The notes under the pieces: generated by a model
What the model was told of the DNA's origin: nothing
Seen by the model: the letters and a program-made list of their open reading frames with translations, nothing else
Database searches by the model: none
Position numbers and translations under genes: made by a program
NCBI GenBank assembly: GCA_963836205.1
Contig: CAWIIV010000015.1
Span: 96,001-160,000, forward strand
Length of the DNA: 64,000 bases
Origin: an uncultured Acidimicrobiia bacterium
Lineage (GTDB): Bacteria > Actinomycetota > Acidimicrobiia > Acidimicrobiales > AC-14
Direction: 5' to 3'
Shown: piece by piece, positions 1 to 64,000 of the stretch
Numbering within the stretch: the stretch's first letter is position 1
Layout of the letters: each line of letters opens with the position of its first letter

Positions 1-935
1 GCCTCGTTCAGCTCGACGACGGCCAGGTCGCCCCACTTGAGGCCGGCCTTGGCCAGCGCCCGTTCCGACGCCTCCACCGGCCCCAGCCCGTAGAGGGGCG
101 GGTCGATGGCCGACACCGCCCTCGCGACCACCCGGGCCAGCGGGCGCCGGCCCATGGAGGCGGCGCCGGCCTCGTCGGCCAGCAGGAGGGCGGCGGCACC
201 GTCGCTCAGGGGGGACGAGTTGCCGGCGGTGACCGTGCCCGAGTCCCGGAAAACGGGCCGGAGGCCGGCCAGCGAGTCGGTCGACGTGTCGTTGCGGATG
301 CACTGGTCGCGGTCGAGCTTCACGCCCGGCACGCCGACGATCTCGGCTGCCATCCGGCCCGCTTCCCATGCGGAGGTGGCCTTGAGGTGGCTTTCGAGGG
401 CGAACTGGTCCTGGTCGTCACGGGAGATGCCGCCCTTGCGGGCCAGGATCTCCGCCCCCTCCCCGAGGGTCACCGTCCAGTCGCGGGGCATGGCCGGGTT
501 CACCAGCCGCCAGCCGAGGGCAGTGGTCACCGGCGACTGCTCGGGGGTGACCGACACCATCGGCGCCCGGCTCATCGACTCCACCCCGCCGGCGATCCCA
601 ATCGACGCGTCGCCGACTGCGATCGCCCGGCTGGCCTCCACCACCGCTTCCATCCCCGACCCGCACAGGCGGTTGACGGTGACGCCGGGCACCGTCACCG
701 GCAGCCCGGCCAGGAGGACGGCCATGCGGGCCACGTCGCGGTTGTCCTCGCCCGCCTGGTTGCCCGCGCCCATCCACACGTCGTCGATCGTCGACCGGTC
801 GAGATCAGGCACCCGCTCCACCAGGGCGGCCAGCACCACCGCGGCCAGGTCGTCGGGACGAACCCCGGCGTACGCGCCTCGGTACCTCCCGATAGGAGTC
901 CGCACTGCCTCGACGACGTACACCGCTTCGGTCAC
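1..935 (-). CDS. Acetyl-CoA acyltransferase (thiolase), 3' end outside window
   Basis: Minus-strand translation from GTG at 935 begins VTEAVYVVEAVRTPIGRYRGAYAGVRPDDLAA, and later contains NRLCGSG and TAGNSSPLSDGA thiolase motifs. Confidence 0.9.
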   Translation of the reverse strand, partial: MTEAVYVVEAVRTPIGRYRGAYAGVRPDDLAAVVLAALVERVPDLDRSTIDDVWMGAGNQAGEDNRDVARMAVLLAGLPVTVPGVTVNRLCGSGMEAVVEASRAIAVGDASIGIAGGVESMSRAPMVSVTPEQSPVTTALGWRLVNPAMPRDWTVTLGEGAEILARKGGISRDDQDQFALESHLKATSAWEAGRMAAEIVGVPGVKLDRDQCIRNDTSTDSLAGLRPVFRDSGTVTAGNSSPLSDGAAALLLADEAGAASMGRRPLARVVARAVSAIDPPLYGLGPVEASERALAKAGLKWGDLAVVELNE

Positions 936-996
936 ACCACCAGAGTGGCGCACTTCCGAGGAGTAGCGGACAGCGGTGCGGGTACGGTGCCCAAAG

Positions 997-1440
997 ATGG
1001 ACCCGGACCGAGCACCCGCGCCCACGTCGGGACAGATGCTCCGCCGTGGGCTGACCAAGCGGTGCCCCGTCTGCGGGAGCGGTCACCTGTTCGACGGCTG
1101 GTTCCGGATGAAGGAGCGCTGCCCCCGCTGCGACTACAAGTTCGAGCGGGAAGAGGGGTTCTTCCTGGGGGCGTACACGATCAACCTGGCCATCTCGGAA
1201 GGGCTCGTGCTCCTCCTGGCCATCGTGCCCCTGATCGCCCTGCTGGGCACCGGCCGTGACGTGGACATCTGGCCCATCGTGGTGATCGGCCTGGTCGCCG
1301 CCATCCTGGCGCCGCTCGTCTTCTACCCCTTCTCCCGCACCATCTGGTCGGCGATCGACCTGGTGCTGCGCCCGCCCGAGCAGACGGAGCCGGCCGACCG
1401 CCACCACGTCCGGCCCCCGGCGACCGGCCCCGCCCGATGA
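997..1440 (+). CDS. DUF983-like Zn-ribbon membrane protein
   Basis: RCPVCGSGHLF...CPRC followed by two hydrophobic segments; overlaps the kinase start (ATGA). Confidence 0.75.
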   Translation: MDPDRAPAPTSGQMLRRGLTKRCPVCGSGHLFDGWFRMKERCPRCDYKFEREEGFFLGAYTINLAISEGLVLLLAIVPLIALLGTGRDVDIWPIVVIGLVAAILAPLVFYPFSRTIWSAIDLVLRPPEQTEPADRHHVRPPATGPAR

Positions 1441-3020
1441 GCGAACGGGTGCTGGGCGGCCGCTACCGCATCGTCAGCCACGTGGCCAAGGGAGGGATGG
1501 CCGAGGTCTTCCTGGGCCACGACCAGCTCCTCGACCGGCCGGTGGCGATCAAGGTGCTCTTCCCCGGCCTGGCCGTGGACCCGACCTTCGTGGAGCGATT
1601 CCGGCGGGAGGCCCAGGCCGCGGCCGGCCTCAACCACCACAACGTGGTCTCGGTCTACGACTTCGGGCAGGACGACGGGGCGTACTACATCGTCATGGAG
1701 TACGTCGACGGTCCCACCCTGCGCGACATCGTCCGGGGCGAGGGGCCGCTGTCTCCGGCCAAGGTCATCGAGATCGGGGCCGAGATCGGGGCGGGACTGG
1801 CCGCCGCCCACCAGGAAGGCGTCCTCCACCGGGACATGAAGCCGGCCAACGTCCTCCTGACCAAGACGGGCAGCGTGAAGGTGGCCGACTTCGGCATCGC
1901 CCGCGCCGCCCACTCGGCCCGGGAGGGACTCACCATGCCGGGGGCGGTGGTGGGCACCGCCACCTACCTGTCGCCCGAGCAGGCCCTGGGCGAGCCCCTC
2001 GACCCCCGCTCCGACGTCTACTCGATGGGCATGGTGCTCTACGAGATGCTGGCCGGCCGCACGCCATTCACCGGCGACACGCCCGTTGCGGTGGCATACA
2101 AGCAGGTCAACGAGGACCCTCCCCCGCCGTCGGTGTACAACCCCGACGTCCCGCCCACGCTCGACGCCCTCGTCATGCGCGCGCTGGCCAAGAACCCGGC
2201 CGGTCGCCAGCAGTCGGCGGAGGCGCTGCGGGCGGAGCTGCTCGACGTCCGCTTCGGCGCCGCCGGCCCGGAGCCCACCATCGTCGCGGCCGGCGCCGCC
2301 GGCCCGGAGCCCACCATCGTCGCGGCCGGCGCCGCCGCCGGCGCCGCAGCGGCGACCCCCATGGCCGACGTCACCGCCACCGCCATCGCCGGCCCGCCCA
2401 CCACGATGATGGGTCCCCCGACGGGGGTCGACGCGGGGCCGCCCCCCGGCCCGCCGCGCCCGCCCCCGACCGCGGCGGCACCGCGCCCGCGGCCGGGGCC
2501 GGGCCCCGGTCCCTCCCCCTACCGCCGGCGGCAGGTGACGGTGGTCGTGGTGGTCCTGCTGGCGGGCCTCGCCGCCATCGCCCTGGCCAGCGCCCTCGGG
2601 GGCGACGACAAGGAGGGCGCACCGGTCACGGTGCCGCCGGTGGTCGGGATGGAGGTCAACGACGCCGTCGCCGAGATCCACCGGGTCGGCCTCAGCCCCC
2701 ACACCGAGACCAAGGACGACCTCGTCGGCGAGCGCGACCACGTCGCCGAGCAGGACCCCCCCGGGGGCACGACGGCCAAGGAGGGCGACACGGTGAGGCT
2801 CTTCCTCCCCGCCGGCAGCTCGGAGACGAGCATCACGACCACGCCCACCACCGGGCCGCCGACCACGCAGGCGCCGGCTACCACCCAGGCGACGACGCCG
2901 ACCACTCAGGCCCCGGCCACCACCGCCGCCACCGCGCCGCCCACGACCGCCCCCGTGGTGACGCTCCCGCCCACCACCACCCCGGTGCCGACGACCGTGG
3001 AGCCGGTGCCCACCACCTGA
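1437..3020 (+). CDS. PknB-like Ser/Thr protein kinase with TM helix, one PASTA domain and Thr/Pro-rich tail
   Basis: [21 protein letters not shown] and YLSPE motifs; TM helix; VPPVVGM...QDPPGGT PASTA-like segment. Confidence 0.93.
2256..2336 (+). repeat. 36-bp in-frame tandem repeat ([12 protein letters not shown] x2) in the kinase linker
   Basis: ggcgccgccggcccggagcccaccatcgtcgcggcc repeated twice. Confidence 0.85.
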
Positions 3021-3024
3021 CCTC

Positions 3025-4152
3025 TCAGTCGGCGGCGGCCACCACCACCTCCGTCGGCACCGGTGGCGGCGTCGTGAGCAGGGCCAGGCCGAAGCCGACC
3101 ATGCCGCTCATCACGGTGACGCCCGACCACAGCTCCACCGACCAGCCCACGGACCGGAAGGTCTCCAGCAGGGCGAAGTAGGTCAGCCACAGCACCGGCG
3201 GCACCGCCGCCGCCCATGCCCGCACCGCCCACGGGCGGTCGGGACGGGGACGGAGGCGCAGGTAGAGAACGTCGGCGACCAGGCCCGCGACCAGCGGGGC
3301 GAGGAAGCCGGGCCCGAGCTCGAACGTCTCGATGGCGGCGGTGAGGGCCCCCACCAGTCCGAAGAGGAAGGCGAACGTGCCGAAGGGCAGCGTCCACCGG
3401 CGGAGGAGGTACAGGGCGGGGGCCAACAGTATGACGGTGGTGACGAGGATGGCGGCGTAGCCCTCCAGCTGCACCTCCTCCACCAACCACGAGGCCAGGT
3501 CCTGGTCGGCGACGAAGAAGGCGGCGAAGTGGTAGGGCCCCTCGGTCATCGCCCCGGTGAGGAAGGGCGAGAAGACCATGAGGAAGAAGGCAACGCCGGC
3601 GGTGGACACCGTCGCCGACAACAGGGCCGGGAAGAAGGCGCGGAAGCCCGGCGCCCGGCTCGACGGGTCGGCCCAGGCTGAGCGGAGGGGGCTGCTCGTC
3701 ACCAGCACCCCGCCCGCGAACAGGATCAGGTGGGACGGGCTGAGCAGCGCCTCCAGGTCGATCTCGATGCCGAACACGGTGTGCCAGACCATGTCGAACA
3801 CACCGCCGGCGGCGAACAGGGCCACGCCCGCCAGGCCGAGCCCGTAGCCGACTGGGACACTCGCGGCCAGACCGAGCCCGGAGCCGGCGGCGCCCTCCGC
3901 CCGCCGCCGCTGCACCATCCAGGTCATCCACGCCGCGGTGGCGAGGAAGCCGGAATAGAACAGGGCGTGCCAGGGGGTGAAGAACGTCTCCGGCTTGTCG
4001 TTGTTGTGGGCCCAGCCGTCGACGAAGATCCCCCCGATCAGCCAGGTGGCGAAGACCATCGTGAGCAGGTCCTCCCGCCGGGTGGCGCGGGGTCGGGCAG
4101 TGGCAGCGGCGGCGGGGGGATGTCCGTCACCGACCGAGGCCGTCGAGCGCAT
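3025..4152 (-). CDS. Multi-pass membrane protein of unknown function
   Basis: 375-aa ORF with ~10 hydrophobic helices and DGWAH and DMVWH motifs. Confidence 0.75.
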   Translation of the reverse strand: MRSTASVGDGHPPAAAATARPRATRREDLLTMVFATWLIGGIFVDGWAHNNDKPETFFTPWHALFYSGFLATAAWMTWMVQRRRAEGAAGSGLGLAASVPVGYGLGLAGVALFAAGGVFDMVWHTVFGIEIDLEALLSPSHLILFAGGVLVTSSPLRSAWADPSSRAPGFRAFFPALLSATVSTAGVAFFLMVFSPFLTGAMTEGPYHFAAFFVADQDLASWLVEEVQLEGYAAILVTTVILLAPALYLLRRWTLPFGTFAFLFGLVGALTAAIETFELGPGFLAPLVAGLVADVLYLRLRPRPDRPWAVRAWAAAVPPVLWLTYFALLETFRSVGWSVELWSGVTVMSGMVGFGLALLTTPPPVPTEVVVAAAD

Positions 4153-4188
4153 CCCCCGACGGTAGGGGTCGCGAGGGGCGGATGCCCG

Positions 4189-4431
4189 TCACCGCCCGCC
4201 GGCCGGCCCGCCGTCGAACGTCAGCAGGTCGCCCGGCTGGCAGTCCAGCGCCGCGCACAGCCCGGCCAGCGTGGAGAACCGGATGGCCCGGGCCTTTCCC
4301 GTCTTGAGGATCGACATGTTGGCCAGGGTGAGCCCGACCCGGTCGGCCAGCTCGGTGAGCGTCATCCCCCGCTCCTGGAGGAGGGCGTCGAGGTGCACCG
4401 AGATCGACGTGACGTCGCCGTCGGAGGGCAT
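4189..4431 (-). CDS. Xre/Cro-family HTH regulator (YozG-like)
   Basis: MTLTELADRVGLTLANMSILKTGKARAIRFSTL...LDCQPGDLL. Confidence 0.9.
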   Translation of the reverse strand: MPSDGDVTSISVHLDALLQERGMTLTELADRVGLTLANMSILKTGKARAIRFSTLAGLCAALDCQPGDLLTFDGGPAGGR

Positions 4432-4432
4432 C

Positions 4433-5008
4433 TCAGACGGTGAGCTGCTGCTCGTCGCGCAGGTCGACGCCCCGCTGCCAGATCTCGGCCAGGGCGAACA
4501 GCACCGCCGCCCAGACAAGGGGAGCGATGTCGGGGGAGGCGAAGATGTCGTCGAGGCCGAGGTGGCGCTGGATGACGACGGCGACCCCCGCCCGGGCCAC
4601 CGTCAGCAGGTAGTACCCGACGGTCAGTGCCCCGATCAGGCGGAGGCGGCGGACGTTGCTCCGTACGAAGGGGTCGCCGGCGCGGGCGGTGGCCACGATC
4701 TGGCGCAGCACGGAGGCGCCGGCAACCACCAACAGTCCGGCGGCCGGACCTACCAACCACCACAGAAGCCTGTACCCGAGCCCGATCGGGGTGGCCGTGG
4801 CCAGGCCCTCGGCCTGCTCGAGGGACACCCGAGGAGGGAGCAGCTCGCCGACCTCCTCCGTCGGCAAACCGATCGCCAGATCGGCCAGGTCGGCCGAGGT
4901 GACCGCCGCGATCAGGGCGAGCAGGGCCACCAGTCCACCCAGGGCGAGTGCGGTCAGCAGCACCATGTCGAGCATCGGCAACAGCGATCTGTCCCTCAAG
5001 CGCACCAT
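4433..5008 (-). CDS. DUF2975-family membrane protein
   Basis: GDPFVRSNVRRLR...RGVDLRDEQQLTV C-terminus; RBS aaggag; paired with the Xre gene. Confidence 0.85.
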   Translation of the reverse strand: MVRLRDRSLLPMLDMVLLTALALGGLVALLALIAAVTSADLADLAIGLPTEEVGELLPPRVSLEQAEGLATATPIGLGYRLLWWLVGPAAGLLVVAGASVLRQIVATARAGDPFVRSNVRRLRLIGALTVGYYLLTVARAGVAVVIQRHLGLDDIFASPDIAPLVWAAVLFALAEIWQRGVDLRDEQQLTV

Positions 5009-5024
5009 GTCCGTCTCCTTCCTG

Positions 5025-5055
5025 TATCGAAGAACGATAACATCGTTTTTCGATA
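5025..5055. promoter_or_regulatory. Inverted-repeat operator, likely bound by the Xre regulator
   Basis: TATCGAAGAACGAT-aac-ATCGTTTTTCGATA (13/14 match) between divergent genes. Confidence 0.7.
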
Positions 5056-5086
5056 AGCGGCGCACAGAGAGGGAGAATGTCCGGCG

Positions 5087-6232
5087 ATGGCGACTCCCGA
5101 GCAGGCGACGGCGGCGTTGGCGGCGGTGAGCGAGGCCGTGCTCGGGGTGGCGGGCGACCTGTCGGTCGCGACCGTCCTCCGACGGTTGGCGGAGGCGGCC
5201 CAGCAGCTGGTGGGCGCCCGCTACGCGGCCATCGGCGTCCCCGACGACGATGGCGACGGCTTCGCCCAGTTCATCCACGTGGGGATGAGCGACGAGCTGG
5301 TCGACGCGATCGGCCCCCTCCCCAGGACCCACGGGCTCCTCGGGTCGATGCTGGTCGACCCCATCCCCTACCGCACCGACGACGTGCGGGCCGATCCCCG
5401 GTTCCGTTGGTGGCCGGCGGCCCACCCCCGGATGCGGTCGTTCCTGGGCGTGCCCATCGTCTTCAAGGGCGACGTGGTGGGGGCGTTCTACCTGGCCGAC
5501 AAGGAGGCGGGCGAGCGGTTCACCGACGACGACGAGTCGCTCATCGGCCTGCTGGCGGCCCACGCCGCCATCGCCATCGAGAACGCCCGCCTCTACGAGC
5601 AGAGCCGGGAGCTGAGCATCGTCGAGGAGCGCAACCGCATCGCCCTGGAGCTGCACGACGCCACCGCCCAGACCCTGTTCGGCATCCGCCTGGCGGCCGA
5701 CACCGCCCTCGGCCTGGTGGCCACCGACCCCGACCGGGCCTCGGCCGAGCTGGCCACGGTGCGCGACCTGGCCGGCACCGCCGCCACCGAGCTGCGCTCG
5801 CTGATCTTCGCCCTGCGGCCGGCCGCCGTCGCCGCCGACGGGCTGATCGCCGCCCTCGGCAAGCACGTCGAGCTCCTCGGCCGCACCCACCGGCTGCACA
5901 TGGCCGTGCACGCCGACGGGGCCGGGCTGGCCGACCTGCCGGACGACGTCGAGGCCGACCTCTACCGGGTGGCCCAGGAGGCGCTCAACAACGTTGTCCG
6001 CCACGCGTCGGCCACTTCGGTGACCGTGACTCTCTCGTCGGCCGACGGCACGGTCACCCTCACCGTGGCCGACGACGGGGCCGGCTTCGACCCCGCCGCC
6101 CGCAGCATCCGCGCCCACCGCCTGGGCCTGACGTCGATGGCGGCCCGCACCGCCCGCCACGGCGGCACCACCCGGATCGAGTCCGCCGCCGGGAAGGGCA
6201 CCACCGTCACCGCCGAGGTCCCGCGGCCGTGA
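5087..6232 (+). CDS. GAF-domain sensor histidine kinase (HisKA_3)
   Basis: GAF domain, EERNRIALELHD H-box, QEALNNVVRH, DDGAGF, GLTSM. Confidence 0.93.
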   Translation: MATPEQATAALAAVSEAVLGVAGDLSVATVLRRLAEAAQQLVGARYAAIGVPDDDGDGFAQFIHVGMSDELVDAIGPLPRTHGLLGSMLVDPIPYRTDDVRADPRFRWWPAAHPRMRSFLGVPIVFKGDVVGAFYLADKEAGERFTDDDESLIGLLAAHAAIAIENARLYEQSRELSIVEERNRIALELHDATAQTLFGIRLAADTALGLVATDPDRASAELATVRDLAGTAATELRSLIFALRPAAVAADGLIAALGKHVELLGRTHRLHMAVHADGAGLADLPDDVEADLYRVAQEALNNVVRHASATSVTVTLSSADGTVTLTVADDGAGFDPAARSIRAHRLGLTSMAARTARHGGTTRIESAAGKGTTVTAEVPRP

Positions 6233-6898
6233 TCCGGGTGCTCGTGGTCGACGACCACCCCATCGTCCGCCAGGGCCTGCGCTCGTTTCTCTCGAGCCGG
6301 GACGGGATCGAGGTGGTGGGCGACGCCGGCGACGGCGAGGCGGCGGTGGCGACGGTGGGCGAGCTGCGGCCCGACGTGGTGCTCATGGACCTGGTCATGC
6401 CCGGGATGGGCGGGCTGGCCGCCATCCGGGCCGTCTCCGACCTCGGCCTGGGCACTCGGATCCTGGTCCTGACCAGCTTCTCATCGGAGGACCAGGTCAT
6501 CCCCGCCATCCAGGCCGGGGCCGCCGGGTACCTCCTCAAGGACGCCTCTCCGGAGGAGGTGGAGGGGGCGGTGCGGGCGGTCCACGCGGGCGAGGGCCGG
6601 CTCGACCCGTCCCTCGCCGCGGTGGTGATGGCGGCCGCGGCCGGCGGCCACGAGCCGGGCCGACGACGACGGCCTGGCCCGGCTCACCCCCCGGGAGACC
6701 GAAGTCCTCCGCCTCCTGGGCGAGGGGCTGTCCAACCGGGCCCTGGCCGAGCGCCTGTTCGTGTCGGAGAAGACGGTGAAGACCCACGTCAGCAGCGTCC
6801 TGGCCAAGCTCGGACTCACCGATCGCACCCAGGCCGCCCTCTTCGCCGTCCACCACCGCCTGGTCGCCGACCTTCCTGGGCCGGAAAAGGGGCGCTGA
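6229..6898 (+). CDS. NarL/LuxR-family response regulator (one frameshift near 6655)
   Basis: VIRVLVVDDHPIVRQG receiver domain; HTH LTPRETEVLRLLGEGLSN...KTVKTHVSSVLAKL continues in another frame. Confidence 0.85.
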
Positions 6899-6981
6899 TA
6901 CACCTCCGACAGGGTCCCCCACTCGCTTGAGCAGGGGTCCCAGCGTGGAGTCGGCAACCCCGACCTCACAGGAGGATTCCG

Positions 6982-8385
6982 ATGGCCCACGTTGGAGGAC
7001 AGCTTCAAGCGCAGTTCATGGCCCGTATCCGCGGGCGTGACCCCGAGCGTTGCCTGGTGGTGCCCGTCGACGTCGGCAAGTCGTCGGCGATGGCGCTCGT
7101 CGCCGACCACTACGGCGAGATGGTCGTGGCGCCCTTCGAGTTCGTCCTCACCGAGACCGGGTTCGCGGTGCTGTCGGGAGCGATCGCCCGGGCCGAGGCG
7201 ACGCGCTCGGCCGAGGTCGTGCGGGTCGGGGTGGAATCGGCCGGGCACTACCACCGCACGCTCGTGGCCCGCCTGCGGGCCGGCGGCCACGAGGTCGTCG
7301 AGCTCAACCCGGCGGCGGTGAAGGAGGCCCGGTCCCAGCAGCTGCTGCGCCGCCTCAAGAGCGACGCCCGGGACCTGGGGGCGATGGCCGAGCTGATGAT
7401 CCGTGGCGCCGGCCGCCCCCCGGCGGTGCGCACCGACGCCCTGGCCACCCAGGGCGCATGGGTCGCCCACCGCCGGCGCAAGGTGTCGGCCCGGGTGGCG
7501 CTGGCCAACCAGGTCATCGGCCAGCTCGACCTGGTCTTCCCCGGCCTCGACGGCTGCTTCTCCGACCTGCTCGGCGCCCGCGCCGGGCGGGTGATCGTCA
7601 CCCACATCTGCGACCCCGACCGCGTCCGGCGCCAGGGGATCGAGGGCCTGCGTCGCTTCGTGGCCCGACGAGGCGTGACGCTGTCGGGGCCCAAGGCCAC
7701 CCAGGTTGTCGAGGCGGCCCGGGTGGCGCTGCGCCTGCCAGCCGCAGAGCGGGCCGTCCTGGGCAGGGTCTTAGCCGCTGACCTGGCTCTTCTCGCCAGC
7801 CTCGAGGCCGGGATCGTCGCCGCCGAGGTGTCCCTGGCCGAGGTCCTGGCGGACACCCCGGCGCGGATACTGACCTCCCTGCCCGGGGTGGCGGTGGTGC
7901 GGGCCTCGAACTACGGCGCCGGCATCGGCGACCCGGCCCGGTTCCCGAACGCGGCCGCCGCCTACCGGGCGGCGGGCCTGGTCCCGACGCTGTACGAGTC
8001 GGCCGGGAGATCCCGGTCCCGCCAGCACATCAGCCGGGAAGGCTCCGTCGAGCTGCGCCAGGCGATCATCGAGCTCGGCCGGGGCCTGGCCCAGCACGAG
8101 GCCGACTTCCGCCACTACCGCCGCCGGATCCTCGACTCGGGCAAGCCGGCCTCGGTGGCGGCCGTCGCCGTCGGCCATCGGGCCCACCGCCTGGCCTTCG
8201 CCATGCTGCGCGACCAGTTGCCCTACGACCCGGCCCGATGGACCGAGTCGGTGGCGGCGGGCATGACCGCCATGGCGAAGACCCGACGGGCCCACCAGAA
8301 CGACGTGACGTGCCCGCCGCCGGCCACCAGCGTGCCCGAAGGGGGTGAGGCCGACAACACCACCGCCAGACGCTCTCGGGGCTGA
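6982..8385 (+). CDS. IS110-family DEDD recombinase/transposase
   Basis: VDVGK, VESAGHY, KSDARD (DEDD RuvC); SLPGV and GLVP..YESAG (Tnp domain with catalytic Ser); RBS ggagga. Confidence 0.93.
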   Translation: MAHVGGQLQAQFMARIRGRDPERCLVVPVDVGKSSAMALVADHYGEMVVAPFEFVLTETGFAVLSGAIARAEATRSAEVVRVGVESAGHYHRTLVARLRAGGHEVVELNPAAVKEARSQQLLRRLKSDARDLGAMAELMIRGAGRPPAVRTDALATQGAWVAHRRRKVSARVALANQVIGQLDLVFPGLDGCFSDLLGARAGRVIVTHICDPDRVRRQGIEGLRRFVARRGVTLSGPKATQVVEAARVALRLPAAERAVLGRVLAADLALLASLEAGIVAAEVSLAEVLADTPARILTSLPGVAVVRASNYGAGIGDPARFPNAAAAYRAAGLVPTLYESAGRSRSRQHISREGSVELRQAIIELGRGLAQHEADFRHYRRRILDSGKPASVAAVAVGHRAHRLAFAMLRDQLPYDPARWTESVAAGMTAMAKTRRAHQNDVTCPPPATSVPEGGEADNTTARRSRG

Positions 8386-8399
8386 AACGCCCCGAGATC

Positions 8400-8565
8400 G
8401 GCGGCGGGGGGCCCGGACCGATGTCGAGTGCGCTACGACGTCCTTCGGGAACGTCGCTTCTAGCATGACGCCGGGTCCCTCCCACTGAAGCGAGCGCGAA
8501 CGTGGTTGCCTGACCCGCCCTCGGGCGAGGTCGCGTATGTCAGCGTGTGCCGCGAGGGAGGCCGC
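8400..8565 (+). ncRNA. Putative IS110 bridge RNA (target-binding and donor-binding loops)
   Basis: Guide pairs GTGCGCT/TCTAGC and GGTTGC/TGTCAGC flank internal hairpins and match the target and donor junctions; RNA ends are approximate. Confidence 0.7.
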
Positions 8566-8699
8566 CGAACCGGAAATCACCCCGAACCGGATCGACGCGC
8601 CCCTCGACGGACGCCTACTTCACCGCGGCTCCACAAGACTGTTGACAAACCAGACGGTTGCTAGACGCACCTTTTCATGCCCAAGACCGTCGTCGTGCC

Positions 8700-9047
8700 T
8701 CAGCTCATGGACCGGATGCGCAGGCCGCGAACTGGCTCGAAGTGCTTCGTGTTGCGGGTGGCAAGGCCAAGCCGGTGTTCCAGGGCGGTGGCTGCGATCA
8801 ACGCGTCGGGCAGGCGCAGGCCGGTCTCCCGCCGGATCCGCCCCGCCCGTTCGGCAACGGCGCAATCGACGGGAATCTCCCGGAACGGGGCGAGAACCCG
8901 GCCCGCCAGGTCGGTACCAGTGGCCCCGGCGAAGAGCTCGGCACGCGTGACGACCGAGTAGTGGAGTCGGTGCTGACCCGCCTTCAGCTCGACCGCACCA
9001 CGCAGATGATCGATGAAGATGTCCGTGTCGACGAGAATGTCAGCCAC
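8700..9047 (-). CDS. vapC: VapC-family PIN toxin
   Basis: ILVDTDIFID...TRAEL...LPDALIAATA...TRNTKHF PIN motifs. Confidence 0.9.
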   Translation of the reverse strand: MADILVDTDIFIDHLRGAVELKAGQHRLHYSVVTRAELFAGATGTDLAGRVLAPFREIPVDCAVAERAGRIRRETGLRLPDALIAATALEHRLGLATRNTKHFEPVRGLRIRSMS

Positions 9048-9258
9048 GGACCCACTCGTCGCGGCTGGGCGCGGCGGCCTCAGGATCGGCTCCGAAGGTG
9101 GCGGCCAAGGCCGGACCCGGATCGCGGGCGGTTCCGAGGTAGACGTCGAGCGCCCGCCGGACGACTTCGGCCAGGCTCACCCCCTCGGCGCGGGCGATCT
9201 CGTCGATCAGCCGACGTTGTTCAGTGGTGAGATACACCTGCGTCCGCGTGGCCGACAT
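9040..9258 (-). CDS. CopG/RHH antitoxin (VapB-like)
   Basis: RTQVYL...GVSLAEVVRRALD ribbon-helix-helix; overlaps the toxin start. Confidence 0.85.
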   Translation of the reverse strand: MSATRTQVYLTTEQRRLIDEIARAEGVSLAEVVRRALDVYLGTARDPGPALAATFGADPEAAAPSRDEWVRG

Positions 9259-9310
9259 ACAGCACGACTATACAGCGCGGTCTCGTCTTCGGCCTCTCCG
9301 TAGGGTCTGC

Positions 9311-9400
9311 GTGATCGACCGTTTCACGTTGGAACGCCGGACGGCGCTGGTGCCGGGCGCCTCGCGGGGAATCGGGGCGACGACCGCCCGCGCCCATCAA
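9311..9400 (+). pseudogene. N-terminal fragment of an SDR oxidoreductase
   Basis: VIDRFTLERRTALVPGASRGIGATTARA, after which homology is lost. Confidence 0.5.
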
Positions 9401-9495
9401 CGCCGCCCTGGAGAAGTTGCGGGTGGAGGAGGTCGGCGAGCGGACGGGCCTCCGGTTCCGCGTCATGCGCCAGCAGTAGACGCCAGACTGGGGGC

Positions 9496-10440
9496 ATGGG
9501 CTGGTCACCGGATCCTGACGCGCTCCGAGGCCGGGTGGCGGTGGTAGCGGGAGCCACCCGGGGGGCGGGCCGAGGGATCGCCGCCGCCCTGGGCGAGGCG
9601 GGGGCCACGGTCGTCTGCACCGGCCGGACCAGCCGCACCGGTAGGCTCCGGTCCGACTACGACCGGCCCGAGACGATCGAGGACACGGCCGAGATGGTCA
9701 CCGGCCTCGGCGGCACGGGTATCGCCGTCGCCGTCGACCACCTCGATCCCGACCAGGTGCGGGGCCTGGCCGACCGCATCCGCGCCGACCACGGCCACGT
9801 CGACGTGCTCGTCAACGACATCTGGGGCGGCGAGATGCTCAAGGGCGGCCCCGCCGACTGGAACACGCCCCTCTGGGAGCTCGACCTCGACAAGGGCCTG
9901 CGGATACTCCGCCTCGCCGTCGACACCCACCTCGTCACGTCCCATCACCTCCTCCCCCTCCTCGTCGACAAGCCGGGCGGCCTGGTCGTGGAGGTCACCG
10001 ACGGCACCGCCGACCACAACGCCTCCCGCTACCGGATCTCTGTGTTCTACGACCTGGCCAAGGTGGCGGTCGCCCGGCTGGCCTTCTCCCAGGGCCACGA
10101 GCTGGCGCCCCACGGGGCCACCGCAGTGGCCGTCACCCCTGGCTGGCTGCGCTCGGAGATGATGCTCGAAGCGTTCGGGGTCTCGGAGGAGAACTGGCGG
10201 GACTCGCTCCGGGCACCCCCCGGCTTCGCCGTCTCCGAGTCCCCCCGGTACGTGGGACGGGCGGTGGCCGCCCTGGCCGCCGACCCCGACCGGGCCCGGT
10301 GGAACCAGAAGTCGGTCGACTCCGGCCACCTCGCCCGCGTCTACGGCTTCACCGACATCGACGGCTCGCAGCCCGACGCCTGGCGGTACGTGGAGGCCTC
10401 CGAGCTCGACCCCGCCACCGACCCCGCCGACTACCGGTAG
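9496..10440 (+). CDS. SDR-family oxidoreductase
   Basis: AGATRGAGRG, VLVND, YDLAK. Confidence 0.9.
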   Translation: MGWSPDPDALRGRVAVVAGATRGAGRGIAAALGEAGATVVCTGRTSRTGRLRSDYDRPETIEDTAEMVTGLGGTGIAVAVDHLDPDQVRGLADRIRADHGHVDVLVNDIWGGEMLKGGPADWNTPLWELDLDKGLRILRLAVDTHLVTSHHLLPLLVDKPGGLVVEVTDGTADHNASRYRISVFYDLAKVAVARLAFSQGHELAPHGATAVAVTPGWLRSEMMLEAFGVSEENWRDSLRAPPGFAVSESPRYVGRAVAALAADPDRARWNQKSVDSGHLARVYGFTDIDGSQPDAWRYVEASELDPATDPADYR

Positions 10441-10529
10441 CGCCGGCCCGCCCTACGACTTTCGGCGGAGGCGAAAACCGGTCCCCCGCCCGATGCGCCC
10501 CGATGGTCTAGTCCGTCATCGTCGAGGGC

Positions 10530-11258
10530 ATGACAACCACCGACCGCCACCAGCCCGTCGCCCTCGTCACCGGTGCCTCCCGGGGGCTGGGCCTGGCCCT
10601 CGCCCGGGCCCTCGCCGCCGGCGGATGGGCGCTCGTGATCGACGCCCGGGGCGGGGCCGCCCTCCGGGCCGCGGCCCGGGAGCTCTCCGAGGTCACCACG
10701 GTCCGGGCGGTGGCGGGCGACGTCGCCGACGAGGCCCACCGCCGCGACCTGGTCGCCGCCGCCCACGACCTGGGCGGGCTCGACGCCCTCGTCCACAACG
10801 CCAGCGTCCTCGGCCCCAGCCCCCAGCCGGCACTGGCCGACTACCCCCTGGCCGTCCTCGAGTACGTGTACGCGGCCAACGTCTTCGGACCCCTGCGGCT
10901 GACGCAACTGGCCCTGCCCGAGCTCCAGACCGACTCCGCCATCGTGTCGATCACCTCCGACGCCGCCGTCGAGCCCTACGAGGGATGGGGAGGCTACGGG
11001 TCGTCGAAGGCGGCGTTGGAGCAGCTCACCAACATCCTCGCCGCCGAGCAGCCACACCTGCGGGTCTACCGCGTCGACCCGGGCGACATGAACACCCAGA
11101 TGCACGCCGAGGCCTTCCCCGGGGAGGACATCTCCGACCGGCCGCCGCCCGAGGACAGCGTCCCCGGTTTGGTGCGGCTCATCACCGGCTCCCTGCCCAG
11201 CGGCCGCTACCAGGCCCGGGCCCTCGCCCCGAGCCCCGTCGTGGCCGCGAGGGGGTGA
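10530..11258 (+). CDS. SDR-family oxidoreductase
   Basis: TGASRGLG, HNAS, YGSSK. Confidence 0.92.
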   Translation: MTTTDRHQPVALVTGASRGLGLALARALAAGGWALVIDARGGAALRAAARELSEVTTVRAVAGDVADEAHRRDLVAAAHDLGGLDALVHNASVLGPSPQPALADYPLAVLEYVYAANVFGPLRLTQLALPELQTDSAIVSITSDAAVEPYEGWGGYGSSKAALEQLTNILAAEQPHLRVYRVDPGDMNTQMHAEAFPGEDISDRPPPEDSVPGLVRLITGSLPSGRYQARALAPSPVVAARG

Positions 11259-12352
11259 CGGCCGTGCTCGCCGCCACCCTGCCGCAGGCCCCAGGGCGCC
11301 CGGCCGACGTCCTCCCTGTCGACTTCGTGCTTCCCGACGACCTCATTGCCACCGAGCCGGTCGAGTCCTCCGGTGGCGGGCGGGCGGACGCCCGTCTCAT
11401 GGTCGCCCACCGCTCCGACGACCGCCTCGTCCACACCACCTTCGGCCACCTGGGCGACTTCCTCGACCCGGGCGACCTGCTGGTGGTCAACACGTCGGCC
11501 ACCCTGCCGGCGGCGGTGCCCACCGTCGGAAGCGACGACGGGCTGCTCGTCCACCTCTCGACCGAGCTCCCCGGCGGACTGTGGCTGGTGGAGCTGCGCC
11601 GGCCGGTCGGTGCCGGCAGCCGGCCGTACGCCGGCGACACCGACGTCGGCCGCACTCTGGCCCTCCCCGGCGGCGCATCGGCCGACCTGCTCGCTCCCTA
11701 CCCCGCCGGCGGACCGCCCGCCCGGCTGTGGTTCGCCGTCCTCCGGCTCCCAGACCCGGTGCCCGCCTACCTGGCCCGCCACGGGCGACCGATCCGCTAC
11801 GGCTACGTCCACCGCCCCTTCCCCATCGCCGCCTACCAGACGGTCTTCGCCCAGGAGCCGGGCAGCGCGGAGATGCCGAGCGCGGGACGGCCGTTCACCG
11901 CCGCCCTGGTCGCCGACCTCGTGAGCCGGGGGATCGGCGTGAGCCCGATCGTGCTCCACACAGGTGTGTCGTCGGCCGAGCCGGGCGAGATGCCGTACCC
12001 CGAGCGCTACCGGGTTCCTGCGGAGACCGCCGAGCGGGTCAACGCCGCCCACGCCGCCGGCCACCGGGTCGTGGCCGTCGGCACCACCGTCACCCGGGCC
12101 CTGGAGACGGCGGCCGACGAGCGCGGCCGGGTCCACCCGGCCGAGGGATGGACCGAGCTGGTGGTCACCCCCGAGCGGGGGACGAGGGTGGTCGACGGGC
12201 TCGTCACCGGTTGGCACCCGCCTGCCGGCTCCCACCTCCTGCTGGTGGAGGCGGTCGCGGGACGGGCGGCGGTGGAGCGCAGCTACGCGGCCGCGGTCGA
12301 CGGTCGCTACCGGTGGCACGAGTTCGGCGACGTGCACCTGGTCCTGCCGTAG
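11255..12352 (+). CDS. queA: QueA-family SAM:tRNA ribosyltransferase-isomerase-like protein
   Basis: LPDDLIA.EP, GDLLVVN, YQTVFA..PGS, VAVGTTV.RALE; catalytic-region motifs are divergent. Confidence 0.8.
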   Translation: MTAVLAATLPQAPGRPADVLPVDFVLPDDLIATEPVESSGGGRADARLMVAHRSDDRLVHTTFGHLGDFLDPGDLLVVNTSATLPAAVPTVGSDDGLLVHLSTELPGGLWLVELRRPVGAGSRPYAGDTDVGRTLALPGGASADLLAPYPAGGPPARLWFAVLRLPDPVPAYLARHGRPIRYGYVHRPFPIAAYQTVFAQEPGSAEMPSAGRPFTAALVADLVSRGIGVSPIVLHTGVSSAEPGEMPYPERYRVPAETAERVNAAHAAGHRVVAVGTTVTRALETAADERGRVHPAEGWTELVVTPERGTRVVDGLVTGWHPPAGSHLLLVEAVAGRAAVERSYAAAVDGRYRWHEFGDVHLVLP

Positions 12353-12369
12353 GTCCATAGGATGAGGGG

Positions 12370-12882
12370 GTGAAGTTCCGGCTCGAACAGCATTTCCCCG
12401 CGTCCGTCGAGGAGGTCGGGGAGGCCTTCATCGACCCCGACCTCTTCGCCCACCTCCACGAGTGCGCCGACCTCGGCCGGCCCGAGCTGCTCGAGAAGGC
12501 GGAGGACGAGGACGGCAACGTCCACCTCCAGGTGCGCTACGCCTTCACCGGCGAGCTCGGTCCCTCGTTGTCGGCCTTCGTGGAACCGGCCCGGATCACG
12601 TGGGTCGAGGTGTCGACGGTCGACCCCGCCACCCACAGCACCACCTTCCACATCGTCGCCGACCACTACCCCGACCGGCTCCGCTGCCAGGGCACGGTCC
12701 AGTTGTTCGACGACGGCGAGGGGGGCACCATCCGGGTGGGCGCGGGCAAGCTCGAGATCAAGATCCCGCTGGTGGGGGGCAAGGTCGAACGGGCGGTGGT
12801 CGAGAGCCTCGAGGAGCAGGCGGCCACCCAGGCCGAGGTGGTCGGCGAGTGGCTCGTCAGCCGCCGTCAGGCTCAGGCCTGA
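12370..12882 (+). CDS. DUF2505-family (START/SRPBCC-like) protein
   Basis: LEIKIPLVGGKVERAV motif. Confidence 0.75.
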   Translation: MKFRLEQHFPASVEEVGEAFIDPDLFAHLHECADLGRPELLEKAEDEDGNVHLQVRYAFTGELGPSLSAFVEPARITWVEVSTVDPATHSTTFHIVADHYPDRLRCQGTVQLFDDGEGGTIRVGAGKLEIKIPLVGGKVERAVVESLEEQAATQAEVVGEWLVSRRQAQA

Positions 12883-13387
12883 GGTCGCCCTCGGGCTCGG
12901 GCGGGCAGCGGCCGGCGGCTCGTTCCTCCTCCCGGAACCGCAGCAGGTGGTCGCGCACGGCCTCGCTGATCGCCCGCAGCTGAGCCACCTGGTCGTCGCT
13001 CAGGCGGTCGAAGAGGTGGTTGCGCACGCCCTCCACGTGGCCCGGCGCCGCCGCCGCCAGGGCCTCGAACCCCTTGTCGGTGAGGACGGCCATCGATCCC
13101 CGCCGGTCGGTGACGCACGTCTCCCGGCGCACCCATCCCGTCTCCTCCAGCCGGGCCACGGCGTGGGAGATCCGGCTGCGAGACGACTGCGACCGCTCGG
13201 CCAACTGGCTCATGCGCAAGGTGCGGTCGGGCGCCTCCGACAGCCGCACGAGGATCTCGTAGTAGCCGTGGGGAATGCCGGCGTCGCGTTGCAACTCGTG
13301 GTCGAGCGTCTCGAAGAGAAGTTGGTTGACGTCGAGGAACGCCCGCCACGTCCGCTGCTCGTCGTTGCTCAGCCAGCGGGGTCCCAT
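12857..13387 (-). CDS. MarR-family regulator
   Basis: WL...EQRTWRAFL, LRMSQLA, SRISHAVARLE, DRRG. Confidence 0.92.
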   Translation of the reverse strand: MGPRWLSNDEQRTWRAFLDVNQLLFETLDHELQRDAGIPHGYYEILVRLSEAPDRTLRMSQLAERSQSSRSRISHAVARLEETGWVRRETCVTDRRGSMAVLTDKGFEALAAAAPGHVEGVRNHLFDRLSDDQVAQLRAISEAVRDHLLRFREEERAAGRCPPEPEGDLRPEPDGG

Positions 13388-13484
13388 GACCCCAGACTAT
13401 TGGTCCGGCCGTCTTCCGGTGCCGTGGGAATAGTTGATCGCTCAAGTTGTTGATCGGGACCCCACCAGCGAGAGGGAGCCGTCG

Positions 13485-13979
13485 ATGCCCATCACCCGCC
13501 TCAACCACGCCGTGCTGTACGTCCGCGACGTCGCCCGCAGCGTGGCGTTCTACACCGAGGTCCTCGGGTTCCGGCGCCTGCCCATGACGCCCGTCGGTTC
13601 GGGCGCCGCCTTCCTCCAGGCCCCCGGGTCCACCAACGACCACGACATCGGGTTGTTCGAGATCGGCTCCGGTGCGGGGCCGTCGCTGGCCGGACGGTCC
13701 ACCGTCGGCCTCTACCACCTGGCCTGGGAGGTCGACACCCTGGCCGAGTTGGAGCGGCTGGCCGGCGTGCTCCAGGCCCGGGGGGCGCTGGTGGGAGCCA
13801 GCGACCACGGCACCACCAAGAGCCTCTACGCCAAGGATCCCGACGGCCTCGAGTTCGAGGTGGCGTGGATCGTGCCCGCCGATCGCCTCGACGACGGCAC
13901 CCGGGGCGGGCGCGTCGGCCGCCTCGACCTGGCCCGGGAGATCGAGCGCTACGGGGCCGCGACCGTCGGCGGAATCTGA
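13485..13979 (+). CDS. VOC/glyoxalase-family protein
   Basis: LNHAVLYVRD, GLYHLAW, SLYAKDPDGLEFE. Confidence 0.9.
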   Translation: MPITRLNHAVLYVRDVARSVAFYTEVLGFRRLPMTPVGSGAAFLQAPGSTNDHDIGLFEIGSGAGPSLAGRSTVGLYHLAWEVDTLAELERLAGVLQARGALVGASDHGTTKSLYAKDPDGLEFEVAWIVPADRLDDGTRGGRVGRLDLAREIERYGAATVGGI

Positions 13980-14103
13980 CAGTTCCCTGAACCGGCGCCG
14001 CCCATAGCTGGCCCGCGGCCTCGGCCGCCGGGTAGCTTGGGCCGTCCGCCCCCCGTCGTCTGACTTCGTCCGACACCGGGGAAACGCCGGCCCCCGGAGG
14101 TCG

Positions 14104-15093
14104 ATGACCGCTCCGCCCCGACGTTCGATAGTGGTCACGACCTTGCTCACAGTCCTCGCGCTCGTCGTCGGGACCATCGGTGCCGTCGGTGCCGGCGCGG
14201 ACGAGATCGGCGACAAGCAGGCGGAGGCGGAGATCGTCGCCGGGCGGCTGGCCGACCAGGCCCGGGCCATCGTCGCCCTCGACAAGGAGCACCGCTCCGC
14301 CCAGGACCGCCTGGCCCAGTCCGAGGTCGCCCTCGACCAGGCGGAGGCCGAGCTGGTGGGCGCGTCGAAGCGCCAGGAGGACGCCCGGCTGCTGCTCGTC
14401 GCCCACGCCCAGGCCGCCTATGTCAGCGGCGGGTCGGTGTCGTTCGTGGGCAACCTGGCCAACGGGGCCGCCCCCGACGGTGTCGCCCGCAACACCTACC
14501 TGCGCCTGGTCACGGGCGAGGACCGCCAGGCGGTGGGCCGGATGCGGGCCGCCCGGGAGGACCTCGAGATCCGGCGGGGCCAGCTCGACGACGTCCGCCG
14601 GCGGGCGTCCGACCAGGCCGACACCGTCTCCGCCGACCTGGAGGAGCTCGAGCACGCCATGAACGCCCAGCGGGCGCAGGTGGCCCGGGTCGACGGCGAG
14701 CTGGCCACCCTGGTGTCGGCGGAGCAGGCCCGGGCCGCGGAGGTCGCCCGCCAGGAGCAGGCCCGGCGGGACGCGGAGGCGGCCGCCGCTCGAGCGGTTC
14801 CCACGACTGCCGGCGGCGGCACCGTGCTGGCGGCGGCGACGGAGCCCGCGCCCGGGCCGGCGCTGTCGATGGAAGAGGCCTTCGCCTGCATCCGTCAGCT
14901 GGAGTCGGGCAACAACTACTCCTCCCCCAGCGGCGGCGCCTACCAGTTCCTGGACGAGACCTGGCAGTCGCTCGGCTACTCGGGCGCGGCCGAGGACCAT
15001 CCCCCGGCGGCGCAGGACGAGGGCGCCCGCCGCCTCCAGGCCCGCAGCGGCTGGAGCCAGTGGTCGGTCGCCCCGTTGTGCGGTCTCATCTGA
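14104..15093 (+). CDS. Secreted coiled-coil protein with C-terminal Rpf-like transglycosylase domain
   Basis: Signal peptide, long coiled coil, CIRQLESGNNY...GAYQF..TW...QW. Confidence 0.85.
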   Translation: MTAPPRRSIVVTTLLTVLALVVGTIGAVGAGADEIGDKQAEAEIVAGRLADQARAIVALDKEHRSAQDRLAQSEVALDQAEAELVGASKRQEDARLLLVAHAQAAYVSGGSVSFVGNLANGAAPDGVARNTYLRLVTGEDRQAVGRMRAAREDLEIRRGQLDDVRRRASDQADTVSADLEELEHAMNAQRAQVARVDGELATLVSAEQARAAEVARQEQARRDAEAAAARAVPTTAGGGTVLAAATEPAPGPALSMEEAFACIRQLESGNNYSSPSGGAYQFLDETWQSLGYSGAAEDHPPAAQDEGARRLQARSGWSQWSVAPLCGLI

Positions 15094-15176
15094 CGCGGCC
15101 CGCCACGAACTGGTGACACTGAAGGCGCCCACACGACCCTGACCGTCACCAGTTGGCGGCGGCCGAACCCGGACGG

Positions 15177-15416
15177 CTACCGCTTGTGCTTGCCCCGGCC
15201 CGTCCGCCAGAGCAGCAGCCGGTCCACGGCCGCGCCGAGGACGGCGGTGATGGCCAGGACCGCGATGAGGGGAGCCCGCACGTCGCCGAAGACGTAGCCG
15301 ATCCGCACCGACTGGCCGTTGTCGACCAGCAGCGCGAGCAGCACCACCACCGCCAGCACCAGGCCGACGATGCGCACGATCTCCCGGTTGTCCCTCGGCT
15401 TGTCCCCGTCCGCCAC
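15177..15416 (-). CDS. Small LapA/DUF1049-like membrane protein
   Basis: Two TM helices flanking DNGQSVRIGY..GD. Confidence 0.6.
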   Translation of the reverse strand: MADGDKPRDNREIVRIVGLVLAVVVLLALLVDNGQSVRIGYVFGDVRAPLIAVLAITAVLGAAVDRLLLWRTGRGKHKR

Positions 15417-15448
15417 GACGGCGAACGTAGCCCACCGCCCGGCGGCCG

Positions 15449-16726
15449 TCACCAGTCGGGCTTGGCGTCGCCTTCGTCGAGGCCGATGATCACCCGGTTG
15501 GCCCGGTCCCAGGTGACGTAGTTCCAGGCCCAGCTGGTGAGCACCGAGGCCCGGTTGTGAAATCCGACCAGGTACACCAGGTGCAGCACCAGCCACGCCA
15601 GCCACCCGAGGGTGCCGTCGACGCGCAGGCCGAGGGGCAGCTCGGCCACTGCCGACCGGCGGCCGATCGTGGCCATGATCCCCTTGTCCTTGTAGTGGAA
15701 GGGCCGGGTGGGACGACCCTTCATGTGGGCGGCGATGTTCTTGGCCGCCCGCCTACCCCCCTGCATCGCCACCTGCGCCACCTGGGGCAGGGGCTGGCCG
15801 TTCTTGCCCGCCGACCCGGCCAGGTCGCCGATGGCGAACACCTCCGGGTGCCCGGGGACCGACAGGTCGGGCAGCACCGTGACCTGGCCGCCGCGCCCCT
15901 GCTCCACGCCCAGGGCATCGGCCACGGGGCCGGCCCGCACGCCCGCCACCCACACCGCAGTAGCCGTCGGGATGAAGGAGCCGTCGGCGAGGTGGACACC
16001 GTCGGCCGTCACCGACGCCACCACCGAGCCCAGCCGCACCTCGACGCCCCGTGACTCCAGGACCTGGCGGGCGTGCTGCTGCGACGTCACCGAGAACCCG
16101 TGCAGGAGGTGATCGGCCATCTCCACCAGCACCACCCGGGCCCGTCCCAGACCGGAGCCGGCGTAGTCCTTGGCCAGCACGACGTGGAAGAGCTCGACGA
16201 AGGCGCCGGCCAGCTCCACGCCCGTGGGCCCGCCACCAGCGATGACCACCGTGAGCGCGCCCTTGTCGACCAGGGACGGGTCGCGGGCGGCCCGCTCGAA
16301 CTGGCGCAGGACGTGGTCGCGCAGGCGCACCGCCGCGGGCAGGGTCTTGAGGGTAAAGGCGTGGTCGGCCACACCGGGCACGCCGAAGTCGGCCGGCACC
16401 GTCCCCGCGGCCAGCACCAGGTAGTCGTAGGAAAGCCGGCGGCCGTCGTCGAGCTCGACCAGGCGGCCGTCGAGGTCGACCGACTCCACCACTGCCATCG
16501 TGACCTGCACGTTCGACTCGTCCCGGACGATCGAGCGCACGCTGTGGGCGATGTCGTCGGCCGACAGCCCGGCCGTGGCCACCTGGTAGAGGAGGGGCCA
16601 GAAGCCGTGGTAGTTGTTCCGGTCGACGAGGGTGACGTCGACGGGGAGCCCGGCCAGCGCCCGAGTGGTGCTCAGTCCGCCGAAGCCCGCTCCCACGATG
16701 ACGACGCGGGGTCGTGTCGGTCCCAT
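15449..16726 (-). CDS. ndh: Type II NADH dehydrogenase
   Basis: GAGFGG, PLLYQVAT, GGGPTGVELAG, IGD, YKDKG.MATIG. Confidence 0.9.
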   Translation of the reverse strand: MGPTRPRVVIVGAGFGGLSTTRALAGLPVDVTLVDRNNYHGFWPLLYQVATAGLSADDIAHSVRSIVRDESNVQVTMAVVESVDLDGRLVELDDGRRLSYDYLVLAAGTVPADFGVPGVADHAFTLKTLPAAVRLRDHVLRQFERAARDPSLVDKGALTVVIAGGGPTGVELAGAFVELFHVVLAKDYAGSGLGRARVVLVEMADHLLHGFSVTSQQHARQVLESRGVEVRLGSVVASVTADGVHLADGSFIPTATAVWVAGVRAGPVADALGVEQGRGGQVTVLPDLSVPGHPEVFAIGDLAGSAGKNGQPLPQVAQVAMQGGRRAAKNIAAHMKGRPTRPFHYKDKGIMATIGRRSAVAELPLGLRVDGTLGWLAWLVLHLVYLVGFHNRASVLTSWAWNYVTWDRANRVIIGLDEGDAKPDW

Positions 16727-17043
16727 GAGGATCGATCATCCCCCACCGACCCCCCGGTTTTCGACCTGGCCGCCAGTGCCGGGTGGTGGACGCAGGCCAG
16801 CCACAGGCAGAGCGCCGACTGGGCCAGCACCGCCGGGGCCAGCGCGGGCGACGGCCCGACCGCCCCGCTGGCCGCCGCCCACCGCCGGGAGGCGAAGGCG
16901 AAGTCGAGCAGCCACGCCGACCCATCGGGCAGTGGTGATTCGCATTCGAAGTCCACCCCGGTGGGTGTCCGCTCCACCTTCGGCATCGCACCTGGGAGAT
17001 CCCTCGCCGCCTGGACGACGGGTGGGAACCGTAGGATGCGGCC

Positions 17044-17556
17044 GTGGGGCTGCTCGAAGGCGCACTTGTCCGCCTGCGGCTGGGCACCAGGGACGACGTC
17101 CCCGAATTGGTCCGCATCCGGGCCACGCCCGAGGTCTACGCCCGGTGGCGGGGCGGCGACGACCTGCTGGCGTCGGTGGAGGAGGACTTCGACGACCCCG
17201 ACCTGGTCGGCTACGTCATCGAGCTCGACGGTCGGATCGTCGGCTGGATCCAGTGGGAGGCGGACGAGACGCCCGACTACCGCCACGCCAGCATCGACAT
17301 CTTCGTCGATCCTGACGTGCACGGGCGGGGCGTCGGCACCGACGCCGTCCGCACCCTCGCCCGCCACCTGCTCCGCGTCCACGGCCACCACCGGCTGGTC
17401 ATCGACCCCGCGGCCGACAACGAGCCCGCCATCCGGGCCTACGCCAAGGTCGGGTTCCGGCCCGTCGGGATCATGCGCCAGTACGAGAAGGGTCCCGATG
17501 GCACCTGGCACGACGGCCTGCTCATGGACCTCCTAGCCGACGAGTTGGTGGAGTAG
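17044..17556 (+). CDS. GNAT acetyltransferase (AAC(6')-like)
   Basis: HASIDIF, HGRGVG, IDPAADNEPAIRAYAKVGF. Confidence 0.85.
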   Translation: MGLLEGALVRLRLGTRDDVPELVRIRATPEVYARWRGGDDLLASVEEDFDDPDLVGYVIELDGRIVGWIQWEADETPDYRHASIDIFVDPDVHGRGVGTDAVRTLARHLLRVHGHHRLVIDPAADNEPAIRAYAKVGFRPVGIMRQYEKGPDGTWHDGLLMDLLADELVE

Positions 17557-17618
17557 CCACGGGGGTCGTCGCCGATCGGCGCTCCACCGCCACTGGGGAC
17601 CGTGCCTAGCCTTGACGC

Positions 17619-18371
17619 ATGCACGTCGTCGGCTTGTGGCGCTACCCGGTGAAGTCCATGCAGGGCGAGGCCCTGAGCGCGGTCGAGTTGGGGATCTCCG
17701 GAGTCGCCGGCGACCGCCGCTACGGCGTACAGGTCGAGGAGTCCGGGCGGATCCTGTCGGCCAAGCGCGACGGGCGCCTCCTCACGGCTCGGGCGGCGAC
17801 CGACGACCCGGTGCGGATCTCCCTTCCGAACGGTGACGTCCTCGACCGCCCGGGACCGTCCACCGACCGCGCCCTCAGCGCTTGGCTGGAGCGATCGGTG
17901 CACCTGGTCGAAGCTGGCAACCAGGAGGCCCCGACCTTCGAGAGGCAGGCCGACGACCTCGACGACGCATCAGCCAGCGTCTCCTGGCAGGGGCGGCCCG
18001 GGGCTCTCGTCGATTCCAGTCCGGTGCACCTGCTCACGACTGCCAGCCTCCGGGCCATGACCGCCCAGCGGCCCGACCTCGACTGGAGCGCGGCCCGCTT
18101 TCGACCCAATTTTCTCGTCGACGTCGCCGGGGATGAGCGCGTCGAGGACGCCTGGGTTGGGAGACACTGCACCGTCGGCGACGTGCAGCTCGAGATCCTC
18201 AAGCCTTGCAAACGCTGCGTCATGGTCACCCGCCGCCAGCCGGGAGGTCTCGACCATCAGCTGGGCGTCCTGACCCATCTGTCACGGGTGGCGGACGGCT
18301 GTCTCGGTGTCCTGGCGCGGGTGGAACGGCCGGGAACCGTCGCCCTCGGCGCGCTGGTGTCGCTCGACTGA
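17619..18371 (+). CDS. MOSC-domain protein
   Basis: RYPVKSMQGE, GDR, RFRPN, PCKRC. Confidence 0.9.
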   Translation: MHVVGLWRYPVKSMQGEALSAVELGISGVAGDRRYGVQVEESGRILSAKRDGRLLTARAATDDPVRISLPNGDVLDRPGPSTDRALSAWLERSVHLVEAGNQEAPTFERQADDLDDASASVSWQGRPGALVDSSPVHLLTTASLRAMTAQRPDLDWSAARFRPNFLVDVAGDERVEDAWVGRHCTVGDVQLEILKPCKRCVMVTRRQPGGLDHQLGVLTHLSRVADGCLGVLARVERPGTVALGALVSLD

Positions 18372-18404
18372 GCCCCTGCCCCAAGACAACTGGAAGAGGA
18401 AACC

Positions 18405-19151
18405 ATGACCACGCCAGCCCCGCCGGTCACCGACCACGACGACTTCGAGCGACAGCTCCTCGAGTTGCGCAAGCGCGAGAAGGCACACACCCGCGAGGGC
18501 GACGCGATCGCCGCCGCCCGGCGCCGGCTGCCCATGACAGAGGTGCCGCCCGACACCACCGTCATCGGCCCCGACGGCCCGGTCCCGTTCGGCGATGTCT
18601 TCGAGGGGCGCGACGAGCTGGTCGTCTACAGCCACATGTTCTACGACGGGGAGCCATGGGAGTGGCAGTGCGAGGGCTGCACCAGGAACTCCTGGAACAT
18701 GGGGGACGCCGCCGACGCGGCCTACCTCAACGCCAACGGGATCACCTTCGCCTTCCTCGGCGACGGGCCGTTCGAGGAGATCGCGGCATTCCGCGACTTC
18801 ATGGGCTACACCGCGCCGTGGTACTCCATCGCCCACCTCGACGACCCCACCGTGGGCGTCGCCGGCCGGATTTCCTGCTACCTGCGGCGGGAGGACAAGA
18901 TCTACCTGACGTACTGGACGACCGGCCGGGGCGACGAGGTGATGAGTACCTCGTTCGGGCTGCTCGACAGGACCGCCTACGGACGGCGGGAGGAGTGGGA
19001 GGACTCGCCCGAGGGGTGGCCGCAGTTCCCGACCCACTCCGTCTTGCGCACCGACGAGCACGGTGCGCCGACGGGGCCCAGGAGCGGCGGTCGACCGGTG
19101 CCCCAGTGGACCCGCCCGGGCGTCACGGGGGTCGGCGCACAAACCGGGTAG
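18405..19151 (+). CDS. DUF899-family thioredoxin-like protein
   Basis: EKAHTREGDAIAAARRRLPM, CEGC, LLDRTAYGR.EEWEDSPEGWPQ. Confidence 0.88.
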   Translation: MTTPAPPVTDHDDFERQLLELRKREKAHTREGDAIAAARRRLPMTEVPPDTTVIGPDGPVPFGDVFEGRDELVVYSHMFYDGEPWEWQCEGCTRNSWNMGDAADAAYLNANGITFAFLGDGPFEEIAAFRDFMGYTAPWYSIAHLDDPTVGVAGRISCYLRREDKIYLTYWTTGRGDEVMSTSFGLLDRTAYGRREEWEDSPEGWPQFPTHSVLRTDEHGAPTGPRSGGRPVPQWTRPGVTGVGAQTG

Positions 19152-19186
19152 TGGCGAGCAACCTCGCTACACGTCCGCAGGCTCGG

Positions 19187-19843
19187 TTATCGACGGGTGA
19201 AGGTCACGTGGGTGACACCGCTGGGTGAGGAGACCGCCTCGATCTCGTAGCGCTCCTCGACGCCCTCGATGCCGTCCCACAGGCGAACGCCACGGCCGAG
19301 CAGGATCGGCACCTGCACGACGTGGAGCGTGTCGATGAGGTCGGCGGCGAGGAAGTCGCGGACGACGGTCGGGCCACCGCCGATGCGCACGTCGAGGTCG
19401 CCGGCTGCCTCCCGGGCGAGTTCGAGCGCCTCGTGCGGGTTGGCGTCGACGAAGTGGAACACGGTGCCGCCCTCCATCTCGATCGACGGGCGCGGGTGAT
19501 GCGTGAGCACGAACACCGGGGTGTGGAACGGCGGGTTCGGCCCCCACCAGCCACGCCACTCGTCGTCGGTGCCGACATCGGTCCACGGGCCGGTCTGCGG
19601 GCCGAACTTGCCTCGGCCCATGATCTCGGCACCGAATCCGAGGCCATGGCGTTCGGCGAACGAGTGGTCGACACCCGCAGTGCCACCGGGATCGCCGACC
19701 CTCTCCCGCCAAAACCGGGTGGCGAACATCCACTCGTGCAGGCGTTCCCCGGCGTGACCGAACGGCGCTTCGAACGTGATGCCGTCGCCCGTCCCGAACC
19801 CGTCCAGGGAGATCGAGAAGTTGTGGACACGGACCTGGGACAT
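19187..19843 (-). CDS. Dihydrofolate reductase/RibD C-terminal family protein
   Basis: SISLDGF, IMGR, PVFVLTH, GG, PILLG.G. Confidence 0.88.
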   Translation of the reverse strand: MSQVRVHNFSISLDGFGTGDGITFEAPFGHAGERLHEWMFATRFWRERVGDPGGTAGVDHSFAERHGLGFGAEIMGRGKFGPQTGPWTDVGTDDEWRGWWGPNPPFHTPVFVLTHHPRPSIEMEGGTVFHFVDANPHEALELAREAAGDLDVRIGGGPTVVRDFLAADLIDTLHVVQVPILLGRGVRLWDGIEGVEERYEIEAVSSPSGVTHVTFTRR

Positions 19844-19900
19844 GGCGGCCTCCCGAACGTTAGCCGCCGAGCGATGATCGAGGTCTCACGCGGCGTTGGC

Positions 19901-20771
19901 TCATCGGCTTGCCTTCCCGGCCGGAGGAAGTCCGGCCGTGTGACGGAGGATCGCAGCCACGATGGTCGGCCAATCGACTCGGTAGACGCCATGGCCGGCT
20001 CCCTCGACCGGTTGCAGCGTGGCGCCGGGGATCTCCTCGGCCAACACCTGGCCGTGTGCGAGCGGGAACAACGGGTCGGCTGTGCCGTGGATCACAAGCG
20101 TCGGCACGGTGATCGATGACAGTGACGGATGGGGCCGGTCGCGGTGAGCCATGACGTCGTGGTTCTGCAGCGACGCGACGTTGTCGGCGCGCTCCACGTC
20201 ACGGCGGACCAGGTCACGGCATGCGGCTTCGTCGAATGGTCGTGTGCCCGCCGGCAAGAAGCCGGGAGTAGCCGACCAGGTACTCGATCACCGACTCGCG
20301 GTCCGACCAGTCGACCGTCGCCTCAGCCACGAAGTGGCTGAAATCCTCGGTCGGCGGTGGGAGGTCCCGGTCAACGGGAACCGCAGGCGAGGTGCTGATG
20401 AGCACGAGTGACAAGACCCGATCGGCGAAGTCCAGGGCCAAGAGTTGCGCCATGGCCCCGCCCGCGGAGACGCCCACCACGTGTGCCGACCCGAGACCAT
20501 AGTCATCGAGCACTCCGGCCGCGTCGGCGAGAAGGTCAGCATCGTTGTAACCGGGACGCCCGGGTTCGTAGGTGGTCGATCGGCCTGTGTCGCGGTGGTC
20601 GTAACGGATCACGAGCCGGCCACCGTCCGCCAGGCTCCGACAGAACTCCTCCTCCCACCACAGCATGGATGCGCCGAGACCCATGACAAGAAGAACCGGC
20701 GGATCGGTCGGTTCGCCGAACGACTCCGTGCACAGTCGGATCCCGCCCGCTTCGATGATGCGCTCGGCCAC
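19901..20771 (-). CDS. Alpha/beta hydrolase (frameshift near 20250)
   Basis: GVSAGG nucleophile motif; C-terminal TLVIHGTADPLFP...GAGH lies in another frame. Confidence 0.8.
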
Positions 20772-20917
20772 GTCGCCTCCTTCCGCGGCAGTTTCGGAGT
20801 CGGACGCCCGCCACCATCGATCGGCTCGGCGCGCCGGCCTCATCGATCGGCGAGGACACGCCGATCTTGCCATCATCACCGCAACAGATCGCCGGGTACC
20901 GCCGTGCGAGAGCCCGA

Positions 20918-20947
20918 GCGTCCCAAAACGCGCGTCCCAAGCGTCCC
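20918..20947. repeat. Three short direct repeats GCGTCCC(A)
   Basis: gcgtccca-aaacgc-gcgtccca-a-gcgtccc at the left edge of the accessory region. Confidence 0.5.
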
Positions 20948-21043
20948 GCTGAACGCGACGGTGTCCGTCCTCGAGTGCCGGTAGCGGCAGGGAGATAGCC
21001 GCTGATCCTGGCCGTATCGACGCCGTCCCCGCAGCGACACCAC

Positions 21044-21157
21044 CGTGCCGTGGTTCGTCGCCGCGCCGCTGATGTGCCGATCGAGAACGGCGTCCACGGA
21101 GCGATACCCGTCGTCGGCCACGAGCGGGGCCTCGTCAGAGATCCGGCATTCCCTCTC
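21044..21157. repeat. Diverged ~113-bp repeat, copy A (copy B at 31999-32112)
   Basis: Shared blocks ccgatcgagaacg, ccacggagcgatacccg and gagcggggcc.cgtcaga. Confidence 0.75.
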
Positions 21158-21351
21158 AAGTGCCGCATATTCGATCGGATGCGTATTCGTCAGCGACCGG
21201 TCGGAGGGCTCCTGACCAGCATGTCTGCGTCCCGGCTCCGGCTGTGAGGGTCGTCGATGGCGAGGGCTAGATGGGCTCTGACCTGGGCATTCGCGCGGTG
21301 GTCGCATCAGATGATTGACTCCGTCTTCTATTTCGCGGCCTTGGGGAGAGC

Positions 21352-22464
21352 GTGCAACGCCACATCGAGGTCCGTGGAGCGGCCCAGCTCCACCTGGTTG
21401 ACGACGTCGGGCTGCTCGATCCCGAGGGCCACGTCTTCGAGGCGATGCTCGACGGGTGGCGCTCCCAGCAGCTGAGCCGCAACCTCGCCTTCAGCACCAT
21501 CGACGCCGGGGCCCGGGTGGTGCGCCGCTTCCGGGGCGACGTCGAGGACTGGCCCTGGCGGTGGTCGCCGGGCCAGCTCGAGGGCTGGTCGGCCGAGCGG
21601 CGGGTCGAGCGCCGGTGGGCGCACTCGACGCTGCGGTCCTATCAGCAGTCGTTGCGCTCGTTCCTGGCTTACGTGGTCGACCCCGTCTATGGCTGGGACA
21701 GCGAATGCCTGACCCGCTTCGGGACCCACGCGGTGCAGATCTGCGGGCCCACCAGCGCCGCGGTCCACGTCACCGACTACGAGGGCCGGCCCGGGCGGCG
21801 GTCCCTGACCAGGGCGGAGCTGCAGGCCCTGTTCGACGCGGCCGACGACGCGGTGGCCTCCATCCGCACCCGGGGTCGCAAGGGCTGGGTGCCGGCGTTT
21901 CGCGACGCCACCATGTTGAAGGTCCTCTATGGCTGGGGGCTGCGCCGGCGCGAGGCCCTGATGCTTGAAGCGGCCGACTTCGGCTCCAACCCCCAGGCCC
22001 CGGAGTTCGGCGACTTCGGCGTCTGCTACGTCCGCTGGGGCAAGGCCAGCCGGGGCTCCGCCCCCCGGCGGCGCAGCGTGCTGACGGTGATGGGCTGGAC
22101 GGCGGAGGTCATCGGCGAGTGGGTCAACGACATCTGGCCCCACGTCCGGGCCGACGGCGAGGGTGGCCTGTGGCCGTCGGAGCGCCGGCCCCGGGTCAGC
22201 GCCGACCGCCTCAACGCCGCCTTCGCCCGGGCCGCGGCCGACGCCGGACTGCCGGCCGGGCTGAGCCCGCACTGCCTGCGCCACTCCTACGTGACCCATC
22301 TCATCGAGGACGGCTTCGACGTGCTGTTCGTCCAGCAGCAGGTCGGCCACGAGCACGCCTCGACCACCTCGATCTACACCTCGGTGTCGTCGGACTACAA
22401 GACCCGGGTCCTGCGCGCCGCCCTCGACCGGGTGGTGGCCGAGGCCAAAGGAGCCACGCCGTGA
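21352..22464 (+). CDS. Tyrosine recombinase/integrase
   Basis: Full catalytic set: GLRR, GK, HCLRH, VGH, TSIYT. Confidence 0.93.
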   Translation: MQRHIEVRGAAQLHLVDDVGLLDPEGHVFEAMLDGWRSQQLSRNLAFSTIDAGARVVRRFRGDVEDWPWRWSPGQLEGWSAERRVERRWAHSTLRSYQQSLRSFLAYVVDPVYGWDSECLTRFGTHAVQICGPTSAAVHVTDYEGRPGRRSLTRAELQALFDAADDAVASIRTRGRKGWVPAFRDATMLKVLYGWGLRRREALMLEAADFGSNPQAPEFGDFGVCYVRWGKASRGSAPRRRSVLTVMGWTAEVIGEWVNDIWPHVRADGEGGLWPSERRPRVSADRLNAAFARAAADAGLPAGLSPHCLRHSYVTHLIEDGFDVLFVQQQVGHEHASTTSIYTSVSSDYKTRVLRAALDRVVAEAKGATP

Positions 22465-22790
22465 AACGCAGCGTCGCCTATCGCTGGGCCCTGCGGGAGG
22501 TGATGGCCACCCACGGTCTGTGGAAGACCTCCGACCTGGCCCCGCTGCTGGCGGAGCGGGGCGTGGAGCTGTCCCCGGCCCAGGTCTACCGCCTGGTGGC
22601 CCGCACCCCCGAGCGCCTGTCGCTGCCCACCCTGGCCGCCCTGTGCGACATCTTCGCCTGCACCCCCGCCGACCTCATCGAGTGCTCCGTCGTGCCCACC
22701 GGAGCGAAAAAGCCCAGCCCAGCGGGGTCGGTGGTCGACCTCGCCGCCGTCGGTCGACCCCGCCGGGCGCGTGTCGGGCCGCCGGGGTGA
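22461..22790 (+). CDS. Xre-family HTH protein
   Basis: GTGA overlap with the integrase; LSPAQVYRLV..PERL..LAALCDIF.C.PADL. Confidence 0.85.
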   Translation: MKRSVAYRWALREVMATHGLWKTSDLAPLLAERGVELSPAQVYRLVARTPERLSLPTLAALCDIFACTPADLIECSVVPTGAKKPSPAGSVVDLAAVGRPRRARVGPPG

Positions 22791-24202
22791 GCGTCTCCGG
22801 GGCGGCGTCGGCGGCGACGACGCCGGCCCGTGCGTGCTCGCTGTGCGGTTCGTCCGCCGACATGAAACGGCAGCGGCTGGTGTGTGCCCGCTGCCGTCTG
22901 CGCCACCTCAGCGTGGAGGTTCTCGACGACGGCCACGGCTGCGTCGACGCCCGCCTCCTCGGCCTGCACGAGGGGCTGTGCGCCATGGCCGTGCCCCACA
23001 ACGGCCGGTGCTGGCTCGGCCAGCCCGCGGTGCGGGAGCGGCTCCGTCGCCTCGTCAGCGGCGAGGTCGCCCTCACCCACGACGGCGTCGACACCCTGGC
23101 CGCCGGGCTCGGGCGGGAGTACCTGCGCGAGCTGCTGGTGGCGCACCGGGTCCTGCCGGCGAGGGACAAGTACCTGGCCGCCTTCGAGCGCTGGACGACG
23201 ACCCGCCTCGACACCGTCCCCGCCGGCGAGGACCGCCAGCTGATCCGCACCTACCTGGCCTGGCACCACCACCGCCGGCTGCGGGAGCGGGCCGAGCTCG
23301 GCCTCCTGCACGAGTCGACGGCCCAGTCCGCCCGCCAGCAGACCAACGTCGCCGTCGCCTTCCTGGCCCGGCTGGCGGAGCGGGGCCGGTCCTTGGCCGA
23401 CTGCCGCCAGGCCGACATCGACGAGTGGTTCGCCACCGGCACCACCACCCGCTGGGCCCTGCGGAACTTCCTCACCTGGGCCATCGTCCAGCGGCGCTGT
23501 CCGGCGCTGGAGGTTCCCCGCTACCGGGGCCGCAGCGCCCCGGCACTGTCCCAGCAGGTCCGCCTGGTGATCCTCAACCGGCTCTTCACCGACACCGACG
23601 TCGAGCTGTCCGACCGCGTCGCCGGCTGCCTGGTGCTCATCTACGCCCAGCCCATCGCCCGCATCCGGACCCTCACCGTCGACGACCTCGACCGCCGGGG
23701 CCAGGAGACGTGGATCCGCTTCGCCCGGGAGCACGTGCCCCTGCCCGAGCCCGTCGGCGAGCTGGCCACCACGCTGGCCGCCACCGCCCGGCGCAACATG
23801 GCCACCGCCGCCAACCCGACCTCGCCCTGGCTGTTCCCGGGCCGGGCACCCACCCAGGCGGTGCAGGCCGAGCAGCTCGCGGAGCGCCTCGCCCGCCTCG
23901 GCATCTCCCGCGTCGGTCGGTTGGCTGCGCTCAACAGCCTCGTCGCCCAGGTGCCCGGTCCCGTCCTCGGACAGCTCATCGGCTACAGCGCCACGATCAT
24001 CGCCCAGCACGCCTCCGCGCAGGGCGTCGACTGGGCCTCCTACGCCGCCCTCAAGTCCCCGGCGAACGGGCTCACTGACCGCGATTACGCACGACTCGAA
24101 TATGCGTCTCTACCAATCGGCTGGCCCGGACAGTCGACACGGAGCATCCTGGGGCGGGTGGACGGATTCTTCCTTGGGGGTTCGATCGCCCCCATGGGCT
24201 GA
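22787..24202 (+). CDS. Zn-finger plus catalytically degenerate tyrosine-recombinase-like protein
   Basis: CSLC/CARC at the N-terminus; DRVAGCLVLIYAQP..RI..L...D and WLFPG resemble recombinase boxes but lack R/HxxR; frame runs through the right TIR. Confidence 0.7.
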   Translation: MSVSGAASAATTPARACSLCGSSADMKRQRLVCARCRLRHLSVEVLDDGHGCVDARLLGLHEGLCAMAVPHNGRCWLGQPAVRERLRRLVSGEVALTHDGVDTLAAGLGREYLRELLVAHRVLPARDKYLAAFERWTTTRLDTVPAGEDRQLIRTYLAWHHHRRLRERAELGLLHESTAQSARQQTNVAVAFLARLAERGRSLADCRQADIDEWFATGTTTRWALRNFLTWAIVQRRCPALEVPRYRGRSAPALSQQVRLVILNRLFTDTDVELSDRVAGCLVLIYAQPIARIRTLTVDDLDRRGQETWIRFAREHVPLPEPVGELATTLAATARRNMATAANPTSPWLFPGRAPTQAVQAEQLAERLARLGISRVGRLAALNSLVAQVPGPVLGQLIGYSATIIAQHASAQGVDWASYAALKSPANGLTDRDYARLEYASLPIGWPGQSTRSILGRVDGFFLGGSIAPMG

Positions 24203-24772
24203 CCGTCAGCTTCCTCGCCTCACCAGCCGGCCTCCTCGTCGAGGAGTTGATCGCGTGGCGCCGTGGCCTAGGTCAGCGCGTCGAGCAGAGTGCCCCGTCG
24301 GTCCTGCCCGATTGCGCCGCGGCTCTTGATCCCCTCGAGTCGCCATGGACGACCGAGCCACTGGTCGATTGCGGAGGATGGTCCGCGTGCCTGAACAACG
24401 GCATCGACGGCGGTGACCCGACCGCTGCCGCCCCGTACCTCTCCAGCCGCCTCCAAGTGGACTGCGTGATCGCGACGCATGCTCCTCGCCACGCTCCGGG
24501 ACACGCGCCACTCAGCTCTGGTTGCTTGGGCCCGACGGAGAACCGCCGCTCATGCACAAACGCACCCTCGCCGCCCACGCCGAGGACGGCCGCTGGTCGT
24601 GGCACGAAGCCGGGTCGCCTCAGCCGTTTGAGCAGCTGGATCGGTACCGTGCGCGGCTGATCAAAAGCCGGTTCGACCGCCTTCTTCTCGTGCAGTACCT
24701 GTCCGCTCTCGGTATTCACGTCCATGACGCAGGCTTCTACGGGAAGGGAATCGCAGTACGCCAACGAGTGAC

Positions 24773-26202
24773 GGTCACGTCCACGGACGTGGTGTATGAC
24801 CACCACCACGTCAACCTCGGGGACTTGTTTACCCCACCTTGGCCAGGTCGGTGTCGTTGGTCGTGTCATCGAGCCCTCCGTCGATGACGATCATTCGGGC
24901 CTTGGCCAGCAGCTCGGGGGACATGTAGCGCCGGGCGACGGCCCACTCGTCGTTCTGCTCGGCCAGCACTGCCCCCACGAGGCGGATCACGGCGGCCCGG
25001 TTGGGGAAGATGCCGACCACGTCGGTGCGCCGGCGCAGCTCCTTGTTGAGCCGCTCCTGGGGGTTGTTGGACCAGATCTGGCGCCAGTGCTCCTTGGGGA
25101 AGGTGGTGAAGGCCAACAGGTCCGCCCGGGCGTCGATGAGCATCCCGGCGGCCTCGGGGTACTTGGCCACCAGCTGTTCCACCACCCGGGCGTGCTGAGC
25201 GACGACCTGGGTGGCATCGGGCTGCTCGAAGATGGTGCGCACCCCCGTGGCCACCATGGTCTGGGCCGAGCGGGGCACCTTGGAGAGCAGGTTGCGCACG
25301 AAGTGGGTCCGGCAGCGCTGCCAGGTGGCGCCCGGCAGCACCCCCGCGATGGCGGCCTTGAGGCCCTCGTGGGCGTCGGAGACGACGAGGCACACCCCCG
25401 ACAGGCCCCGGGCCACCAGTCCCCGCAGGAACGTCGTCCAGCCTGCTCCCGTCTCGGTGGTGAACACGTCCATGCCCAGGATCTCCCGGTGCCCGTCGGC
25501 GTTGACGCCGCAGGCCACGGCGCAGGCGATGTTGACGATGCGGCCCTCCTCCCGCACCTTCTGGGTCAGCGCGTCGATGGCCACGTAGGCGTAGGGCCCG
25601 GCGTCGAGGGGCCGGGAGCGGAAGGCGTCGACGGCGGCGTCGAGGCTGCGGGCCATCTCCGAGACCTGGGACTTGGAGATCCCGTCGATGCCCATGGACT
25701 GCACCAGGGCGTCCACCCGCCGGGTCGACACGCCGGCCACGTAGGCCTCGGCCACCACCGCCACCAGGGCCTTCTCCGCCCGCCGGCGGGGCTCGAGCAG
25801 CCAGTCGGGGAAGTAGCTGCCCGAGCGCAGCTTGGGCACGGCCAACTCGATGGTGCCGGCCCGGGTGTCGAAGCCACGGCCGCGGTAGCCGTTGCGGGAG
25901 TTCACCCGCTCCGGGCTGCGCTCGCCCCAGGCCGCGCCGCAGGCGTTGTCGGCCTCGGCCGACATGAGCTGCTCGGCGAAGACCTTGACCATGTCGCGGA
26001 TGACGTCGTTGCCGCCCTCGCCGTCGATGTGCTTGCGCAGCCAGGCGAGTGCGCTAAAGGTGTCAGGGACCACCGTGTTCCTCCTCAGTTGGTTGCTTGG
26101 TCTCTTCCTTCTGAGGTTGACGCGGTGGTCGTCGCGTCGGGGGGATGGTCAGGCCGTCAGGCCCTCAGCGCCGACTCGTACACCACGTCTGTGGACGCAA
26201 CT
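24773..26202 (-). mobile_element. IS256-family insertion sequence (copy 1)
   Basis: ~27-bp imperfect TIRs (cgtccac.gacgtggtgta); 9-bp target duplication ACGAGTGAC at 24764-24772 and 26203-26211. Confidence 0.92.
24829..26073 (-). CDS. IS256 mutator-type transposase
   Basis: RNGY, PKLR.GSYFP, GVSTR, SDAH.GL, WQRCRTH, NNPQERLNKELRRR. Confidence 0.95.
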   Translation of the reverse strand: MVPDTFSALAWLRKHIDGEGGNDVIRDMVKVFAEQLMSAEADNACGAAWGERSPERVNSRNGYRGRGFDTRAGTIELAVPKLRSGSYFPDWLLEPRRRAEKALVAVVAEAYVAGVSTRRVDALVQSMGIDGISKSQVSEMARSLDAAVDAFRSRPLDAGPYAYVAIDALTQKVREEGRIVNIACAVACGVNADGHREILGMDVFTTETGAGWTTFLRGLVARGLSGVCLVVSDAHEGLKAAIAGVLPGATWQRCRTHFVRNLLSKVPRSAQTMVATGVRTIFEQPDATQVVAQHARVVEQLVAKYPEAAGMLIDARADLLAFTTFPKEHWRQIWSNNPQERLNKELRRRTDVVGIFPNRAAVIRLVGAVLAEQNDEWAVARRYMSPELLAKARMIVIDGGLDDTTNDTDLAKVG

Positions 26203-26544
26203 ACGAGTGACCCACCCCGTTCGGCGGGAGACCGCTTCCGAGGTCCGCGACAGATTCGGGTGGTAGCGCGGCACATCGAGGATTCCTGGACCCACGGCGA
26301 CCGGTCGATGGGTGCGAGCTGCGCCACGCCGAAGGAGCTTGTGTAATCACGGGCCTTCGGTGTTACCGACCAGTGCGATCGTCGGCGACGTAGGTGGGTA
26401 GCCGGCAGTATTCCCTGGTCTCGTCTCGTCGGCAGAGTAAACCGATTGGGGGTCACTTCTACCGCGGTCCCTTTGGTAATCCCAGTCAGCCTCTCGAGTA
26501 TGACACTCCACCTTTCGGACAAGAGCCATTCCCGGGAGCGGGGC

Positions 26545-28003
26545 GAGGATGTCCCGAGTTCCGTGGAACTTCGGTGGCGGCCCCGATGATCAGGCGGCTA
26601 CTTCCCCATCCTCGCACGGGGGTGCGACAACCTTCGTGACGTGAGCGTCAAGGGCGGTCCGGAGGGCGGGCAGGTGGAGAAATCCGTTCACCCGGCGGAA
26701 CTGCTTGGCCGCCTCCACCATGCCCGCCGCACACCAGCGCAGCGCCATCGTCCCGTCCCGCCAGCGCTTCACGTTGGTCGAGTGATCCCGGCAGATCTCG
26801 ATCATCGACTCGATGGCGTTGGTCGAGCGCAGCGTTCGGGCCAGCGTCGGCGGCACCCCGAGGCGGCTGACGGTGAGCGTCTCGGCCAGGCCCTCCCGCA
26901 GGCTGCCAGCGGCACCGGGGTGGCCCTTGTCCAGATCCCGGGCCAGGGCTTCGAGTGTCGCCTCGGCGGCCAACGCGTCAGCGTCGTGGTAGGCCGCTCG
27001 CATCTTGCGGGCCACCGTGGCCGCCATGTCCTTGGGCAGTCGCGACTCGACATTGCGGATCTTGTGGAGCTGGCAACGAGCCACGACCGGGTGGTCGAAC
27101 ACCGCCTTGACCGCCGCCACCAGCGCCTTTGCCCCGTCGAGCACGCACAGGATGGGCCTGGTGGTGTCCAGGCCCCGATCCCGAAGGCCGGTGAGGAGGT
27201 CCTTGACGATGGTGGCGTTCTCGGTGTCGCCCTCCACCACCCCGAGCGGGTGCTTCGTCCCGTCGATGCCGATCCCCAGTGCCACCACGCAGACGTGGTC
27301 CGCGAAGTGCACGCCGTCGATCATCAGCGCCACCAGGTCGAGGCCCGACAGGTCGGCGGCCAACATGGTGGCCAGGGCCGATTCGGTGGCGGTCACGAAC
27401 CGCCGGCTGACCGCCGACTTCGACTTCGATCGAGCTGCTGCCTCGACCCCGGTGCCGACCGGCTCGAGTCCGGCCGAGTACCGCCGAGTCGACAGCTTGG
27501 CCATCATGCGCTCCAGCGCCATCGAATCGAGCAGCTCGGTGGAGGCGAACAGGTCGTAGGCCGGCACCGCCACCTCGGCGGTTCCGTCCACGCTGCGCAT
27601 GCGCGGCCGCTGCACCGGCAACCGCCGCCCGCCGAGGGTCACCGAGCCGTCCTCGGTTCCGTGGCGGACGGCGGTTCGATCGGGATCATGGACGCCCTTG
27701 GGCCCGCAGGCGGCGGTGACGCTCTCCTGCATCATCACGTGCATGACCTGCAGCCCAGCCCCGACGGCCAAGGCGAGAAGGCCCTCGCGCACTGTCTCGG
27801 CCAGCTCGGCCATGGCCAGGCTCACGGTGTCGGGCAGGGCGAGCTCGGCGGTCGCCGCGTGCGCGGCCTTGGTCTGATAGTTCTTCTTCACTGGCGGTCC
27901 CCTCGCTGGTCGAGTGACTTGGCGGTCGCCCGACACCTACCATCCGGCAGGTCTCAGGCGGGGGACCGCCACCTCAAACTTCTACGACGACCGGGACAAC
28001 CCT
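26545..28003 (-). mobile_element. IS256-family insertion sequence (copy 2, different subgroup)
   Basis: Ends gaggatgtcccg / cgggacaaccct; target duplication AGCGGGGC(G) at 26537 and 28004. Confidence 0.88.
26590..27891 (-). CDS. IS256-family transposase
   Basis: LSTRRY, MIDG, LDGAKAL, RCQLHK, STNAIES; start probably GTG of VKKNYQ. Confidence 0.92.
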   Translation of the reverse strand: MKKNYQTKAAHAATAELALPDTVSLAMAELAETVREGLLALAVGAGLQVMHVMMQESVTAACGPKGVHDPDRTAVRHGTEDGSVTLGGRRLPVQRPRMRSVDGTAEVAVPAYDLFASTELLDSMALERMMAKLSTRRYSAGLEPVGTGVEAAARSKSKSAVSRRFVTATESALATMLAADLSGLDLVALMIDGVHFADHVCVVALGIGIDGTKHPLGVVEGDTENATIVKDLLTGLRDRGLDTTRPILCVLDGAKALVAAVKAVFDHPVVARCQLHKIRNVESRLPKDMAATVARKMRAAYHDADALAAEATLEALARDLDKGHPGAAGSLREGLAETLTVSRLGVPPTLARTLRSTNAIESMIEICRDHSTNVKRWRDGTMALRWCAAGMVEAAKQFRRVNGFLHLPALRTALDAHVTKVVAPPCEDGEVAA

Positions 28004-28046
28004 AGCGGGGCGGCCTGGTGGATCAGCTAGGTGCCCGACCTTCCAT

Positions 28047-28628
28047 ATGCCCAGGCTTGACCCACGACGCCTCGATGTGCAGACCGAACAACTGAGTATG
28101 CTTGAGCGCATGGCTCGGTCACCATGGGCGGCACGCGGTGTCGACCTCTGGTCAATCTCGGCAGCGGAGCGGTTCGCTCAAATCGCCGTGCATGAAAGCG
28201 GCCACGCCGTTATTGGCGTCCGGAGGGGTTTCGACGTGCTCGACGTGCAATTAGGGGATTCAAGCGATTGTCCGTCAGGGCTTGCAGCCGGCGGGACCAG
28301 GTTTGACGCCCCGAGCGGAGACCAGGTTGAACTCGCCAAGGCCCATCCGAGGAAGATTGCCCCGGTCCTATTGGCTGGTTCGCTTGCGGAACAGCTCATT
28401 CTTGGGCGATACCCGGAGGACGGGTATTTGGAGGACTTTCGCATCATGCGTATCGGATTAGGATGGATCGAAGCACTCACCGACGAGCAATGTCCGGATT
28501 TTCGCGGCCTCATGGCGCTGTCCCAACAAGTTGTACTAAGCGAAGAGCAAGCGATTCGGAAGGTTGCGACTGCACTGGTGGTGTCAAGACGATTGGATAG
28601 GCCAGAGATTCTGGAACTGGTAGCTTAA
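28047..28628 (+). CDS. Stand-alone HExxH metallopeptidase (M41/FtsH protease-domain-like)
   Basis: AVHESGHAV...LLAGSLAE...D. Confidence 0.7.
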   Translation: MPRLDPRRLDVQTEQLSMLERMARSPWAARGVDLWSISAAERFAQIAVHESGHAVIGVRRGFDVLDVQLGDSSDCPSGLAAGGTRFDAPSGDQVELAKAHPRKIAPVLLAGSLAEQLILGRYPEDGYLEDFRIMRIGLGWIEALTDEQCPDFRGLMALSQQVVLSEEQAIRKVATALVVSRRLDRPEILELVA

Positions 28629-28672
28629 GCTTGCATGTTTCGCGGGCCCCGACTGGGCGACTTGCCTAGGGC

Positions 28673-30073
28673 CTAGGCGCGTCCAAGGTCGATCTCTGTC
28701 CTGACGGTAAAAGGTTCCGATCGTTCTCCTATGTGTCCATCCATGTGCAAGTACACGTTTCCGGTGTGGCCGGGCCCGCCGCTTGGCTCCACCCAATCGA
28801 TGACCGCCTTGGAGAGACGGAACGATGCCACCTCGCCGTAGCGAATCTCACAGTCACCCTCGGCGATGACTTGAGCGTCACCCCGCGGCGGTTCACGCAA
28901 GTCTTCTAGCGCATGTGCCATAGCAAAGAGAACTGCGAGAACATGCGGGTCTTCTGTTGCGTAAGCATTGAGAGTCGAATCGCTAAGTGGACCGATCGGG
29001 AACTCGGCGTTTTCGGCGACTGGCCTTAGGACCTCCAACGCTGCTTGGTCTATAAGTTTGATGATGTTGTCGACCTTCAGCGGTGGTTCAGATAGACGAA
29101 TCCGTTCCGCTGCATCCCCTAACGATGCCACAGCAATGACAGATAGCTCGGCTTCAGTTATGTCGGCGAGGAGTTCGACCGCAAGCCCCTTCGACGGATC
29201 CCTATTTGCGAAGAAGGCCTTGTCCGACGTTACGAATAGTACTTCGTAGTCAGTTGCGAGTTCGAGCACGGCCAACCAGATCAGTGTGTCCTTGTACTGT
29301 TGGTTGTTCTCACCGTTGGGGGGCACCTTGTCGAGCACCCGCCGAAGCGCACTCTGCGCCTGCTTGAACGTGAATGGAACGCGCACCAGGAAGGGTTCCA
29401 GTTCTGTTAGTCGCAACGGAGCGGCGCCGACAAAATCACCCGTCGGTTGGGAGAACAGGTGCGGGGGCTGAGCGGACGACGTAGGCGGTCGAGCCCCGAC
29501 AGTTATGTCGGCGAGGAGTTCGACCGCAAGCCCCTTCGACGGATCCCTATTTGCGAAGAAGGCCTTGTCCGACGTTACGAATAGTACTTCGTAGTCAGTT
29601 GCGAGTTCGAGCACGGCCAACCAGATCAGTGTGTCCTTGTACTGTTGGTTGTTCTCACCGTTGGGGGGCACCTTGTCGAGCACCCGCCGAAGCGCACTCT
29701 GCGCCTGCTTGAACGTGAATGGAACGCGCACCAGGAAGGGTTCCAGTTCTGTTAGTCGCAACGGAGCGGCGCCGACAAAATCACCGTCGGTTGGGAGAAC
29801 AGGTGCGGGGGCTGAGCCCAAGAGACGACGTAGGCGGTCGAGCCCCGACAGAACCCCTTCGCGCGCCTTCCGACCCTCGCTCACGGCGTGAAGCTTGAGT
29901 TCCTCCTCGACGACGTAGGGAAGGCCGAGGACTCCACCCTGTTGCCGTAGCGAGTAGAGGACCGCGGCGGCCGTCGCCGATCGAAGCATGAGATGGGAAA
30001 GCCATTGGTTGGTGTCCAAGACGAGGCACAGTCGCTTGACCCCTACATCATCCGTCGGAACGGTTTCCGGCAT
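28673..30073 (-). CDS. PIN-like (DUF4935-type) nuclease-domain protein with internal duplication
   Basis: LVLDTN, VEEEL, YKDTLIW, FVTSDKAF; a ~95-aa block is present twice. Confidence 0.75.
   Translation of the reverse strand: MPETVPTDDVGVKRLCLVLDTNQWLSHLMLRSATAAAVLYSLRQQGGVLGLPYVVEEELKLHAVSEGRKAREGVLSGLDRLRRLLGSAPAPVLPTDGDFVGAAPLRLTELEPFLVRVPFTFKQAQSALRRVLDKVPPNGENNQQYKDTLIWLAVLELATDYEVLFVTSDKAFFANRDPSKGLAVELLADITVGARPPTSSAQPPHLFSQPTGDFVGAAPLRLTELEPFLVRVPFTFKQAQSALRRVLDKVPPNGENNQQYKDTLIWLAVLELATDYEVLFVTSDKAFFANRDPSKGLAVELLADITEAELSVIAVASLGDAAERIRLSEPPLKVDNIIKLIDQAALEVLRPVAENAEFPIGPLSDSTLNAYATEDPHVLAVLFAMAHALEDLREPPRGDAQVIAEGDCEIRYGEVASFRLSKAVIDWVEPSGGPGHTGNVYLHMDGHIGERSEPFTVRTEIDLGRA
29155..29851. 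repeat. ~345-bp tandem duplication inside the PIN gene
   Basis: cagttatgtcggcgaggag... begins at both 29155 and 29500; copies are identical apart from two small indels. Confidence 0.92.
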
Positions 30074-30543
30074 GCCTGCGCTTTCGCTTCCCTCCACATC
30101 GAGAGTCTGCCGTGTGTGATGTCGCCGCGCTCCTGAATGGCAGGATCCGTCCGGTTCGGCGTGTCCCGAAGCGTCCGTGCAGGTGGCCAGGCCGATGCCG
30201 GAGTGACGGTGCTGGCGGGGTTGTAGCCGAAGAACTGCTCGCAGAAGGCCCCGAGTCCGCGGATGGCCCGGGCGGGCCGGATGGACGGCCTGGTAGCGCC
30301 GATCGCGGACCTCTCCGCTGCTGGGACGCGCTACTGGGCGGGAGGTTCCACTCGGTACTCGGCCGATCTGCTTGAGATGGAGATCGATAGCGGGCACCGG
30401 TGGAGCGTCCAAGTAGAGTCTCCGACGGCTGCGCAACCGGGCACCGCCGTTCGGGCCACCGACAGCGAAGGTCGCGAAGGGGCAACCCGCACTCTTGGTT
30501 GCCCATCCCAACAGCGGCCGAGATTTTCGGCAAGCATAAGGGC

Positions 30544-31901
30544 ATGGGGCCAGCGAACACACCTGACCGGACCCCGGCCATCGATCAACCGGTGACGAGT
30601 TACCTAGCGCCCTGGGTAATTCGTAGGGCTTCGGTTGTTGTTACAATCGGAGCGGCGGCCGCGACGGTTGTGTTGGTTATCGCGCTCGTACACCCTGAGA
30701 TGTTCGTCACAGGACTTTCTGCACTCCTTCAGCCCAAGGAGCGTGCGGACATTCTGGCATCTGGCCGCGACTTCGGCCTAAAGCTGGCAGCAGGACTTGG
30801 GGCGGTTGCCGGCGCGATCTTGGCGTGGGGACGCCTTCGCTCGCCCACGAGGAGCGTAAGGTGGCGCGCCGCGTTCTTGCGGGCCAGCAAGCCACCATCG
30901 ACGCCCAACGTCTCACCTTAGATGTTGAGCGTTTCGCCGGAGCTGTAGATCAGATGGGGAGTGAGAGAGGTCCTTATGTCGTGCTCGGTGGACTCTACGC
31001 ACTTGAGGCGTTTGCCACTTCAGCCGTAACATATCAGAGTCAAATAACTGAGCTGTTGTCTGCGTTTGTGAGAGAGCAGGTACGAAACCGACCTCGCCGT
31101 CCACTAACAGTGATCGAAGTGGCAGCGCTTACGATTCTCGGCCGCAATCCCGCGTGGCAAGGAAGGATTGATCTGAACGGCGCGGACCTCGGCGGCGGGA
31201 ACTTCGGCAATATTGACTTCTCCGGCGCTAACTTTACCAGCGCCGATCTAACCGATGTCGAGCTAATAGGCGCCAGCTTAGTCGGCGTCGACTTCTCCTG
31301 CGCCAAGCTGGTCAGTGTCAATCTCGCCGACGCTATCCTAACCAATGCCGATTTCGTAGACGCCGACCTTAGCGGCGCCGTCCTGATTAACGCTGACCTC
31401 GCCGGTGCAACATTCGTGCACGCCAAACTCACCAATGGAAAGCTGGCGAACGCGAGGTTCGGGAATGCCACCTTCATGAGCGCTGACCTCACTGGTGCTC
31501 AACTCTCCAATGGTGTCCTTACGCATGCCACGCTCGAGGGCGCGATATTCACTCGCGCCGACCTTTCTCACGCCGACCTCACGGGCGCCTACCTCGATAG
31601 CACCGCCCTACGCGAAGCGACCCTTGTGAGCGCAGTCCTTGCCGACGCAGACCTGACCCGCGCTGACCTGACGAGGGCCAACCTAAGCCGCGCCAATCTC
31701 TCTGGTGCGAACCTTCACCGAGCCAATCTGACCCACGCTGACCTCACTCACGCTGACCTCACAAATGCTGATCTCAGCAACGCCGACGTGAGTGGAGCGG
31801 ACTTCACCGGCGCCATTCTGACCGATACCGACCTCGATGGCACAACCTGGAGATCCGAGCTAAGCCCGGTATGGCCGAATGGGTTCAAACCACGGCCGTG
31901 A
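30544..31901 (+). CDS. Membrane-anchored pentapeptide-repeat protein (frameshift near 30838)
   Basis: Two TM helices, ERF..AVDQMG...LGGLYALE linker, then long A(D/N)Lxx repeats. Confidence 0.85.
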
Positions 31902-31998
31902 GGAAAGCTCACGGGCCGACGCCCAGTACATCCCAGGCTGACCGGCATGGGTCGTCGCCGAGCCTCGTCGGGTCCGGCGACCAGGGCCGTGACCGAAA

Positions 31999-32112
31999 CG
32001 TGCCGTTGTTCGTCGCCGGGCGACTGACGTAACCGATCGAGAACGCCGCCCACGGAGCGATACCCGGCGCTGGGCAGGAGCGGGGCCGCGTCAGAATTCG
32101 GCAGTTCCTGTC
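31999..32112. repeat. Diverged ~113-bp repeat, copy B
   Basis: Aligns with 21044-21157. Confidence 0.75.
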
Positions 32113-32125
32113 GGGATGCAGCGCC

Positions 32126-35100
32126 TTACACACGACTCAACGGTTCTGTGGGGCTCGGCCTCGGCACGGTCATAACGACCGTCTTAATGGAGAGGCCGGC
32201 CGCGCTCAGTTCTATCGCCTGTTCCGACAGCACTTCCATCAAATGCACTGCCGTGGGTGCCTTGAGTCTGCTACGCCGGTAGTCACCCTGCGCCCAGAGT
32301 TCTGGCGGATACCAGCCGACGACAAATATGCCAACACCTGTCTGCGCTTCCGGTAGGTAACGATTGACAAGCTGATCCCGCTGGGCAGTCAGCAGATCCT
32401 TGTTCCACGGACACTTCACCTCGATGACGACGCGCAACCGCTCCGGCGTGGTATGCGACAAGGCGTCGGCCGGAACGTTGGCCTCGACGATGATGTCGGG
32501 TTTGTCGCCAGCTCCGTACGGGTTGGACGCCTTGATAAGCACTTCACGGTGGACAGCGAGCCCGCGTCCCTGCAGCCTCAGGTCCAACTCATGAGCGATG
32601 AACGCCGCAAGCGCCGCCTCCGGCTTTGGTCGCCACCGTTGATCACTCCCGCGGCCCGTCGGAACCCGATCCCAAAGGAACTCACCGGAACGGACCATCT
32701 CCTCGTTGATGGCCGACAGAGTCTCCTCGACGAGCCAACCGAGTTCCTCGGAACTGCGCACGAGACGACGTCTTACGTCCATAAGGAGCGCTTGAACACC
32801 TTCGGGTGGCGGCGGTAACCACACGGTCGCAAATAGGGCGATGCGTGCCCGGATGAGGTTGGATGTAACTACCGAGCGAAGCGGGAACAGGTCGTGCAAC
32901 TCCGCGAGGATACGAACGGATTCGTCTGTCCCGCGGTTGGCGACCGTGGTTAGGACGCCGTCTCGCATCCGGCGTGCCTGCTCATCCGGGGTGAAGAAGT
33001 GCGCGCCGATCGCCTCCCGATCGTCCTCGGGTGGGTATAGTTCGGCCAGCCAAACGTACAGACCTACAAGCTGGTGCTCATCCAAGTTCGCCGACAGCTT
33101 CACTTCCCGGTGTCCTGACGCGATAGTTGCTGCGACGCTCCTACCGAGTTTGGTGTCCCCCGAGATAAGTGGGAATAGCCGACGCCACGCCACCGGGACG
33201 ACTTCGAGCAGCACCTCGACTGCAGTCGCTGCCACGGGATGAGCGCGTTCATCCGTCGCCCGCCCCAACAGGTCGACGACGAGGTCCTCGGCCGCGTTGG
33301 CGTCGGTTCGAGCGAGGCGCTCGAACAGCATCTCCCAAGCAAACGATGCATTGGCCAGACTCTCACCGGGCTCGAATGAGCGAAACGGGTCACGTGCCTC
33401 GTCCTCGGTCGGGGAGGTCGGCGGACCAAGCAGCGCGTCGGTAAGTTCGTGCAGCAGCTCAAGCCAGGTAGCCAAGACAGTTGGTTCCGCGGAGGGGTCG
33501 ACCAGGCGGACTTCGGACGCCACGGAGCCGCGTCGCAATTCGCCTCGGACGTACCGTCCGAGAAGGGCCGCGAACCGGGAAGGGTCTGCTGCCAGGACAC
33601 GCCTGAGGAGAACGGCCTTGTGATCTGGATCACCAGTCCGAACCGGGACCGAGTTGTACCAGAGCACTGCCCCCGTCCACGACGCCAGGCGCGTAGAGGG
33701 GACGTCGTCAAGTTGGCCGAGCTCATCAAGAAGCCTCAGAGCGAGGTACCCCGCCCAGGCACGTTTGTCGTAGCGGTCCGTGCCAAGCCACTCGTCGGCA
33801 CGGTCGTTCTCCCTCAGCAGGTATGCATGGGCCGCCTGAGCTAGCCGCGCTGGCGCGTCAGCGCCGAGGGCGCCGACGCCCGGGAAATCGAGCAATCGAT
33901 CGTCACGGCGAAGAGGTCCGCGACTGAAGCCCGGTGGGAACTGCAGGTTCCACGCAAGCAGCCAGAACTCCGAGACGTCGCGCCTGCAGACACGGTCATA
34001 TAGTCGAGCCAAGTCTTCGCGCAGCCGCTCATCGTTGGCTGGGTCGACGTGGCGAACCCTGGGCCGCTGCTGCCGCTGGTGCCATTCTCGAAGTCGATTG
34101 GCCGTCTCGCCAGCGAGTGGCATCGCGTCGAAATAGGGCGCAAGGGCGTCCCAGTTGACGGTTCCCTGCTGTTGCCATGCGACCTCTATCGCGGCCGAGT
34201 CCAAGTAATCAAACAATTGGACCGCCACCTCGCCCATGGCAAGCGCGGACGAGCGATCGCCATCGGCTTCTAACTCGATCGCCCGGTCCAGGGCCCAGCC
34301 GAAGTCTTTTGCGTCAAGAAGCCGCGAGCGTGGCGGCGGGTCTCCGTCGTCACCCTCGACAGGCGGAAAGTGGGTATTCGCGCGCCAGGCGCGGATTAGT
34401 TTGAACGCATCGGCGCCGTCGAATCCACCATCCGTCGCTCGGGAACGGACGAGCGCGTCGGCCAATAGCCGTCGCTTCTTCGTTGCTGTTTCCGGATCGT
34501 GAGCATCAGATTCATCCAACCCGATCGGTAGGATCGGTTCCTGGAGTCGCTGGAATCGGAGCCAGAGGAGGCGAGCAACCAGTGGCAGGAGCCGTACCGG
34601 CTCTGCGTTCGACAGCGCACGGTCCACCAGTGCATCGATCAGCGTTACGTCAAGCAAGCCGAGCGGGATTTCGTCCTCGTCGATGTCCTCATCATCGTCG
34701 TCGGACGGCTGGTCAAGCTCAGTGGGATGCAGCGCAGCGGCGGCGGCCCACGTCAGCACCCCTTCCAGCTCATCTTCGGCCACACGGGCCGCGAAGTCAC
34801 GTAGGAACATCCAGTAGCTGCCGATCACGCTCCTCCGGCGGCGGGCTACGAGTAGCGGAAGGATTTCCTCGGTGGGTACGTACTGCGGCCAGAGGTCGTC
34901 AAGCAGGTTCCCCTTGAGTTCATCGTCAGGATCGTCGATCCGGGCATGGTCTCGTAAGCGCTGAAGAATCTCGCGCAGGCGCGCCGCCGCCGCTTCTGGG
35001 TCCCCAGCGAGAACCGCAGCGGCAGCCATCGACCGCATGTGCGAGTTCCACCCCGAACCCTCGACGATCTCTAGCAACCTGGCCGTGAGCTCGGCGGAGG

Positions 35101-36604
35101 TTGCATGGGCTGCCAATCGCAGTGCCAGTCGGCACTGGGCAAAATCCGGCCACTGGTTGGGCTGCACCGGATGCCCGTTGAGCACCGCAATCACCTGATC
35201 GGCTAGACCCGGGTGGGAAAGGCGGAGACTGCCAATCCAGGCCCGCTCGCCAAGCTCGAATTCATCGGCTTTCGACAGTAGCGACGCCGCAACGATCGAC
35301 CGCAGGTCATCAGACTCCATGTATGAGTCGTGACCGATCAAGCTCTGTGGGTCTGCCTCCGCGAGCCAGCGCCCGGTGCCGAGATCCATTGAAGCAAGCC
35401 AGGCGGCCGTCTCTCGCAACGGGACTGGCACCGTGCGGGTTCCGTCGGGCCCAGCAACGAGCAACAGCGCTTCCAGCTGGCGTTGGGGCAGCCGTCGGCG
35501 GTGCAAGTAACGGGCGGCTAGGAACGCTGCATGGGAGGCGTGGCCGAAGGTCCGGCGCGCCCCGCCGCTTGAGAACAACTGCGAGGCGAGCGTGTCGTGA
35601 ACGAGGCTGAGAGTCACACGAAATGGGCCCGACGCGGTTAGTTCGTCGCCATCGGAGACGACGCTCGCGCGGAGATCTGTTCTTGGCCTGATAGCTAGAT
35701 CGGGCCCCATGTACACGGCCCGACGGCCGCTAAGGAGCAGCACTGCTGCGATCCGCTCGGCGATTTCCATGCGCTGATCGACTGTGGACGGCCGGTCGTG
35801 CTCCGGATTGTGCTCGGCGAGCAGCTGTCTGACCCCGTTGGCGAACAGCCATTGCGCTCCGTGATCCAGGTTGCCTGTCTCGACGAAGGTCTGAACGAGG
35901 AGCTGAAGTGTGAGCGGGCTCGCTGCCAGGGATCCCGCACCCGCCTGTACCGCAAGCTCGATGAGACGCTCCCCGTCGATACCCGCGCTCGCCGCTAGCG
36001 CGACCGCTTCGGCCCGCCGGAGTGGCGCCAGATCGACGAGTAGATATGCCTTGAACGAGGCTTCCAGCACCTCGTGGAGATTCCGCGGTAAGTCTGCTGT
36101 CCGGCAGCCGATAATGAGTCGTAACGCCGAGGTGTCGCGGTCGGCGAGAGCGCTAAAGAGCCGCTGTGGAAGCCGCTGGACCATCGGGCTTTCGTCAAGG
36201 CCGTCGATTATCACCGTGATCTCTGGGAGCGATTCCGGATTGCCGGACTCGTGAAGAATCGCCTGGGGGAGGCCTCGGAGAATCGGGTGAATCTCCTCAG
36301 CAAAAGTGTTTGCATCGAGATCCGAGCCATCGCGCCACTGAAGAACGCCGTCCTTGCTACGGAGGTGTTGGGCGATCGCCCGCAGTGTCGTCGTCTTTCC
36401 AAGCCCTGGCTCGCCCAATACCACCAGCGCATTGGCCTGGGCCGCAGCGACCGGTGTCAGCAGGTCGCCCGGCCGCGCTCTGGCGATGGTCGATGCGACG
36501 GAGACGGCGGAGTCGAGGAATCCATCGGGATCGACGGGCGTCGGCAACTCGTCGTCGGATACAGCTCGGACCCGGCAAACGCGGTCAACCTCAAGTTCGA
36601 ACAC
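32126..36604 (-). CDS. Large NACHT/STAND NTPase with helical repeats and C-terminal PD-(D/E)xK-like nuclease
   Basis: Walker A GEPGLGKTT, Walker B VIIDGLDE, IIGCR; C-terminal KPDIIVE...VIEVK. Confidence 0.8.
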   Translation of the reverse strand: MFELEVDRVCRVRAVSDDELPTPVDPDGFLDSAVSVASTIARARPGDLLTPVAAAQANALVVLGEPGLGKTTTLRAIAQHLRSKDGVLQWRDGSDLDANTFAEEIHPILRGLPQAILHESGNPESLPEITVIIDGLDESPMVQRLPQRLFSALADRDTSALRLIIGCRTADLPRNLHEVLEASFKAYLLVDLAPLRRAEAVALAASAGIDGERLIELAVQAGAGSLAASPLTLQLLVQTFVETGNLDHGAQWLFANGVRQLLAEHNPEHDRPSTVDQRMEIAERIAAVLLLSGRRAVYMGPDLAIRPRTDLRASVVSDGDELTASGPFRVTLSLVHDTLASQLFSSGGARRTFGHASHAAFLAARYLHRRRLPQRQLEALLLVAGPDGTRTVPVPLRETAAWLASMDLGTGRWLAEADPQSLIGHDSYMESDDLRSIVAASLLSKADEFELGERAWIGSLRLSHPGLADQVIAVLNGHPVQPNQWPDFAQCRLALRLAAHATSAELTARLLEIVEGSGWNSHMRSMAAAAVLAGDPEAAAARLREILQRLRDHARIDDPDDELKGNLLDDLWPQYVPTEEILPLLVARRRRSVIGSYWMFLRDFAARVAEDELEGVLTWAAAAALHPTELDQPSDDDDEDIDEDEIPLGLLDVTLIDALVDRALSNAEPVRLLPLVARLLWLRFQRLQEPILPIGLDESDAHDPETATKKRRLLADALVRSRATDGGFDGADAFKLIRAWRANTHFPPVEGDDGDPPPRSRLLDAKDFGWALDRAIELEADGDRSSALAMGEVAVQLFDYLDSAAIEVAWQQQGTVNWDALAPYFDAMPLAGETANRLREWHQRQQRPRVRHVDPANDERLREDLARLYDRVCRRDVSEFWLLAWNLQFPPGFSRGPLRRDDRLLDFPGVGALGADAPARLAQAAHAYLLRENDRADEWLGTDRYDKRAWAGYLALRLLDELGQLDDVPSTRLASWTGAVLWYNSVPVRTGDPDHKAVLLRRVLAADPSRFAALLGRYVRGELRRGSVASEVRLVDPSAEPTVLATWLELLHELTDALLGPPTSPTEDEARDPFRSFEPGESLANASFAWEMLFERLARTDANAAEDLVVDLLGRATDERAHPVAATAVEVLLEVVPVAWRRLFPLISGDTKLGRSVAATIASGHREVKLSANLDEHQLVGLYVWLAELYPPEDDREAIGAHFFTPDEQARRMRDGVLTTVANRGTDESVRILAELHDLFPLRSVVTSNLIRARIALFATVWLPPPPEGVQALLMDVRRRLVRSSEELGWLVEETLSAINEEMVRSGEFLWDRVPTGRGSDQRWRPKPEAALAAFIAHELDLRLQGRGLAVHREVLIKASNPYGAGDKPDIIVEANVPADALSHTTPERLRVVIEVKCPWNKDLLTAQRDQLVNRYLPEAQTGVGIFVVGWYPPELWAQGDYRRSRLKAPTAVHLMEVLSEQAIELSAAGLSIKTVVMTVPRPSPTEPLSRV

Positions 36605-36891
36605 CGGTTACACGATCGCGCATGGACCAGTTGTCTGGCGGCGGGATTGCGCCTCCAGGTGGTGGCGGCCTACGTGGTTGACCGCGGCGTTCAAGGGCTC
36701 CTGCAGAGGTCCCGGCGCGGAGGATCGGTAACCGCGCCTCGGGCGTTGATGCCGTTCGCTGCCCAACGCCGGCTCGTGGCGGGAACCCGCATTCGCGTCA
36801 GGCAGATCGTGCTCCGACCAGTACGGAAGGGAGTGCCCAGGGTGATGCGTCCATGCGCACGACGAGTCGTCCATATGGCCGGTTTCACGAG

Positions 36892-38305
36892 TCATCGATT
36901 GAGTGCGTCACGACAGCGAACATTCATTTTGCCAGTCCAGTACATCACGGCGCCCGGGACGACATGAGAGATGAAGACTATTCCTATTACTATCTTCATG
37001 ACGCCAGATATAGATGAAAACAATGGCACAAATAGGGCCACTAGAGAGATTACTACGATCAGAACATACATGGGCAACATGAAATAGTTGTCAACGTTCC
37101 ACCCCACCAGGCCCATTCCCGGAACCACGCGTTTCTGGTAGACCGGCTCGCGAACAAATTCCTCCCAGTCGCGGAGCACTTCCTCCGCGGTGCCCTCAGT
37201 GCCTACATTGCTCCGGAGGATGATAAAATACCCGCGCTTTAGCGTAGCAAAAATGCAACCCCATGCGATCGTGAGATAAGTTACATTGAGTAGGAGGATC
37301 GCCAATGATAGGACAGCTGCAGGGGTAGTTCCGATATCCTTAGCCAACTTGTCAACCCCGTCCAGTGCAGCCAATGCCACGAGACCAAATAGAGCACCGA
37401 TGTACCCAAAGGACACCTGGAATGCCTCATCTTGGAAGTAATTGGCCTCGGCCTTGATAACATTCAGGCCGTCGTCACCCATCGTCGACCTCGGCTTGCG
37501 GATAGGATTGGTCCCATATTTGTCTATCCCGAATAGCAATCGACTGGGGTAGCGTTCCCATCTGTAACAGCCTCCGCCGAAGGGAACCGCGATTACGCGG
37601 ATCCCTGCCCAGAACACTACTTTGAGAGCAAACCAATAGGGGTTTTCGAGTTGGAAGCGGCGCCAGGAGGTCGCTACGATCGGGTCTCTGATGTACGTCA
37701 CTCGACCGATTCGTGCGATTCGCCGAAGAAAGTCAGCGTCCTCAGCAACAGCAAAATCCTCGCGGAACCCGCCGATCGCCTGAAAGGCACTCCGGCGTGC
37801 AATGATCAGCGACCCCAGCCCTTGCGCGATCCCTAGGCGGGCAAGGACCGAGATATAGCTGTCAGCGACGACGTAGCACGTCCGGACAAACCAGGTCCCG
37901 CCTATCGGAGCAAGCCTGTAATGGACCGCGACTACATCCGGCGAAGACAGCATGCGACGTGCAGCGCAGAAAACACCTTCATTTACTGGCGTGTCTGCAT
38001 CCATGAAGGCGATGTACGATCCACTGGAGACTTGAGCGCCGCGATTGCGACCGACGGCTGGGGTTCCACCAGCAACGACTCGGCATCCCATTCGTTCGGC
38101 GATCTCCCGCGTTCGCGTCAGTCGACGCATGGTCCGCTACGACCACTTCCGTTATATGGTCGGTCTTGAGGGAGGCAAATAGGGTCCTTTGTAGCCAGCC
38201 CTCCTCATTCCAGGTCGGGATTACTGCACTGATGGATTCTGTGTCGAGTTTGCACGCGGCGCAACAATGCCGTCGCCTGCACATCAGTGCGCCTTTATCG
38301 GTCAA
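36892..38305 (-). CDS. Glycosyltransferase family 2 (frameshift near 38120) read in-frame into a 4-TM membrane domain
   Basis: SAVIPTWNEE, VVADHASTD, GRNRGA, FMDAD, GGFREDF..AED; membrane part from ATG at 37482. Confidence 0.7.
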
Positions 38306-38732
38306 GGTTCGGGCCCGTTCTTCTGAACGGCTGTCTCCGCGGAAGAACCGGAGAGACAGCCAGGATCGAGAGTCACAAAACGCCCACTATTTCAGGCGAG
38401 CCCTCGGGACGTGGCATCGCTCTGCTCCTTGACCCGGCTTCAAGCGTGTCGCCCGGCGGTCAACTGAACGGCGATGTGTCGGCCATCGGATCACGGGGGG
38501 ACCGAGAAGTGCCGATCTCTCTCGGGTGGCCGGGACGACGAGATGTGTTCGAAGGCGGACGATATCGCTCCGGGGCGATCGCTAGCCACCCTGGACAACA
38601 GGCACGTCGGGGTGGTAGTCACCGTCCCCTGCCGCGTGCAGGCGCGGCACGTCGGGCGCGCGCTCCTGGGTCGTGGTCGTTGCCCTGAAGGGATTCCTTG
38701 CTGAATTCCGAGGCGGGTGGTCCGTTTGGGAC

Positions 38733-38916
38733 CATGGTCGGCTACGATCGCACCATGGTTCGCGTCGAACTTGATCGGGTCGAAGCGCTTGAACTGCTCG
38801 GGATGACGCTTGCGCACCTTAGTGACGCCGAGGCCAGGGGTGAGCTTTCCCCCCGAGTTCCGCTGCTGATGGCGGTCCGAGACAAGCTCGCACGCGCCCT
38901 TCGGGAGGAGCCATGA
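38733..38916 (+). CDS. Small hypothetical protein
   Basis: ~55-60 aa; ATGA overlap with the next gene, which has an RBS (ggagg). Confidence 0.5.
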
Positions 38917-39176
38917 GTTACACCGACGCACAGGTGTCGTCCGCAGTCTCGGCCATGGAGAAGTACCGAGGCGGCGAAACAGGTGAGGTTGGCGCTGCTC
39001 TCGCAGTCGTCGGCCTGAGCGCTGAACGCACGTCCAAGGAAGAGCGGATCCGCGACGACATGATCCGCGTCGCCCACCGCGCCGGAGCCTCACTTCGCCA
39101 GCTCGCGGAAGTGTCCGGCCTGGACCGCAAGACGGTGACGGCGATTGTCGCGGCCTCCGGTACCGCCGGCTCGTAG
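38913..39176 (+). CDS. Small HTH DNA-binding protein
   Basis: AHRAGASLRQLAEVSGLDRKTVTAIV. Confidence 0.7.
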   Translation: MSYTDAQVSSAVSAMEKYRGGETGEVGAALAVVGLSAERTSKEERIRDDMIRVAHRAGASLRQLAEVSGLDRKTVTAIVAASGTAGS

Positions 39177-39257
39177 TCGGGCCGACGTCACGGCCGCCCA
39201 ATGGCCGGCCGCGACCCCGCCGTGCGTTGGGCAGCGCTCACGGCCGCGGCCCCCTCG

Positions 39258-40010
39258 TCACGTGTACATCAGTGAGCCCGGCGTCGTGAGGAGTGACCCC
39301 GTCTCCAGCCACGTCTTGAGTCCCGATAGCACCATGGGCCAGCCGCCGTAGATCTGCTCGTTGGCGCCTTCGGGGAGTTGGTCGTGGGTGACGAGGAGGC
39401 GGCAGGAGTCGCCCACCGGCTCGATCTCCCAGGTCACCCGGGACGTGCCCTCCGCCTTCACGTCGTCGCCCCAGAGGGCCACCATGGTCTGCACCAGCCG
39501 GCGAGGCGGGTCGACCTCGATGTTCTCCCCCGCGACAAGAGGCCCCTCGACACCGGGGTTGGTCAGCTCGTATCGCGACCCGGGCGTCCAGTCGGAGCTC
39601 ACCCGGTTGCCGAAGTGGTACTTGCTGCGGATGTCGCCGTCGGTGATCGCCTCCCACAGGCGCTCGGGCGTGGTGCGGATGTAGATCTCGAACACCTTCT
39701 CCATCGGAGTCTCCAATCTGTGCTTGAGGTCGCTGAGGGCGGCAGCCCACGGCTCGGCGTACTTGCTCACCCACCGGTCGTGGACGAGGCGGATGGGGAC
39801 AGGGTTCAGGAAATGGAGCTTCTCCCGGCCCCGGCGCCGGGTGACCACCAGGCCTGCCTCCTCCAGCTGCTTCAGGTGCTTCATCACACCGAAGCGGGTC
39901 ATCGGGAGGCGCTCCTCCAGCGCGGTCAGCGTCTGGCCGTCCTCACGGAAGAGCTCGTCGAGCAGGCTGCGCCGGGTGGGATCGGCCAGGGCCTTGAATA
40001 CCTCGTCCAC
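39258..40010 (-). CDS. ArsR-family regulator fused to SRPBCC/AHSA1 domain
   Basis: VFKALADPTRR, MKHLKQLEEAGLV, TPERLWEAIT, GGWP; probably leaderless from GTG at 40010. Confidence 0.92.
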   Translation of the reverse strand: MDEVFKALADPTRRSLLDELFREDGQTLTALEERLPMTRFGVMKHLKQLEEAGLVVTRRRGREKLHFLNPVPIRLVHDRWVSKYAEPWAAALSDLKHRLETPMEKVFEIYIRTTPERLWEAITDGDIRSKYHFGNRVSSDWTPGSRYELTNPGVEGPLVAGENIEVDPPRRLVQTMVALWGDDVKAEGTSRVTWEIEPVGDSCRLLVTHDQLPEGANEQIYGGWPMVLSGLKTWLETGSLLTTPGSLMYT

Positions 40011-40017
40011 GCTGCTC

Positions 40018-40047
40018 ACCATACGTGACTAAATAGTCACCTGTCAA
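40018..40047 (-). promoter_or_regulatory. sigma70 promoter with palindromic operator
   Basis: TTGACA-N18-TATGGT on the minus strand with GTGACTA-AA-TAGTCAC (40025-40040) in the spacer. Confidence 0.75.
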
Positions 40048-40051
40048 CCAG

Positions 40052-41245
40052 TCAGTCGGGCAGAAGGGGAACGGTCATCCCCTCGTCCCGGCCGAGAAGC
40101 ACCGCCCGGGACACCGCCGAACGGCCGAATCGCTCCCGCACTTCGTCGAGGGCGGCGTCGAGGGCGGCCGCGTCGATGCCGTCGAACGGCAACGGGAGCT
40201 GCACCGCCCCGTCGTTGTCGAGGTTGGTGATCGCAACCCCCACCAACGTGAGCCCCTGGCGCTCGATCAGGGGCGTGGCCGTGGCCAGCAGGTCGCGGGC
40301 GGTGGCGAGGATGGCCCGGGTCTCGGCGGTGGACCGGGCCAGGGTGTGGGAGCGGGTCGCCCGGGTGAAGTCGTCGAAGCGCAGCCGGAGGACGACCGTG
40401 CGGCCCACCCGCCCCGCGGCCCGCATCCGCCGGGTGACGCGGTCGACCAGCGCCACGAGGGACGCGTCGATGTCGGCCGGCGACTTCGGTGACCGGCCGA
40501 GGGCGTGTTGGGAACCCATCGAGCGCCGGCGGCGGCCGACGACCACCGGCCGGGGATCGCGGTTGTGGGCCAACGCGTGCAGGTGCCGGCCCGACGCCAC
40601 CCCGAGCATCGCCACCAGCGCCCCCTCCGGCAGCCGGGCCACCTCCCCCACCGTGAGGATGCCCCGGTTGCGGAGCTTCTCGGCCGTGATCGGACCGACA
40701 CCCCACAGCCGTTGGACGGGCAACGGGTGGAGGAAGGCCAGCTCCCGGTCGGGGGGGACCAGCAGCAGGCCGTCGGGCTTGGCCACGCCGCTCGCCACCT
40801 TGGCCAGGAACTTGGTGCGGGCCACGCCGACGGTGATGGGCAGCCCGACCCGCCGCCGGACCTCGCTCCGCAGCCGGACCGCGATCTCGAGCGGCGTACC
40901 GCGCAGGCGCCGCAATCCGCCCACGTCGAGGAACGCCTCGTCGATGGAGATGCCCTCCACCAGCGGGGTGGTGTCGTCGAAGACCTCGAACACGGCCTTG
41001 CTGGCCGCCGAGTACGCCTCCATCCGGGGCGAGACCACCACGGCCCACGGGCACAGGCGCCGGGCCTGGGCTCCCCCCATGGCGCTGCGCACCCCGTAGG
41101 CCTTGGCCTCGTAGCTGGCGGCCAGCACCACCCCTCCCCCCACGATGACCGGCCGACCCCGGAGTTGGGGTGCGTCGCGCTGCTCGACCGACGCGTAGAA
41201 CGAGTCGAGATCGGCGTGGAGGATCGTCGCCTCGTCGTGGGACAC
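40052..41245 (-). CDS. dinB: DNA polymerase IV
   Basis: ILHADLDSFYASVE, AASYEA, SIDEAF, LAKVAS..AKPDG. Confidence 0.95.
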   Translation of the reverse strand: MSHDEATILHADLDSFYASVEQRDAPQLRGRPVIVGGGVVLAASYEAKAYGVRSAMGGAQARRLCPWAVVVSPRMEAYSAASKAVFEVFDDTTPLVEGISIDEAFLDVGGLRRLRGTPLEIAVRLRSEVRRRVGLPITVGVARTKFLAKVASGVAKPDGLLLVPPDRELAFLHPLPVQRLWGVGPITAEKLRNRGILTVGEVARLPEGALVAMLGVASGRHLHALAHNRDPRPVVVGRRRRSMGSQHALGRSPKSPADIDASLVALVDRVTRRMRAAGRVGRTVVLRLRFDDFTRATRSHTLARSTAETRAILATARDLLATATPLIERQGLTLVGVAITNLDNDGAVQLPLPFDGIDAAALDAALDEVRERFGRSAVSRAVLLGRDEGMTVPLLPD

Positions 41246-41258
41246 GAACGTATGTTCG
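41245..41258. promoter_or_regulatory. LexA (SOS) box
   Basis: CGAAC-GTAT-GTTCG, the Gram-positive consensus, abutting the dinB start. Confidence 0.88.
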
Positions 41259-41270
41259 CACGCCCCTACG

Positions 41271-41870
41271 TCATCGGTAGCGGACCCGGTATCGCAGGTG
41301 GGTGACGTCGACGCCCTCGGCCACCGAGGTCGGCCCCTCCAGCTCGTAGGGAGCACCCTTGAGCTGGTCGAAGAACGGGGTGCCCGCGCCGAGGATGACG
41401 GGGACGAGGTCGACCCAAATCTCGTCGAGGAGCCCGGCGTCGAGGCACTGGCGGGCGATGGTGCCCCCGTTGACACCGACCACCTTGTCGCCGGCGAGCG
41501 CCTGGGCCTGCTCGATGGCGTTTTCGATCCCGTCGGTGACGAACGTGAAGGGCGCGTCGGGGCGGGGCCAACCGTCGGGGACGGTGTGGGTCATGACCAC
41601 CACCGGGCGGCCCAGCGGGTGGTTGCCACCCCACCCGTCGGTGAAGTCGAAGAGCTTGCGCCCGACGACGAGGGCGCCGGTCATGTCGATGAGCTGGCGG
41701 AGGTGCCTGGCGCTGACGTCGGACACCTGGATCGGAATCTCGGGGTGGGTGGTCGGGACCACGACGTCGCCGTTGTTGTACCACCGGAAGAGGTACTCGA
41801 AGCCCGTCTCGCCCGGCCCGGAAATGTAGCCGTCCAACGACATGCTGGCCCCCGTGAAGACCATGCCCAT
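41271..41870 (-). CDS. Dihydrofolate reductase/RibD C-terminal family protein
   Basis: SMSLDGYI, VVGRK, GG, VPVILGAG. Confidence 0.88.
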   Translation of the reverse strand: MGMVFTGASMSLDGYISGPGETGFEYLFRWYNNGDVVVPTTHPEIPIQVSDVSARHLRQLIDMTGALVVGRKLFDFTDGWGGNHPLGRPVVVMTHTVPDGWPRPDAPFTFVTDGIENAIEQAQALAGDKVVGVNGGTIARQCLDAGLLDEIWVDLVPVILGAGTPFFDQLKGAPYELEGPTSVAEGVDVTHLRYRVRYR

Positions 41871-41966
41871 GATGCGCTCCTCTCGGCGTCGACCGCTGCT
41901 ACTAGGACGCCGTCCCGCCCGGGAACTCATCGGCTCGCCGCCGGGATCTGGGTTAGACAGCGGGCG

Positions 41967-42699
41967 ATGGCGCCGCTCCCCCGCCCGTTCGACGACGTTC
42001 TCCAGGAGGTCGGCAGCCGCCTGACCGACGAGGCGTCACGCGACTACCTGCGGTTCCACGCCCGGCGGTACCGGCACCTCCTCGCCGCAGTCGGCCGACG
42101 TCGTGGGCCACCGTCGACCGGAAGCGGTTCGGGTCCTCGACGTGGGCATCGCCTACCAGACGGCCCTCTTCCGGGCCATGTGGCCGGACCTCGTGGTCGA
42201 CACCCTCGGCTTCGGCGACGTGCGGTTCGCGCCCCGACCCACAGAGCGTCACTTCCACGTCGATCTCAACGAGACGGCGGGCGTCGAGGTGGTCGACGGG
42301 GGCCACGATCTCGTCGTCCTGGCCGAGGTCATCGAGCACCTCTACACCGCGGCGCCGACCGTCCTCGCCTTCCTCCGCCGCTTCCTCCGGACGGGCGGCA
42401 CCCTCCTCCTCCAGACGCCGAACGCCGTCGCCCTCCCCCGCCGGCTCAAGATGCTCGCCGGCCGCAATCCCACCGAACCCATCCGTCCCGACCGCTTCGA
42501 CCCCGGCCACTTCCACGAGTACACCGTCGGCGAGCTCACCGCCGCCGCCCGGGCTGCCGGCTTCGACGTCGGCCGCACCGACCTGGCCAACTACTTCGCC
42601 AACGGCGGCGCCGTCCGCCGGCGCTACAACGAGCTGGTCGCGCCCCTGCTCCCGGGCTCGCTCCGGGACGGGATCACCATGGTCCTCACCGCCCGCTAG
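41967..42699 (+). CDS. Class I SAM-dependent methyltransferase (frameshift near 42095)
   Basis: VLDVG, DLVVLAEVIEHL, GG.LLLQTPN, HFHEY. Confidence 0.8.
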
Positions 42700-43652
42700 C
42701 GCCGGACGTACGGGTAGCGGCCGGCGAAGCCGACCCGGGCGATGCGCAGCGACCGGGCCCCGCCGCCCTTGTAGCCCACCGAGGCCGGCGTCCACCCGTG
42801 GAAGGCCATGCGCAGGTCGCCGTCGTGGTCGACGAAGAACTCCTGGCCGCCGGGGCCGGCCGCGGGCACGCCCGACCGCAGCCAGGGGCGGGCGGTGGTC
42901 GCCTTGGTGAAGGGTCCCGTCACCGAGGCCGACGTGGCGTAGCCCACCGAATACCGCCCCGACTCCCACCAGTTCGCCGAGTAGAAGAGGTAGTACCGGC
43001 CCCGGGCGTGCACCATCGAGGGGGCCTCGATCAGGGGACGCTCCCAGCGCCGGTCGTGGGACAGGAGCGCGGTCGGGCTGCCGGCGAGCGACCCGCCGTC
43101 GGCCGACAGGGGCTGGATCCAGAGGCTGGACGGGTTCTGGAGGGCGTTGTCGTCGCTCTTCCACAGCAGATAGGCGGTGCCGTCCCCGTCGACGAAGGGG
43201 CTGGGATCGATCGAGCCGCCCCGGTCGAGCTGGAACACCAATGGAGCGGTCGAGCTGTCGACGAACGGCCCCTCCGGGCTCGCCGACCGGGCCCACGAGA
43301 TCGCCTGCCGGTCCGACTGCGGCTCCCGGACGACGTAGTAGAGGACGTAGCCACCGGCCCGGGGCAGCACCACGGGCGACCAGGTGCGCCCGGCCCCCGC
43401 CCAGGCAGGCAGGGTGGGCAGGGCGTCGCCCAGGTGCGTCCACGCCACCAGGTCCGACGATCGCATGACCTGCACGTTGTGGCCGCCGGCCTCGGTGGCG
43501 TAGGCGTAGTAGGTCCCGTCCACGTGGAGGACAAAGGGGTCGGCGAAGTCGCCCGGGTGCACCGCCGCCGCCATCGCCCGTCGGCTGCGCCGGGTCAGGC
43601 GCAGGTACCAGGCCCGGAGCGGCTCGCCGACGGTGAGGCCGCGCCGCACCAC
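42696..43652 (-). CDS. Glycoside hydrolase family 43
   Basis: FADP, WSP, IDP, IEAP, GPG motifs. Confidence 0.9.
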   Translation of the reverse strand: MVRRGLTVGEPLRAWYLRLTRRSRRAMAAAVHPGDFADPFVLHVDGTYYAYATEAGGHNVQVMRSSDLVAWTHLGDALPTLPAWAGAGRTWSPVVLPRAGGYVLYYVVREPQSDRQAISWARSASPEGPFVDSSTAPLVFQLDRGGSIDPSPFVDGDGTAYLLWKSDDNALQNPSSLWIQPLSADGGSLAGSPTALLSHDRRWERPLIEAPSMVHARGRYYLFYSANWWESGRYSVGYATSASVTGPFTKATTARPWLRSGVPAAGPGGQEFFVDHDGDLRMAFHGWTPASVGYKGGGARSLRIARVGFAGRYPYVRR

Positions 43653-43718
43653 TCGACCACGACGTCGTCCCGCGGGCGACGGCCCTGCACGTTCGCCATC
43701 ACGCCGGTCGACGACGGG

Positions 43719-43925
43719 CTACGACTTCTCGAGCGGGATCTGGCAACCCTTCGCCCGGGCACCGCCGGCGACGAGCTCGTAGACGAGGCCGGCCGCGAGG
43801 TCGTGGCGCTCCGACCCCCCGGCCATTGCGTACACGCGTCCGCCGACCAGTTCGTGTCGTCGCTCGCTCCCCTGCTCACCCTCCACGAAGTCCACGAACG
43901 ACGTGATGGCCATGGCCTCCGTCAT
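43719..43925 (-). pseudogene. Truncated Uma2/DUF820 endonuclease
   Basis: RHELVGGRVYAMAGGSERH N-terminus only; stops after 68 aa. Confidence 0.7.
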
Positions 43926-43982
43926 CCGCCCATCGTAGGACCGGCGCCGCCTTTGCGGTCCGCCACACCGTGGTGACGGCGC

Positions 43983-45347
43983 CTACGGGACGCGGGTGAA
44001 AGCACCCAGGCCGTGGGTGTCGGCCTCGACCACGATCGCCTCGCCCAGCTTGATGCTCTCGGTGGAGAGGAGGTCGGTGCGCTCGAGCAGCGCCGCCACC
44101 AGCGTGGCCCGGGGGACTGCGGTGGACTCGGTGTGACCGTGGATGCCGGCCCGGGTCGACAGGAGCGACACCGGACGGGTGGCTTGCCCCCACAGGTCGA
44201 GGAGCGACCGGGGAGTCGCGTTGCGGCTCCCGTGGTGACCGACCTTGTAGAGGTCGATGGCGCCCAGCCGCCTCTTGAGCGCCGGGCTCCTCTTGAGACG
44301 GTCGAGGGTGAACTGCCAGTTCTCGATCTGCCCGTCGCCGGGGAAGAGGAGGCGCCGGTCGCCGACCTTCAGCAACAGGATCAGGCTGGTGTTGTTCAGG
44401 GCGTCGTCGAGTGATCGGACGATGCGCTGGAGGGAGTGCATCTGCTGGCTTCGCAGCCGGTCGGCCAGCCAGCGGGCGGGCCCGGCCGGGATCAGCTGTT
44501 CGAGATCGGAGACGCCCTCGGCCAGCGCCTCGGCGGCCGCGGCCTGGTCGCCGGCGGTCTCGCCCACCGGGTCGTCGTCGTCGGGGTCGCCCAGGTCGAG
44601 CGTTCCCAGGGGAAGGCCGGTCGTGACCACTCCCTGGTAGAGCATCCAGTACTCGGGGTCGCGGGCCCGGGCGTTGACGACGCCGGGGAACTGGTCGACC
44701 GTCGGGGGCCCCAGTACCTCCACCCCCAGGCCGGGGACGATCGACTCGATCTTCGACGCCACCCCGGCGTGGAGGTACTCCCCGTCCGTCGCGGCCGACC
44801 ACTTCCTCAGCCGTTCGATCGCCTCCGCGTTCTTGAGCTGGTCCTCGGCCATCCGCCGGACCCGGCCCCGCAGGCTCGACGTGCTGGCGCTGCTGTCGAT
44901 GGCGCCCGCCAGCGCGTGGGCGAAGCCCTCCGCGTCCCCGAGGCTCTTGAGCAGCCCCCGGGATCTGGTGCCGACGAGACCGGTGGCATTGGCCGGGATG
45001 TCGGGCTCCTCGGTCCAGGGCCGCACCACGAGGTCGGGATGCAGCTTCGCCAGGACGTCGGCGGCGGCCTGGTTGCCGAAACCGGACAGATGGTCGCGGT
45101 GGCGGTGGGTGACGATCACCACGTCGAGCTTGCCGTCGCAGTCGGCCGTGATCTGGTTGGCGAGGGCCTCCATGTTGAGCTTCGCCCGAGTCGGAGAGTG
45201 CGTGCTGCCGAAGTCGATCAGCACGTGGCGCTCCTTCCGTCCACCGGGGACGGGAGGCTGGGCGTAGCGGAGGCTGAGCAGGAAGCAGTCGCCGAAGCCG
45301 ACCTGGTACATCCGCACCGTGACGTGCTCGGGAACGATCGAAGGCAT
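43983..45347 (-). CDS. Metallo-beta-lactamase-fold hydrolase (ComEC/Rec2-like)
   Basis: VGFGDC, IDFG, THRHRDH, NNTS, LLFPGD, KVGHHGSRN. Confidence 0.85.
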   Translation of the reverse strand: MPSIVPEHVTVRMYQVGFGDCFLLSLRYAQPPVPGGRKERHVLIDFGSTHSPTRAKLNMEALANQITADCDGKLDVVIVTHRHRDHLSGFGNQAAADVLAKLHPDLVVRPWTEEPDIPANATGLVGTRSRGLLKSLGDAEGFAHALAGAIDSSASTSSLRGRVRRMAEDQLKNAEAIERLRKWSAATDGEYLHAGVASKIESIVPGLGVEVLGPPTVDQFPGVVNARARDPEYWMLYQGVVTTGLPLGTLDLGDPDDDDPVGETAGDQAAAAEALAEGVSDLEQLIPAGPARWLADRLRSQQMHSLQRIVRSLDDALNNTSLILLLKVGDRRLLFPGDGQIENWQFTLDRLKRSPALKRRLGAIDLYKVGHHGSRNATPRSLLDLWGQATRPVSLLSTRAGIHGHTESTAVPRATLVAALLERTDLLSTESIKLGEAIVVEADTHGLGAFTRVP

Positions 45348-45349
45348 CG

Positions 45350-47110
45350 CTACCACGCCTCCCCGGCCTGTCCGGCCGGCTGGTGGAGGGCGGCGAAGCG
45401 TTGCCCCTTGGCCGCGCCGGTCGAGAACCCGAGCCGGGCGCTGCTGTCGAACACACCGCTGCGGGCCAGGAAGTTGAGCCGATCCGTCTGGCGTCGCGGG
45501 TCCCCCAGGGGCTTTCGGATGTGGTATTTGGCCCGGCCGAACTGATCGAACACGAGTGTCCCCCCGCCGAAGAGCTGCACCTTCGTCTCCGGGCGCAGCA
45601 GCATGCTCAGCTCGACGGCCTCCCCGTCGCCGCCGCTCGCCTTCGCCCACCGCCGGGCCAGCTTCCGGAACTCGGCGACGGTCAAGTCGTGCAGCTGGAC
45701 GTAGTCGGCCACCGCCTCGTTCACCACCAAGCCGTCGGGGCCGACCCGAACCGCGGGGCGCACCGACTCGACGTGGGTGTAGAAGCTGGTGTCGACCCCG
45801 AGCCAGGCGGCGTTCTCCCACACGAACCGGAAGACCTCGTCGACGTCGGTGCGGAGTGCACCGAAGTTCAGGCCCCGGTACGCCGGCGGCGTCGGGAGGG
45901 TGGCCAGGTTCACCACCCGGCCGTCGGTCGGCTGCGCGATCCCGAAGCGCTTGAAGCTCTTGATCAGCGTCTTGCGGTAGGAGCGGACGTCGTCGGGCGC
46001 GACTTCGGCGTCGGCCAGCAGGACGGCGCCCAGGAAGTCCTCGAACTCGAAGTCGACGGGCGGGAGGTAGTCGATCGCCCGCAGGCTCATGCGCAGGAGG
46101 TGCTCGGCCGACTTGGCGCCCTCCTCACCGGCCCGGTCGCGGTCGAGGCGGAGGTCGTGGCCCATCAGGGCGGTCAGGCGGTTGGTCCAGATCCCGACCA
46201 GGGCGTCGAGGACGGCCGCGACCAGGATCTCCCCCCGCAGGTGGGACTCCTCCCACACCCGGTTCGTGCGCCAGTCGGCCGGCAGTTTGAGGATCGCCGA
46301 CTGGCGGAGCCCGCCCCGGGTGCCGTTGAGAGCCCCGCCCATCTGCTCGGCCAGGGACAGGAGCAGGCCGGCCCGGAGCACTGGGGCGCTCACCTTGACC
46401 GCGTCGATCCGTCCGTCCGCCTCGGCGGGGCCGAGCGCCAGGTTCATGACCTCCTTGACCGAGAACACCGACAGGAGGGCGACGATGTCGGCCAGCGCCT
46501 CGTGGAAGGCGGCCTGGTCGGGCAGGCTCGGCTCGAGGAAGCGGTGGCGCAGGCCGTCGAGGACGGCGTGGGCCGTCTCGTGGGCCACCACGTCGTGCGA
46601 CAGGCAGGTGAAGGTGAGCTCCCGGCCGGGGTCGAAGTATCCGAAGAGCACGGCCCGGTCGTCGTCGGAGTAGTAGGCGTTGGCCTCCTTGAAGGCGTGG
46701 GGGACGAGGTAGAGCTGATGGCCGTTGAACGACCACGGCAACCGCCGGCCCAACGCCGACTCGAAGGCGGCCAGCGTGCGGGCGGCGATGGCGTAGACGT
46801 TCTGGGCGTGGAAGGCGGGGTCGGTGAGGATGTCGCGGTTGGTGATGGTGGCGAAACGGTCCTGGTAGACGAGGTTTCCGTGCTCGTCAGCCACGGTGAG
46901 CACGGCCGGCGGGGTGAGCTTGCCGGTGGTGGCGTCGTAGTCGACGGTGAGGAACCGGGCCGACGTCGGCCCCGGATCGAGCCGCTGCACCGGCACCCGC
47001 ACCTTGGCCGTGAGAATGCGCCCGTTGGCCTTCTTGACCCAAGGGTCCTGGGCGACGATGGTCATCTCCACCGTCTGGGGGGCCAAGTCCGACTGGATAA
47101 GCACGCTCAT
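45350..47110 (-). CDS. Gluzincin (M4/M36-like) metallopeptidase, no signal peptide
   Basis: NAYY, DVVAHETAH, AFHEALAD. Confidence 0.85.
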   Translation of the reverse strand: MSVLIQSDLAPQTVEMTIVAQDPWVKKANGRILTAKVRVPVQRLDPGPTSARFLTVDYDATTGKLTPPAVLTVADEHGNLVYQDRFATITNRDILTDPAFHAQNVYAIAARTLAAFESALGRRLPWSFNGHQLYLVPHAFKEANAYYSDDDRAVLFGYFDPGRELTFTCLSHDVVAHETAHAVLDGLRHRFLEPSLPDQAAFHEALADIVALLSVFSVKEVMNLALGPAEADGRIDAVKVSAPVLRAGLLLSLAEQMGGALNGTRGGLRQSAILKLPADWRTNRVWEESHLRGEILVAAVLDALVGIWTNRLTALMGHDLRLDRDRAGEEGAKSAEHLLRMSLRAIDYLPPVDFEFEDFLGAVLLADAEVAPDDVRSYRKTLIKSFKRFGIAQPTDGRVVNLATLPTPPAYRGLNFGALRTDVDEVFRFVWENAAWLGVDTSFYTHVESVRPAVRVGPDGLVVNEAVADYVQLHDLTVAEFRKLARRWAKASGGDGEAVELSMLLRPETKVQLFGGGTLVFDQFGRAKYHIRKPLGDPRRQTDRLNFLARSGVFDSSARLGFSTGAAKGQRFAALHQPAGQAGEAW

Positions 47111-47261
47111 GCCGTCCACGCTCCCACCATCCGCCGTCGCTCCCGTTTTAGGCCGCGGGACCACGTTCGTCAACCGCCGTCCGTTCGAGGAGGCGCCGGT
47201 CACATCGGAGTGAGCCGATCCGTCATAGTCCGTGACGGATCGCGACCGGAGAAGGGTGACG

Positions 47262-48140
47262 ATGGACAACGCCGATTGGCTGACAGACCAGTTCGAGGCG
47301 AGCCGACCGCACCTGCGGGCGGTCGCCTACCGGATGCTCGGCTCCCATGCCGAGGCCGAGGACGCGGTGCAGGAGGCGTGGCTCCGGCTCAACCGCGCCG
47401 ACCGCTCCGGCGTCGAGAACTTGGGCGGCTGGCTGACGACGGTGGTCGCCCGGGTCTGCCTCGACAGCCTGCGCTCCCGCAGGACTCGCCGGGAGGAGCC
47501 GGCCGGCACGCAGCCGGCAGAGGCGACAGCCGGCCTGCGCGCCCCTGACGACGACCCCGAGCACCAGGCCCTCCTAGGTGACTCGGTCGGGTCCGCCCTC
47601 CTCGTCGTGCTCGACCTGCTGGCTCCCGCGGAGCGGGTCGCGTTCGTGCTCCACGACGTGTTCGCGGTGCCGTTCGACGAGATCGCCGACATCGTCGGCC
47701 GCTCACCCGAGGCCGCCCGCCAGCTCGCCAGCCGGGCCCGTCGCCGGGTCCGGGGCACCGACAGCGCTCCCGAGGTCGATCTCGTCCGCCAACGCCAGGT
47801 CGTCGACGCGTTCCTCGCCGCCGCCCGCAGCGGGGACTTCGACGGCCTGGTGGCCCTGCTCGACCCCGATGTCGTCCTCCGCCCCGACGCCGCCGCCCTG
47901 AGCATGGGGTCGTTGCCGGTGACCCACGGTGCGACCGAAGTCGCCGCCGCGCTCGCCGGTGGTGCCAGGGCAGCCCGGGTCGCCCTGCTCGACGGCGTCG
48001 CCGGACTGGTCTGGGCCCCGGGCGGACGGACCCGGAGCGTGATCGCCTTCACGGTGGTCGACGGGAGAATCGTCGAGATCGACGTCACCGCCGATCCCGA
48101 GCGCATCTCCGACATCGACATCGTCCTCGTCACCGACTGA
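47262..48140 (+). CDS. ECF sigma factor with SnoaL-like C-terminus (SigJ/ECF41-type)
   Basis: AYRMLGS..EAEDAVQEAWL, AERVAFVLHDVF, RQLASRARR, LLDPDV. Confidence 0.9.
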   Translation: MDNADWLTDQFEASRPHLRAVAYRMLGSHAEAEDAVQEAWLRLNRADRSGVENLGGWLTTVVARVCLDSLRSRRTRREEPAGTQPAEATAGLRAPDDDPEHQALLGDSVGSALLVVLDLLAPAERVAFVLHDVFAVPFDEIADIVGRSPEAARQLASRARRRVRGTDSAPEVDLVRQRQVVDAFLAAARSGDFDGLVALLDPDVVLRPDAAALSMGSLPVTHGATEVAAALAGGARAARVALLDGVAGLVWAPGGRTRSVIAFTVVDGRIVEIDVTADPERISDIDIVLVTD

Positions 48141-48223
48141 TCGCCACCCGCGGTCGGCCGCCGGTCACATCCGCCCCGTCGTATCCGTCAGAGAGGTGAC
48201 GGATACGACCACGAGGAGGACCG

Positions 48224-48583
48224 ATGCAATTCGTGCTGCTCATCTACCAAGGCACCACTCCCCTACCCGGGTCGGACGCGTGGGACGCCCTCCCGGCCGA
48301 CGAGCAGAAGCAGATCTACGCCGACTACGGCGCCCTCAACCACGCACCCGGCGTCACGCCCGGCCTCCCTCTGGGGCTGCCCGAGCAGGCCACCACGGTG
48401 CGGGTGGAGGGCGGCAAGCCGGTCACGGCCGAGGGCCCGTACGTCGGGATGAAGGAAGCCGTCGCTGGCTATTTCGTCCTCGAGGCCGACGACATCGACA
48501 CGGCCATCGAGCTGGCGGCCCAGGTCCCGGCCGCTCGTCTCGGCGGCGCCATCGAGGTCCGTCCGGTCGAGAAGTACTGGTAA
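48224..48583 (+). CDS. YciI/DGPF-family protein
   Basis: ATTVR, EGPY...KEAVAGYF, IEVRP. Confidence 0.88.
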   Translation: MQFVLLIYQGTTPLPGSDAWDALPADEQKQIYADYGALNHAPGVTPGLPLGLPEQATTVRVEGGKPVTAEGPYVGMKEAVAGYFVLEADDIDTAIELAAQVPAARLGGAIEVRPVEKYW

Positions 48584-48804
48584 CACCCCAAGTTGGCGCC
48601 GACGACCACGGCGGCGGGACGCTGGCCGAGGGGTCCCGGTCGCGGGCGGCACGGGCCGGGCGCAGGGGGCACGACGTCCGCTCGGGTAGTCTCGGCGCTC
48701 GGTCGGCGGGGGAGGTCGGCGATGGCGGTCGGAACGGACGGGTACGGCGACAACCGGTTCCCCGGGACCCCACTCGCGAGCCCGGCCCCCACGGGCGCCG
48801 ACCG

Positions 48805-50847
48805 ATGACCAGCGACGGGCGGGAGGCAGTCGAGCTCCGGGTCCACGGCGTCGGAGGAGCCCACGGGGCCAAGATGCTGGGCTACGAGTCGTTGGCGGAC
48901 GACGTCGTCGTCGTAGAGAGGGGCAAGGACACCCGGATCCTCGCCCGCAGTCGCGACTCGAGTGTCGAGAGCTACGACTGGGGCGATCTGACCTCCGGAT
49001 CGGGCTTACGGTCCCTGTGGATCGTCCTCCTGCCGTTCACCCTGATGAACGTCGCCGGCTGGATGCACCCGCCCGTCGACCAGAGCTCGCCGGGCACCGT
49101 GAGGTGGATCCGCAGGCTCGTCCATTTCCTCTCGCTGATGCTCACGGCCATCTACGTGATCACGCTCGGGGTCATCGTGGTCGACCTGATCGGTTGGCAG
49201 TGGTCGCGGCGTTTGGCCCTGCCCGACAACGAAGCCGGCTACCCCGTGGCGCTCGAGTCGACGCTCGGCACCACCCGTTGGGTGTCGACTGCGGCCCTGA
49301 TCGTCGTCGCAGTCCTGATCGGGGGGCTCCGGCTTCTGGCCGGACGGTCGCAGCTGCGGTTCGAGCGGAAGGAGCCCGCAGCCGAGTTGCGCGCGGGCCT
49401 CACCGGGGAGGAACCGTGGGGCGACGACGAACGGCTGACCAGTCGTGGCTTCTTCTTCCACCCCGACGCTGCCTCGCGACTCTTGTTCCGTCATACCGTG
49501 GTCGCGGGACTGAGCTTCGCGGTCGTGGCCGGACTGACCGTCTGGCGGGCCTGGCTCCACCCGAGGAAGCTGGACGAGAGCCTGAAGATCTACGAAGCGC
49601 TCACCCTGCCCACAGTGTTCGTCATCGCCTCGATCTTCGTGCTGGCCTTCCTGTCGCGACGCAGCCCGCGGAGCGCCGGTCACCCGTGGGTCTCGGGCGG
49701 CCCTGCGATCGCGGCCACGCTCGCCTTCGCCGTGCTCAACGCAGTCTCCGCCGGCATTCACGTGCTCCTGATCCTGGTCCTCAACGTCTTGCCGCCGAGG
49801 CCGGAAGCCGCCGAACGCCTACGGGCGGGACCGGAGGTCAACGCGGTCGACCTGTGGGGCGTGGTCTCCATCGTCTTGGTGCTGGCGGGGCTCACGCTCT
49901 ACGTCCTGGCCAGGCATCGTCGGCCGCCAGACGACCTCCCGCCACGGACGACGCCGGTCGACCTCCCGCCCGACGGAGCCGACGAAGCGGTCAGAAAGGC
50001 CGTCGCCAAGAGCCGCTTCATCGCCCTCCTCGCCCGCCGCAGCGGTCGCATGGCGCAGGGCCTGGCGGCGGCGCTGCTGCTCTCGTACACCGTGCTGGTC
50101 CTCTACCGGATCATCAGGGCCGACGGCATCTTCCTCCCCGCTCCCCGCGACCTCACGAGCCCCCTCTACGTCATCGGCTCGGGCGTGCTGCTGCTGGTGG
50201 TCGCCGTGCTCGTGCTCATGGTGCGCCAGTCGTTCGGCGGTGCCCAGACGCTCGCGTCGACCCTGTGGGACGTCCTGACCTTCTGGCCCCGCCGATTCTC
50301 GCCGCTCGCCGTCCGGGCCTACTCGGAACAGGCGATCCCGGAGCTGCAGGGCCGCATCGTCCACCACGTGCGCGGCGACGACCGGCCCCGGGCCCTCGTC
50401 CTGAGCGCCCACAGCCAGGGCTCGATCCTCGGGTTCGCCGCCCTCGACTCCCTTCCCGACGACGACCTCCGCCACGTCGCCTTCGTCACCTACGGATCGC
50501 CGATCTCCACCATCTACACCACCTTCTTCCCCGCCTGCTTCGGGGGCGACGAGGTCGGGCAGCTCCGGTCACGGGTGCCGTCCCCCGGCACGGGGCTGGT
50601 GGGATGGAAGAACTTCTACCGGCAGACCGATCCCATCGGCGGGCCCGCCTTCGGGGAATCCGATCCCGCCGACCAGGAGCTGGCCGACCCCTTCCCCGGC
50701 ACGGCCGCCGACCCGGACCCGTCGACCCCGCCTCGGGAGCGTGACCGGCCACCCTGGACCCAGGTCGCCGGCCACTCCCACTACCACGCCGAACCGGTGC
50801 TCAAGCGCTGGGTCGCCGCGGTCAGGTCGGCGTTGACGCAGGCGTAG
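48805..50847 (+). CDS. Multi-pass membrane protein with split alpha/beta-hydrolase-like domain
   Basis: ELRVHGV, LLPFTL.N.A.W, many TM helices, AHSQGS, TYGSP, TDPIG, GHS.Y. Confidence 0.78.
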   Translation: MTSDGREAVELRVHGVGGAHGAKMLGYESLADDVVVVERGKDTRILARSRDSSVESYDWGDLTSGSGLRSLWIVLLPFTLMNVAGWMHPPVDQSSPGTVRWIRRLVHFLSLMLTAIYVITLGVIVVDLIGWQWSRRLALPDNEAGYPVALESTLGTTRWVSTAALIVVAVLIGGLRLLAGRSQLRFERKEPAAELRAGLTGEEPWGDDERLTSRGFFFHPDAASRLLFRHTVVAGLSFAVVAGLTVWRAWLHPRKLDESLKIYEALTLPTVFVIASIFVLAFLSRRSPRSAGHPWVSGGPAIAATLAFAVLNAVSAGIHVLLILVLNVLPPRPEAAERLRAGPEVNAVDLWGVVSIVLVLAGLTLYVLARHRRPPDDLPPRTTPVDLPPDGADEAVRKAVAKSRFIALLARRSGRMAQGLAAALLLSYTVLVLYRIIRADGIFLPAPRDLTSPLYVIGSGVLLLVVAVLVLMVRQSFGGAQTLASTLWDVLTFWPRRFSPLAVRAYSEQAIPELQGRIVHHVRGDDRPRALVLSAHSQGSILGFAALDSLPDDDLRHVAFVTYGSPISTIYTTFFPACFGGDEVGQLRSRVPSPGTGLVGWKNFYRQTDPIGGPAFGESDPADQELADPFPGTAADPDPSTPPRERDRPPWTQVAGHSHYHAEPVLKRWVAAVRSALTQA

Positions 50848-50989
50848 GCCGGCGGTGCTACGGTGCGCCGATCACGGAGGCGCGCCAGAGCGGAGCACTC
50901 GGGGATGCCCATGCGCTCGGTCTGTCGTCGGTCTACCGGCAGGTGCCCGTCCTGCCGCCGCTGGCGCGTCCGACCCTACGGGCATCGGT

Positions 50990-51403
50990 TCAGGCCTGCG
51001 GCTGACCGATGTTGACCATCCACGCGACGCCGAACTGATCGATGCACATGCCGAACTCATCGCCCCACATCTGCGTCTCCAAGGGGACCGCGACGCTTCC
51101 GTTGGCCGACAGGTTTTCCCAGTAGCCGCGCAGCTCGTCGGCGTCGTCCCCGCTCAGGCTCACCGCGATGTTGTTGCCGGGCGAATGCTCCATCCCAGGT
51201 GGCGTGTCGGCCCCCATGAGCGTGAAACCGCTCGGGGTTTCCAGCATGCCGTGCATGATGTTGTCGGCACCGGGGCCGTCGCCTCCGCCGTATTCACCGA
51301 AGGTGTTCACATGCAACGTGCCGCCGAAGACGCTCTCGTAGAACTCCAGGGCGGCCCGAGCATTGCCGTCGAAGGTGATGTAGGGATTGAGTCGAGAGCT
51401 CAC
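50990..51403 (-). CDS. PhnB-like VOC family protein
   Basis: LNPYITFDGNARAALEFY...WGD.FG...DQFGV.W. Confidence 0.9.
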   Translation of the reverse strand: MSSRLNPYITFDGNARAALEFYESVFGGTLHVNTFGEYGGGDGPGADNIMHGMLETPSGFTLMGADTPPGMEHSPGNNIAVSLSGDDADELRGYWENLSANGSVAVPLETQMWGDEFGMCIDQFGVAWMVNIGQPQA

Positions 51404-51849
51404 CTGATCCTCCTTGGTCGCGTCCAGCCGGTCCTCAGAGACTCCAGCACAACGGCGGACTCTTCGCCCACCGGCCCGGTCGCGCCAGCGACCGGACTGG
51501 TGGCGTCGCGGGTGCCGAGGCGGCCGGTGCAGGCGGCGTGCGGGTCGACTCTGGCGCCAGTGGCGACCCCGGTGTCCTCGGGACGGGTTGCCGGGCCGCG
51601 ATCTGCACCGTGCGCATCGGGATCGGTGAGCGGAAACAACACGTGACCGTGCCGGCTCCCGGAGATCGGTTGGACGAAGGCGCGGCCTTTCGCCGGCCGG
51701 GGTGTGCGGTGGCCGCCGAGTGCCGTCGGCGGTTTCGCGCCGTCGGTGGGGTCCGAACGACCGAGAATGGGATAAACAAGAAGGCGAGTTTCTCGTCCAT
51801 CCGATCGGACGTCCGGAGGTTCGAAGGCAAGGTGTTGGTGACGCGCTGC

Positions 51850-52599
51850 ATGCCACGATTCCGGCTGACGATGCTAATGCTGGCGCTCGTGGCCGCAACG
51901 GCCGCCTGCTCCGAGGTGAAGAACCTCGCCACCGGTGAGTGCAGCGGCGACAAGCCGTTCGTGCTGGTCATGGTCGATGGTTCCTCCACCCAGAACGACC
52001 CTGCGCTGATCGCCGAGCAGGTGGACGTGGTGGAGGCCGTCGCCCGCAGGACGAGCAACGAGTGCGGCCGCCTGCGGGTCGAGCGGTTCCGGGGCTCGGC
52101 CAGCGACGTCGACACCCTCCTCGACCGCGACGTCACCCCTGAGGGGGCCACCGCCGGCAACCGCGACCGCAACCGCGACGACCTTCTGGAAGAGATCCGC
52201 AATGAGGTGGAGCAGCGTATCGCCGGCTCCGCGGCGCAGGGCGGGAGCGATCCAGTGGGCGCCATGGGCCGGGGGGCCCGGCTCCTCGGCCAGGAGGACC
52301 GGGAGCACAAGCAGCTGATCCTGGTCACCGACGGGGTCCAGTCGGCCGAGCCCAACCTGGCCACCGAGGAGCTCACCGCCGCCACCGCCAGCAGCTTCGT
52401 CGACCAGGCCGGCGACCTCCCCGACCTCTCCGGCATCGACCTGGTGGTCACCGGCGTTGGCCGGGTGAGCGGCCCCCAGCCCCCGTCGTCCTACATCAAC
52501 GGGCTGGTGGCCTTCTACGAGGAGGTCTGCGAGCGCTCCGGGGCCGCGTCGTGCCGGGTCGTCGACGCCCTCCTCCTGCCGGGAGGCAGCGGTTCGTGA
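51850..52599 (+). CDS. Lipoprotein with vWA-like domain
   Basis: Lipobox TAAC; VMVDGSST (MIDAS-like), GGSD, LILVTDG. Confidence 0.7.
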   Translation: MPRFRLTMLMLALVAATAACSEVKNLATGECSGDKPFVLVMVDGSSTQNDPALIAEQVDVVEAVARRTSNECGRLRVERFRGSASDVDTLLDRDVTPEGATAGNRDRNRDDLLEEIRNEVEQRIAGSAAQGGSDPVGAMGRGARLLGQEDREHKQLILVTDGVQSAEPNLATEELTAATASSFVDQAGDLPDLSGIDLVVTGVGRVSGPQPPSSYINGLVAFYEEVCERSGAASCRVVDALLLPGGSGS

Positions 52600-54452
52600 G
52601 CTCACCTTCCTGGGACTTCCCGTCCCCGTCCGCGAACCCGGGCCTCGACGACGACGACGAGCGCGAGCAGATCGAGGCCCTGGAGCGGGAGCTTCTGGAG
52701 CAGCTCGAACGCGACAACGGGGCGCCGGCGCAGGACCACGTCGAGGCGCTGGACCGGCTGCACCGGGAAGAGCAACAGGAACGGGAGCAGATCGAGGCGC
52801 TGGAACGGGCGCAGGTCGATGCCCTCGAGCGGGAGCACCGGGAAGAGGAACAGGAACGGGAGCAGATCGAGGAGCTGGAGCGGGAGCAGCTGGCCCAGAT
52901 GGCCCAGATGGGCTCGCTCGCCGCGGCCGACCGCGAGTCGGCGGATGTCGAGGCTGCTGGCTTCGATGCTGCTGGCTTCGATGCCGCTCGCTTCGATGCC
53001 GCTCGCTTCGATGCCGCTCGCTTCGATGCCGCGGAGCAGGCCGAGCGCGACGAGCTCGAAGAGCTCGAACGGGAGTCGCTCCGGCAGCTCGAACAACTCG
53101 AGCGCCAGCAGAACTCCTCCGCCGCCGCCGCCGCCGCCGCCCCTCCCCCGCCGCCGCCCGCGCCCCGCCCGAGGACCGACGCGCCGACCCGGGACGCTCC
53201 GGCGACGCCCGTCGTCGAGACCCGACCCGGGCCCGACGCCAAGGCCAGGGCCGCCCAGTTCCTGGCCGAGGCCAACGCCCGCCAGGCGCTGGAGGAGGCG
53301 ACCAGGGGCGGACCGCCCGCGGCGTCGACCGAGCTTCGTGATGCGGACGAGCGCTCCAGGGCGGCCCGAACCATCGTCGAGCACCGCCACCAGAACCTGG
53401 TCGAGGCCAACGCCCTGCTCACCGAAGCGAGAAGGGTCCTGGCGCCGATCGCCTACCGAGGGCTCTCCGACCGCACCTACCTACGCCGCAAGATCATCCT
53501 GGGGATCGGCGAGGCGGTGAGCCTGGCCGTCGCCTTCTCGGCCGCATTCGACGTCGCCCCCCTGGAGGGACTGCTGCTGTCCGGCGCCATCGCCCTCGCC
53601 TTCGTGATCGCCGGCGACCTGGGCGGCGTCCTGCGGATCGTCGCCGAGAGGTCACGGCTGTCGGCGGCCCTGGAGGACGACGCGGTGCACCTTGATCCGA
53701 GGTACCACCACATCCTGTACCACGCCCGACAACCATGGCTCTCCATGATCGGTGGGGGGACCGCCGCCGTCTTCGCCCTGGCCACGGTTTCGGTCGGTGT
53801 GCTCCGAGCCGCCAATCAGGGCAGCGTCGGGCTGGCGGCCGGGCTCGGTTTGCTCACCGTCAGCCTTGCCATCGCCGCCGGGTTGTCGAGCTGGCAACAC
53901 GCCAGCATCGGCTCCGAGATCATCGACCACCTCCAGCGGGAGGAGGAGGCGGCCGCCCGCCGCCTCAAGCGGGCCGCATCCAATCGCGCCCTGCGCCGGC
54001 CCCAGATCATGACCGCGGTGAGCAGCCAGGAGTACGACCTGCCATCGCGCGCACCCGACCTGGATTGGTCGGCGCCCGATGTCGACTGGCAGGCGGCGCC
54101 CACCGCCGAGCTGCCGGCGCTGCGGCCCGAGCGGGGCGGGCGGTCGAGACGGGCGGGGCGGGAGAGGCCGGCGAGGGCGAAGCGGGAACGGGCCTCAGGC
54201 AGCCTGGTGGGAGCGGCCGCGGCCCGAGGCGCCGTCTTCCTGGCCACCCTCCCCGGCAAGCTCCGCCGAGCCGAAGACTCCGGTCCCAGTCCCAGTCCTA
54301 CGAGAGAGTCCAAGAAGGTGTCCAAGAGGGAGTCCAAGATCGAGGACATGTCGGTGTCGGGTGACGGCCCGGGGGCGCTCGGAGAGAGTGCGGGCCCGAT
54401 CGAGGCCGTCGCCTTCCGGCCGCCCATCCAGAGCCCGAAAAAGTTCGGGTGA
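52596..54452 (+). CDS. Membrane protein with Glu-rich coiled coil and four TM helices
   Basis: EREQIEALE repeats, two TM pairs, GTGA overlaps on both sides. Confidence 0.7.
   Translation: MSSPSWDFPSPSANPGLDDDDEREQIEALERELLEQLERDNGAPAQDHVEALDRLHREEQQEREQIEALERAQVDALEREHREEEQEREQIEELEREQLAQMAQMGSLAAADRESADVEAAGFDAAGFDAARFDAARFDAARFDAAEQAERDELEELERESLRQLEQLERQQNSSAAAAAAAPPPPPPAPRPRTDAPTRDAPATPVVETRPGPDAKARAAQFLAEANARQALEEATRGGPPAASTELRDADERSRAARTIVEHRHQNLVEANALLTEARRVLAPIAYRGLSDRTYLRRKIILGIGEAVSLAVAFSAAFDVAPLEGLLLSGAIALAFVIAGDLGGVLRIVAERSRLSAALEDDAVHLDPRYHHILYHARQPWLSMIGGGTAAVFALATVSVGVLRAANQGSVGLAAGLGLLTVSLAIAAGLSSWQHASIGSEIIDHLQREEEAAARRLKRAASNRALRRPQIMTAVSSQEYDLPSRAPDLDWSAPDVDWQAAPTAELPALRPERGGRSRRAGRERPARAKRERASGSLVGAAAARGAVFLATLPGKLRRAEDSGPSPSPTRESKKVSKRESKIEDMSVSGDGPGALGESAGPIEAVAFRPPIQSPKKFG
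52953..53027 (+). repeat. 15-bp in-frame tandem repeat x5 (AAGFD/AARFD)
   Basis: gc(t/c)gct(g/c)gcttcgat repeated five times. Confidence 0.88.
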
Positions 54453-55030
54453 CCCGGCGCCGCCTGGTTCTGATCGCGCTGGCGCTCCTGGCCGCCGGGT
54501 CGGCGTGCGGCGGGTCGTCCTCCGACGAACCCAACGCCTCGGCCACGACCCGGGCCCCGGCGGCCACGCCGACGACCACGGCCGGGGGGACGCCCCGGCC
54601 CGGCATGCCGACGGTCCCCACCGGCGACGAGCGCTCCATCCCCCGGGCCTCCACCGAAGAGGCGGTGATCGAGGGCCGGCCGGCGGTGATCGTGACCCTG
54701 CCCGAGACCGTCCTGTTCGACGTCGGCCAGGCCGTGTTGCGAGCCGACGCCGAGCCGTCGCTCCAGGGGGTGGCCGACCTCGTCGGCGACCACCCCGGCG
54801 CCCGCACCGAGGTGCTCGGGCACACCGACTCGACCGGATCGGCCGACTTCAACCAGTCGCTGTCGGAGCGCCGGGCGGCGGCCGTGTCGGACTGGCTCGC
54901 CGGCCATGGCGTCGACCCCTCCACCCTCACCAAGGTCGGCTACGGCTCCGCTCGACCGGTCGCCGACAACGCCACCGCCGACGGCCGGCAGGCCAACCGC
55001 CGGGTCGAGGTCATCGTCCACCTGGCCTGA
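54449..55030 (+). CDS. OmpA/MotB C-like peptidoglycan-binding lipoprotein
   Basis: Lipobox GSAC; LFDVG, GHTD, NQSLSERRA, NRRVEV. Confidence 0.9.
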   Translation: MTRRRLVLIALALLAAGSACGGSSSDEPNASATTRAPAATPTTTAGGTPRPGMPTVPTGDERSIPRASTEEAVIEGRPAVIVTLPETVLFDVGQAVLRADAEPSLQGVADLVGDHPGARTEVLGHTDSTGSADFNQSLSERRAAAVSDWLAGHGVDPSTLTKVGYGSARPVADNATADGRQANRRVEVIVHLA

Positions 55031-55034
55031 TACC

Positions 55035-55196
55035 CACCGAGCCGGCGTAGTTCGAGCAGCAGCGACTCGATATCGACCGGCTTGGCGACGAAGGCATGAC
55101 GCCTGGTCCCAGGCACGCCTGCGGTGGATCGAGCCGTGGCACCGACCCGGCGGCCACCAGGCCCGACTCGTAGGCGTAGATCACGAGCTGCGGCAC
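55035..55196 (-). pseudogene. Response-regulator remnants
   Basis: QLVIYAYESGLV (LuxR C-terminus) and AFVAKPVDIESLL (receiver C-terminus) without their N-termini. Confidence 0.45.
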
Positions 55197-55303
55197 GGCC
55201 CGCCAGCACCGTCGTTGCTCGGCTCCATCCTCGATCCCGCACCCTTCAGAGCACCGCCGCCCGCTGATCGATCCGGAAGAGTTCCGGCACCGGCACTGAA
55301 CGA

Positions 55304-57199
55304 TCAGGGGAGATTCACGGCTCCGACATCGGCGCCGCCGTCTGGAGCCCGGTCATCCGCCCGACCTCGACCCGACGGGGACCAGCGACGGGTCGGAAGG
55401 CACGGAGGCGTTCGACCGCCTGCCGGTACCTCCGGCGTTGCTCGCTCGGCGGGACCCGGGCCGGACTCGGCGACCATGTCGAAAGAGGTGTGACCTCCAC
55501 CCTGCCCCCGACGCTCGTCGAGGACCTCGGACACCGTCGTCGCCCCGGCGAGCAGCTTCCGGGCCTCGTCGAGCTCGTCGGTCATGAGGTAGGTGAGGCC
55601 GAGGGCGGCGCTCGCTTGGGCCTCGCCCGCCGTGATCCCCAAGGTGCGGAAGCGCTCGCGAGCCACTTCGAGGTGCGCCCGGGCCGGCGTGACCGCACCG
55701 TCGTAGACCTCGGCCACGCCTTGGAAGAAGCGGGCCCATGCCTCGAGCGGCTCATCGCCGAGCCGCTTGCTCAACTGGCGGGCTTCGACCAGGTCGAGCT
55801 CGGCGGCCCTCGCTCCGAACAGCACCATGGCGAGCAGGCCGGCGGTGATCTGCACGACCACTCGATCCCGGTCCCGCGCCTGACACAGCTCGAGCATCGA
55901 CCGGGCCAGCCGGAGGCCGTCGGCCTGACCCACCATGATGAACAGGTCCTTGGTGCGGGCCAGCAGCCTTACGCCCGCGTAGGGATCCGCGGTCAACGCC
56001 CACTCCGCGGCCAGGCGGACGTTGGCGTAGTCATCCTCGAGGCCGGCCACCACCTGCTGCGCGTCGAGCGACGGCCAGCTGGCGGATGCGTCGTCGCCCC
56101 GCGAGGCGTAGTGGTGCAGGTGGCGGGATGCGGCGGCGGCCGCCTCGCCCGCGTCCACCAGCAGCTCCCACGCGTACTCGCGCACCGCCTCCAGCAGCCG
56201 ATACCTCGTCCGGCTCCCGGCGCTCGGGACGACCGTGACCAGCGACGTGACGACGAGCCGCCCCAGCATCTCCCGCGTCAACCCGGGGGCGACCGCCTGG
56301 GCGGCGGCGGCGTCGAACCCGTCGACGAACACCGCCAGCCGCCGGAACGCCCGTTGCTCCGTGGGATCGAGGAGCTGGTGGCTCCACTCGACTGCGGCCC
56401 GCATCGACCGGCGGTGCGACGGCCTGCGCCGCCGGCGCCCCGTGGGTTGGCCCAGGCTCCTGTCGACGCTTGCCAGGATCTCGGCCACCGACATCGTGGC
56501 CACACTCGCCGCCGCCAGCTCGATCCCCAGCGGCAGGTGACCGAGGCGGGCGCAGAGCCGGGCCAGCACCACCTCGTCGTCCTCGTCCACGACGAAGTCC
56601 GCCCGCCGCGTCCGGGCCCGCTCGACGAACAGACGACCGGCGTCCTCGGGCGCCAGCGGGTCGACGGTCCAGACCATCTCGCCACTGATGTCGAACGACT
56701 CCCGGCTGGTCGCCACGATCCGGACACGGGGGCACCGGCGGAGCAGGGCTGCCGCCAACTCGGCGCACGAGTCGACGACGTGCTCACAGTTGTCGAGGAC
56801 GAGGAGGACATCGTGGGCGTCGATCTGGCGGCCGACCGCGTCGACCGCGGCCGCCCCGCCCGGGCTGCGGACGCCTAACCTACGGGCCGCCTCCGCGGCC
56901 ACGTCCGACATCGGCGGTACGGCCGCCAGATCGACCAGCCAGGCGCCATCGGCCGGCGGCGGGTCCAGCCGCCCCGCAACCTCCAGGGCCAACCGGGTCT
57001 TGCCCACGCCGCCGGGCCCGGTCATGGTCAGCAACCGGGTCCGGCGCAACGCCTCGCCCGCGGCGCCGATCTCCCGCTCCCGCCCGATCAGGGCGGTGAC
57101 TGGCACCGGGAACCCCGACCGGCCACTCACCCGCGGATCTGAGCCTCCTCGATCCGCCGCACCCGCGCCCTCGCCCGCGCCCGCCTGTGGCTGCACCAT
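55304..57199 (-). CDS. Predicted ATPase (AfsR/LuxR-type NB-ARC plus TPR), C-terminus degraded
   Basis: GPGGVGKT, LVLDNCEH, ATSRE, LPLGIELAA, YRLLE. Confidence 0.82.
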   Translation of the reverse strand: MVQPQAGAGEGAGAADRGGSDPRVSGRSGFPVPVTALIGREREIGAAGEALRRTRLLTMTGPGGVGKTRLALEVAGRLDPPPADGAWLVDLAAVPPMSDVAAEAARRLGVRSPGGAAAVDAVGRQIDAHDVLLVLDNCEHVVDSCAELAAALLRRCPRVRIVATSRESFDISGEMVWTVDPLAPEDAGRLFVERARTRRADFVVDEDDEVVLARLCARLGHLPLGIELAAASVATMSVAEILASVDRSLGQPTGRRRRRPSHRRSMRAAVEWSHQLLDPTEQRAFRRLAVFVDGFDAAAAQAVAPGLTREMLGRLVVTSLVTVVPSAGSRTRYRLLEAVREYAWELLVDAGEAAAAASRHLHHYASRGDDASASWPSLDAQQVVAGLEDDYANVRLAAEWALTADPYAGVRLLARTKDLFIMVGQADGLRLARSMLELCQARDRDRVVVQITAGLLAMVLFGARAAELDLVEARQLSKRLGDEPLEAWARFFQGVAEVYDGAVTPARAHLEVARERFRTLGITAGEAQASAALGLTYLMTDELDEARKLLAGATTVSEVLDERRGQGGGHTSFDMVAESGPGPAERATPEVPAGGRTPPCLPTRRWSPSGRGRADDRAPDGGADVGAVNLP

Positions 57200-57301
57200 G
57201 GCCTCACGCTAGGTGGTCGCCGCGGATTGGCGCAGTGCCACAGGAGCCGCTGGAGCGAGAAGAGCCGGCGCGTTCCGGCACCGGCTCTGACCTGCACCTT
57301 C

Positions 57302-57379
57302 TGGTCGGGCTGAGAGGATTTGAACCTCCGGCCTCCTGACCCCCAGTCAGGCGCGCTAACCAAGCTGCGCCACAGCCCG
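57302..57379 (-). tRNA. tRNA-Pro(GGG)
   Basis: cgggctgtggcgcagcttggttagcgcg-cctga-cTGGGgg-tcagg...ggttcaaatcc...cagcccgaCCA. Confidence 0.97.
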
Positions 57380-57426
57380 TACGCGGCAATGGTAGTCCGA
57401 TGCGCCGGATGGGAGAGACTGACGCC

Positions 57427-58194
57427 ATGAGGTCGAAGATCGTGAGTTTCCTCGCCGCGCTGGCGAGCGTCGCAGTATCCCTGGCGCTGTCCACCGCCAC
57501 CCCGGCCGGGGCGCAGACAGCTCCGCCGGCACCGAGGGGCCTGGGCGCCCTGCTCGGCAGCATCCTCGGGCGGGGCGGGTCGACCACGCCGGTGCCACCG
57601 GCCACGCCCGCGGCTCCGACGAGTTCCGCCCCGGTACCCGCCGGTCCGGCCACGCCGCTCGCGGTCGAGCAGCGCCTGGCCGAGCTCCGGTACGACGTCG
57701 GCCCGGTCGACGGCGTGATCGACGGGCTCGCCGCCTCTGCCGTCATGGCCTTCCAGAAGGTGCACGGCCTCGCCCGCACGGGAGAGCTCACCGACGCCAT
57801 GGCCACCACCATCGTCGGCGCGTCCGGCCTCCCCACCCCCCTCGTCGCCAGCTCCGACGCCAACAAGGTCGAGATCGACCTCACCCGCCAGGTGCTCTTC
57901 CTCTACGAAGGTGGCGCCCTCTCCCGGATCCTGCCCATCTCGTCGGGCACCGCCGAGACGCCGACCCCCACCGGGTCCTACCGGGTCTACCGCCAGGCCC
58001 GCGGGTGGGAGACCAGCCCCCTGGGCCGGCTCTACAACTCCCAGTACTTCGTCGGCGGCTACGCCATCCACGGCTCGCTGTCGGTGCCGAACTACCCCGC
58101 GTCCCACGGCTGCGTCCGCCTCACCATGAGCGCGGCCGAGTGGTTTCCCGACCACGTCCGCATCGGCACCCCGGTCTACGTCCTCGGCGGGTAG
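57427..58194 (+). CDS. L,D-transpeptidase with peptidoglycan-binding domain
   Basis: Signal peptide, VDG...FQKVHGL..TG, TPTG, AIHG, SHGCVR. Confidence 0.92.
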   Translation: MRSKIVSFLAALASVAVSLALSTATPAGAQTAPPAPRGLGALLGSILGRGGSTTPVPPATPAAPTSSAPVPAGPATPLAVEQRLAELRYDVGPVDGVIDGLAASAVMAFQKVHGLARTGELTDAMATTIVGASGLPTPLVASSDANKVEIDLTRQVLFLYEGGALSRILPISSGTAETPTPTGSYRVYRQARGWETSPLGRLYNSQYFVGGYAIHGSLSVPNYPASHGCVRLTMSAAEWFPDHVRIGTPVYVLGG

Positions 58195-58215
58195 CCGGCC
58201 CCACCGAGCCCGCGG

Positions 58216-58413
58216 CTAGAGGTGGTGGACCACCCACCCGATGCCCTGCACCGTCCGCCACCCGAGGTAGAGGACCACCGTCACCACCAGCAGCTTGAAG
58301 TGCCACGGGGTGCGGCGGGCCTCCCCCACCACCTCGTGGCAGGTGGGACACCCACCCTCGGCATCGAGCTCGTCCTCGGGCCGGTATTTCTCGCAGCCCT
58401 CGCACCAGGGCAT
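58216..58413 (-). CDS. Small Zn-ribbon membrane protein
   Basis: MPWCEGC...CPTC, PWHFK followed by a TM helix. Confidence 0.7.
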   Translation of the reverse strand: MPWCEGCEKYRPEDELDAEGGCPTCHEVVGEARRTPWHFKLLVVTVVLYLGWRTVQGIGWVVHHL

Positions 58414-58437
58414 CTACTGGGGCATTTCGTCGGGCAA

Positions 58438-59532
58438 TTACGTCCGGCGGATGGCGAGGATGGCCACGTCGTCGCGCAAGGGGACGGTGGCGAAGTCGCG
58501 GGCCGCGGCCAGCAAGCTCTTGCACAGCACGTCGGCGCCCACCCGGGGGTCGCGGCGGACGTGGGAGGCGATGCGGTCCTCGCCGAAGAGCTGGTCGCCG
58601 GCCCGGGCCTCGGCCAACCCGTCGGTGTAGAGCAGCAGCAGGTCGCCCTTGTCGAGGGAGAGCTCCCGGCTGATGTAGGTGGCCTTGGGGTCGAGGGTGA
58701 GCATGGGTCCGGTGGATCGTAGGGGCCGCACCTCGCCGTCGTGCCACAGCCAGGCCGGTGGGTGCCCGGCGGATGCGTAGCGCAGGGTGTTGGCCGCCTG
58801 GTCGAAGAGCACCACGCACATCGACACGAACTCCTCGGGCGCGGCCTGGGCCGAGATCACCACGTTGAGCTCCTCCAGCGCCTGGGCCGGGTCGCGGTAC
58901 TGGCGGAGGAACACCCGCAGCAGGTACTTCACCTGGAAGGCGGTGATGGAGGGCTCGATGCCATGGCCCGACACGTCGCCGATGACGGCCGCCAGCCGCT
59001 GCGGACCGGTGGACGTGAGGTCGTAGAAGTCGCCGGCCATGAGACCGGTGCCGGGCTCGTAGGCCCGTCCCACCTCGAGGCCCTCGAACTCGGGCAGCTC
59101 GACGGGGGCGAGGCGGGCGGCCCACCGCCGCGGAGCCAGCTCCTCCTGGCTCAGGGTCTCCTCCGCCCGCCGCTCGAGGGTGGCCCGTTGCTCGAGCAGG
59201 TTGGCCTCCTCGATGAACCGGCGGCCGTACACCAGGGTCATGGCCAGGGGGATGCCCAGGAGGAGGAACGGCGCGCTCACCCAGTCCCCGTCGGACACGG
59301 ACACCAGGGCGGCGATGATGCCGGCGGCGGCGTACAGGAAGGTGTTGTGCACTTCCTTGCGGTAGGCGGACCGGGCCAGGGCAGCCGCCACCGGGCTGGC
59401 GACGCGGTCCGGTCCACCGCCGCCGCTTATCCGGCGCCACGAGCGGTGCAGTCGCAGGGCCGAGCGTCCCCAGACGATCGCCGCCACGCCACATCCGACG
59501 GCCACCAGGAGGAGGACCGGGTACTTCGACAC
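58438..59532 (-). CDS. Membrane PP2C/SpoIIE-family phosphatase
   Basis: GDFYD, IGDVSGHG, SAGHPP, YTDGL, DDVAIL. Confidence 0.92.
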   Translation of the reverse strand: MSKYPVLLLVAVGCGVAAIVWGRSALRLHRSWRRISGGGGPDRVASPVAAALARSAYRKEVHNTFLYAAAGIIAALVSVSDGDWVSAPFLLLGIPLAMTLVYGRRFIEEANLLEQRATLERRAEETLSQEELAPRRWAARLAPVELPEFEGLEVGRAYEPGTGLMAGDFYDLTSTGPQRLAAVIGDVSGHGIEPSITAFQVKYLLRVFLRQYRDPAQALEELNVVISAQAAPEEFVSMCVVLFDQAANTLRYASAGHPPAWLWHDGEVRPLRSTGPMLTLDPKATYISRELSLDKGDLLLLYTDGLAEARAGDQLFGEDRIASHVRRDPRVGADVLCKSLLAAARDFATVPLRDDVAILAIRRT

Positions 59533-59553
59533 TGTGGGAATGCTATTCCCTCC

Positions 59554-59631
59554 TCAGTTCCGGGCCCGCATCAGTTCCGGGCCCGCATCAGTTCCGGGCC
59601 CGCATCAGTTCCGGGCCCGCATCAGTTCCGG
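59554..59631 (-). repeat. 17-bp tandem repeat x4.6 encoding coupled MRARN minigenes
   Basis: tcagttccgggcccgca repeated, beginning at the der stop codon. Confidence 0.92.
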
Positions 59632-60980
59632 CGACGCACGCGGAACTTCAACGGCGTGGGACCGAACCCGAAGTGCTCCCGGATCCGCCGTTCGAGGAAG
59701 CGGATGTAGGGCGCGGGCAGGTCGCGGGTGGTGAAGAGGATGAACGTGGGCGGGTCGGTGGTGCCCTGCGTCGCGTACATGATCTTGCCCTGCGGTGCCG
59801 GCTGCTGGGCCTGGGCCGCCTGGATGACCTGGTTGAGCTCGCGGGTGGGCACCCGCCGGTGGTAGGCCTCGATGGCCTCGTCGAGGGCGGGCAGCAGCTT
59901 GTGGACGCCCTTGCCCGACAGGGCGCTCATCTTGAGCACCGGGGCGTAGCCGAGGAACGACAGCCGGTCCTCGACCCCGGCCACCACCTCCAGCCGGCGC
60001 TCGGGGCCCTTGCCGTCCGCCTTCCCTTCCGGGGCGTCGAGCAGGTCCCACTTGTTGAGGACGATCACCACCGGGCTGCCGGCGGCGTCGATGCGCTCGG
60101 CCAGGCGTTGGTCCTGGTGGGTGACGCCTTCGGTGGAGTCGATCACGAGGAGGGCGGCGTCGGCCTCGTCGATGGCCTGGAGGGCCCGGACCAGCGAGTA
60201 GTACTCGGCCCCTTCGCCGATGCGGTTCTTGCGGCGCATGCCGGCGGTGTCGATGAACCGGATGGGTCCCTCGTCGGTCTCGACGACGGTGTCGATGGTG
60301 TCGCGGGTGGTGCCGGGCAGGTCGTGGACGATCGACCGCTCGGAGCCGATCAGGCGGTTGAACAGGGTGGACTTGCCCACGTTGGGGCGGCCGACGATGG
60401 CCACGCCGGGGACCTTGGCCTTGCCGTCGGTGCCGGGCTCGGGCGGGGGGGCGACGGGCTCGGCCGGCAGGGCGCCGACCACCGCGTCGAGCAGCTCGCC
60501 GCTCATGCGGCCGTGGATGGCGCTGACCGGGTAGGGGTCGCCCAGGCCCAGGCTGGCGAAGGCCCAGGCGTCGGACTCGCGGGCGGCGCCGTCGACCTTG
60601 TTGGCCACCACCAGCACCGGCCGTCCGGAGCGGCGCAGGATGTCGGCCACGCGGTCGTCCTCGTCGGTGACGCCCACGGTGGTGTCGAGCACGAACAGCA
60701 CCACGTCGGCCGTCTTCATGGCCTTCTCCGCCTGCCGGCTGACCTGCTCGTCGAGGGCGTCGCCGCCCGTCAGCCACCCGCCGGTGTCGACGATGAGGAA
60801 GTCGCGGCCGGCCCAGTCGGCCTCCACCTCCTTGCGGTCGCGGGTGACCCCCGGGCGCTCCTCGACGATGGTCTCCCGGCGGCCGACGATGCGGTTGACC
60901 AGGGTGGACTTGCCCACGTTGGGCCGTCCGACGACGGCGACCATGGGTAGGCGGGCGGTGGGCCGCACCTGGGTGGTCAT
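59622..60980 (-). CDS. der: Ribosome biogenesis GTPase Der
   Basis: Two GRPNVGKS G-domains, DTGG/DTAG, NKVD/NKWD, KH-like C-terminus. Confidence 0.96.
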   Translation of the reverse strand: MTTQVRPTARLPMVAVVGRPNVGKSTLVNRIVGRRETIVEERPGVTRDRKEVEADWAGRDFLIVDTGGWLTGGDALDEQVSRQAEKAMKTADVVLFVLDTTVGVTDEDDRVADILRRSGRPVLVVANKVDGAARESDAWAFASLGLGDPYPVSAIHGRMSGELLDAVVGALPAEPVAPPPEPGTDGKAKVPGVAIVGRPNVGKSTLFNRLIGSERSIVHDLPGTTRDTIDTVVETDEGPIRFIDTAGMRRKNRIGEGAEYYSLVRALQAIDEADAALLVIDSTEGVTHQDQRLAERIDAAGSPVVIVLNKWDLLDAPEGKADGKGPERRLEVVAGVEDRLSFLGYAPVLKMSALSGKGVHKLLPALDEAIEAYHRRVPTRELNQVIQAAQAQQPAPQGKIMYATQGTTDPPTFILFTTRDLPAPYIRFLERRIREHFGFGPTPLKFRVRRRN

Positions 60981-62330
60981 CGGCGGGCGAGGGCCCTGCG
61001 GAGGGACACGCCGTCGGTGGGGACGATCTCGACCGGCCGGGGGAGGTCGCCCGGGCTGGTGCCGTCGAGGAAGAGGCCGTTGGACAGGCAGACGTCGGGG
61101 AGGAGGTAGCGGTGGCCCTCGGGCTGCTCGGCGAGGGTGCGGGACACGTCCTCCCCCACCAGGAGTCCGGTGACGCCGATGTTGCCGCCGAAGAACCGGT
61201 TCTCGACGGGTACGACCCGGACGCCGTCGTAGCCGGCGAGGAGGGGCGTGAGGACGCGGGCGCCGTAGTCGCCGGTGAGGACCGCGATCGGGGCGCCGGA
61301 GCGGGGTCGGAGGGTGACCGATCCCGGCGCCCGGGGCGCTCGGTAGCCCTCGGGAGGGGCACCGTCGACCCAGGCGAAGAAGCCGGGTTGGACGCCGACA
61401 CCCTCTTGGGTATGGCCCGTGAGCTCGAGCTCGAACACCCGGGCCATGCCCACCCCGTCCTCGTGCATGGGGAAGCCCTCGTAGGCGTCGGGCTCGGGGA
61501 ACGGGCGTGTCGGCCAGCAGGTAGTACTCGTCGGCGGCGAAGGCGACCCGCCGGCCGAGGACGGCGAGGAACACCGACTGCCAGTCCTCCACCAGGTCGA
61601 CGACGGCGGCCGCCTCCTCCGGGGTGTGGGCCCGCATCGAGCCCTCGTTGGAGTACCGGCTCACGCCCAGGGGGACGACGCAGACGGTGGCCAGCTCCGG
61701 GTACTGGTCGAGGACGCCGGCCATGGTGTCGTCGAGGATGGCCCCGTCGTTGACGCCGGGGCACACCACCACCTGGCCGTGGACCTCGATGCCGGCGTCG
61801 AGCAGGGCCCGCAGCCACCGCAGGCTGGTGGCACCCCGCCGGTTGCGCAGCATCCGGGACCGCACCTCGGGGTCGGTGGCGTGGATGCTCACGTTGATCG
61901 GGCTGAGGCGCTCGGTGATCACCCGCTCGAGGTCGAGCTCGGTGAAGCGGGTGAGGGTGGTGTAGTTGCCGTAGAGGAACGAGAGGCGGTAGTCGTCGTC
62001 CTTCACGTACAGGCTGGGGCGCAGGCCCTTGGGCAGCTGGTAGATGAAGCAGAACTCGCAGTGGTTGTCGCACGTGCGTACCTGGTCGAACAGGGCGGAG
62101 GACACCTCCGCGCCGAGGGCCGCCCCCTCCGCCTTGGGCACGGCCATGCTCATGGACAGGCCGCCCCGGCGCACGTCGAGCTCAAGGTCGGCCTCGTCGG
62201 CCAGCAGCCGCCACTCGATCACGTCACGGGGAGCGCGCCCGTCGATGGCGAGGACCTCGTCGCCCGGCAGGAGGCCCGCCCTGGCGGCCGGCGATCCGGG
62301 CGCGACGGCAACGACGACGGGCACGGACAT
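60977..62330 (-). CDS. PDZ plus radical-SAM-like DUF512 protein (frameshift near 61500)
   Basis: PGSPA..AGL, CDNHCEFC, KDDDYRLSF, EDGVGM, NRFFGG. Confidence 0.85.
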
Positions 62331-62386
62331 GCTTCAAGGATAGGGCCGATCGGCCCGTGTTCCGACGGGCGTCCCGGGCGCGGGGG

Positions 62387-62438
62387 CGAACCGGTGACGG
62401 AAATGGGTCCTCTGGCCACCGGAAGTGTCACCGGTTCG
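62387..62438. repeat. Intergenic 12-bp inverted repeat (REP-like or regulatory)
   Basis: cgaaccggtgac...gtcaccggttcg between divergent genes. Confidence 0.55.
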
Positions 62439-62495
62439 GGGGGGCGGGGGCGGGGGGCGCGACAACTCGGCCCGACGCGGCCTAGCCTGGGTTCC

Positions 62496-63536
62496 ATGGC
62501 CGTCGATCGGGTGCTGCTGGCCGCGCCGCGGGGGTTCTGCGCGGGTGTGGAGATGGCGATCAAGGCGCTGGCGTGGATGGTGCGGGTCTTCGAGCCGCCC
62601 GTCTACTGCTTCCACGAGATCGTCCACAACCAGTTGGTTGTCGACCGCTTCCGGCGGCTGGGCGTGGTGTTCGTCGACGACGTGGCCGACGTGCCCGACG
62701 GCGCCCCCCTCATGCTCAGCGCCCACGGGTCGGCCCCCGAGGTGGTGGCCGCGGCCCGGGCTCGCACCGGGGGATTCGTCGTCGACGCGGTCTGCCCCCT
62801 GGTCACCAAGGTCCACCACGAGGTGAAGGTGCGGGCGGGCAAGGGGTATTCGATCGTCTACGTCGGCCACGACGGCCACGACGAGGCGGTGGGCACGATG
62901 GCCGTGGCCCCGTCGGCGATCCACCTGGTGGAGTCACAGGCCGACGTCGACGCCATGCCCGACCCCGGCGGCCCGGTCGCCCTCCTGGCCCAGACCACCC
63001 TCAGCCACCACGACTGGGCCGACGTGCTGGAGGCCACCCGCGCCCGCTTCCCCGAGCTGTGGATGCCCTCCCGCAGCGACCTGTGCTTCGCCACCACCAA
63101 CCGCCAGTCGGCCCTCACCGAGATCGCCCGCAGCGCCGACGCCATCGTCGTGATCGGGTCGGCCAACTCGTCGAACACCGTCGCCCTGGCCAAGGTGGCC
63201 ACCGCCGCCGGCTGCCCCCGGGTCTACCGGGTCAACAAGGCCGACGAGCTGCCCGACGACCTCTCCGGCGTGGTGGGGGTGACGGCGGGGGCGTCGGCGC
63301 CCGAGGAGCTGGTGCGGGCCGTCATCGACCGGCTGGCCCCGGAGAACGGCGTCGAGCTGGTGTCGGTGACCGACGAGGACGAGTACTTCCCCCCTCCCCG
63401 GGAGCTGCGCGAGCTCATGCACGCCCTCGACGTAGTGGTGAGCGTCACCCTCGGGGCGGCGGCCCCGGCCAACTCCCCGTTCGTCGACGACCGGGTGGTG
63501 GCGGCCAGCGACGTCCTCGACGCCCTGGCCACCTGA
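62496..63536 (+). CDS. ispH: 4-hydroxy-3-methylbut-2-enyl diphosphate reductase
   Basis: PRGFCAGV, EIVHN, SAHG, DAVCPLV, QTT, CFATTNRQ, SSN, GASAP. Confidence 0.96.
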   Translation: MAVDRVLLAAPRGFCAGVEMAIKALAWMVRVFEPPVYCFHEIVHNQLVVDRFRRLGVVFVDDVADVPDGAPLMLSAHGSAPEVVAAARARTGGFVVDAVCPLVTKVHHEVKVRAGKGYSIVYVGHDGHDEAVGTMAVAPSAIHLVESQADVDAMPDPGGPVALLAQTTLSHHDWADVLEATRARFPELWMPSRSDLCFATTNRQSALTEIARSADAIVVIGSANSSNTVALAKVATAAGCPRVYRVNKADELPDDLSGVVGVTAGASAPEELVRAVIDRLAPENGVELVSVTDEDEYFPPPRELRELMHALDVVVSVTLGAAAPANSPFVDDRVVAASDVLDALAT

Positions 63537-63540
63537 CCGG

Positions 63541-64000
63541 TCAGACCACCGCGAACGGCGCCGTCGCCACCACCGGCGGCCCGTCGAACGACCAGGTCAC
63601 CTTGGCCACATAGCTGCCGGCGACCCCTTGGCTCCACTGGACGGGCTGGGTCAGCGTCTGGCCGGGGGCGAACGCAGTGTCCTGGAAGGCGTCGGCGATG
63701 AGGCCGCTGCCGGGCACGACCGGGTTGCCGTTGGAGTCGTTGACCTCCTGGGTCGCCGAGTAGCTGAAGTAGTAGCAGGGCGCCCCCGACGTGTTCCGGA
63801 GCACGGCCGTGCCGCTCACCGGCTGGCCGGCGACGAAGGTGGCCGGCATCGTCAGTGTCGCCTGCATCACGGCCGGGCCGCAGCGGGGCTGCATGGGGCC
63901 GGGGATGGTGGTCTCGGGGACGGCCGCCGGCGGGGTGGTGGCGACGGTGGTCTCCGGCGCCGCGAGGGCAACAGTGGTCGTCACCGGAACCAGGGTGGTG
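63541..64000 (-). CDS. Exported Thr/Pro-rich protein with beta-sandwich C-terminus (5' end outside window)
   Basis: Open frame runs to the window edge. Confidence 0.55.
   Translation of the reverse strand, partial: TTLVPVTTTVALAAPETTVATTPPAAVPETTIPGPMQPRCGPAVMQATLTMPATFVAGQPVSGTAVLRNTSGAPCYYFSYSATQEVNDSNGNPVVPGSGLIADAFQDTAFAPGQTLTQPVQWSQGVAGSYVAKVTWSFDGPPVVATAPFAVV

Follow-up and report, generated by a model that had tools for sequence, protein, structure and literature searches.

Whether the long non-coding 3' end of an IS110-family element encodes a bridge RNA, with guides that can be read against both the target and the ends of the element itself, is the question raised by this locus. The window (the whole 64,000-nucleotide stretch of DNA that was analyzed) carries one such element, and a preliminary description had proposed that four short motifs in its 3' end are the guides of such an RNA. 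As set out below, the 3' non-coding end very probably encodes a bridge RNA of approximately 165-170 nt (8396/8400-8566) that would guide the IS110 recombinase in the manner of IS621, for which this mechanism became known in 2024 (Durrant et al. 2024, PMC11208160).

The element, its copies and its insertion site

The element and its immediate surroundings comprise the following features.

6884..6896 (+): left half of an interrupted REP-like palindrome, of which intact copies elsewhere in the genome match the rejoined flanks
6890-6896 (+): left target GGGCGCT, the last 7 nt of the left palindrome half, including the core CT at 6895-6896
6897..6981 (+): left non-coding end, 85 nt, opening with the right donor GATAC and carrying a ribosome-binding site AGGAGG before the ATG
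6982..8385 (+): recombinase gene, an open reading frame of 467 aa with DEDD RuvC-like and Tnp domains; stop codon 8383-8385
8567..8662 (+): right-end tail, comprising the left donor ACGGTTG-CT (8654-8662) and, 15 nt from the end, a conserved TTGACA (8642-8647)
8663..8676 (+): right-hand half of that REP-like palindrome, opening with the right target (first 3-4 nt, AGAC)

The element spans 6897-8662 (+), or 1,766 bp with one copy of the CT core counted at the right end, and its sequence assigns it to the IS110 family. The 467-aa recombinase matches both domain models of the family (PF01548, 9e-24; PF02371, 9.5e-14) and just passes the cut-off of 140 bits for NF033542, "IS110 family RNA-guided transposase", with 145.3 bits. 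Its C-terminal domain resembles the solved recombinases of IS621 (8wt6, 6.6e-10) and ISCro4 (2e-09), with Ser340 in a YES motif aligned to the IS621 YES serine. In addition, E85, D127 and D130 align with IS621 in a weak N-terminal stretch, and the first aspartate (D30 in VDVGK) was placed by eye only. The roles of the aligned serine and DEDD residues are taken from IS621.

Three near-identical copies are present in the host genome (25 contigs, 4.05 Mb), on contigs C15 (the window), C6 and C14; the C6 copy is identical to that of the window, and the C14 copy differs at one base, at 8009. Different ends in other copies, which the preliminary description had named as speaking against its reading, were not what was found: in all three copies a flank with CT as its last bases is followed by GATACAC, the copy stops with GACGGTTGCT, and both of these ends are conserved among homologues. 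The flanks of the three copies read as follows.

C15 (window) copy: left GGGGCG-CT, right AGACGC
C6 copy: left AGAACG-CT, right AGACCC
C14 copy: left GGTGCG-CT, right AGATCT

CT is present once per junction in all three copies, and the junction strings on which the preliminary description had built were recovered as GGGGCG-CT/GATAC (CT at 6895-6896) and ACGGTTG-CT/AGAC (CT at 8661-8662). When the flanks of the window copy are rejoined they form a 27-nt palindrome, GAAAAGGGGCG-CT-AGACGCACCTTTTC, and two uninterrupted REP-like repeats in the same genome (C14:244322 and C25:71757) are one base off this rejoined site, with CC for CT; the similarity to the C14 repeat extends over 57 nt. As the rejoined flanks closely resemble an uninterrupted repeat, the boundaries are 6897-8662, with CT shared between element and target and no duplication besides CT. 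The palindrome family (GAAAAGG, 8-22 nt, CCTTTTC) has 19 strict copies in the genome, and the window copy sits at the apex of one such repeat, with the C6 and C14 copies outside them. Comparison of the first with the last 80 nt of the element gave no subterminal inverted repeat above chance (the best was 6 nt, equalled in 232 of 300 shuffles), in agreement with the preliminary description, which had seen no obvious ones. The element is recently active.

Several observations were made around the copies. The C6 copy is nested in a decayed relative (L002; G000 C6:607649-611482, minus strand), of which ~375 bp on the left (87% identical) and ~156 bp on the right (86% identical), the latter beginning inside the donor loop, were recognized; ~1.5 kb of unrelated DNA is enclosed, and the decayed relative's own flanks are CTCGCCG-CT and AGAGAACG. 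The TTGACA at 8642-8647 is perfect and largely conserved in homologues, and in the circle it would lie 17 nt before TACACC (6899-6904), a possible junction promoter like those of other IS110-family elements, with a poor -10 part. A linear scan of 6800-8800, sigma-70-like sites included, gave no promoter-like or terminator-like site. Read by eye, the gene end upstream of 6896 is presumably that of a LuxR-type response regulator, and we take the 115-aa open reading frame at 8700-9047 (-) to be PIN/VapC toxin-like.

RNA structure and covariation of the target guides

The non-coding right end measures 277 nt versus 85 nt for the left end, and the predicted RNA lies within it, downstream of the recombinase gene.

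8396..8566 (+): predicted bridge RNA, the extent of covariance model R1
8400-8405 with 8560-8566 (+): outer stem, enclosing both modules
8407..8480 (+): predicted target-binding module, with basal stem and distal hairpin both showing compensatory changes
8407-8416/8471-8480, 8422-8425/8467-8470 and 8436-8456 (+): parts of the target module, namely basal stem, short helix and, after an internal loop, distal hairpin
8428..8434 (+): predicted left target guide GTGCGCT (5 nt + CT), oriented like the left flank's top strand
8459..8464 (+): predicted right target guide TCTAGC, reverse complement of G-CT-AGA
8490..8553 (+): predicted donor-binding module, with basal stem 8490-8497/8547-8553, internal loop and distal hairpin 8511-8533
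8504..8509 (+): predicted left donor guide GGTTGC, which recurs at the right end as 8655-8660 (GGTTG plus the C of the core)
8538..8544 (+): predicted right donor guide TGTCAGC; conservation against the left end is limited to its 3' part (T)CAGC, which is complementary to G-CT-GA

Homologues for comparison came from ten loci of a genome collection, with 67-90% amino acid identity and mostly from Acidimicrobiales MAGs; a search of genomes of the same order yielded matches in 7 of 401, the window's own included (E <= 1e-40). None of the conclusions depends on the unpublished genome G169. The hosts of the homologous elements are Actinomycetota, consistent with the actinobacterial clade that had been suggested. 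The consensus fold consists of the outer stem, the target module and the donor module, with a basal stem, internal loop and distal hairpin in each module, and it contains the hairpins and closing stems that the preliminary description had named. In an alignment of eight homologous 3' ends (A1), counted with the guide loops unpaired, 95.2% of cells were paired and 12 pairs showed a compensatory change, compared to 34-50% of cells and 0-2 compensatory pairs in slid controls. Model R1 was also run on 34 metagenome contigs found by a degenerate donor-loop pattern, all 34 of which matched. In the resulting alignment of 28 distinct rows (A3), 94.0% of cells were paired and 25 of 45 pairs showed a compensatory change, compared to 35-47% and 2-10 in slid controls, figures in which the structure is favored because the model itself was used to fit the alignment. 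Conservation of the second module equals that of the first, compensatory changes included.

The energy of the single-sequence fold is ordinary (z = -0.97, with 28 of 200 shuffles folding equally well), and a search of Rfam gave no matching family (best E-value 1.2, matches irrelevant). A search of sequencing runs for the stretch gave no RNA run, and DNA runs shared at most 0.18 of the sampled words with it. No R1 match was present at L013 and L017, nor at L023, which shares a contig with L017; the L017 contig stops ~270 bases past the matched part of the gene.

All four motifs lie where the preliminary description had read them (GTGCGCT at 8428-8434, TCTAGC at 8459-8464, GGTTGC at 8504-8509 and TGTCAGC at 8538-8544), and they follow the IS621-type layout it had recognized, with the target loop first and the donor loop second, the 5' side of each in top-strand sense and the 3' side complementary to the top strand. 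This ordered four-motif arrangement arose in 0 of 20,000 mononucleotide shuffles of the non-coding end, and the target pair alone in 116 of 20,000. The left guide GTGCGCT agrees with the copies' own left flanks at 7/7 positions in the C14 copy, 6/7 in the window copy and 5/7 in the C6 copy.

Among homologues, the counterparts of 8428-8434 and 8459-8464 vary, and they track the flanks of each individual element. In L011 both guide and flank read TTCCGCT, and in L060 the left guide CTAAGCT is identical to its flank CTAAGCT, with a right-guide complement of GCTAAGGA beside the flank CTAAGGA. The right-guide complement and flank are GCTAACGGCG and CTAACGGCGG in L018, and GCTAGGCAC and CTAGGCAC in L047. 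Covariation between guides and flanking DNA, a check that the preliminary description had proposed, was found on both sides. On the left, over 26 unique pairs and the six positions before CT, own guides and flanks matched at 111 of 149 positions against a permuted mean of 61.5, and on the right, over 38 unique pairs and the six positions after CT, at 135 of 228 against 94.3; each value was reached in 0 of 20,000 permutations, figures that overstate independence as related elements share guides and targets by descent. Four flanks were excluded from the permutation count (on the left L059 and L062, of the 3.4-kb type described below; on the right L074 and L050, miscalled), L014 and L063 are a single insertion that was entered twice in the left count, and left ends are absent from the L022 and L026/L031 contigs. 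In the genome-only set an earlier count gave 53/63 on the left and 38/65 on the right; with one site per RNA, the counts were 37/43 (0 of 20,000 permutations) and 28/45 (28 of 20,000), respectively. By position relative to the core, matches to the own flank and the match frequency with the flanks of other elements were distributed as follows.

Position -8: own flank 4/23; other elements' flanks 0.19
Position -7: own flank 14/24; other elements' flanks 0.27
Position -6: own flank 17/24; other elements' flanks 0.29
Position -5: own flank 24/26; other elements' flanks 0.29
Position -4: own flank 26/26; other elements' flanks 0.38
Position -3: own flank 26/26; other elements' flanks 0.92
Position +1: own flank 33/38; other elements' flanks 0.83
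Position +2: own flank 36/38; other elements' flanks 0.49
Position +3: own flank 28/38; other elements' flanks 0.29
Position +4: own flank 16/38; other elements' flanks 0.32

As the signal is confined to positions -3 to -7 and +1 to +3, the specified target is 5 nt + CT + 3 nt, and the extent of the left 7-mer and the right 6-mer as originally delimited agrees with it. Mismatched right flanks were seen in L022 and L048 (0/6 each), L055 (1/6) and L012 (2/6), and the right junctions of two tandem relatives in genome G351 match their right guide at 1/6 (copy A) and 3/6 positions.

CT stands at both junctions of every element examined. Immediately ahead of it, the left guides of L018, L022 and L026 carry an A, as does the left flank of L018. 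As both guide and flank of L018 carry this A, the G before CT is specified by the guide, and the GC(T) core of the preliminary description gives way to a core that these sequences indicate to be CT, the same as in IS621. In L020 (3911-4145), a 73% relative, the core position of the right target guide is altered (reverse complement GTTAGC) and the conserved right end is missing; this element is probably a decaying copy.

Donor guides and the proposed mechanism

In every element of the main clade, the 6-nt guide GGTTGC is repeated at the right end. The metagenome set provides no independent test of the donor side, as it was selected on the GGTTGCC motif, and co-change of donor guides with element ends comes from two divergent lineages. 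The first consists of the tandem copies in G351 (53-54% amino acid identity), in which the donor guide is ACACGCGC and the right end ACACGCGCT. The second is L036, an element on a Streptomyces plasmid (48% amino acid identity) that matches R1 with 65.6 bits (E 1.9e-10), and in which all four guides are changed, each still matching its own junctions: the target guides are CAAGTA (left flank) and GCTGGCTGC (right junction), and the donor guides AACAGC (right end) and TACTCAT (left junction). For the right donor guide, reliable pairing is limited to CT and the next 2-3 nt, GA(T), and the rest of this guide varies without a counterpart in the conserved left end GATACA. Of the earlier proposal that the second loop matches both ends, the left guide has co-change in two lineages on its side, and the right guide is supported only for CT and 2-3 bases.

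A mechanism is proposed here by analogy with IS621, building on what was observed directly, that is, the element ends, the copy number, the covariation of the RNA structure, the covariation of guides with flanks and the match of the donor guides. The RNA would be transcribed, processed and bound by the recombinase, with circle formation and catalysis following as in IS621. In the first loop, the left target guide GTGCGCT would pair with the bottom strand over 5 nt + CT left of the insertion point, and the right target guide TCTAGC with the top strand over CT + AGA. In the second loop, the left donor guide GGTTGC equals the right end, and for the left end the right donor guide CAGC would pair with CT-GA. 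Excision by the recombinase would yield a circle in which right end, CT and left end are joined, and strand exchange would take place at the shared CT between this circle junction and a ~10-bp target of the form N5-CT-N3, with no target duplication on insertion. We infer that the enzyme is a programmable recombinase.

The donor side is also where the strongest competing explanation has to be weighed, namely that the functional RNA is a short, seekRNA-like target guide made of the first module (~8407-8480), with the second module structural or regulatory and the element ends recognized by protein. A right donor guide limited to CT and 2-3 nt fits this explanation, as do a Rhodococcus relative that matches the model only over the first module, its second module being much reduced, and the short RNA of 74-96 nt that predominates in the elements described in sections 9 and 12 of Siddiquee et al. 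(PMC11187229). It is nonetheless unlikely, given a left donor guide whose 6 nt agree with the right end in every GGTTGC element and change together with that end in the G351 copies and L036, a second module equally conserved and with compensatory changes of its own, and an outer stem that surrounds both modules. The bridge RNA with a target loop and a donor loop is the reading retained in what follows.

Relation to known systems and divergent relatives

IS110-group elements as a rule encode the RNA upstream of the gene, in the left end. In the IS1111 group a downstream RNA is the rule (PMC11208160 section 12; PMC11187229 section 6), and section 6 of PMC11187229 already describes some IS110-type elements with a downstream non-coding region. 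The position of the RNA at 8396-8566, after the stop codon at 8383-8385, is therefore as the preliminary description had it, and loses its novelty through these known cases.

That position also raises the possibility that the element belongs to the IS1111 group and has that group's typical seekRNA arrangement; with the group it would share the long non-coding region downstream of the gene and the short left end (85 versus 277 nt; PMC11208160 section 12, PMC11187229 section 6). Against this stand the lack of a subterminal inverted repeat above chance, a bottom-strand match located 5' of the top-strand one, the order given for IS110-type elements in sections 9 and 12 of PMC11187229, and a protein of 467 aa compared to 330-350 in the IS1111 family. 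Furthermore, similarity to IS4321 is found mainly in 122 C-terminal residues, and the IS110-like ISBth13 aligns over 85% of the query, a rough placement only, taken from a pairwise protein comparison and a plasmid tblastn listing. An IS1111-group assignment is very improbable on this evidence. Scarcely tenable at all is the view that the 3' end is a conserved untranslated structure (a terminator or mRNA stabilizer) with coincidental guide matches and a target chosen by the protein, which the ordinary fold energy would suit and which is already contradicted by guide positions that change with the flanks in many elements and by a four-motif arrangement found in 0 of 20,000 shuffles.

The bridge RNA proposed here has its closest model in IS621 (PMC11208160; 8wt6-8wt9), whose RNA, as sections 6 and 7 of that paper describe it, has the target loop first and the core in all four pairings. 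Shared features are a DEDD + Tnp recombinase, two internal loops in the order target then donor, a CT core inside the guides, no terminal inverted repeats and, for the window copy, a REP-like target. Unlike in IS621, the RNA of the window element lies in the right end, downstream of the gene, instead of the left, an outer stem surrounds both loops, and the guides are shorter (target ~5+2 and 2+3), with ~22-24 guide bases in all by our own count versus 28; for comparison, section 8 of an October 2026 preprint (10.64898/2026.10.21.760802) gives 12-40 programmable nucleotides per bridge RNA, with a median of 25 and 28 for IS621. The protein differs as well, at 467 residues versus a chain of 328, with significant similarity limited to the C-terminal domain.

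The IS110-type seekRNA element ISEc21 (PMC11187229 section 12) has in common with the window element a bottom-strand match 5' of the top-strand match and no long subterminal repeat, and differs from it in an RNA upstream of the gene; its target is a conserved stretch within IS3-family transposase genes, and L036 from Streptomyces sits between parts of an ISKra4-family transposase frame. The IS1111-group elements ISEc11, ISPa11, ISKpn4 and IS4321 resemble the window element in a long non-coding region and RNA downstream with a short left end, and the group's 7-17-bp subterminal inverted repeats, reversed order of top- and bottom-strand matches and 330-350-aa proteins are not seen in it. ISPpu9 and ISPpu10 of Pseudomonas putida are likewise of the IS110 family (PMC12288879; 10.64898/2026.03.19.712850), ISPpu9 inserting into repetitive extragenic palindromic sequences and having a small-RNA gene downstream of the gene for its transposase in five copies. 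Unlike these, the window element is from another host phylum and has other sequences, and only one of its three copies is in a REP-like repeat. Among the papers listed by a literature search, none treats bridge RNAs of actinobacterial IS110 elements, and the clade may already figure in Supplementary Table 5 of Durrant et al. or in Fig. 1b ("green group") and Supplementary Fig. 2 of Siddiquee et al.

The known mechanism is unchanged by these results, and bridge RNAs have already been modelled in bulk by large surveys, the October 2026 preprint alone covering 32,190 bridge RNAs and 86 covariance models (10.64898/2026.10.21.760802). What distinguishes the window element within this known kind is the right-end position of the RNA and the short guides. 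It would provide a natural bridge-RNA system of soil actinobacteria with high GC content that is cleanly resolved, with verified ends and a directly readable RNA, and the more than 20 naturally reprogrammed target guides form a ready data set for the guide rules of the clade (5 nt + CT + 3 nt). In addition, a right-end RNA can evidently keep the IS621 loop order, which bears on the divergence of the IS110 and IS1111 groups, and the system may offer a recombinase suited to high-GC hosts. Tentatively, the actinobacterial clade might represent a distinct lineage in which an IS621-type bridge RNA has moved to the right end without the long subterminal repeats or reversed guide order of IS1111, with unusually short guides (target ~10 bp) and with 3.4-kb, WhiB-carrying derivatives whose second target-loop-like motif may confer a second target specificity.

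These derivatives form a subclade of ~3.4 kb (L018 738-4130; L022, L031, L059, L062) in which the left end is separated from the recombinase gene by ~1.7 kb; portions of this insert (~0.7-1.0 kb) are conserved in L022 and L031. The insert contains a WhiB-domain reading frame (PF02467, 27.8 bits), and in L059 and L062 the left-end motif lies ~3.2 kb upstream of the RNA. A weak second R1 match occurs inside the left end of the 3.4-kb elements (L018 808-964 (+), 30.8 bits; L031 1-100 (+), 41 bits), and it consists mainly of a target-loop-like module with guide-like bases of its own, TTCTAAGC and CACTTAGC.

On contig C18 of G351, the two relatives of 53-54% identity lie head to tail (L029 1129-3175; L025 ~1400), so that the right end ACACGCGCT of one abuts the left end GATACAAGG of the next, and the right flank of the pair mismatches the right guide. 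The right end resembles the element's own left target (6/7), which could explain the insertion there. The Streptomyces element L036 (Streptomyces sp. plasmid NZ_CP108391, ~1400-3165) lies downstream of an ISKra4-family transposase gene, ~880 bp from the annotated end of that gene. Its right flank reads by eye as what we take to be IS256-type transposase coding sequence, which recalls the targeting of other transposase genes by ISEc21.

Follow-up and report, generated by a model that had tools for sequence, protein, structure and literature searches.

Three open reading frames follow one another on the + strand of the window (the whole 64-kb stretch of DNA that was analysed), at 21352-22464, 22461-22790 and from 22787 onward, and each overlaps its neighbour by the sequence GTGA. 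They are bracketed by an 11-mer, CGCATATTCGA, which occurs exactly twice in the window, at 21164 on the + strand and at 24106 on the - strand; both the GTGA coupling and this pair agree with the initial annotation of the locus, in which three GTGA-coupled genes had been placed between inverted repeats. With up to one mismatch allowed, the 11-mer gives 2 matches against an expected 0.40, a number that was reached in 6 of 100 shuffles. Gene 1 (21352-22464, + strand) encodes an apparently intact tyrosine recombinase (YRec) of 370 aa with a Phage_integrase domain (Pfam PF00589, 3.9e-19; 69.5 bits against a cut-off of 27.1). R198, H307, R310 and Y342 are invariant in its 27 orthologues and K231 and H333 are nearly so; these six positions, which by motif reading apparently form the catalytic set R-K-H-R-H-Y, uphold the earlier claim that the gene has a full R-K-HxxR-H-Y set. 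Gene 2 (22461-22790, + strand) encodes a small Cro/C1-type HTH protein of 109 aa (Pfam HTH_26, 5e-17). The gene trio is found together in 9 of 11 loci and in 67 of 88 locus records; 15 of the 21 other records were examined, and in 8 of these the recombinase gene lies further upstream because gene 3 is longer there.

The left inverted repeat (21164-21188, + strand) is built of two direct 8-mers, GCATATTC at 21165-21172 and GCGTATTC at 21181-21188, and the right inverted repeat (24083-24106, - strand) likewise contains two 8-mers when read on the - strand. Among 58 related loci, 25 carry this two-repeat motif at the left end and 21 carry it at both ends, against 2 of 348 control stretches, so that the ends are conserved among homologues. 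Outside the right repeat there is a conserved right terminus, TCTCTACCAATCGG (24107-24120, + strand), that is identical between copies, and most of the 21 loci compared have TCTCCACCAGTC or a close variant of it 3' of the right repeat. Furthermore, alignment of 17 left ends revealed invariant and nearly invariant columns at 21279-21321 (+ strand), upstream of gene 1, while the DNA between this subterminal block and the repeat is variable. The block holds the palindrome CATCAGATG (21305-21313), which had already been noticed near 21305, and it is kept in 17/17 of the aligned left ends; it may provide binding sites or a promoter-operator.

The limits of the element are clear from comparison with other copies. 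A copy in another genome (locus L010, 4361-7332) is 99.3% identical and has unrelated flanks, and identity between the two is clean from AAGTGC (21158) to ...CCAATCGG (24120). In metagenome contigs the match begins at 21155-21158 (3 runs) and ends at 24118-24120 (4 of 4 runs), none of the runs sharing more than 0.22 of sampled words, and one contig of 4807 nt covers 21158-24118 with DNA outside that is unlike on both sides. The whole mobile unit is thus 21158-24120 (+ strand, about 2963 bp), and the limits given in the initial annotation, 21164-24106, have to be extended by 6 bases on the left and by 14 on the right. It encodes the three genes only, with no cargo and no nuclease. The host backbones of the window and L010 copies are only 89-92% alike while the elements are 99.3% identical, and this identity argues for recent movement. 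Near-identical pairs of 3124-3262 bp are present inside single genomes, many homologues are stand-alone contigs of about 3.0-3.6 kb, and the window's own genome has a single copy, in a region rich in mobile DNA where a hydrolase and a transposase of the Mutator family are the flanking ORFs scanned. Comparison of the window genome with the L010 genome gave no orthologous empty site; the latter has just 282 bases of the window surroundings, and the former just the far left flank of the L010 copy. A joint of right end to left end, as in a circle, was not seen in the metagenome contigs of the element, in which rare circles would be invisible. It is clear that 21158-24120 is a real, sharply bounded transposon of about 3 kb that occurs in different genomic places; the copies with other flanks, the domain of gene 1 and the conserved ends all favour the original description of a TIR-bounded tyrosine-recombinase transposon.

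Adjoining the left end is a target-derived flank with a CCGGC motif (21143-21157, + strand), which is only partly alike in copy pairs that are themselves 99-99.9% identical (the window copy and L010, L036 and L037, L031 and L033). Of 20 loci whose flank could be read, 13 have CCGGC or CCGGT at the same offset left of the element. Two element-free sites in Pseudarthrobacter contain, joined without a gap, the 32 bases that lie left and the 8 bases that lie right of both copies. When the flanks of these copies were compared with 61 genomes of the genus, paralogous element-free target sites were found, and the right flank of one copy proved to be an uninterrupted gene elsewhere in the genus; a clean orthologous empty site was not found in the 61 genomes. 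The suggested search for empty sites of homologues was therefore successful for paralogous sites and not for orthologous ones. No target duplication was seen at the junctions examined, as had been noted for the window copy, and insertion is thus precise, without target duplication and beside a short sequence motif. The short repeat that forms the left flank in the window recurs at a distance of 11 kb, with a pentapeptide-repeat ORF on one side and a large NTPase-type ORF on the other. An Rfam search on four target-like sites gave a sole match, a group II intron at one site. Simple reciprocal-crossover models with a core common to both junctions were rejected, since the junctions have no direct repeat in common. 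The idea that the target motif is a half-site, an inverted copy of the first bases of the element, is a weak lead only: the constant CGGC/GCCG part fits, and the variable positions covary, by eye, in some loci only.

Gene 3, in the frame and with the stop of its family (22787-24078, + strand), encodes a TnsF-like protein predicted to consist of a zinc ribbon, a helical region and the CB and CAT domains of the recombinase fold. Two CxxC pairs are present (C17, C20, C33 and C36). Searches of Pfam and NCBIfam with gene 3 gave no match above cut-off, and the A1 sequence profile had no match in the Protein Data Bank. The AlphaFold2 model has a mean pLDDT of 91, and its residues 145-426 match XerH (Z 13.5, rmsd 3.5, 260 aligned) and XerA (Z 13.9, but with an rmsd of 14.5), as well as the Tn1549 integrase, Cre and lambda Int. 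The model also matches MrpR (8a0a; Z 8.4, but rmsd 16.4) and SroF (9rd5; Z 10.4, rmsd 5.3), which we take to be non-catalytic DNA binders; unlike gene 3, these are stand-alone prophage regulators that have no zinc ribbon and lie outside transposition operons. Structure prediction, proposed as a check on gene 3, has therefore returned a recombinase fold; on this point and on the conservation of the ends among homologues, two on which the initial annotation had been open to refutation, the outcome was positive.

As it stands in the window, the gene 3 ORF is open to 24202 and has no stop inside the element. Two extra bases at 24057-24062 (+ strand), absent from L010 and from the contigs of 4 of 4 metagenome runs, shift the frame just before the stop; without them gene 3 would end in RERAH-stop at TGA 24076-24078. 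Its relatives are 404-420 aa long and end 9-11 residues past a conserved ALKS/ALKA stretch. From these alignments, the 2-base insertion near 24060 is unique to the window copy and removes the family stop at 24076-24078. The initial remark that gene 3 lacks a stop inside the element is true of the sequence, but it describes a frameshift of one copy and not a feature of the element.

The closest known relatives are the Tsy transposons, which carry genes for YRec, HTH and TnsF-like proteins and are inserted in comM (Faure et al. 2023, Mol Cell, PMC10293859). The description of Tsy rests on a single reconstituted element from a proteobacterium, ZooTsy of Zoogloea sp. LCSB751; the authors saw no inverted repeats and could not define the ends. 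ZooTsy leaves as a circle, the lengths measured for its two ends are 135 bp with 12 bp of flank and 20 bp, the catalytic tyrosines of YRec and of the TnsF-like protein are both essential, and in ZooTsy-type loci cargo genes may lie between the TnsF-like gene and the far end (PMC10293859). With the proteins of a Tsy locus, gene 1 shares 32% identity (YRec, E 9e-47) and gene 2 shares 30% (HTH protein, E 2e-8). Gene 3 aligns with the Tsy TnsF-like protein in hhalign with a probability of 99.5% (E 2.3e-22, 429 columns), identity to Tsy-type TnsF-like proteins being only 18%. A Tsy-type locus, L283, has the recombinase, HTH and TnsF-like genes in the same order as the window, and in a related locus, L284, the end1 decamer given in PMC10293859 lies directly 3' of the comM Walker-B-type codons.

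Thus the Tsy transposons and the window element share an operon in the order recombinase, small HTH protein and zinc-finger protein with CB and CAT domains, with all three proteins homologous, and in both the ends are asymmetric, with a role for the neighbouring target DNA on the side of the recombinase gene. The left end in the window starts with AAGT like Tsy end1, and the right ends of close relatives (L036 type) terminate in CCAGTC like end2, likenesses to which low weight is given. Unlike Tsy, the window element is of IS size (3 kb) without GIY-YIG nuclease or cargo, has clear inverted ends of two direct 8-mers, is hosted by Actinomycetota and is not in comM, inserting instead beside a short motif without duplication; the 20 insertion sites examined share another flank motif, and insertion at the comM Walker B was not seen among them. 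Unlike in ZooTsy, its TnsF-like protein is without the essential tyrosine. We put at roughly three in four the probability that the element belongs to the Tsy family, as a member of IS size without cargo, and works by the mechanism proposed below. By sequence comparison it is to be regarded as an undescribed branch of the Tsy transposons and not as a wholly new class; the little-characterised class proposed in the initial annotation gives way here, since the gene order and all three proteins have their homologues in the Tsy elements of 2023 (PMC10293859). None of the papers found in a literature search describes the actinobacterial YRec-HTH-TnsF-like trio.

Since the profiles of gene 3 and gene 1 gave no match in hhalign (probability 0.2), the catalytic columns of gene 3 were mapped via the Tsy-type protein instead, by sequence alignments and secondary structure and not by superposed coordinates. 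In this mapping H408 of gene 3 corresponds to Tyr584 of the Tsy-type protein, and their column holds R, H, W, K or L in 66/66 relatives; tyrosine occurs there in none of these 66 and in 1 of 99 further cluster representatives. The positions of the lysine hairpin and of the first histidine (the R314 and R375 columns) are unconserved, and only 12 of 66 family members have a Pfam integrase match, at best a weak one. R378 is kept in 66/66 and 96/99 relatives, R292 in 60/66, and Y419, 11 residues past H408, in 64/66 and 95/99. The Tsy-type proteins are reciprocal to gene 3 at these sites: their Tyr occupies the canonical column, and the Y419 column holds Glu. On the predicted structure and the alignments, gene 3 is a recombinase fold with a zinc ribbon but without the nucleophile tyrosine, as its first description (recombinase-like, with CxxC pairs and no catalytic residues) had it, although the retention of R378, R292 and Y419 makes residual or relocated catalysis possible.

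Other systems resemble the element in part. TnsF of the Tn7-like Tn6022 is an inactivated, recombinase-derived zinc-finger protein that acts as target selector (PMC10293859; see also PMC11014353); like gene 3 as predicted, it joins a zinc finger to a catalytically dead, recombinase-derived body. The initial suggestion that the dead recombinase selects the target agrees, by analogy, with this role (PMC10293859). The partners of TnsF in Tn6022 are TnsA, TnsB, TnsC and TniQ, none of which is encoded by the 3-kb unit; there, a tyrosine recombinase takes the place of the partner. The gammaproteobacterial SE elements and GInts, described by Idola et al. 2023 (PMC10214605) as tyrosine-recombinase elements of 7-16 kb with cargo, share with the window element short imperfect inverted ends, target specificity and an extra protein (Tfp, GinC) with a core-binding domain and no RHRY motif. 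They have two active recombinases together with Tfp/GinC and Srap/GinD, whereas the window element has one active recombinase only; the NCBIfam Gmt models scored far below cut-off on gene 1 (GmtY 24.9 bits against 340, GmtZ 11.1 against 600) and did not match gene 3 at all. RIT elements and Tn554 likewise have three coupled genes, tyrosine-recombinase chemistry and no target duplication. As defined in PMC10214605 and PMC8138268, RIT consists of three recombinases and Tn554 of two recombinases and TnpC, whereas gene 2 of the window is HTH_26, gene 3 is without the catalytic set and only gene 1 has it; the view that the element is neither RIT nor Tn554 therefore stands.

The following mechanism would be consistent with these features. 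The three translationally coupled genes would be expressed from the left end, and YRec (gene 1) would bind the repeated 8-mers, pair both ends, and cleave and rejoin the strands; the element would be excised as a circle, as ZooTsy is, and then re-enter at a new site. Gene 3, in which the zinc ribbon and two DNA-binding recombinase domains seem to survive while the nucleophile tyrosine is gone, would be a non-catalytic partner that reads the target motif left of the insertion point and positions YRec, as TnsF of Tn6022 does. The HTH protein may bind the subterminal block with its palindrome, as an architectural or directionality factor and as a regulator. Which protein acts at which DNA site is something we infer entirely. 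The long multi-site left end, the short right end and the need for left flank mirror the 135 bp plus 12 bp against 20 bp reported for ZooTsy (PMC10293859). Both tyrosines are essential in ZooTsy, and a tyrosine-less partner therefore needs another division of labour.

This raises the question of whether gene 3 is still an enzyme, its nucleophile having moved to Y419 of the last helix, perhaps in trans, with two recombinases each cutting one strand pair as in ZooTsy. The need for both tyrosines there (PMC10293859) would be explained, as would the near-constant Y419 and R378 and the reciprocal Tyr and Glu of the Tsy-type proteins. Nevertheless we consider this improbable: the lysine-hairpin and first-histidine columns vary, few members of the family show even a weak integrase match, and in the AlphaFold2 model Y419 is read as lying in the C-terminal helix. 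In solved recombinases such as Cre, that helix docks onto the neighbouring subunit and does not enter the active site. The reading of gene 3 as a non-catalytic partner is accordingly the one we prefer.

The state and extent of the unit can also be questioned. The family might be mobile and the window copy a dead relic, through the frameshifted tail of gene 3 or other small lesions; apart from the 2-base insertion, this could be argued from the single copy in the window's genome and from P0004, a 99% relative protein on another contig, whose frameshifted N-terminus suggests that small indels are frequent among these copies. It is nonetheless rather unlikely, since just the last 5 residues of gene 3 are replaced, no damage is seen in any conserved block, in the two ends or in genes 1 and 2, the extra bases may stem from faulty assembly, and the near-identity to the L010 copy speaks for recent movement. 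A larger island, prophage or ICE for which the three genes serve as integration module, with inverted repeats that are incidental, would fit the mobile DNA around the locus and the cargo position of ZooTsy-type loci (PMC10293859), but it is very improbable given that identity to L010 and to the metagenome contigs stops a few bases from the repeats on both sides, and that within-genome pairs (3.1-3.3 kb) and stand-alone contigs have the length of the unit. Inverted repeats around a recombinase gene are also seen in invertible segments, and the recombinase could in principle flip a fixed DNA switch in an immobile unit; the presence of the element in different contexts within and between genomes, and on 248 plasmid records, leaves this next to no likelihood. 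A self-contained transposon of the Tsy family is thus the reading retained.

The family to which this transposon belongs is large in Actinomycetota. It comprises 8210 cluster representatives at E <= 0.001, with 423 confirmed stretches in species-representative genomes, and the best 79 loci are almost all from Actinomycetota; in the plasmid records the genes are annotated just as hypothetical protein or XerD. The Tsy family is therefore far larger and wider spread than reported, and this branch gives it a minimal 3-kb form with readable ends, each of two direct 8-mers, together with a subterminal block on the recombinase side. For annotation, the element commonly gives rise to contigs of about 3 kb that stand alone and to breaks in the assembly of actinobacterial genomes. 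It is furthermore a natural experiment, in which a second recombinase without its catalytic tyrosine is yet tightly linked to the first, and it bears on how TnsF became a selector. Tentatively, and with a probability of about one in three, we propose that an abundant IS-like family of Actinomycetota uses a single active tyrosine recombinase under the guidance of a pseudo-recombinase with a zinc finger, which would recognise a short target motif that may form a hairpin, the pseudo-recombinase being either a pure selector outside Tn7 or a protein whose nucleophile has shifted to a tyrosine of the last helix. If this is true, in either case the element would be a natural, compact and retargetable system for site-specific insertion, and it would show the origin of TnsF-type selectors ahead of their adoption by Tn7 elements.

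Clean identity between the window and a copy in another Acidimicrobiia genome (L010) runs from 21158 to 24120, the preceding 15 bases being partly alike; over 21143-24120 the two are 99.3% identical, and both flanks are unrelated. The homologous backbone of the two genomes is 89-92% identical, so that in one genome at least the element must be much younger than their divergence. Four metagenome runs, from soil or hot springs and belonging to four studies, gave contigs that match the element at 88-99%; the matches begin at 21155-21158 in three runs and end at 24118-24120 in all four, and one contig of 4807 nt spans 21158-24118 with unlike sequence on both sides. Metagenome depth falls almost to zero in the outer bins of the flanks. 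The genome of the window itself carries one copy. Three other genomes hold pairs of copies (3124, 3136 and 3262 bp) that share 99.7-99.97% identity but differ in their flanks. The element is a sharply bounded unit, and a mobile one. Two Mutator/IS256-type transposase genes lie to the right of the element on the minus strand, at 24829-26073 and 26590-27936 (Pfam Transposase_mut, 4.7e-139 and 4.4e-31); this region is a patch of mobile DNA.

Three genes lie on the plus strand, neighbouring reading frames overlapping at GTGA (gene 1/gene 2 and gene 2/gene 3). Gene 1 (21352-22464, 370 aa) matches Pfam Phage_integrase above cut-off (3.9e-19) and gene 2 (22461-22790, 109 aa) encodes a Cro/C1-type HTH protein (Pfam HTH_26, 5e-17). 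Across 27 orthologues of gene 1, R198, H307, R310 and Y342 never vary and K231 and H333 hardly ever; in our reading these six would constitute the full R-K-HxxR-H-Y catalytic set that the initial annotation assigned to this gene. Gene 3 starts at 22787. It had been thought to have no stop inside the element, which proves to be an artefact of the copy in the window: two extra bases near 24060 are missing from L010 and from the contigs of all four metagenome runs, and without them the frame ends within the element at the family stop, TGA 24076-24078. Relatives of 404-420 aa terminate 9-11 residues past a conserved ALKS/ALKA stretch. The insertion, which is either a real change or an assembly error, alters only the last five residues of the protein.

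The order of the trio is kept in 9 of the first 11 loci (of the others, one is cut off at a contig end and one is a fragment) and, in a wider scan, at 67 of 88 locus records, which include four places fetched twice. Fifteen of the other 21 records were checked with profiles, six contig-end cuts or fragments being left out; in 8 of the 15 a gene 3 of 700-950 aa, enlarged by extra zinc-finger repeats, puts the recombinase gene further upstream. Such long TnsF-like forms, e.g. L073 1830-5769 and L080 1827-5772, have three to five zinc-finger stretches. At some of these loci the recombinase ORF abuts the long ORF with no space for a separate HTH gene; there the HTH could have been lost or have become part of a fusion.

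Gene 3 gave nothing above cut-off against Pfam or NCBIfam and no match in a profile comparison with gene 1; a sub-threshold Phage_integrase match was seen in 12 of 66 family members, and the recombinase signal in its sequence is faint. An AlphaFold2 model built from 66 sequences (mean pLDDT 91) gave 26 Foldseek matches at E <= 0.001; the listed ones belong to the tyrosine recombinases, among them lambda Int, Cre, XerA, XerH and the Tn1549 integrase. An aligner independent of Foldseek placed at the top XerA (Z 13.9, but rmsd 14.5) and XerH (Z 13.5, rmsd 3.5 over 260 residues), together with the Tn1549 integrase and an integron integrase. These top matches span residues 145-426, corresponding to both the core-binding and the catalytic domain; residues 1-145, scarcely covered by the fold searches, hold a helical region and the zinc ribbon of C17, C20, C33 and C36. 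On this model the protein has a recombinase fold, which bears out the recombinase-like character first noted in the sequence; the CxxC pairs noted there are present as well. The N-terminus of a 99% relative from another contig (P0004) is in a different frame from the zinc ribbon of the window, and near-identical copies of gene 3 differ by small indels at both gene ends; these are either decay or long-read assembly errors.

The closest known system is Tsy, described as ZooTsy in Zoogloea sp. LCSB751 (Faure et al. 2023). As reported there (PMC10293859), the proteins of Tsy are a tyrosine recombinase (YRec), a small HTH protein and a TnsF-like protein in which N-terminal zinc fingers precede recombinase CB and CAT domains; a GIY-YIG nuclease is sometimes encoded too. 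At L283, one of the places that the gene 3 profile found in the Rhodocyclaceae-level family, genes with overlapping ends encode a recombinase (384 aa), an HTH_26 protein (135 aa), a 603-aa protein and a GIY-YIG protein, in that order. The products of genes 1 and 2 are 32% (E 9e-47) and 30% (E 2e-8) identical to the L283 recombinase and HTH protein, and gene 3 aligns with the 603-aa protein over 429 columns including the zinc fingers (hhalign probability 99.5%, E 2.3e-22). At L284, a second such place, the Tsy end1 decamer (as in PMC10293859) directly follows codons reading VLFLDELP, which we take to be the comM Walker B site; on this reading these places hold Tsy elements of the published kind. 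Across 301 genomes of the Rhodocyclaceae-level family, the gene 3 profile found ORFs of about 540-610 aa in three (E 9e-23, 4.7e-22 and 4.1e-13) and any match at E <= 0.01 in 17, the weaker matches being ordinary recombinases of about 300 aa. The element noted in the initial annotation is real and its anatomy largely stands as given, save for the missing stop, but its class is one already named: homologues of the three proteins stand in the same order in Tsy. We put the probability that the window holds a mobile Tsy-family element at about 0.9.

The 11-mer CGCATATTCGA occurs exactly twice in the 64 kb, at 21164 (+) and 24106 (-), and allowing up to one mismatch there are still 2 matches (0.40 expected). 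Each arm of the inverted repeat is built from two direct 8-mers (GCRTRTTC) that stand 15-16 bases apart. The repeats are conserved among homologues: the two-repeat motif is present at the left end of 25 of 58 loci, the right end of 28 and both ends of 21, compared with 2/348 in controls (wrong strand or internal stretches). In more distant relatives (Streptomyces, Arthrobacter and others) the ends have diverged. A further 12-14 bases are conserved beyond the right repeat, and a block about 120-160 bases inside the left end, within which the palindrome at 21305-21313 falls, is conserved in all 17 aligned left ends; the left end is therefore long and multi-site and the right end short. In a 5465-nt metagenome contig (run X1, record 8), the left end as far as 21189 continues immediately into 24070-24120; the contig could represent a miniature derivative with both ends and nothing else, or a deletion product.

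No direct repeats flank any copy compared, as the initial annotation had stated for target duplication. Immediately to the left, copies with 99-99.9% identity elsewhere agree only to about 75% over 15-34 bases, and across different elements CCGGC or CCGGT stands in this stretch at a constant offset in 13 of the 20 flanks that could be read. In a Pseudarthrobacter pair, the 32 bases to the left and 8 to the right of both copies are contiguous at two element-free places (L139, L127), so these flank bases are target DNA, with the element exactly between them. Insertion is precise, without duplication and sequence-selective. The genome of L036/L037 has a 27-base flank motif at five places (<=2 mismatches), two occupied and three empty; at <=3 mismatches there are 16 matches, as against three for the reversed control. 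One empty copy directly precedes a group II intron (L288 1303-1527, minus strand; Rfam RF02003, 69.4 bits, E 7.3e-14), and the motif may attract two kinds of mobile element. As seen from L087 (2260-2541 and 5803-6050) and L140-L143, one Pseudarthrobacter copy adjoins the end of a repeat of 315 bases; this repeat has entered a gene which at least four related genomes carry uninterrupted, and the target motif at that place resembles the terminus of another repeated element. The left flank of the window element (21044-21152) has an 83% paralogue without the element at 31999-32108, which may be an unoccupied target-like site; its neighbours are a pentapeptide-repeat gene on one side and, on the other, a 1492-aa gene that weakly matches AAA/NACHT/STAND NTPases.

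As described in PMC10293859, the insertion site of ZooTsy is the Walker B region of comM, and the element forms circles; it requires all its proteins, the catalytic tyrosines of both YRec and the TnsF-like protein, and 135 bp of one end with 12 bp of flank, only 20 bp of the other end being needed. The same source gives the role of target selector in Tn6022 to an inactivated TnsF. Tyr584 of the 603-aa protein, which has the same number as the Y584F mutant in that paper, aligns with H408 of gene 3. Among 66 relatives the residue in this column is R in 29, H in 19, W in 14, K in 3 and L in 1; among 99 additional cluster representatives it is W in 61, H in 20, R in 8, I and Q in 3 each, and V, K, N or Y in one each. 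The canonical nucleophile has therefore been lost from this branch. The main rival to a target-selecting role is that the nucleophile may have relocated to Y419, 11 residues further on: R378 is kept in 66/66 and 96/99 relatives, R292 in 60/66 and Y419 in 64/66 and 95/99, and Tsy-type proteins have glutamate at the Y419 column. A mechanism in which YRec acts, the TnsF-like protein selects the target and the HTH protein assists seems to us fairly probable as a whole. YRec would bind the 8-mers, pair both ends, excise the element as a circle and then integrate it; the TnsF-like protein would read the flank motif and place YRec, and the HTH protein would bind the subterminal block, helping assembly or setting direction.

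The gene 3 profile matched 8210 of 1.84 billion cluster representatives at E <= 0.001 (5249 at 1e-10, 2081 at 1e-30), and 423 stretches were confirmed in species-representative genomes, where the 79 best loci are all from Actinomycetota bar one labelled Dormiibacterota. Homologues are present in 248 plasmid records (Streptomyces 112, Rhodococcus 56, Arthrobacter 19, and others), where the gene goes under the labels hypothetical protein, XerD or Fis-family regulator. One Rhodococcus and one Nocardia plasmid have the whole trio annotated, and among the features listed in either stretch none is a mobile element. A literature search found no description of this actinobacterial element. The authors of the Tsy study report 22,419 PSI-BLAST hits, two clusters of which were analysed (PMC10293859); the actinobacterial branch may be among the rest. 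Compared with Tsy, the element has actinobacterial hosts, is not in comM, lacks the nuclease and cargo, has a TnsF-like protein without the canonical nucleophile tyrosine and has clear inverted ends, whereas the Tsy authors report seeing no inverted repeats (PMC10293859). The element represents an abundant new variant, cleaner in structure, of a kind that a single study has made known.
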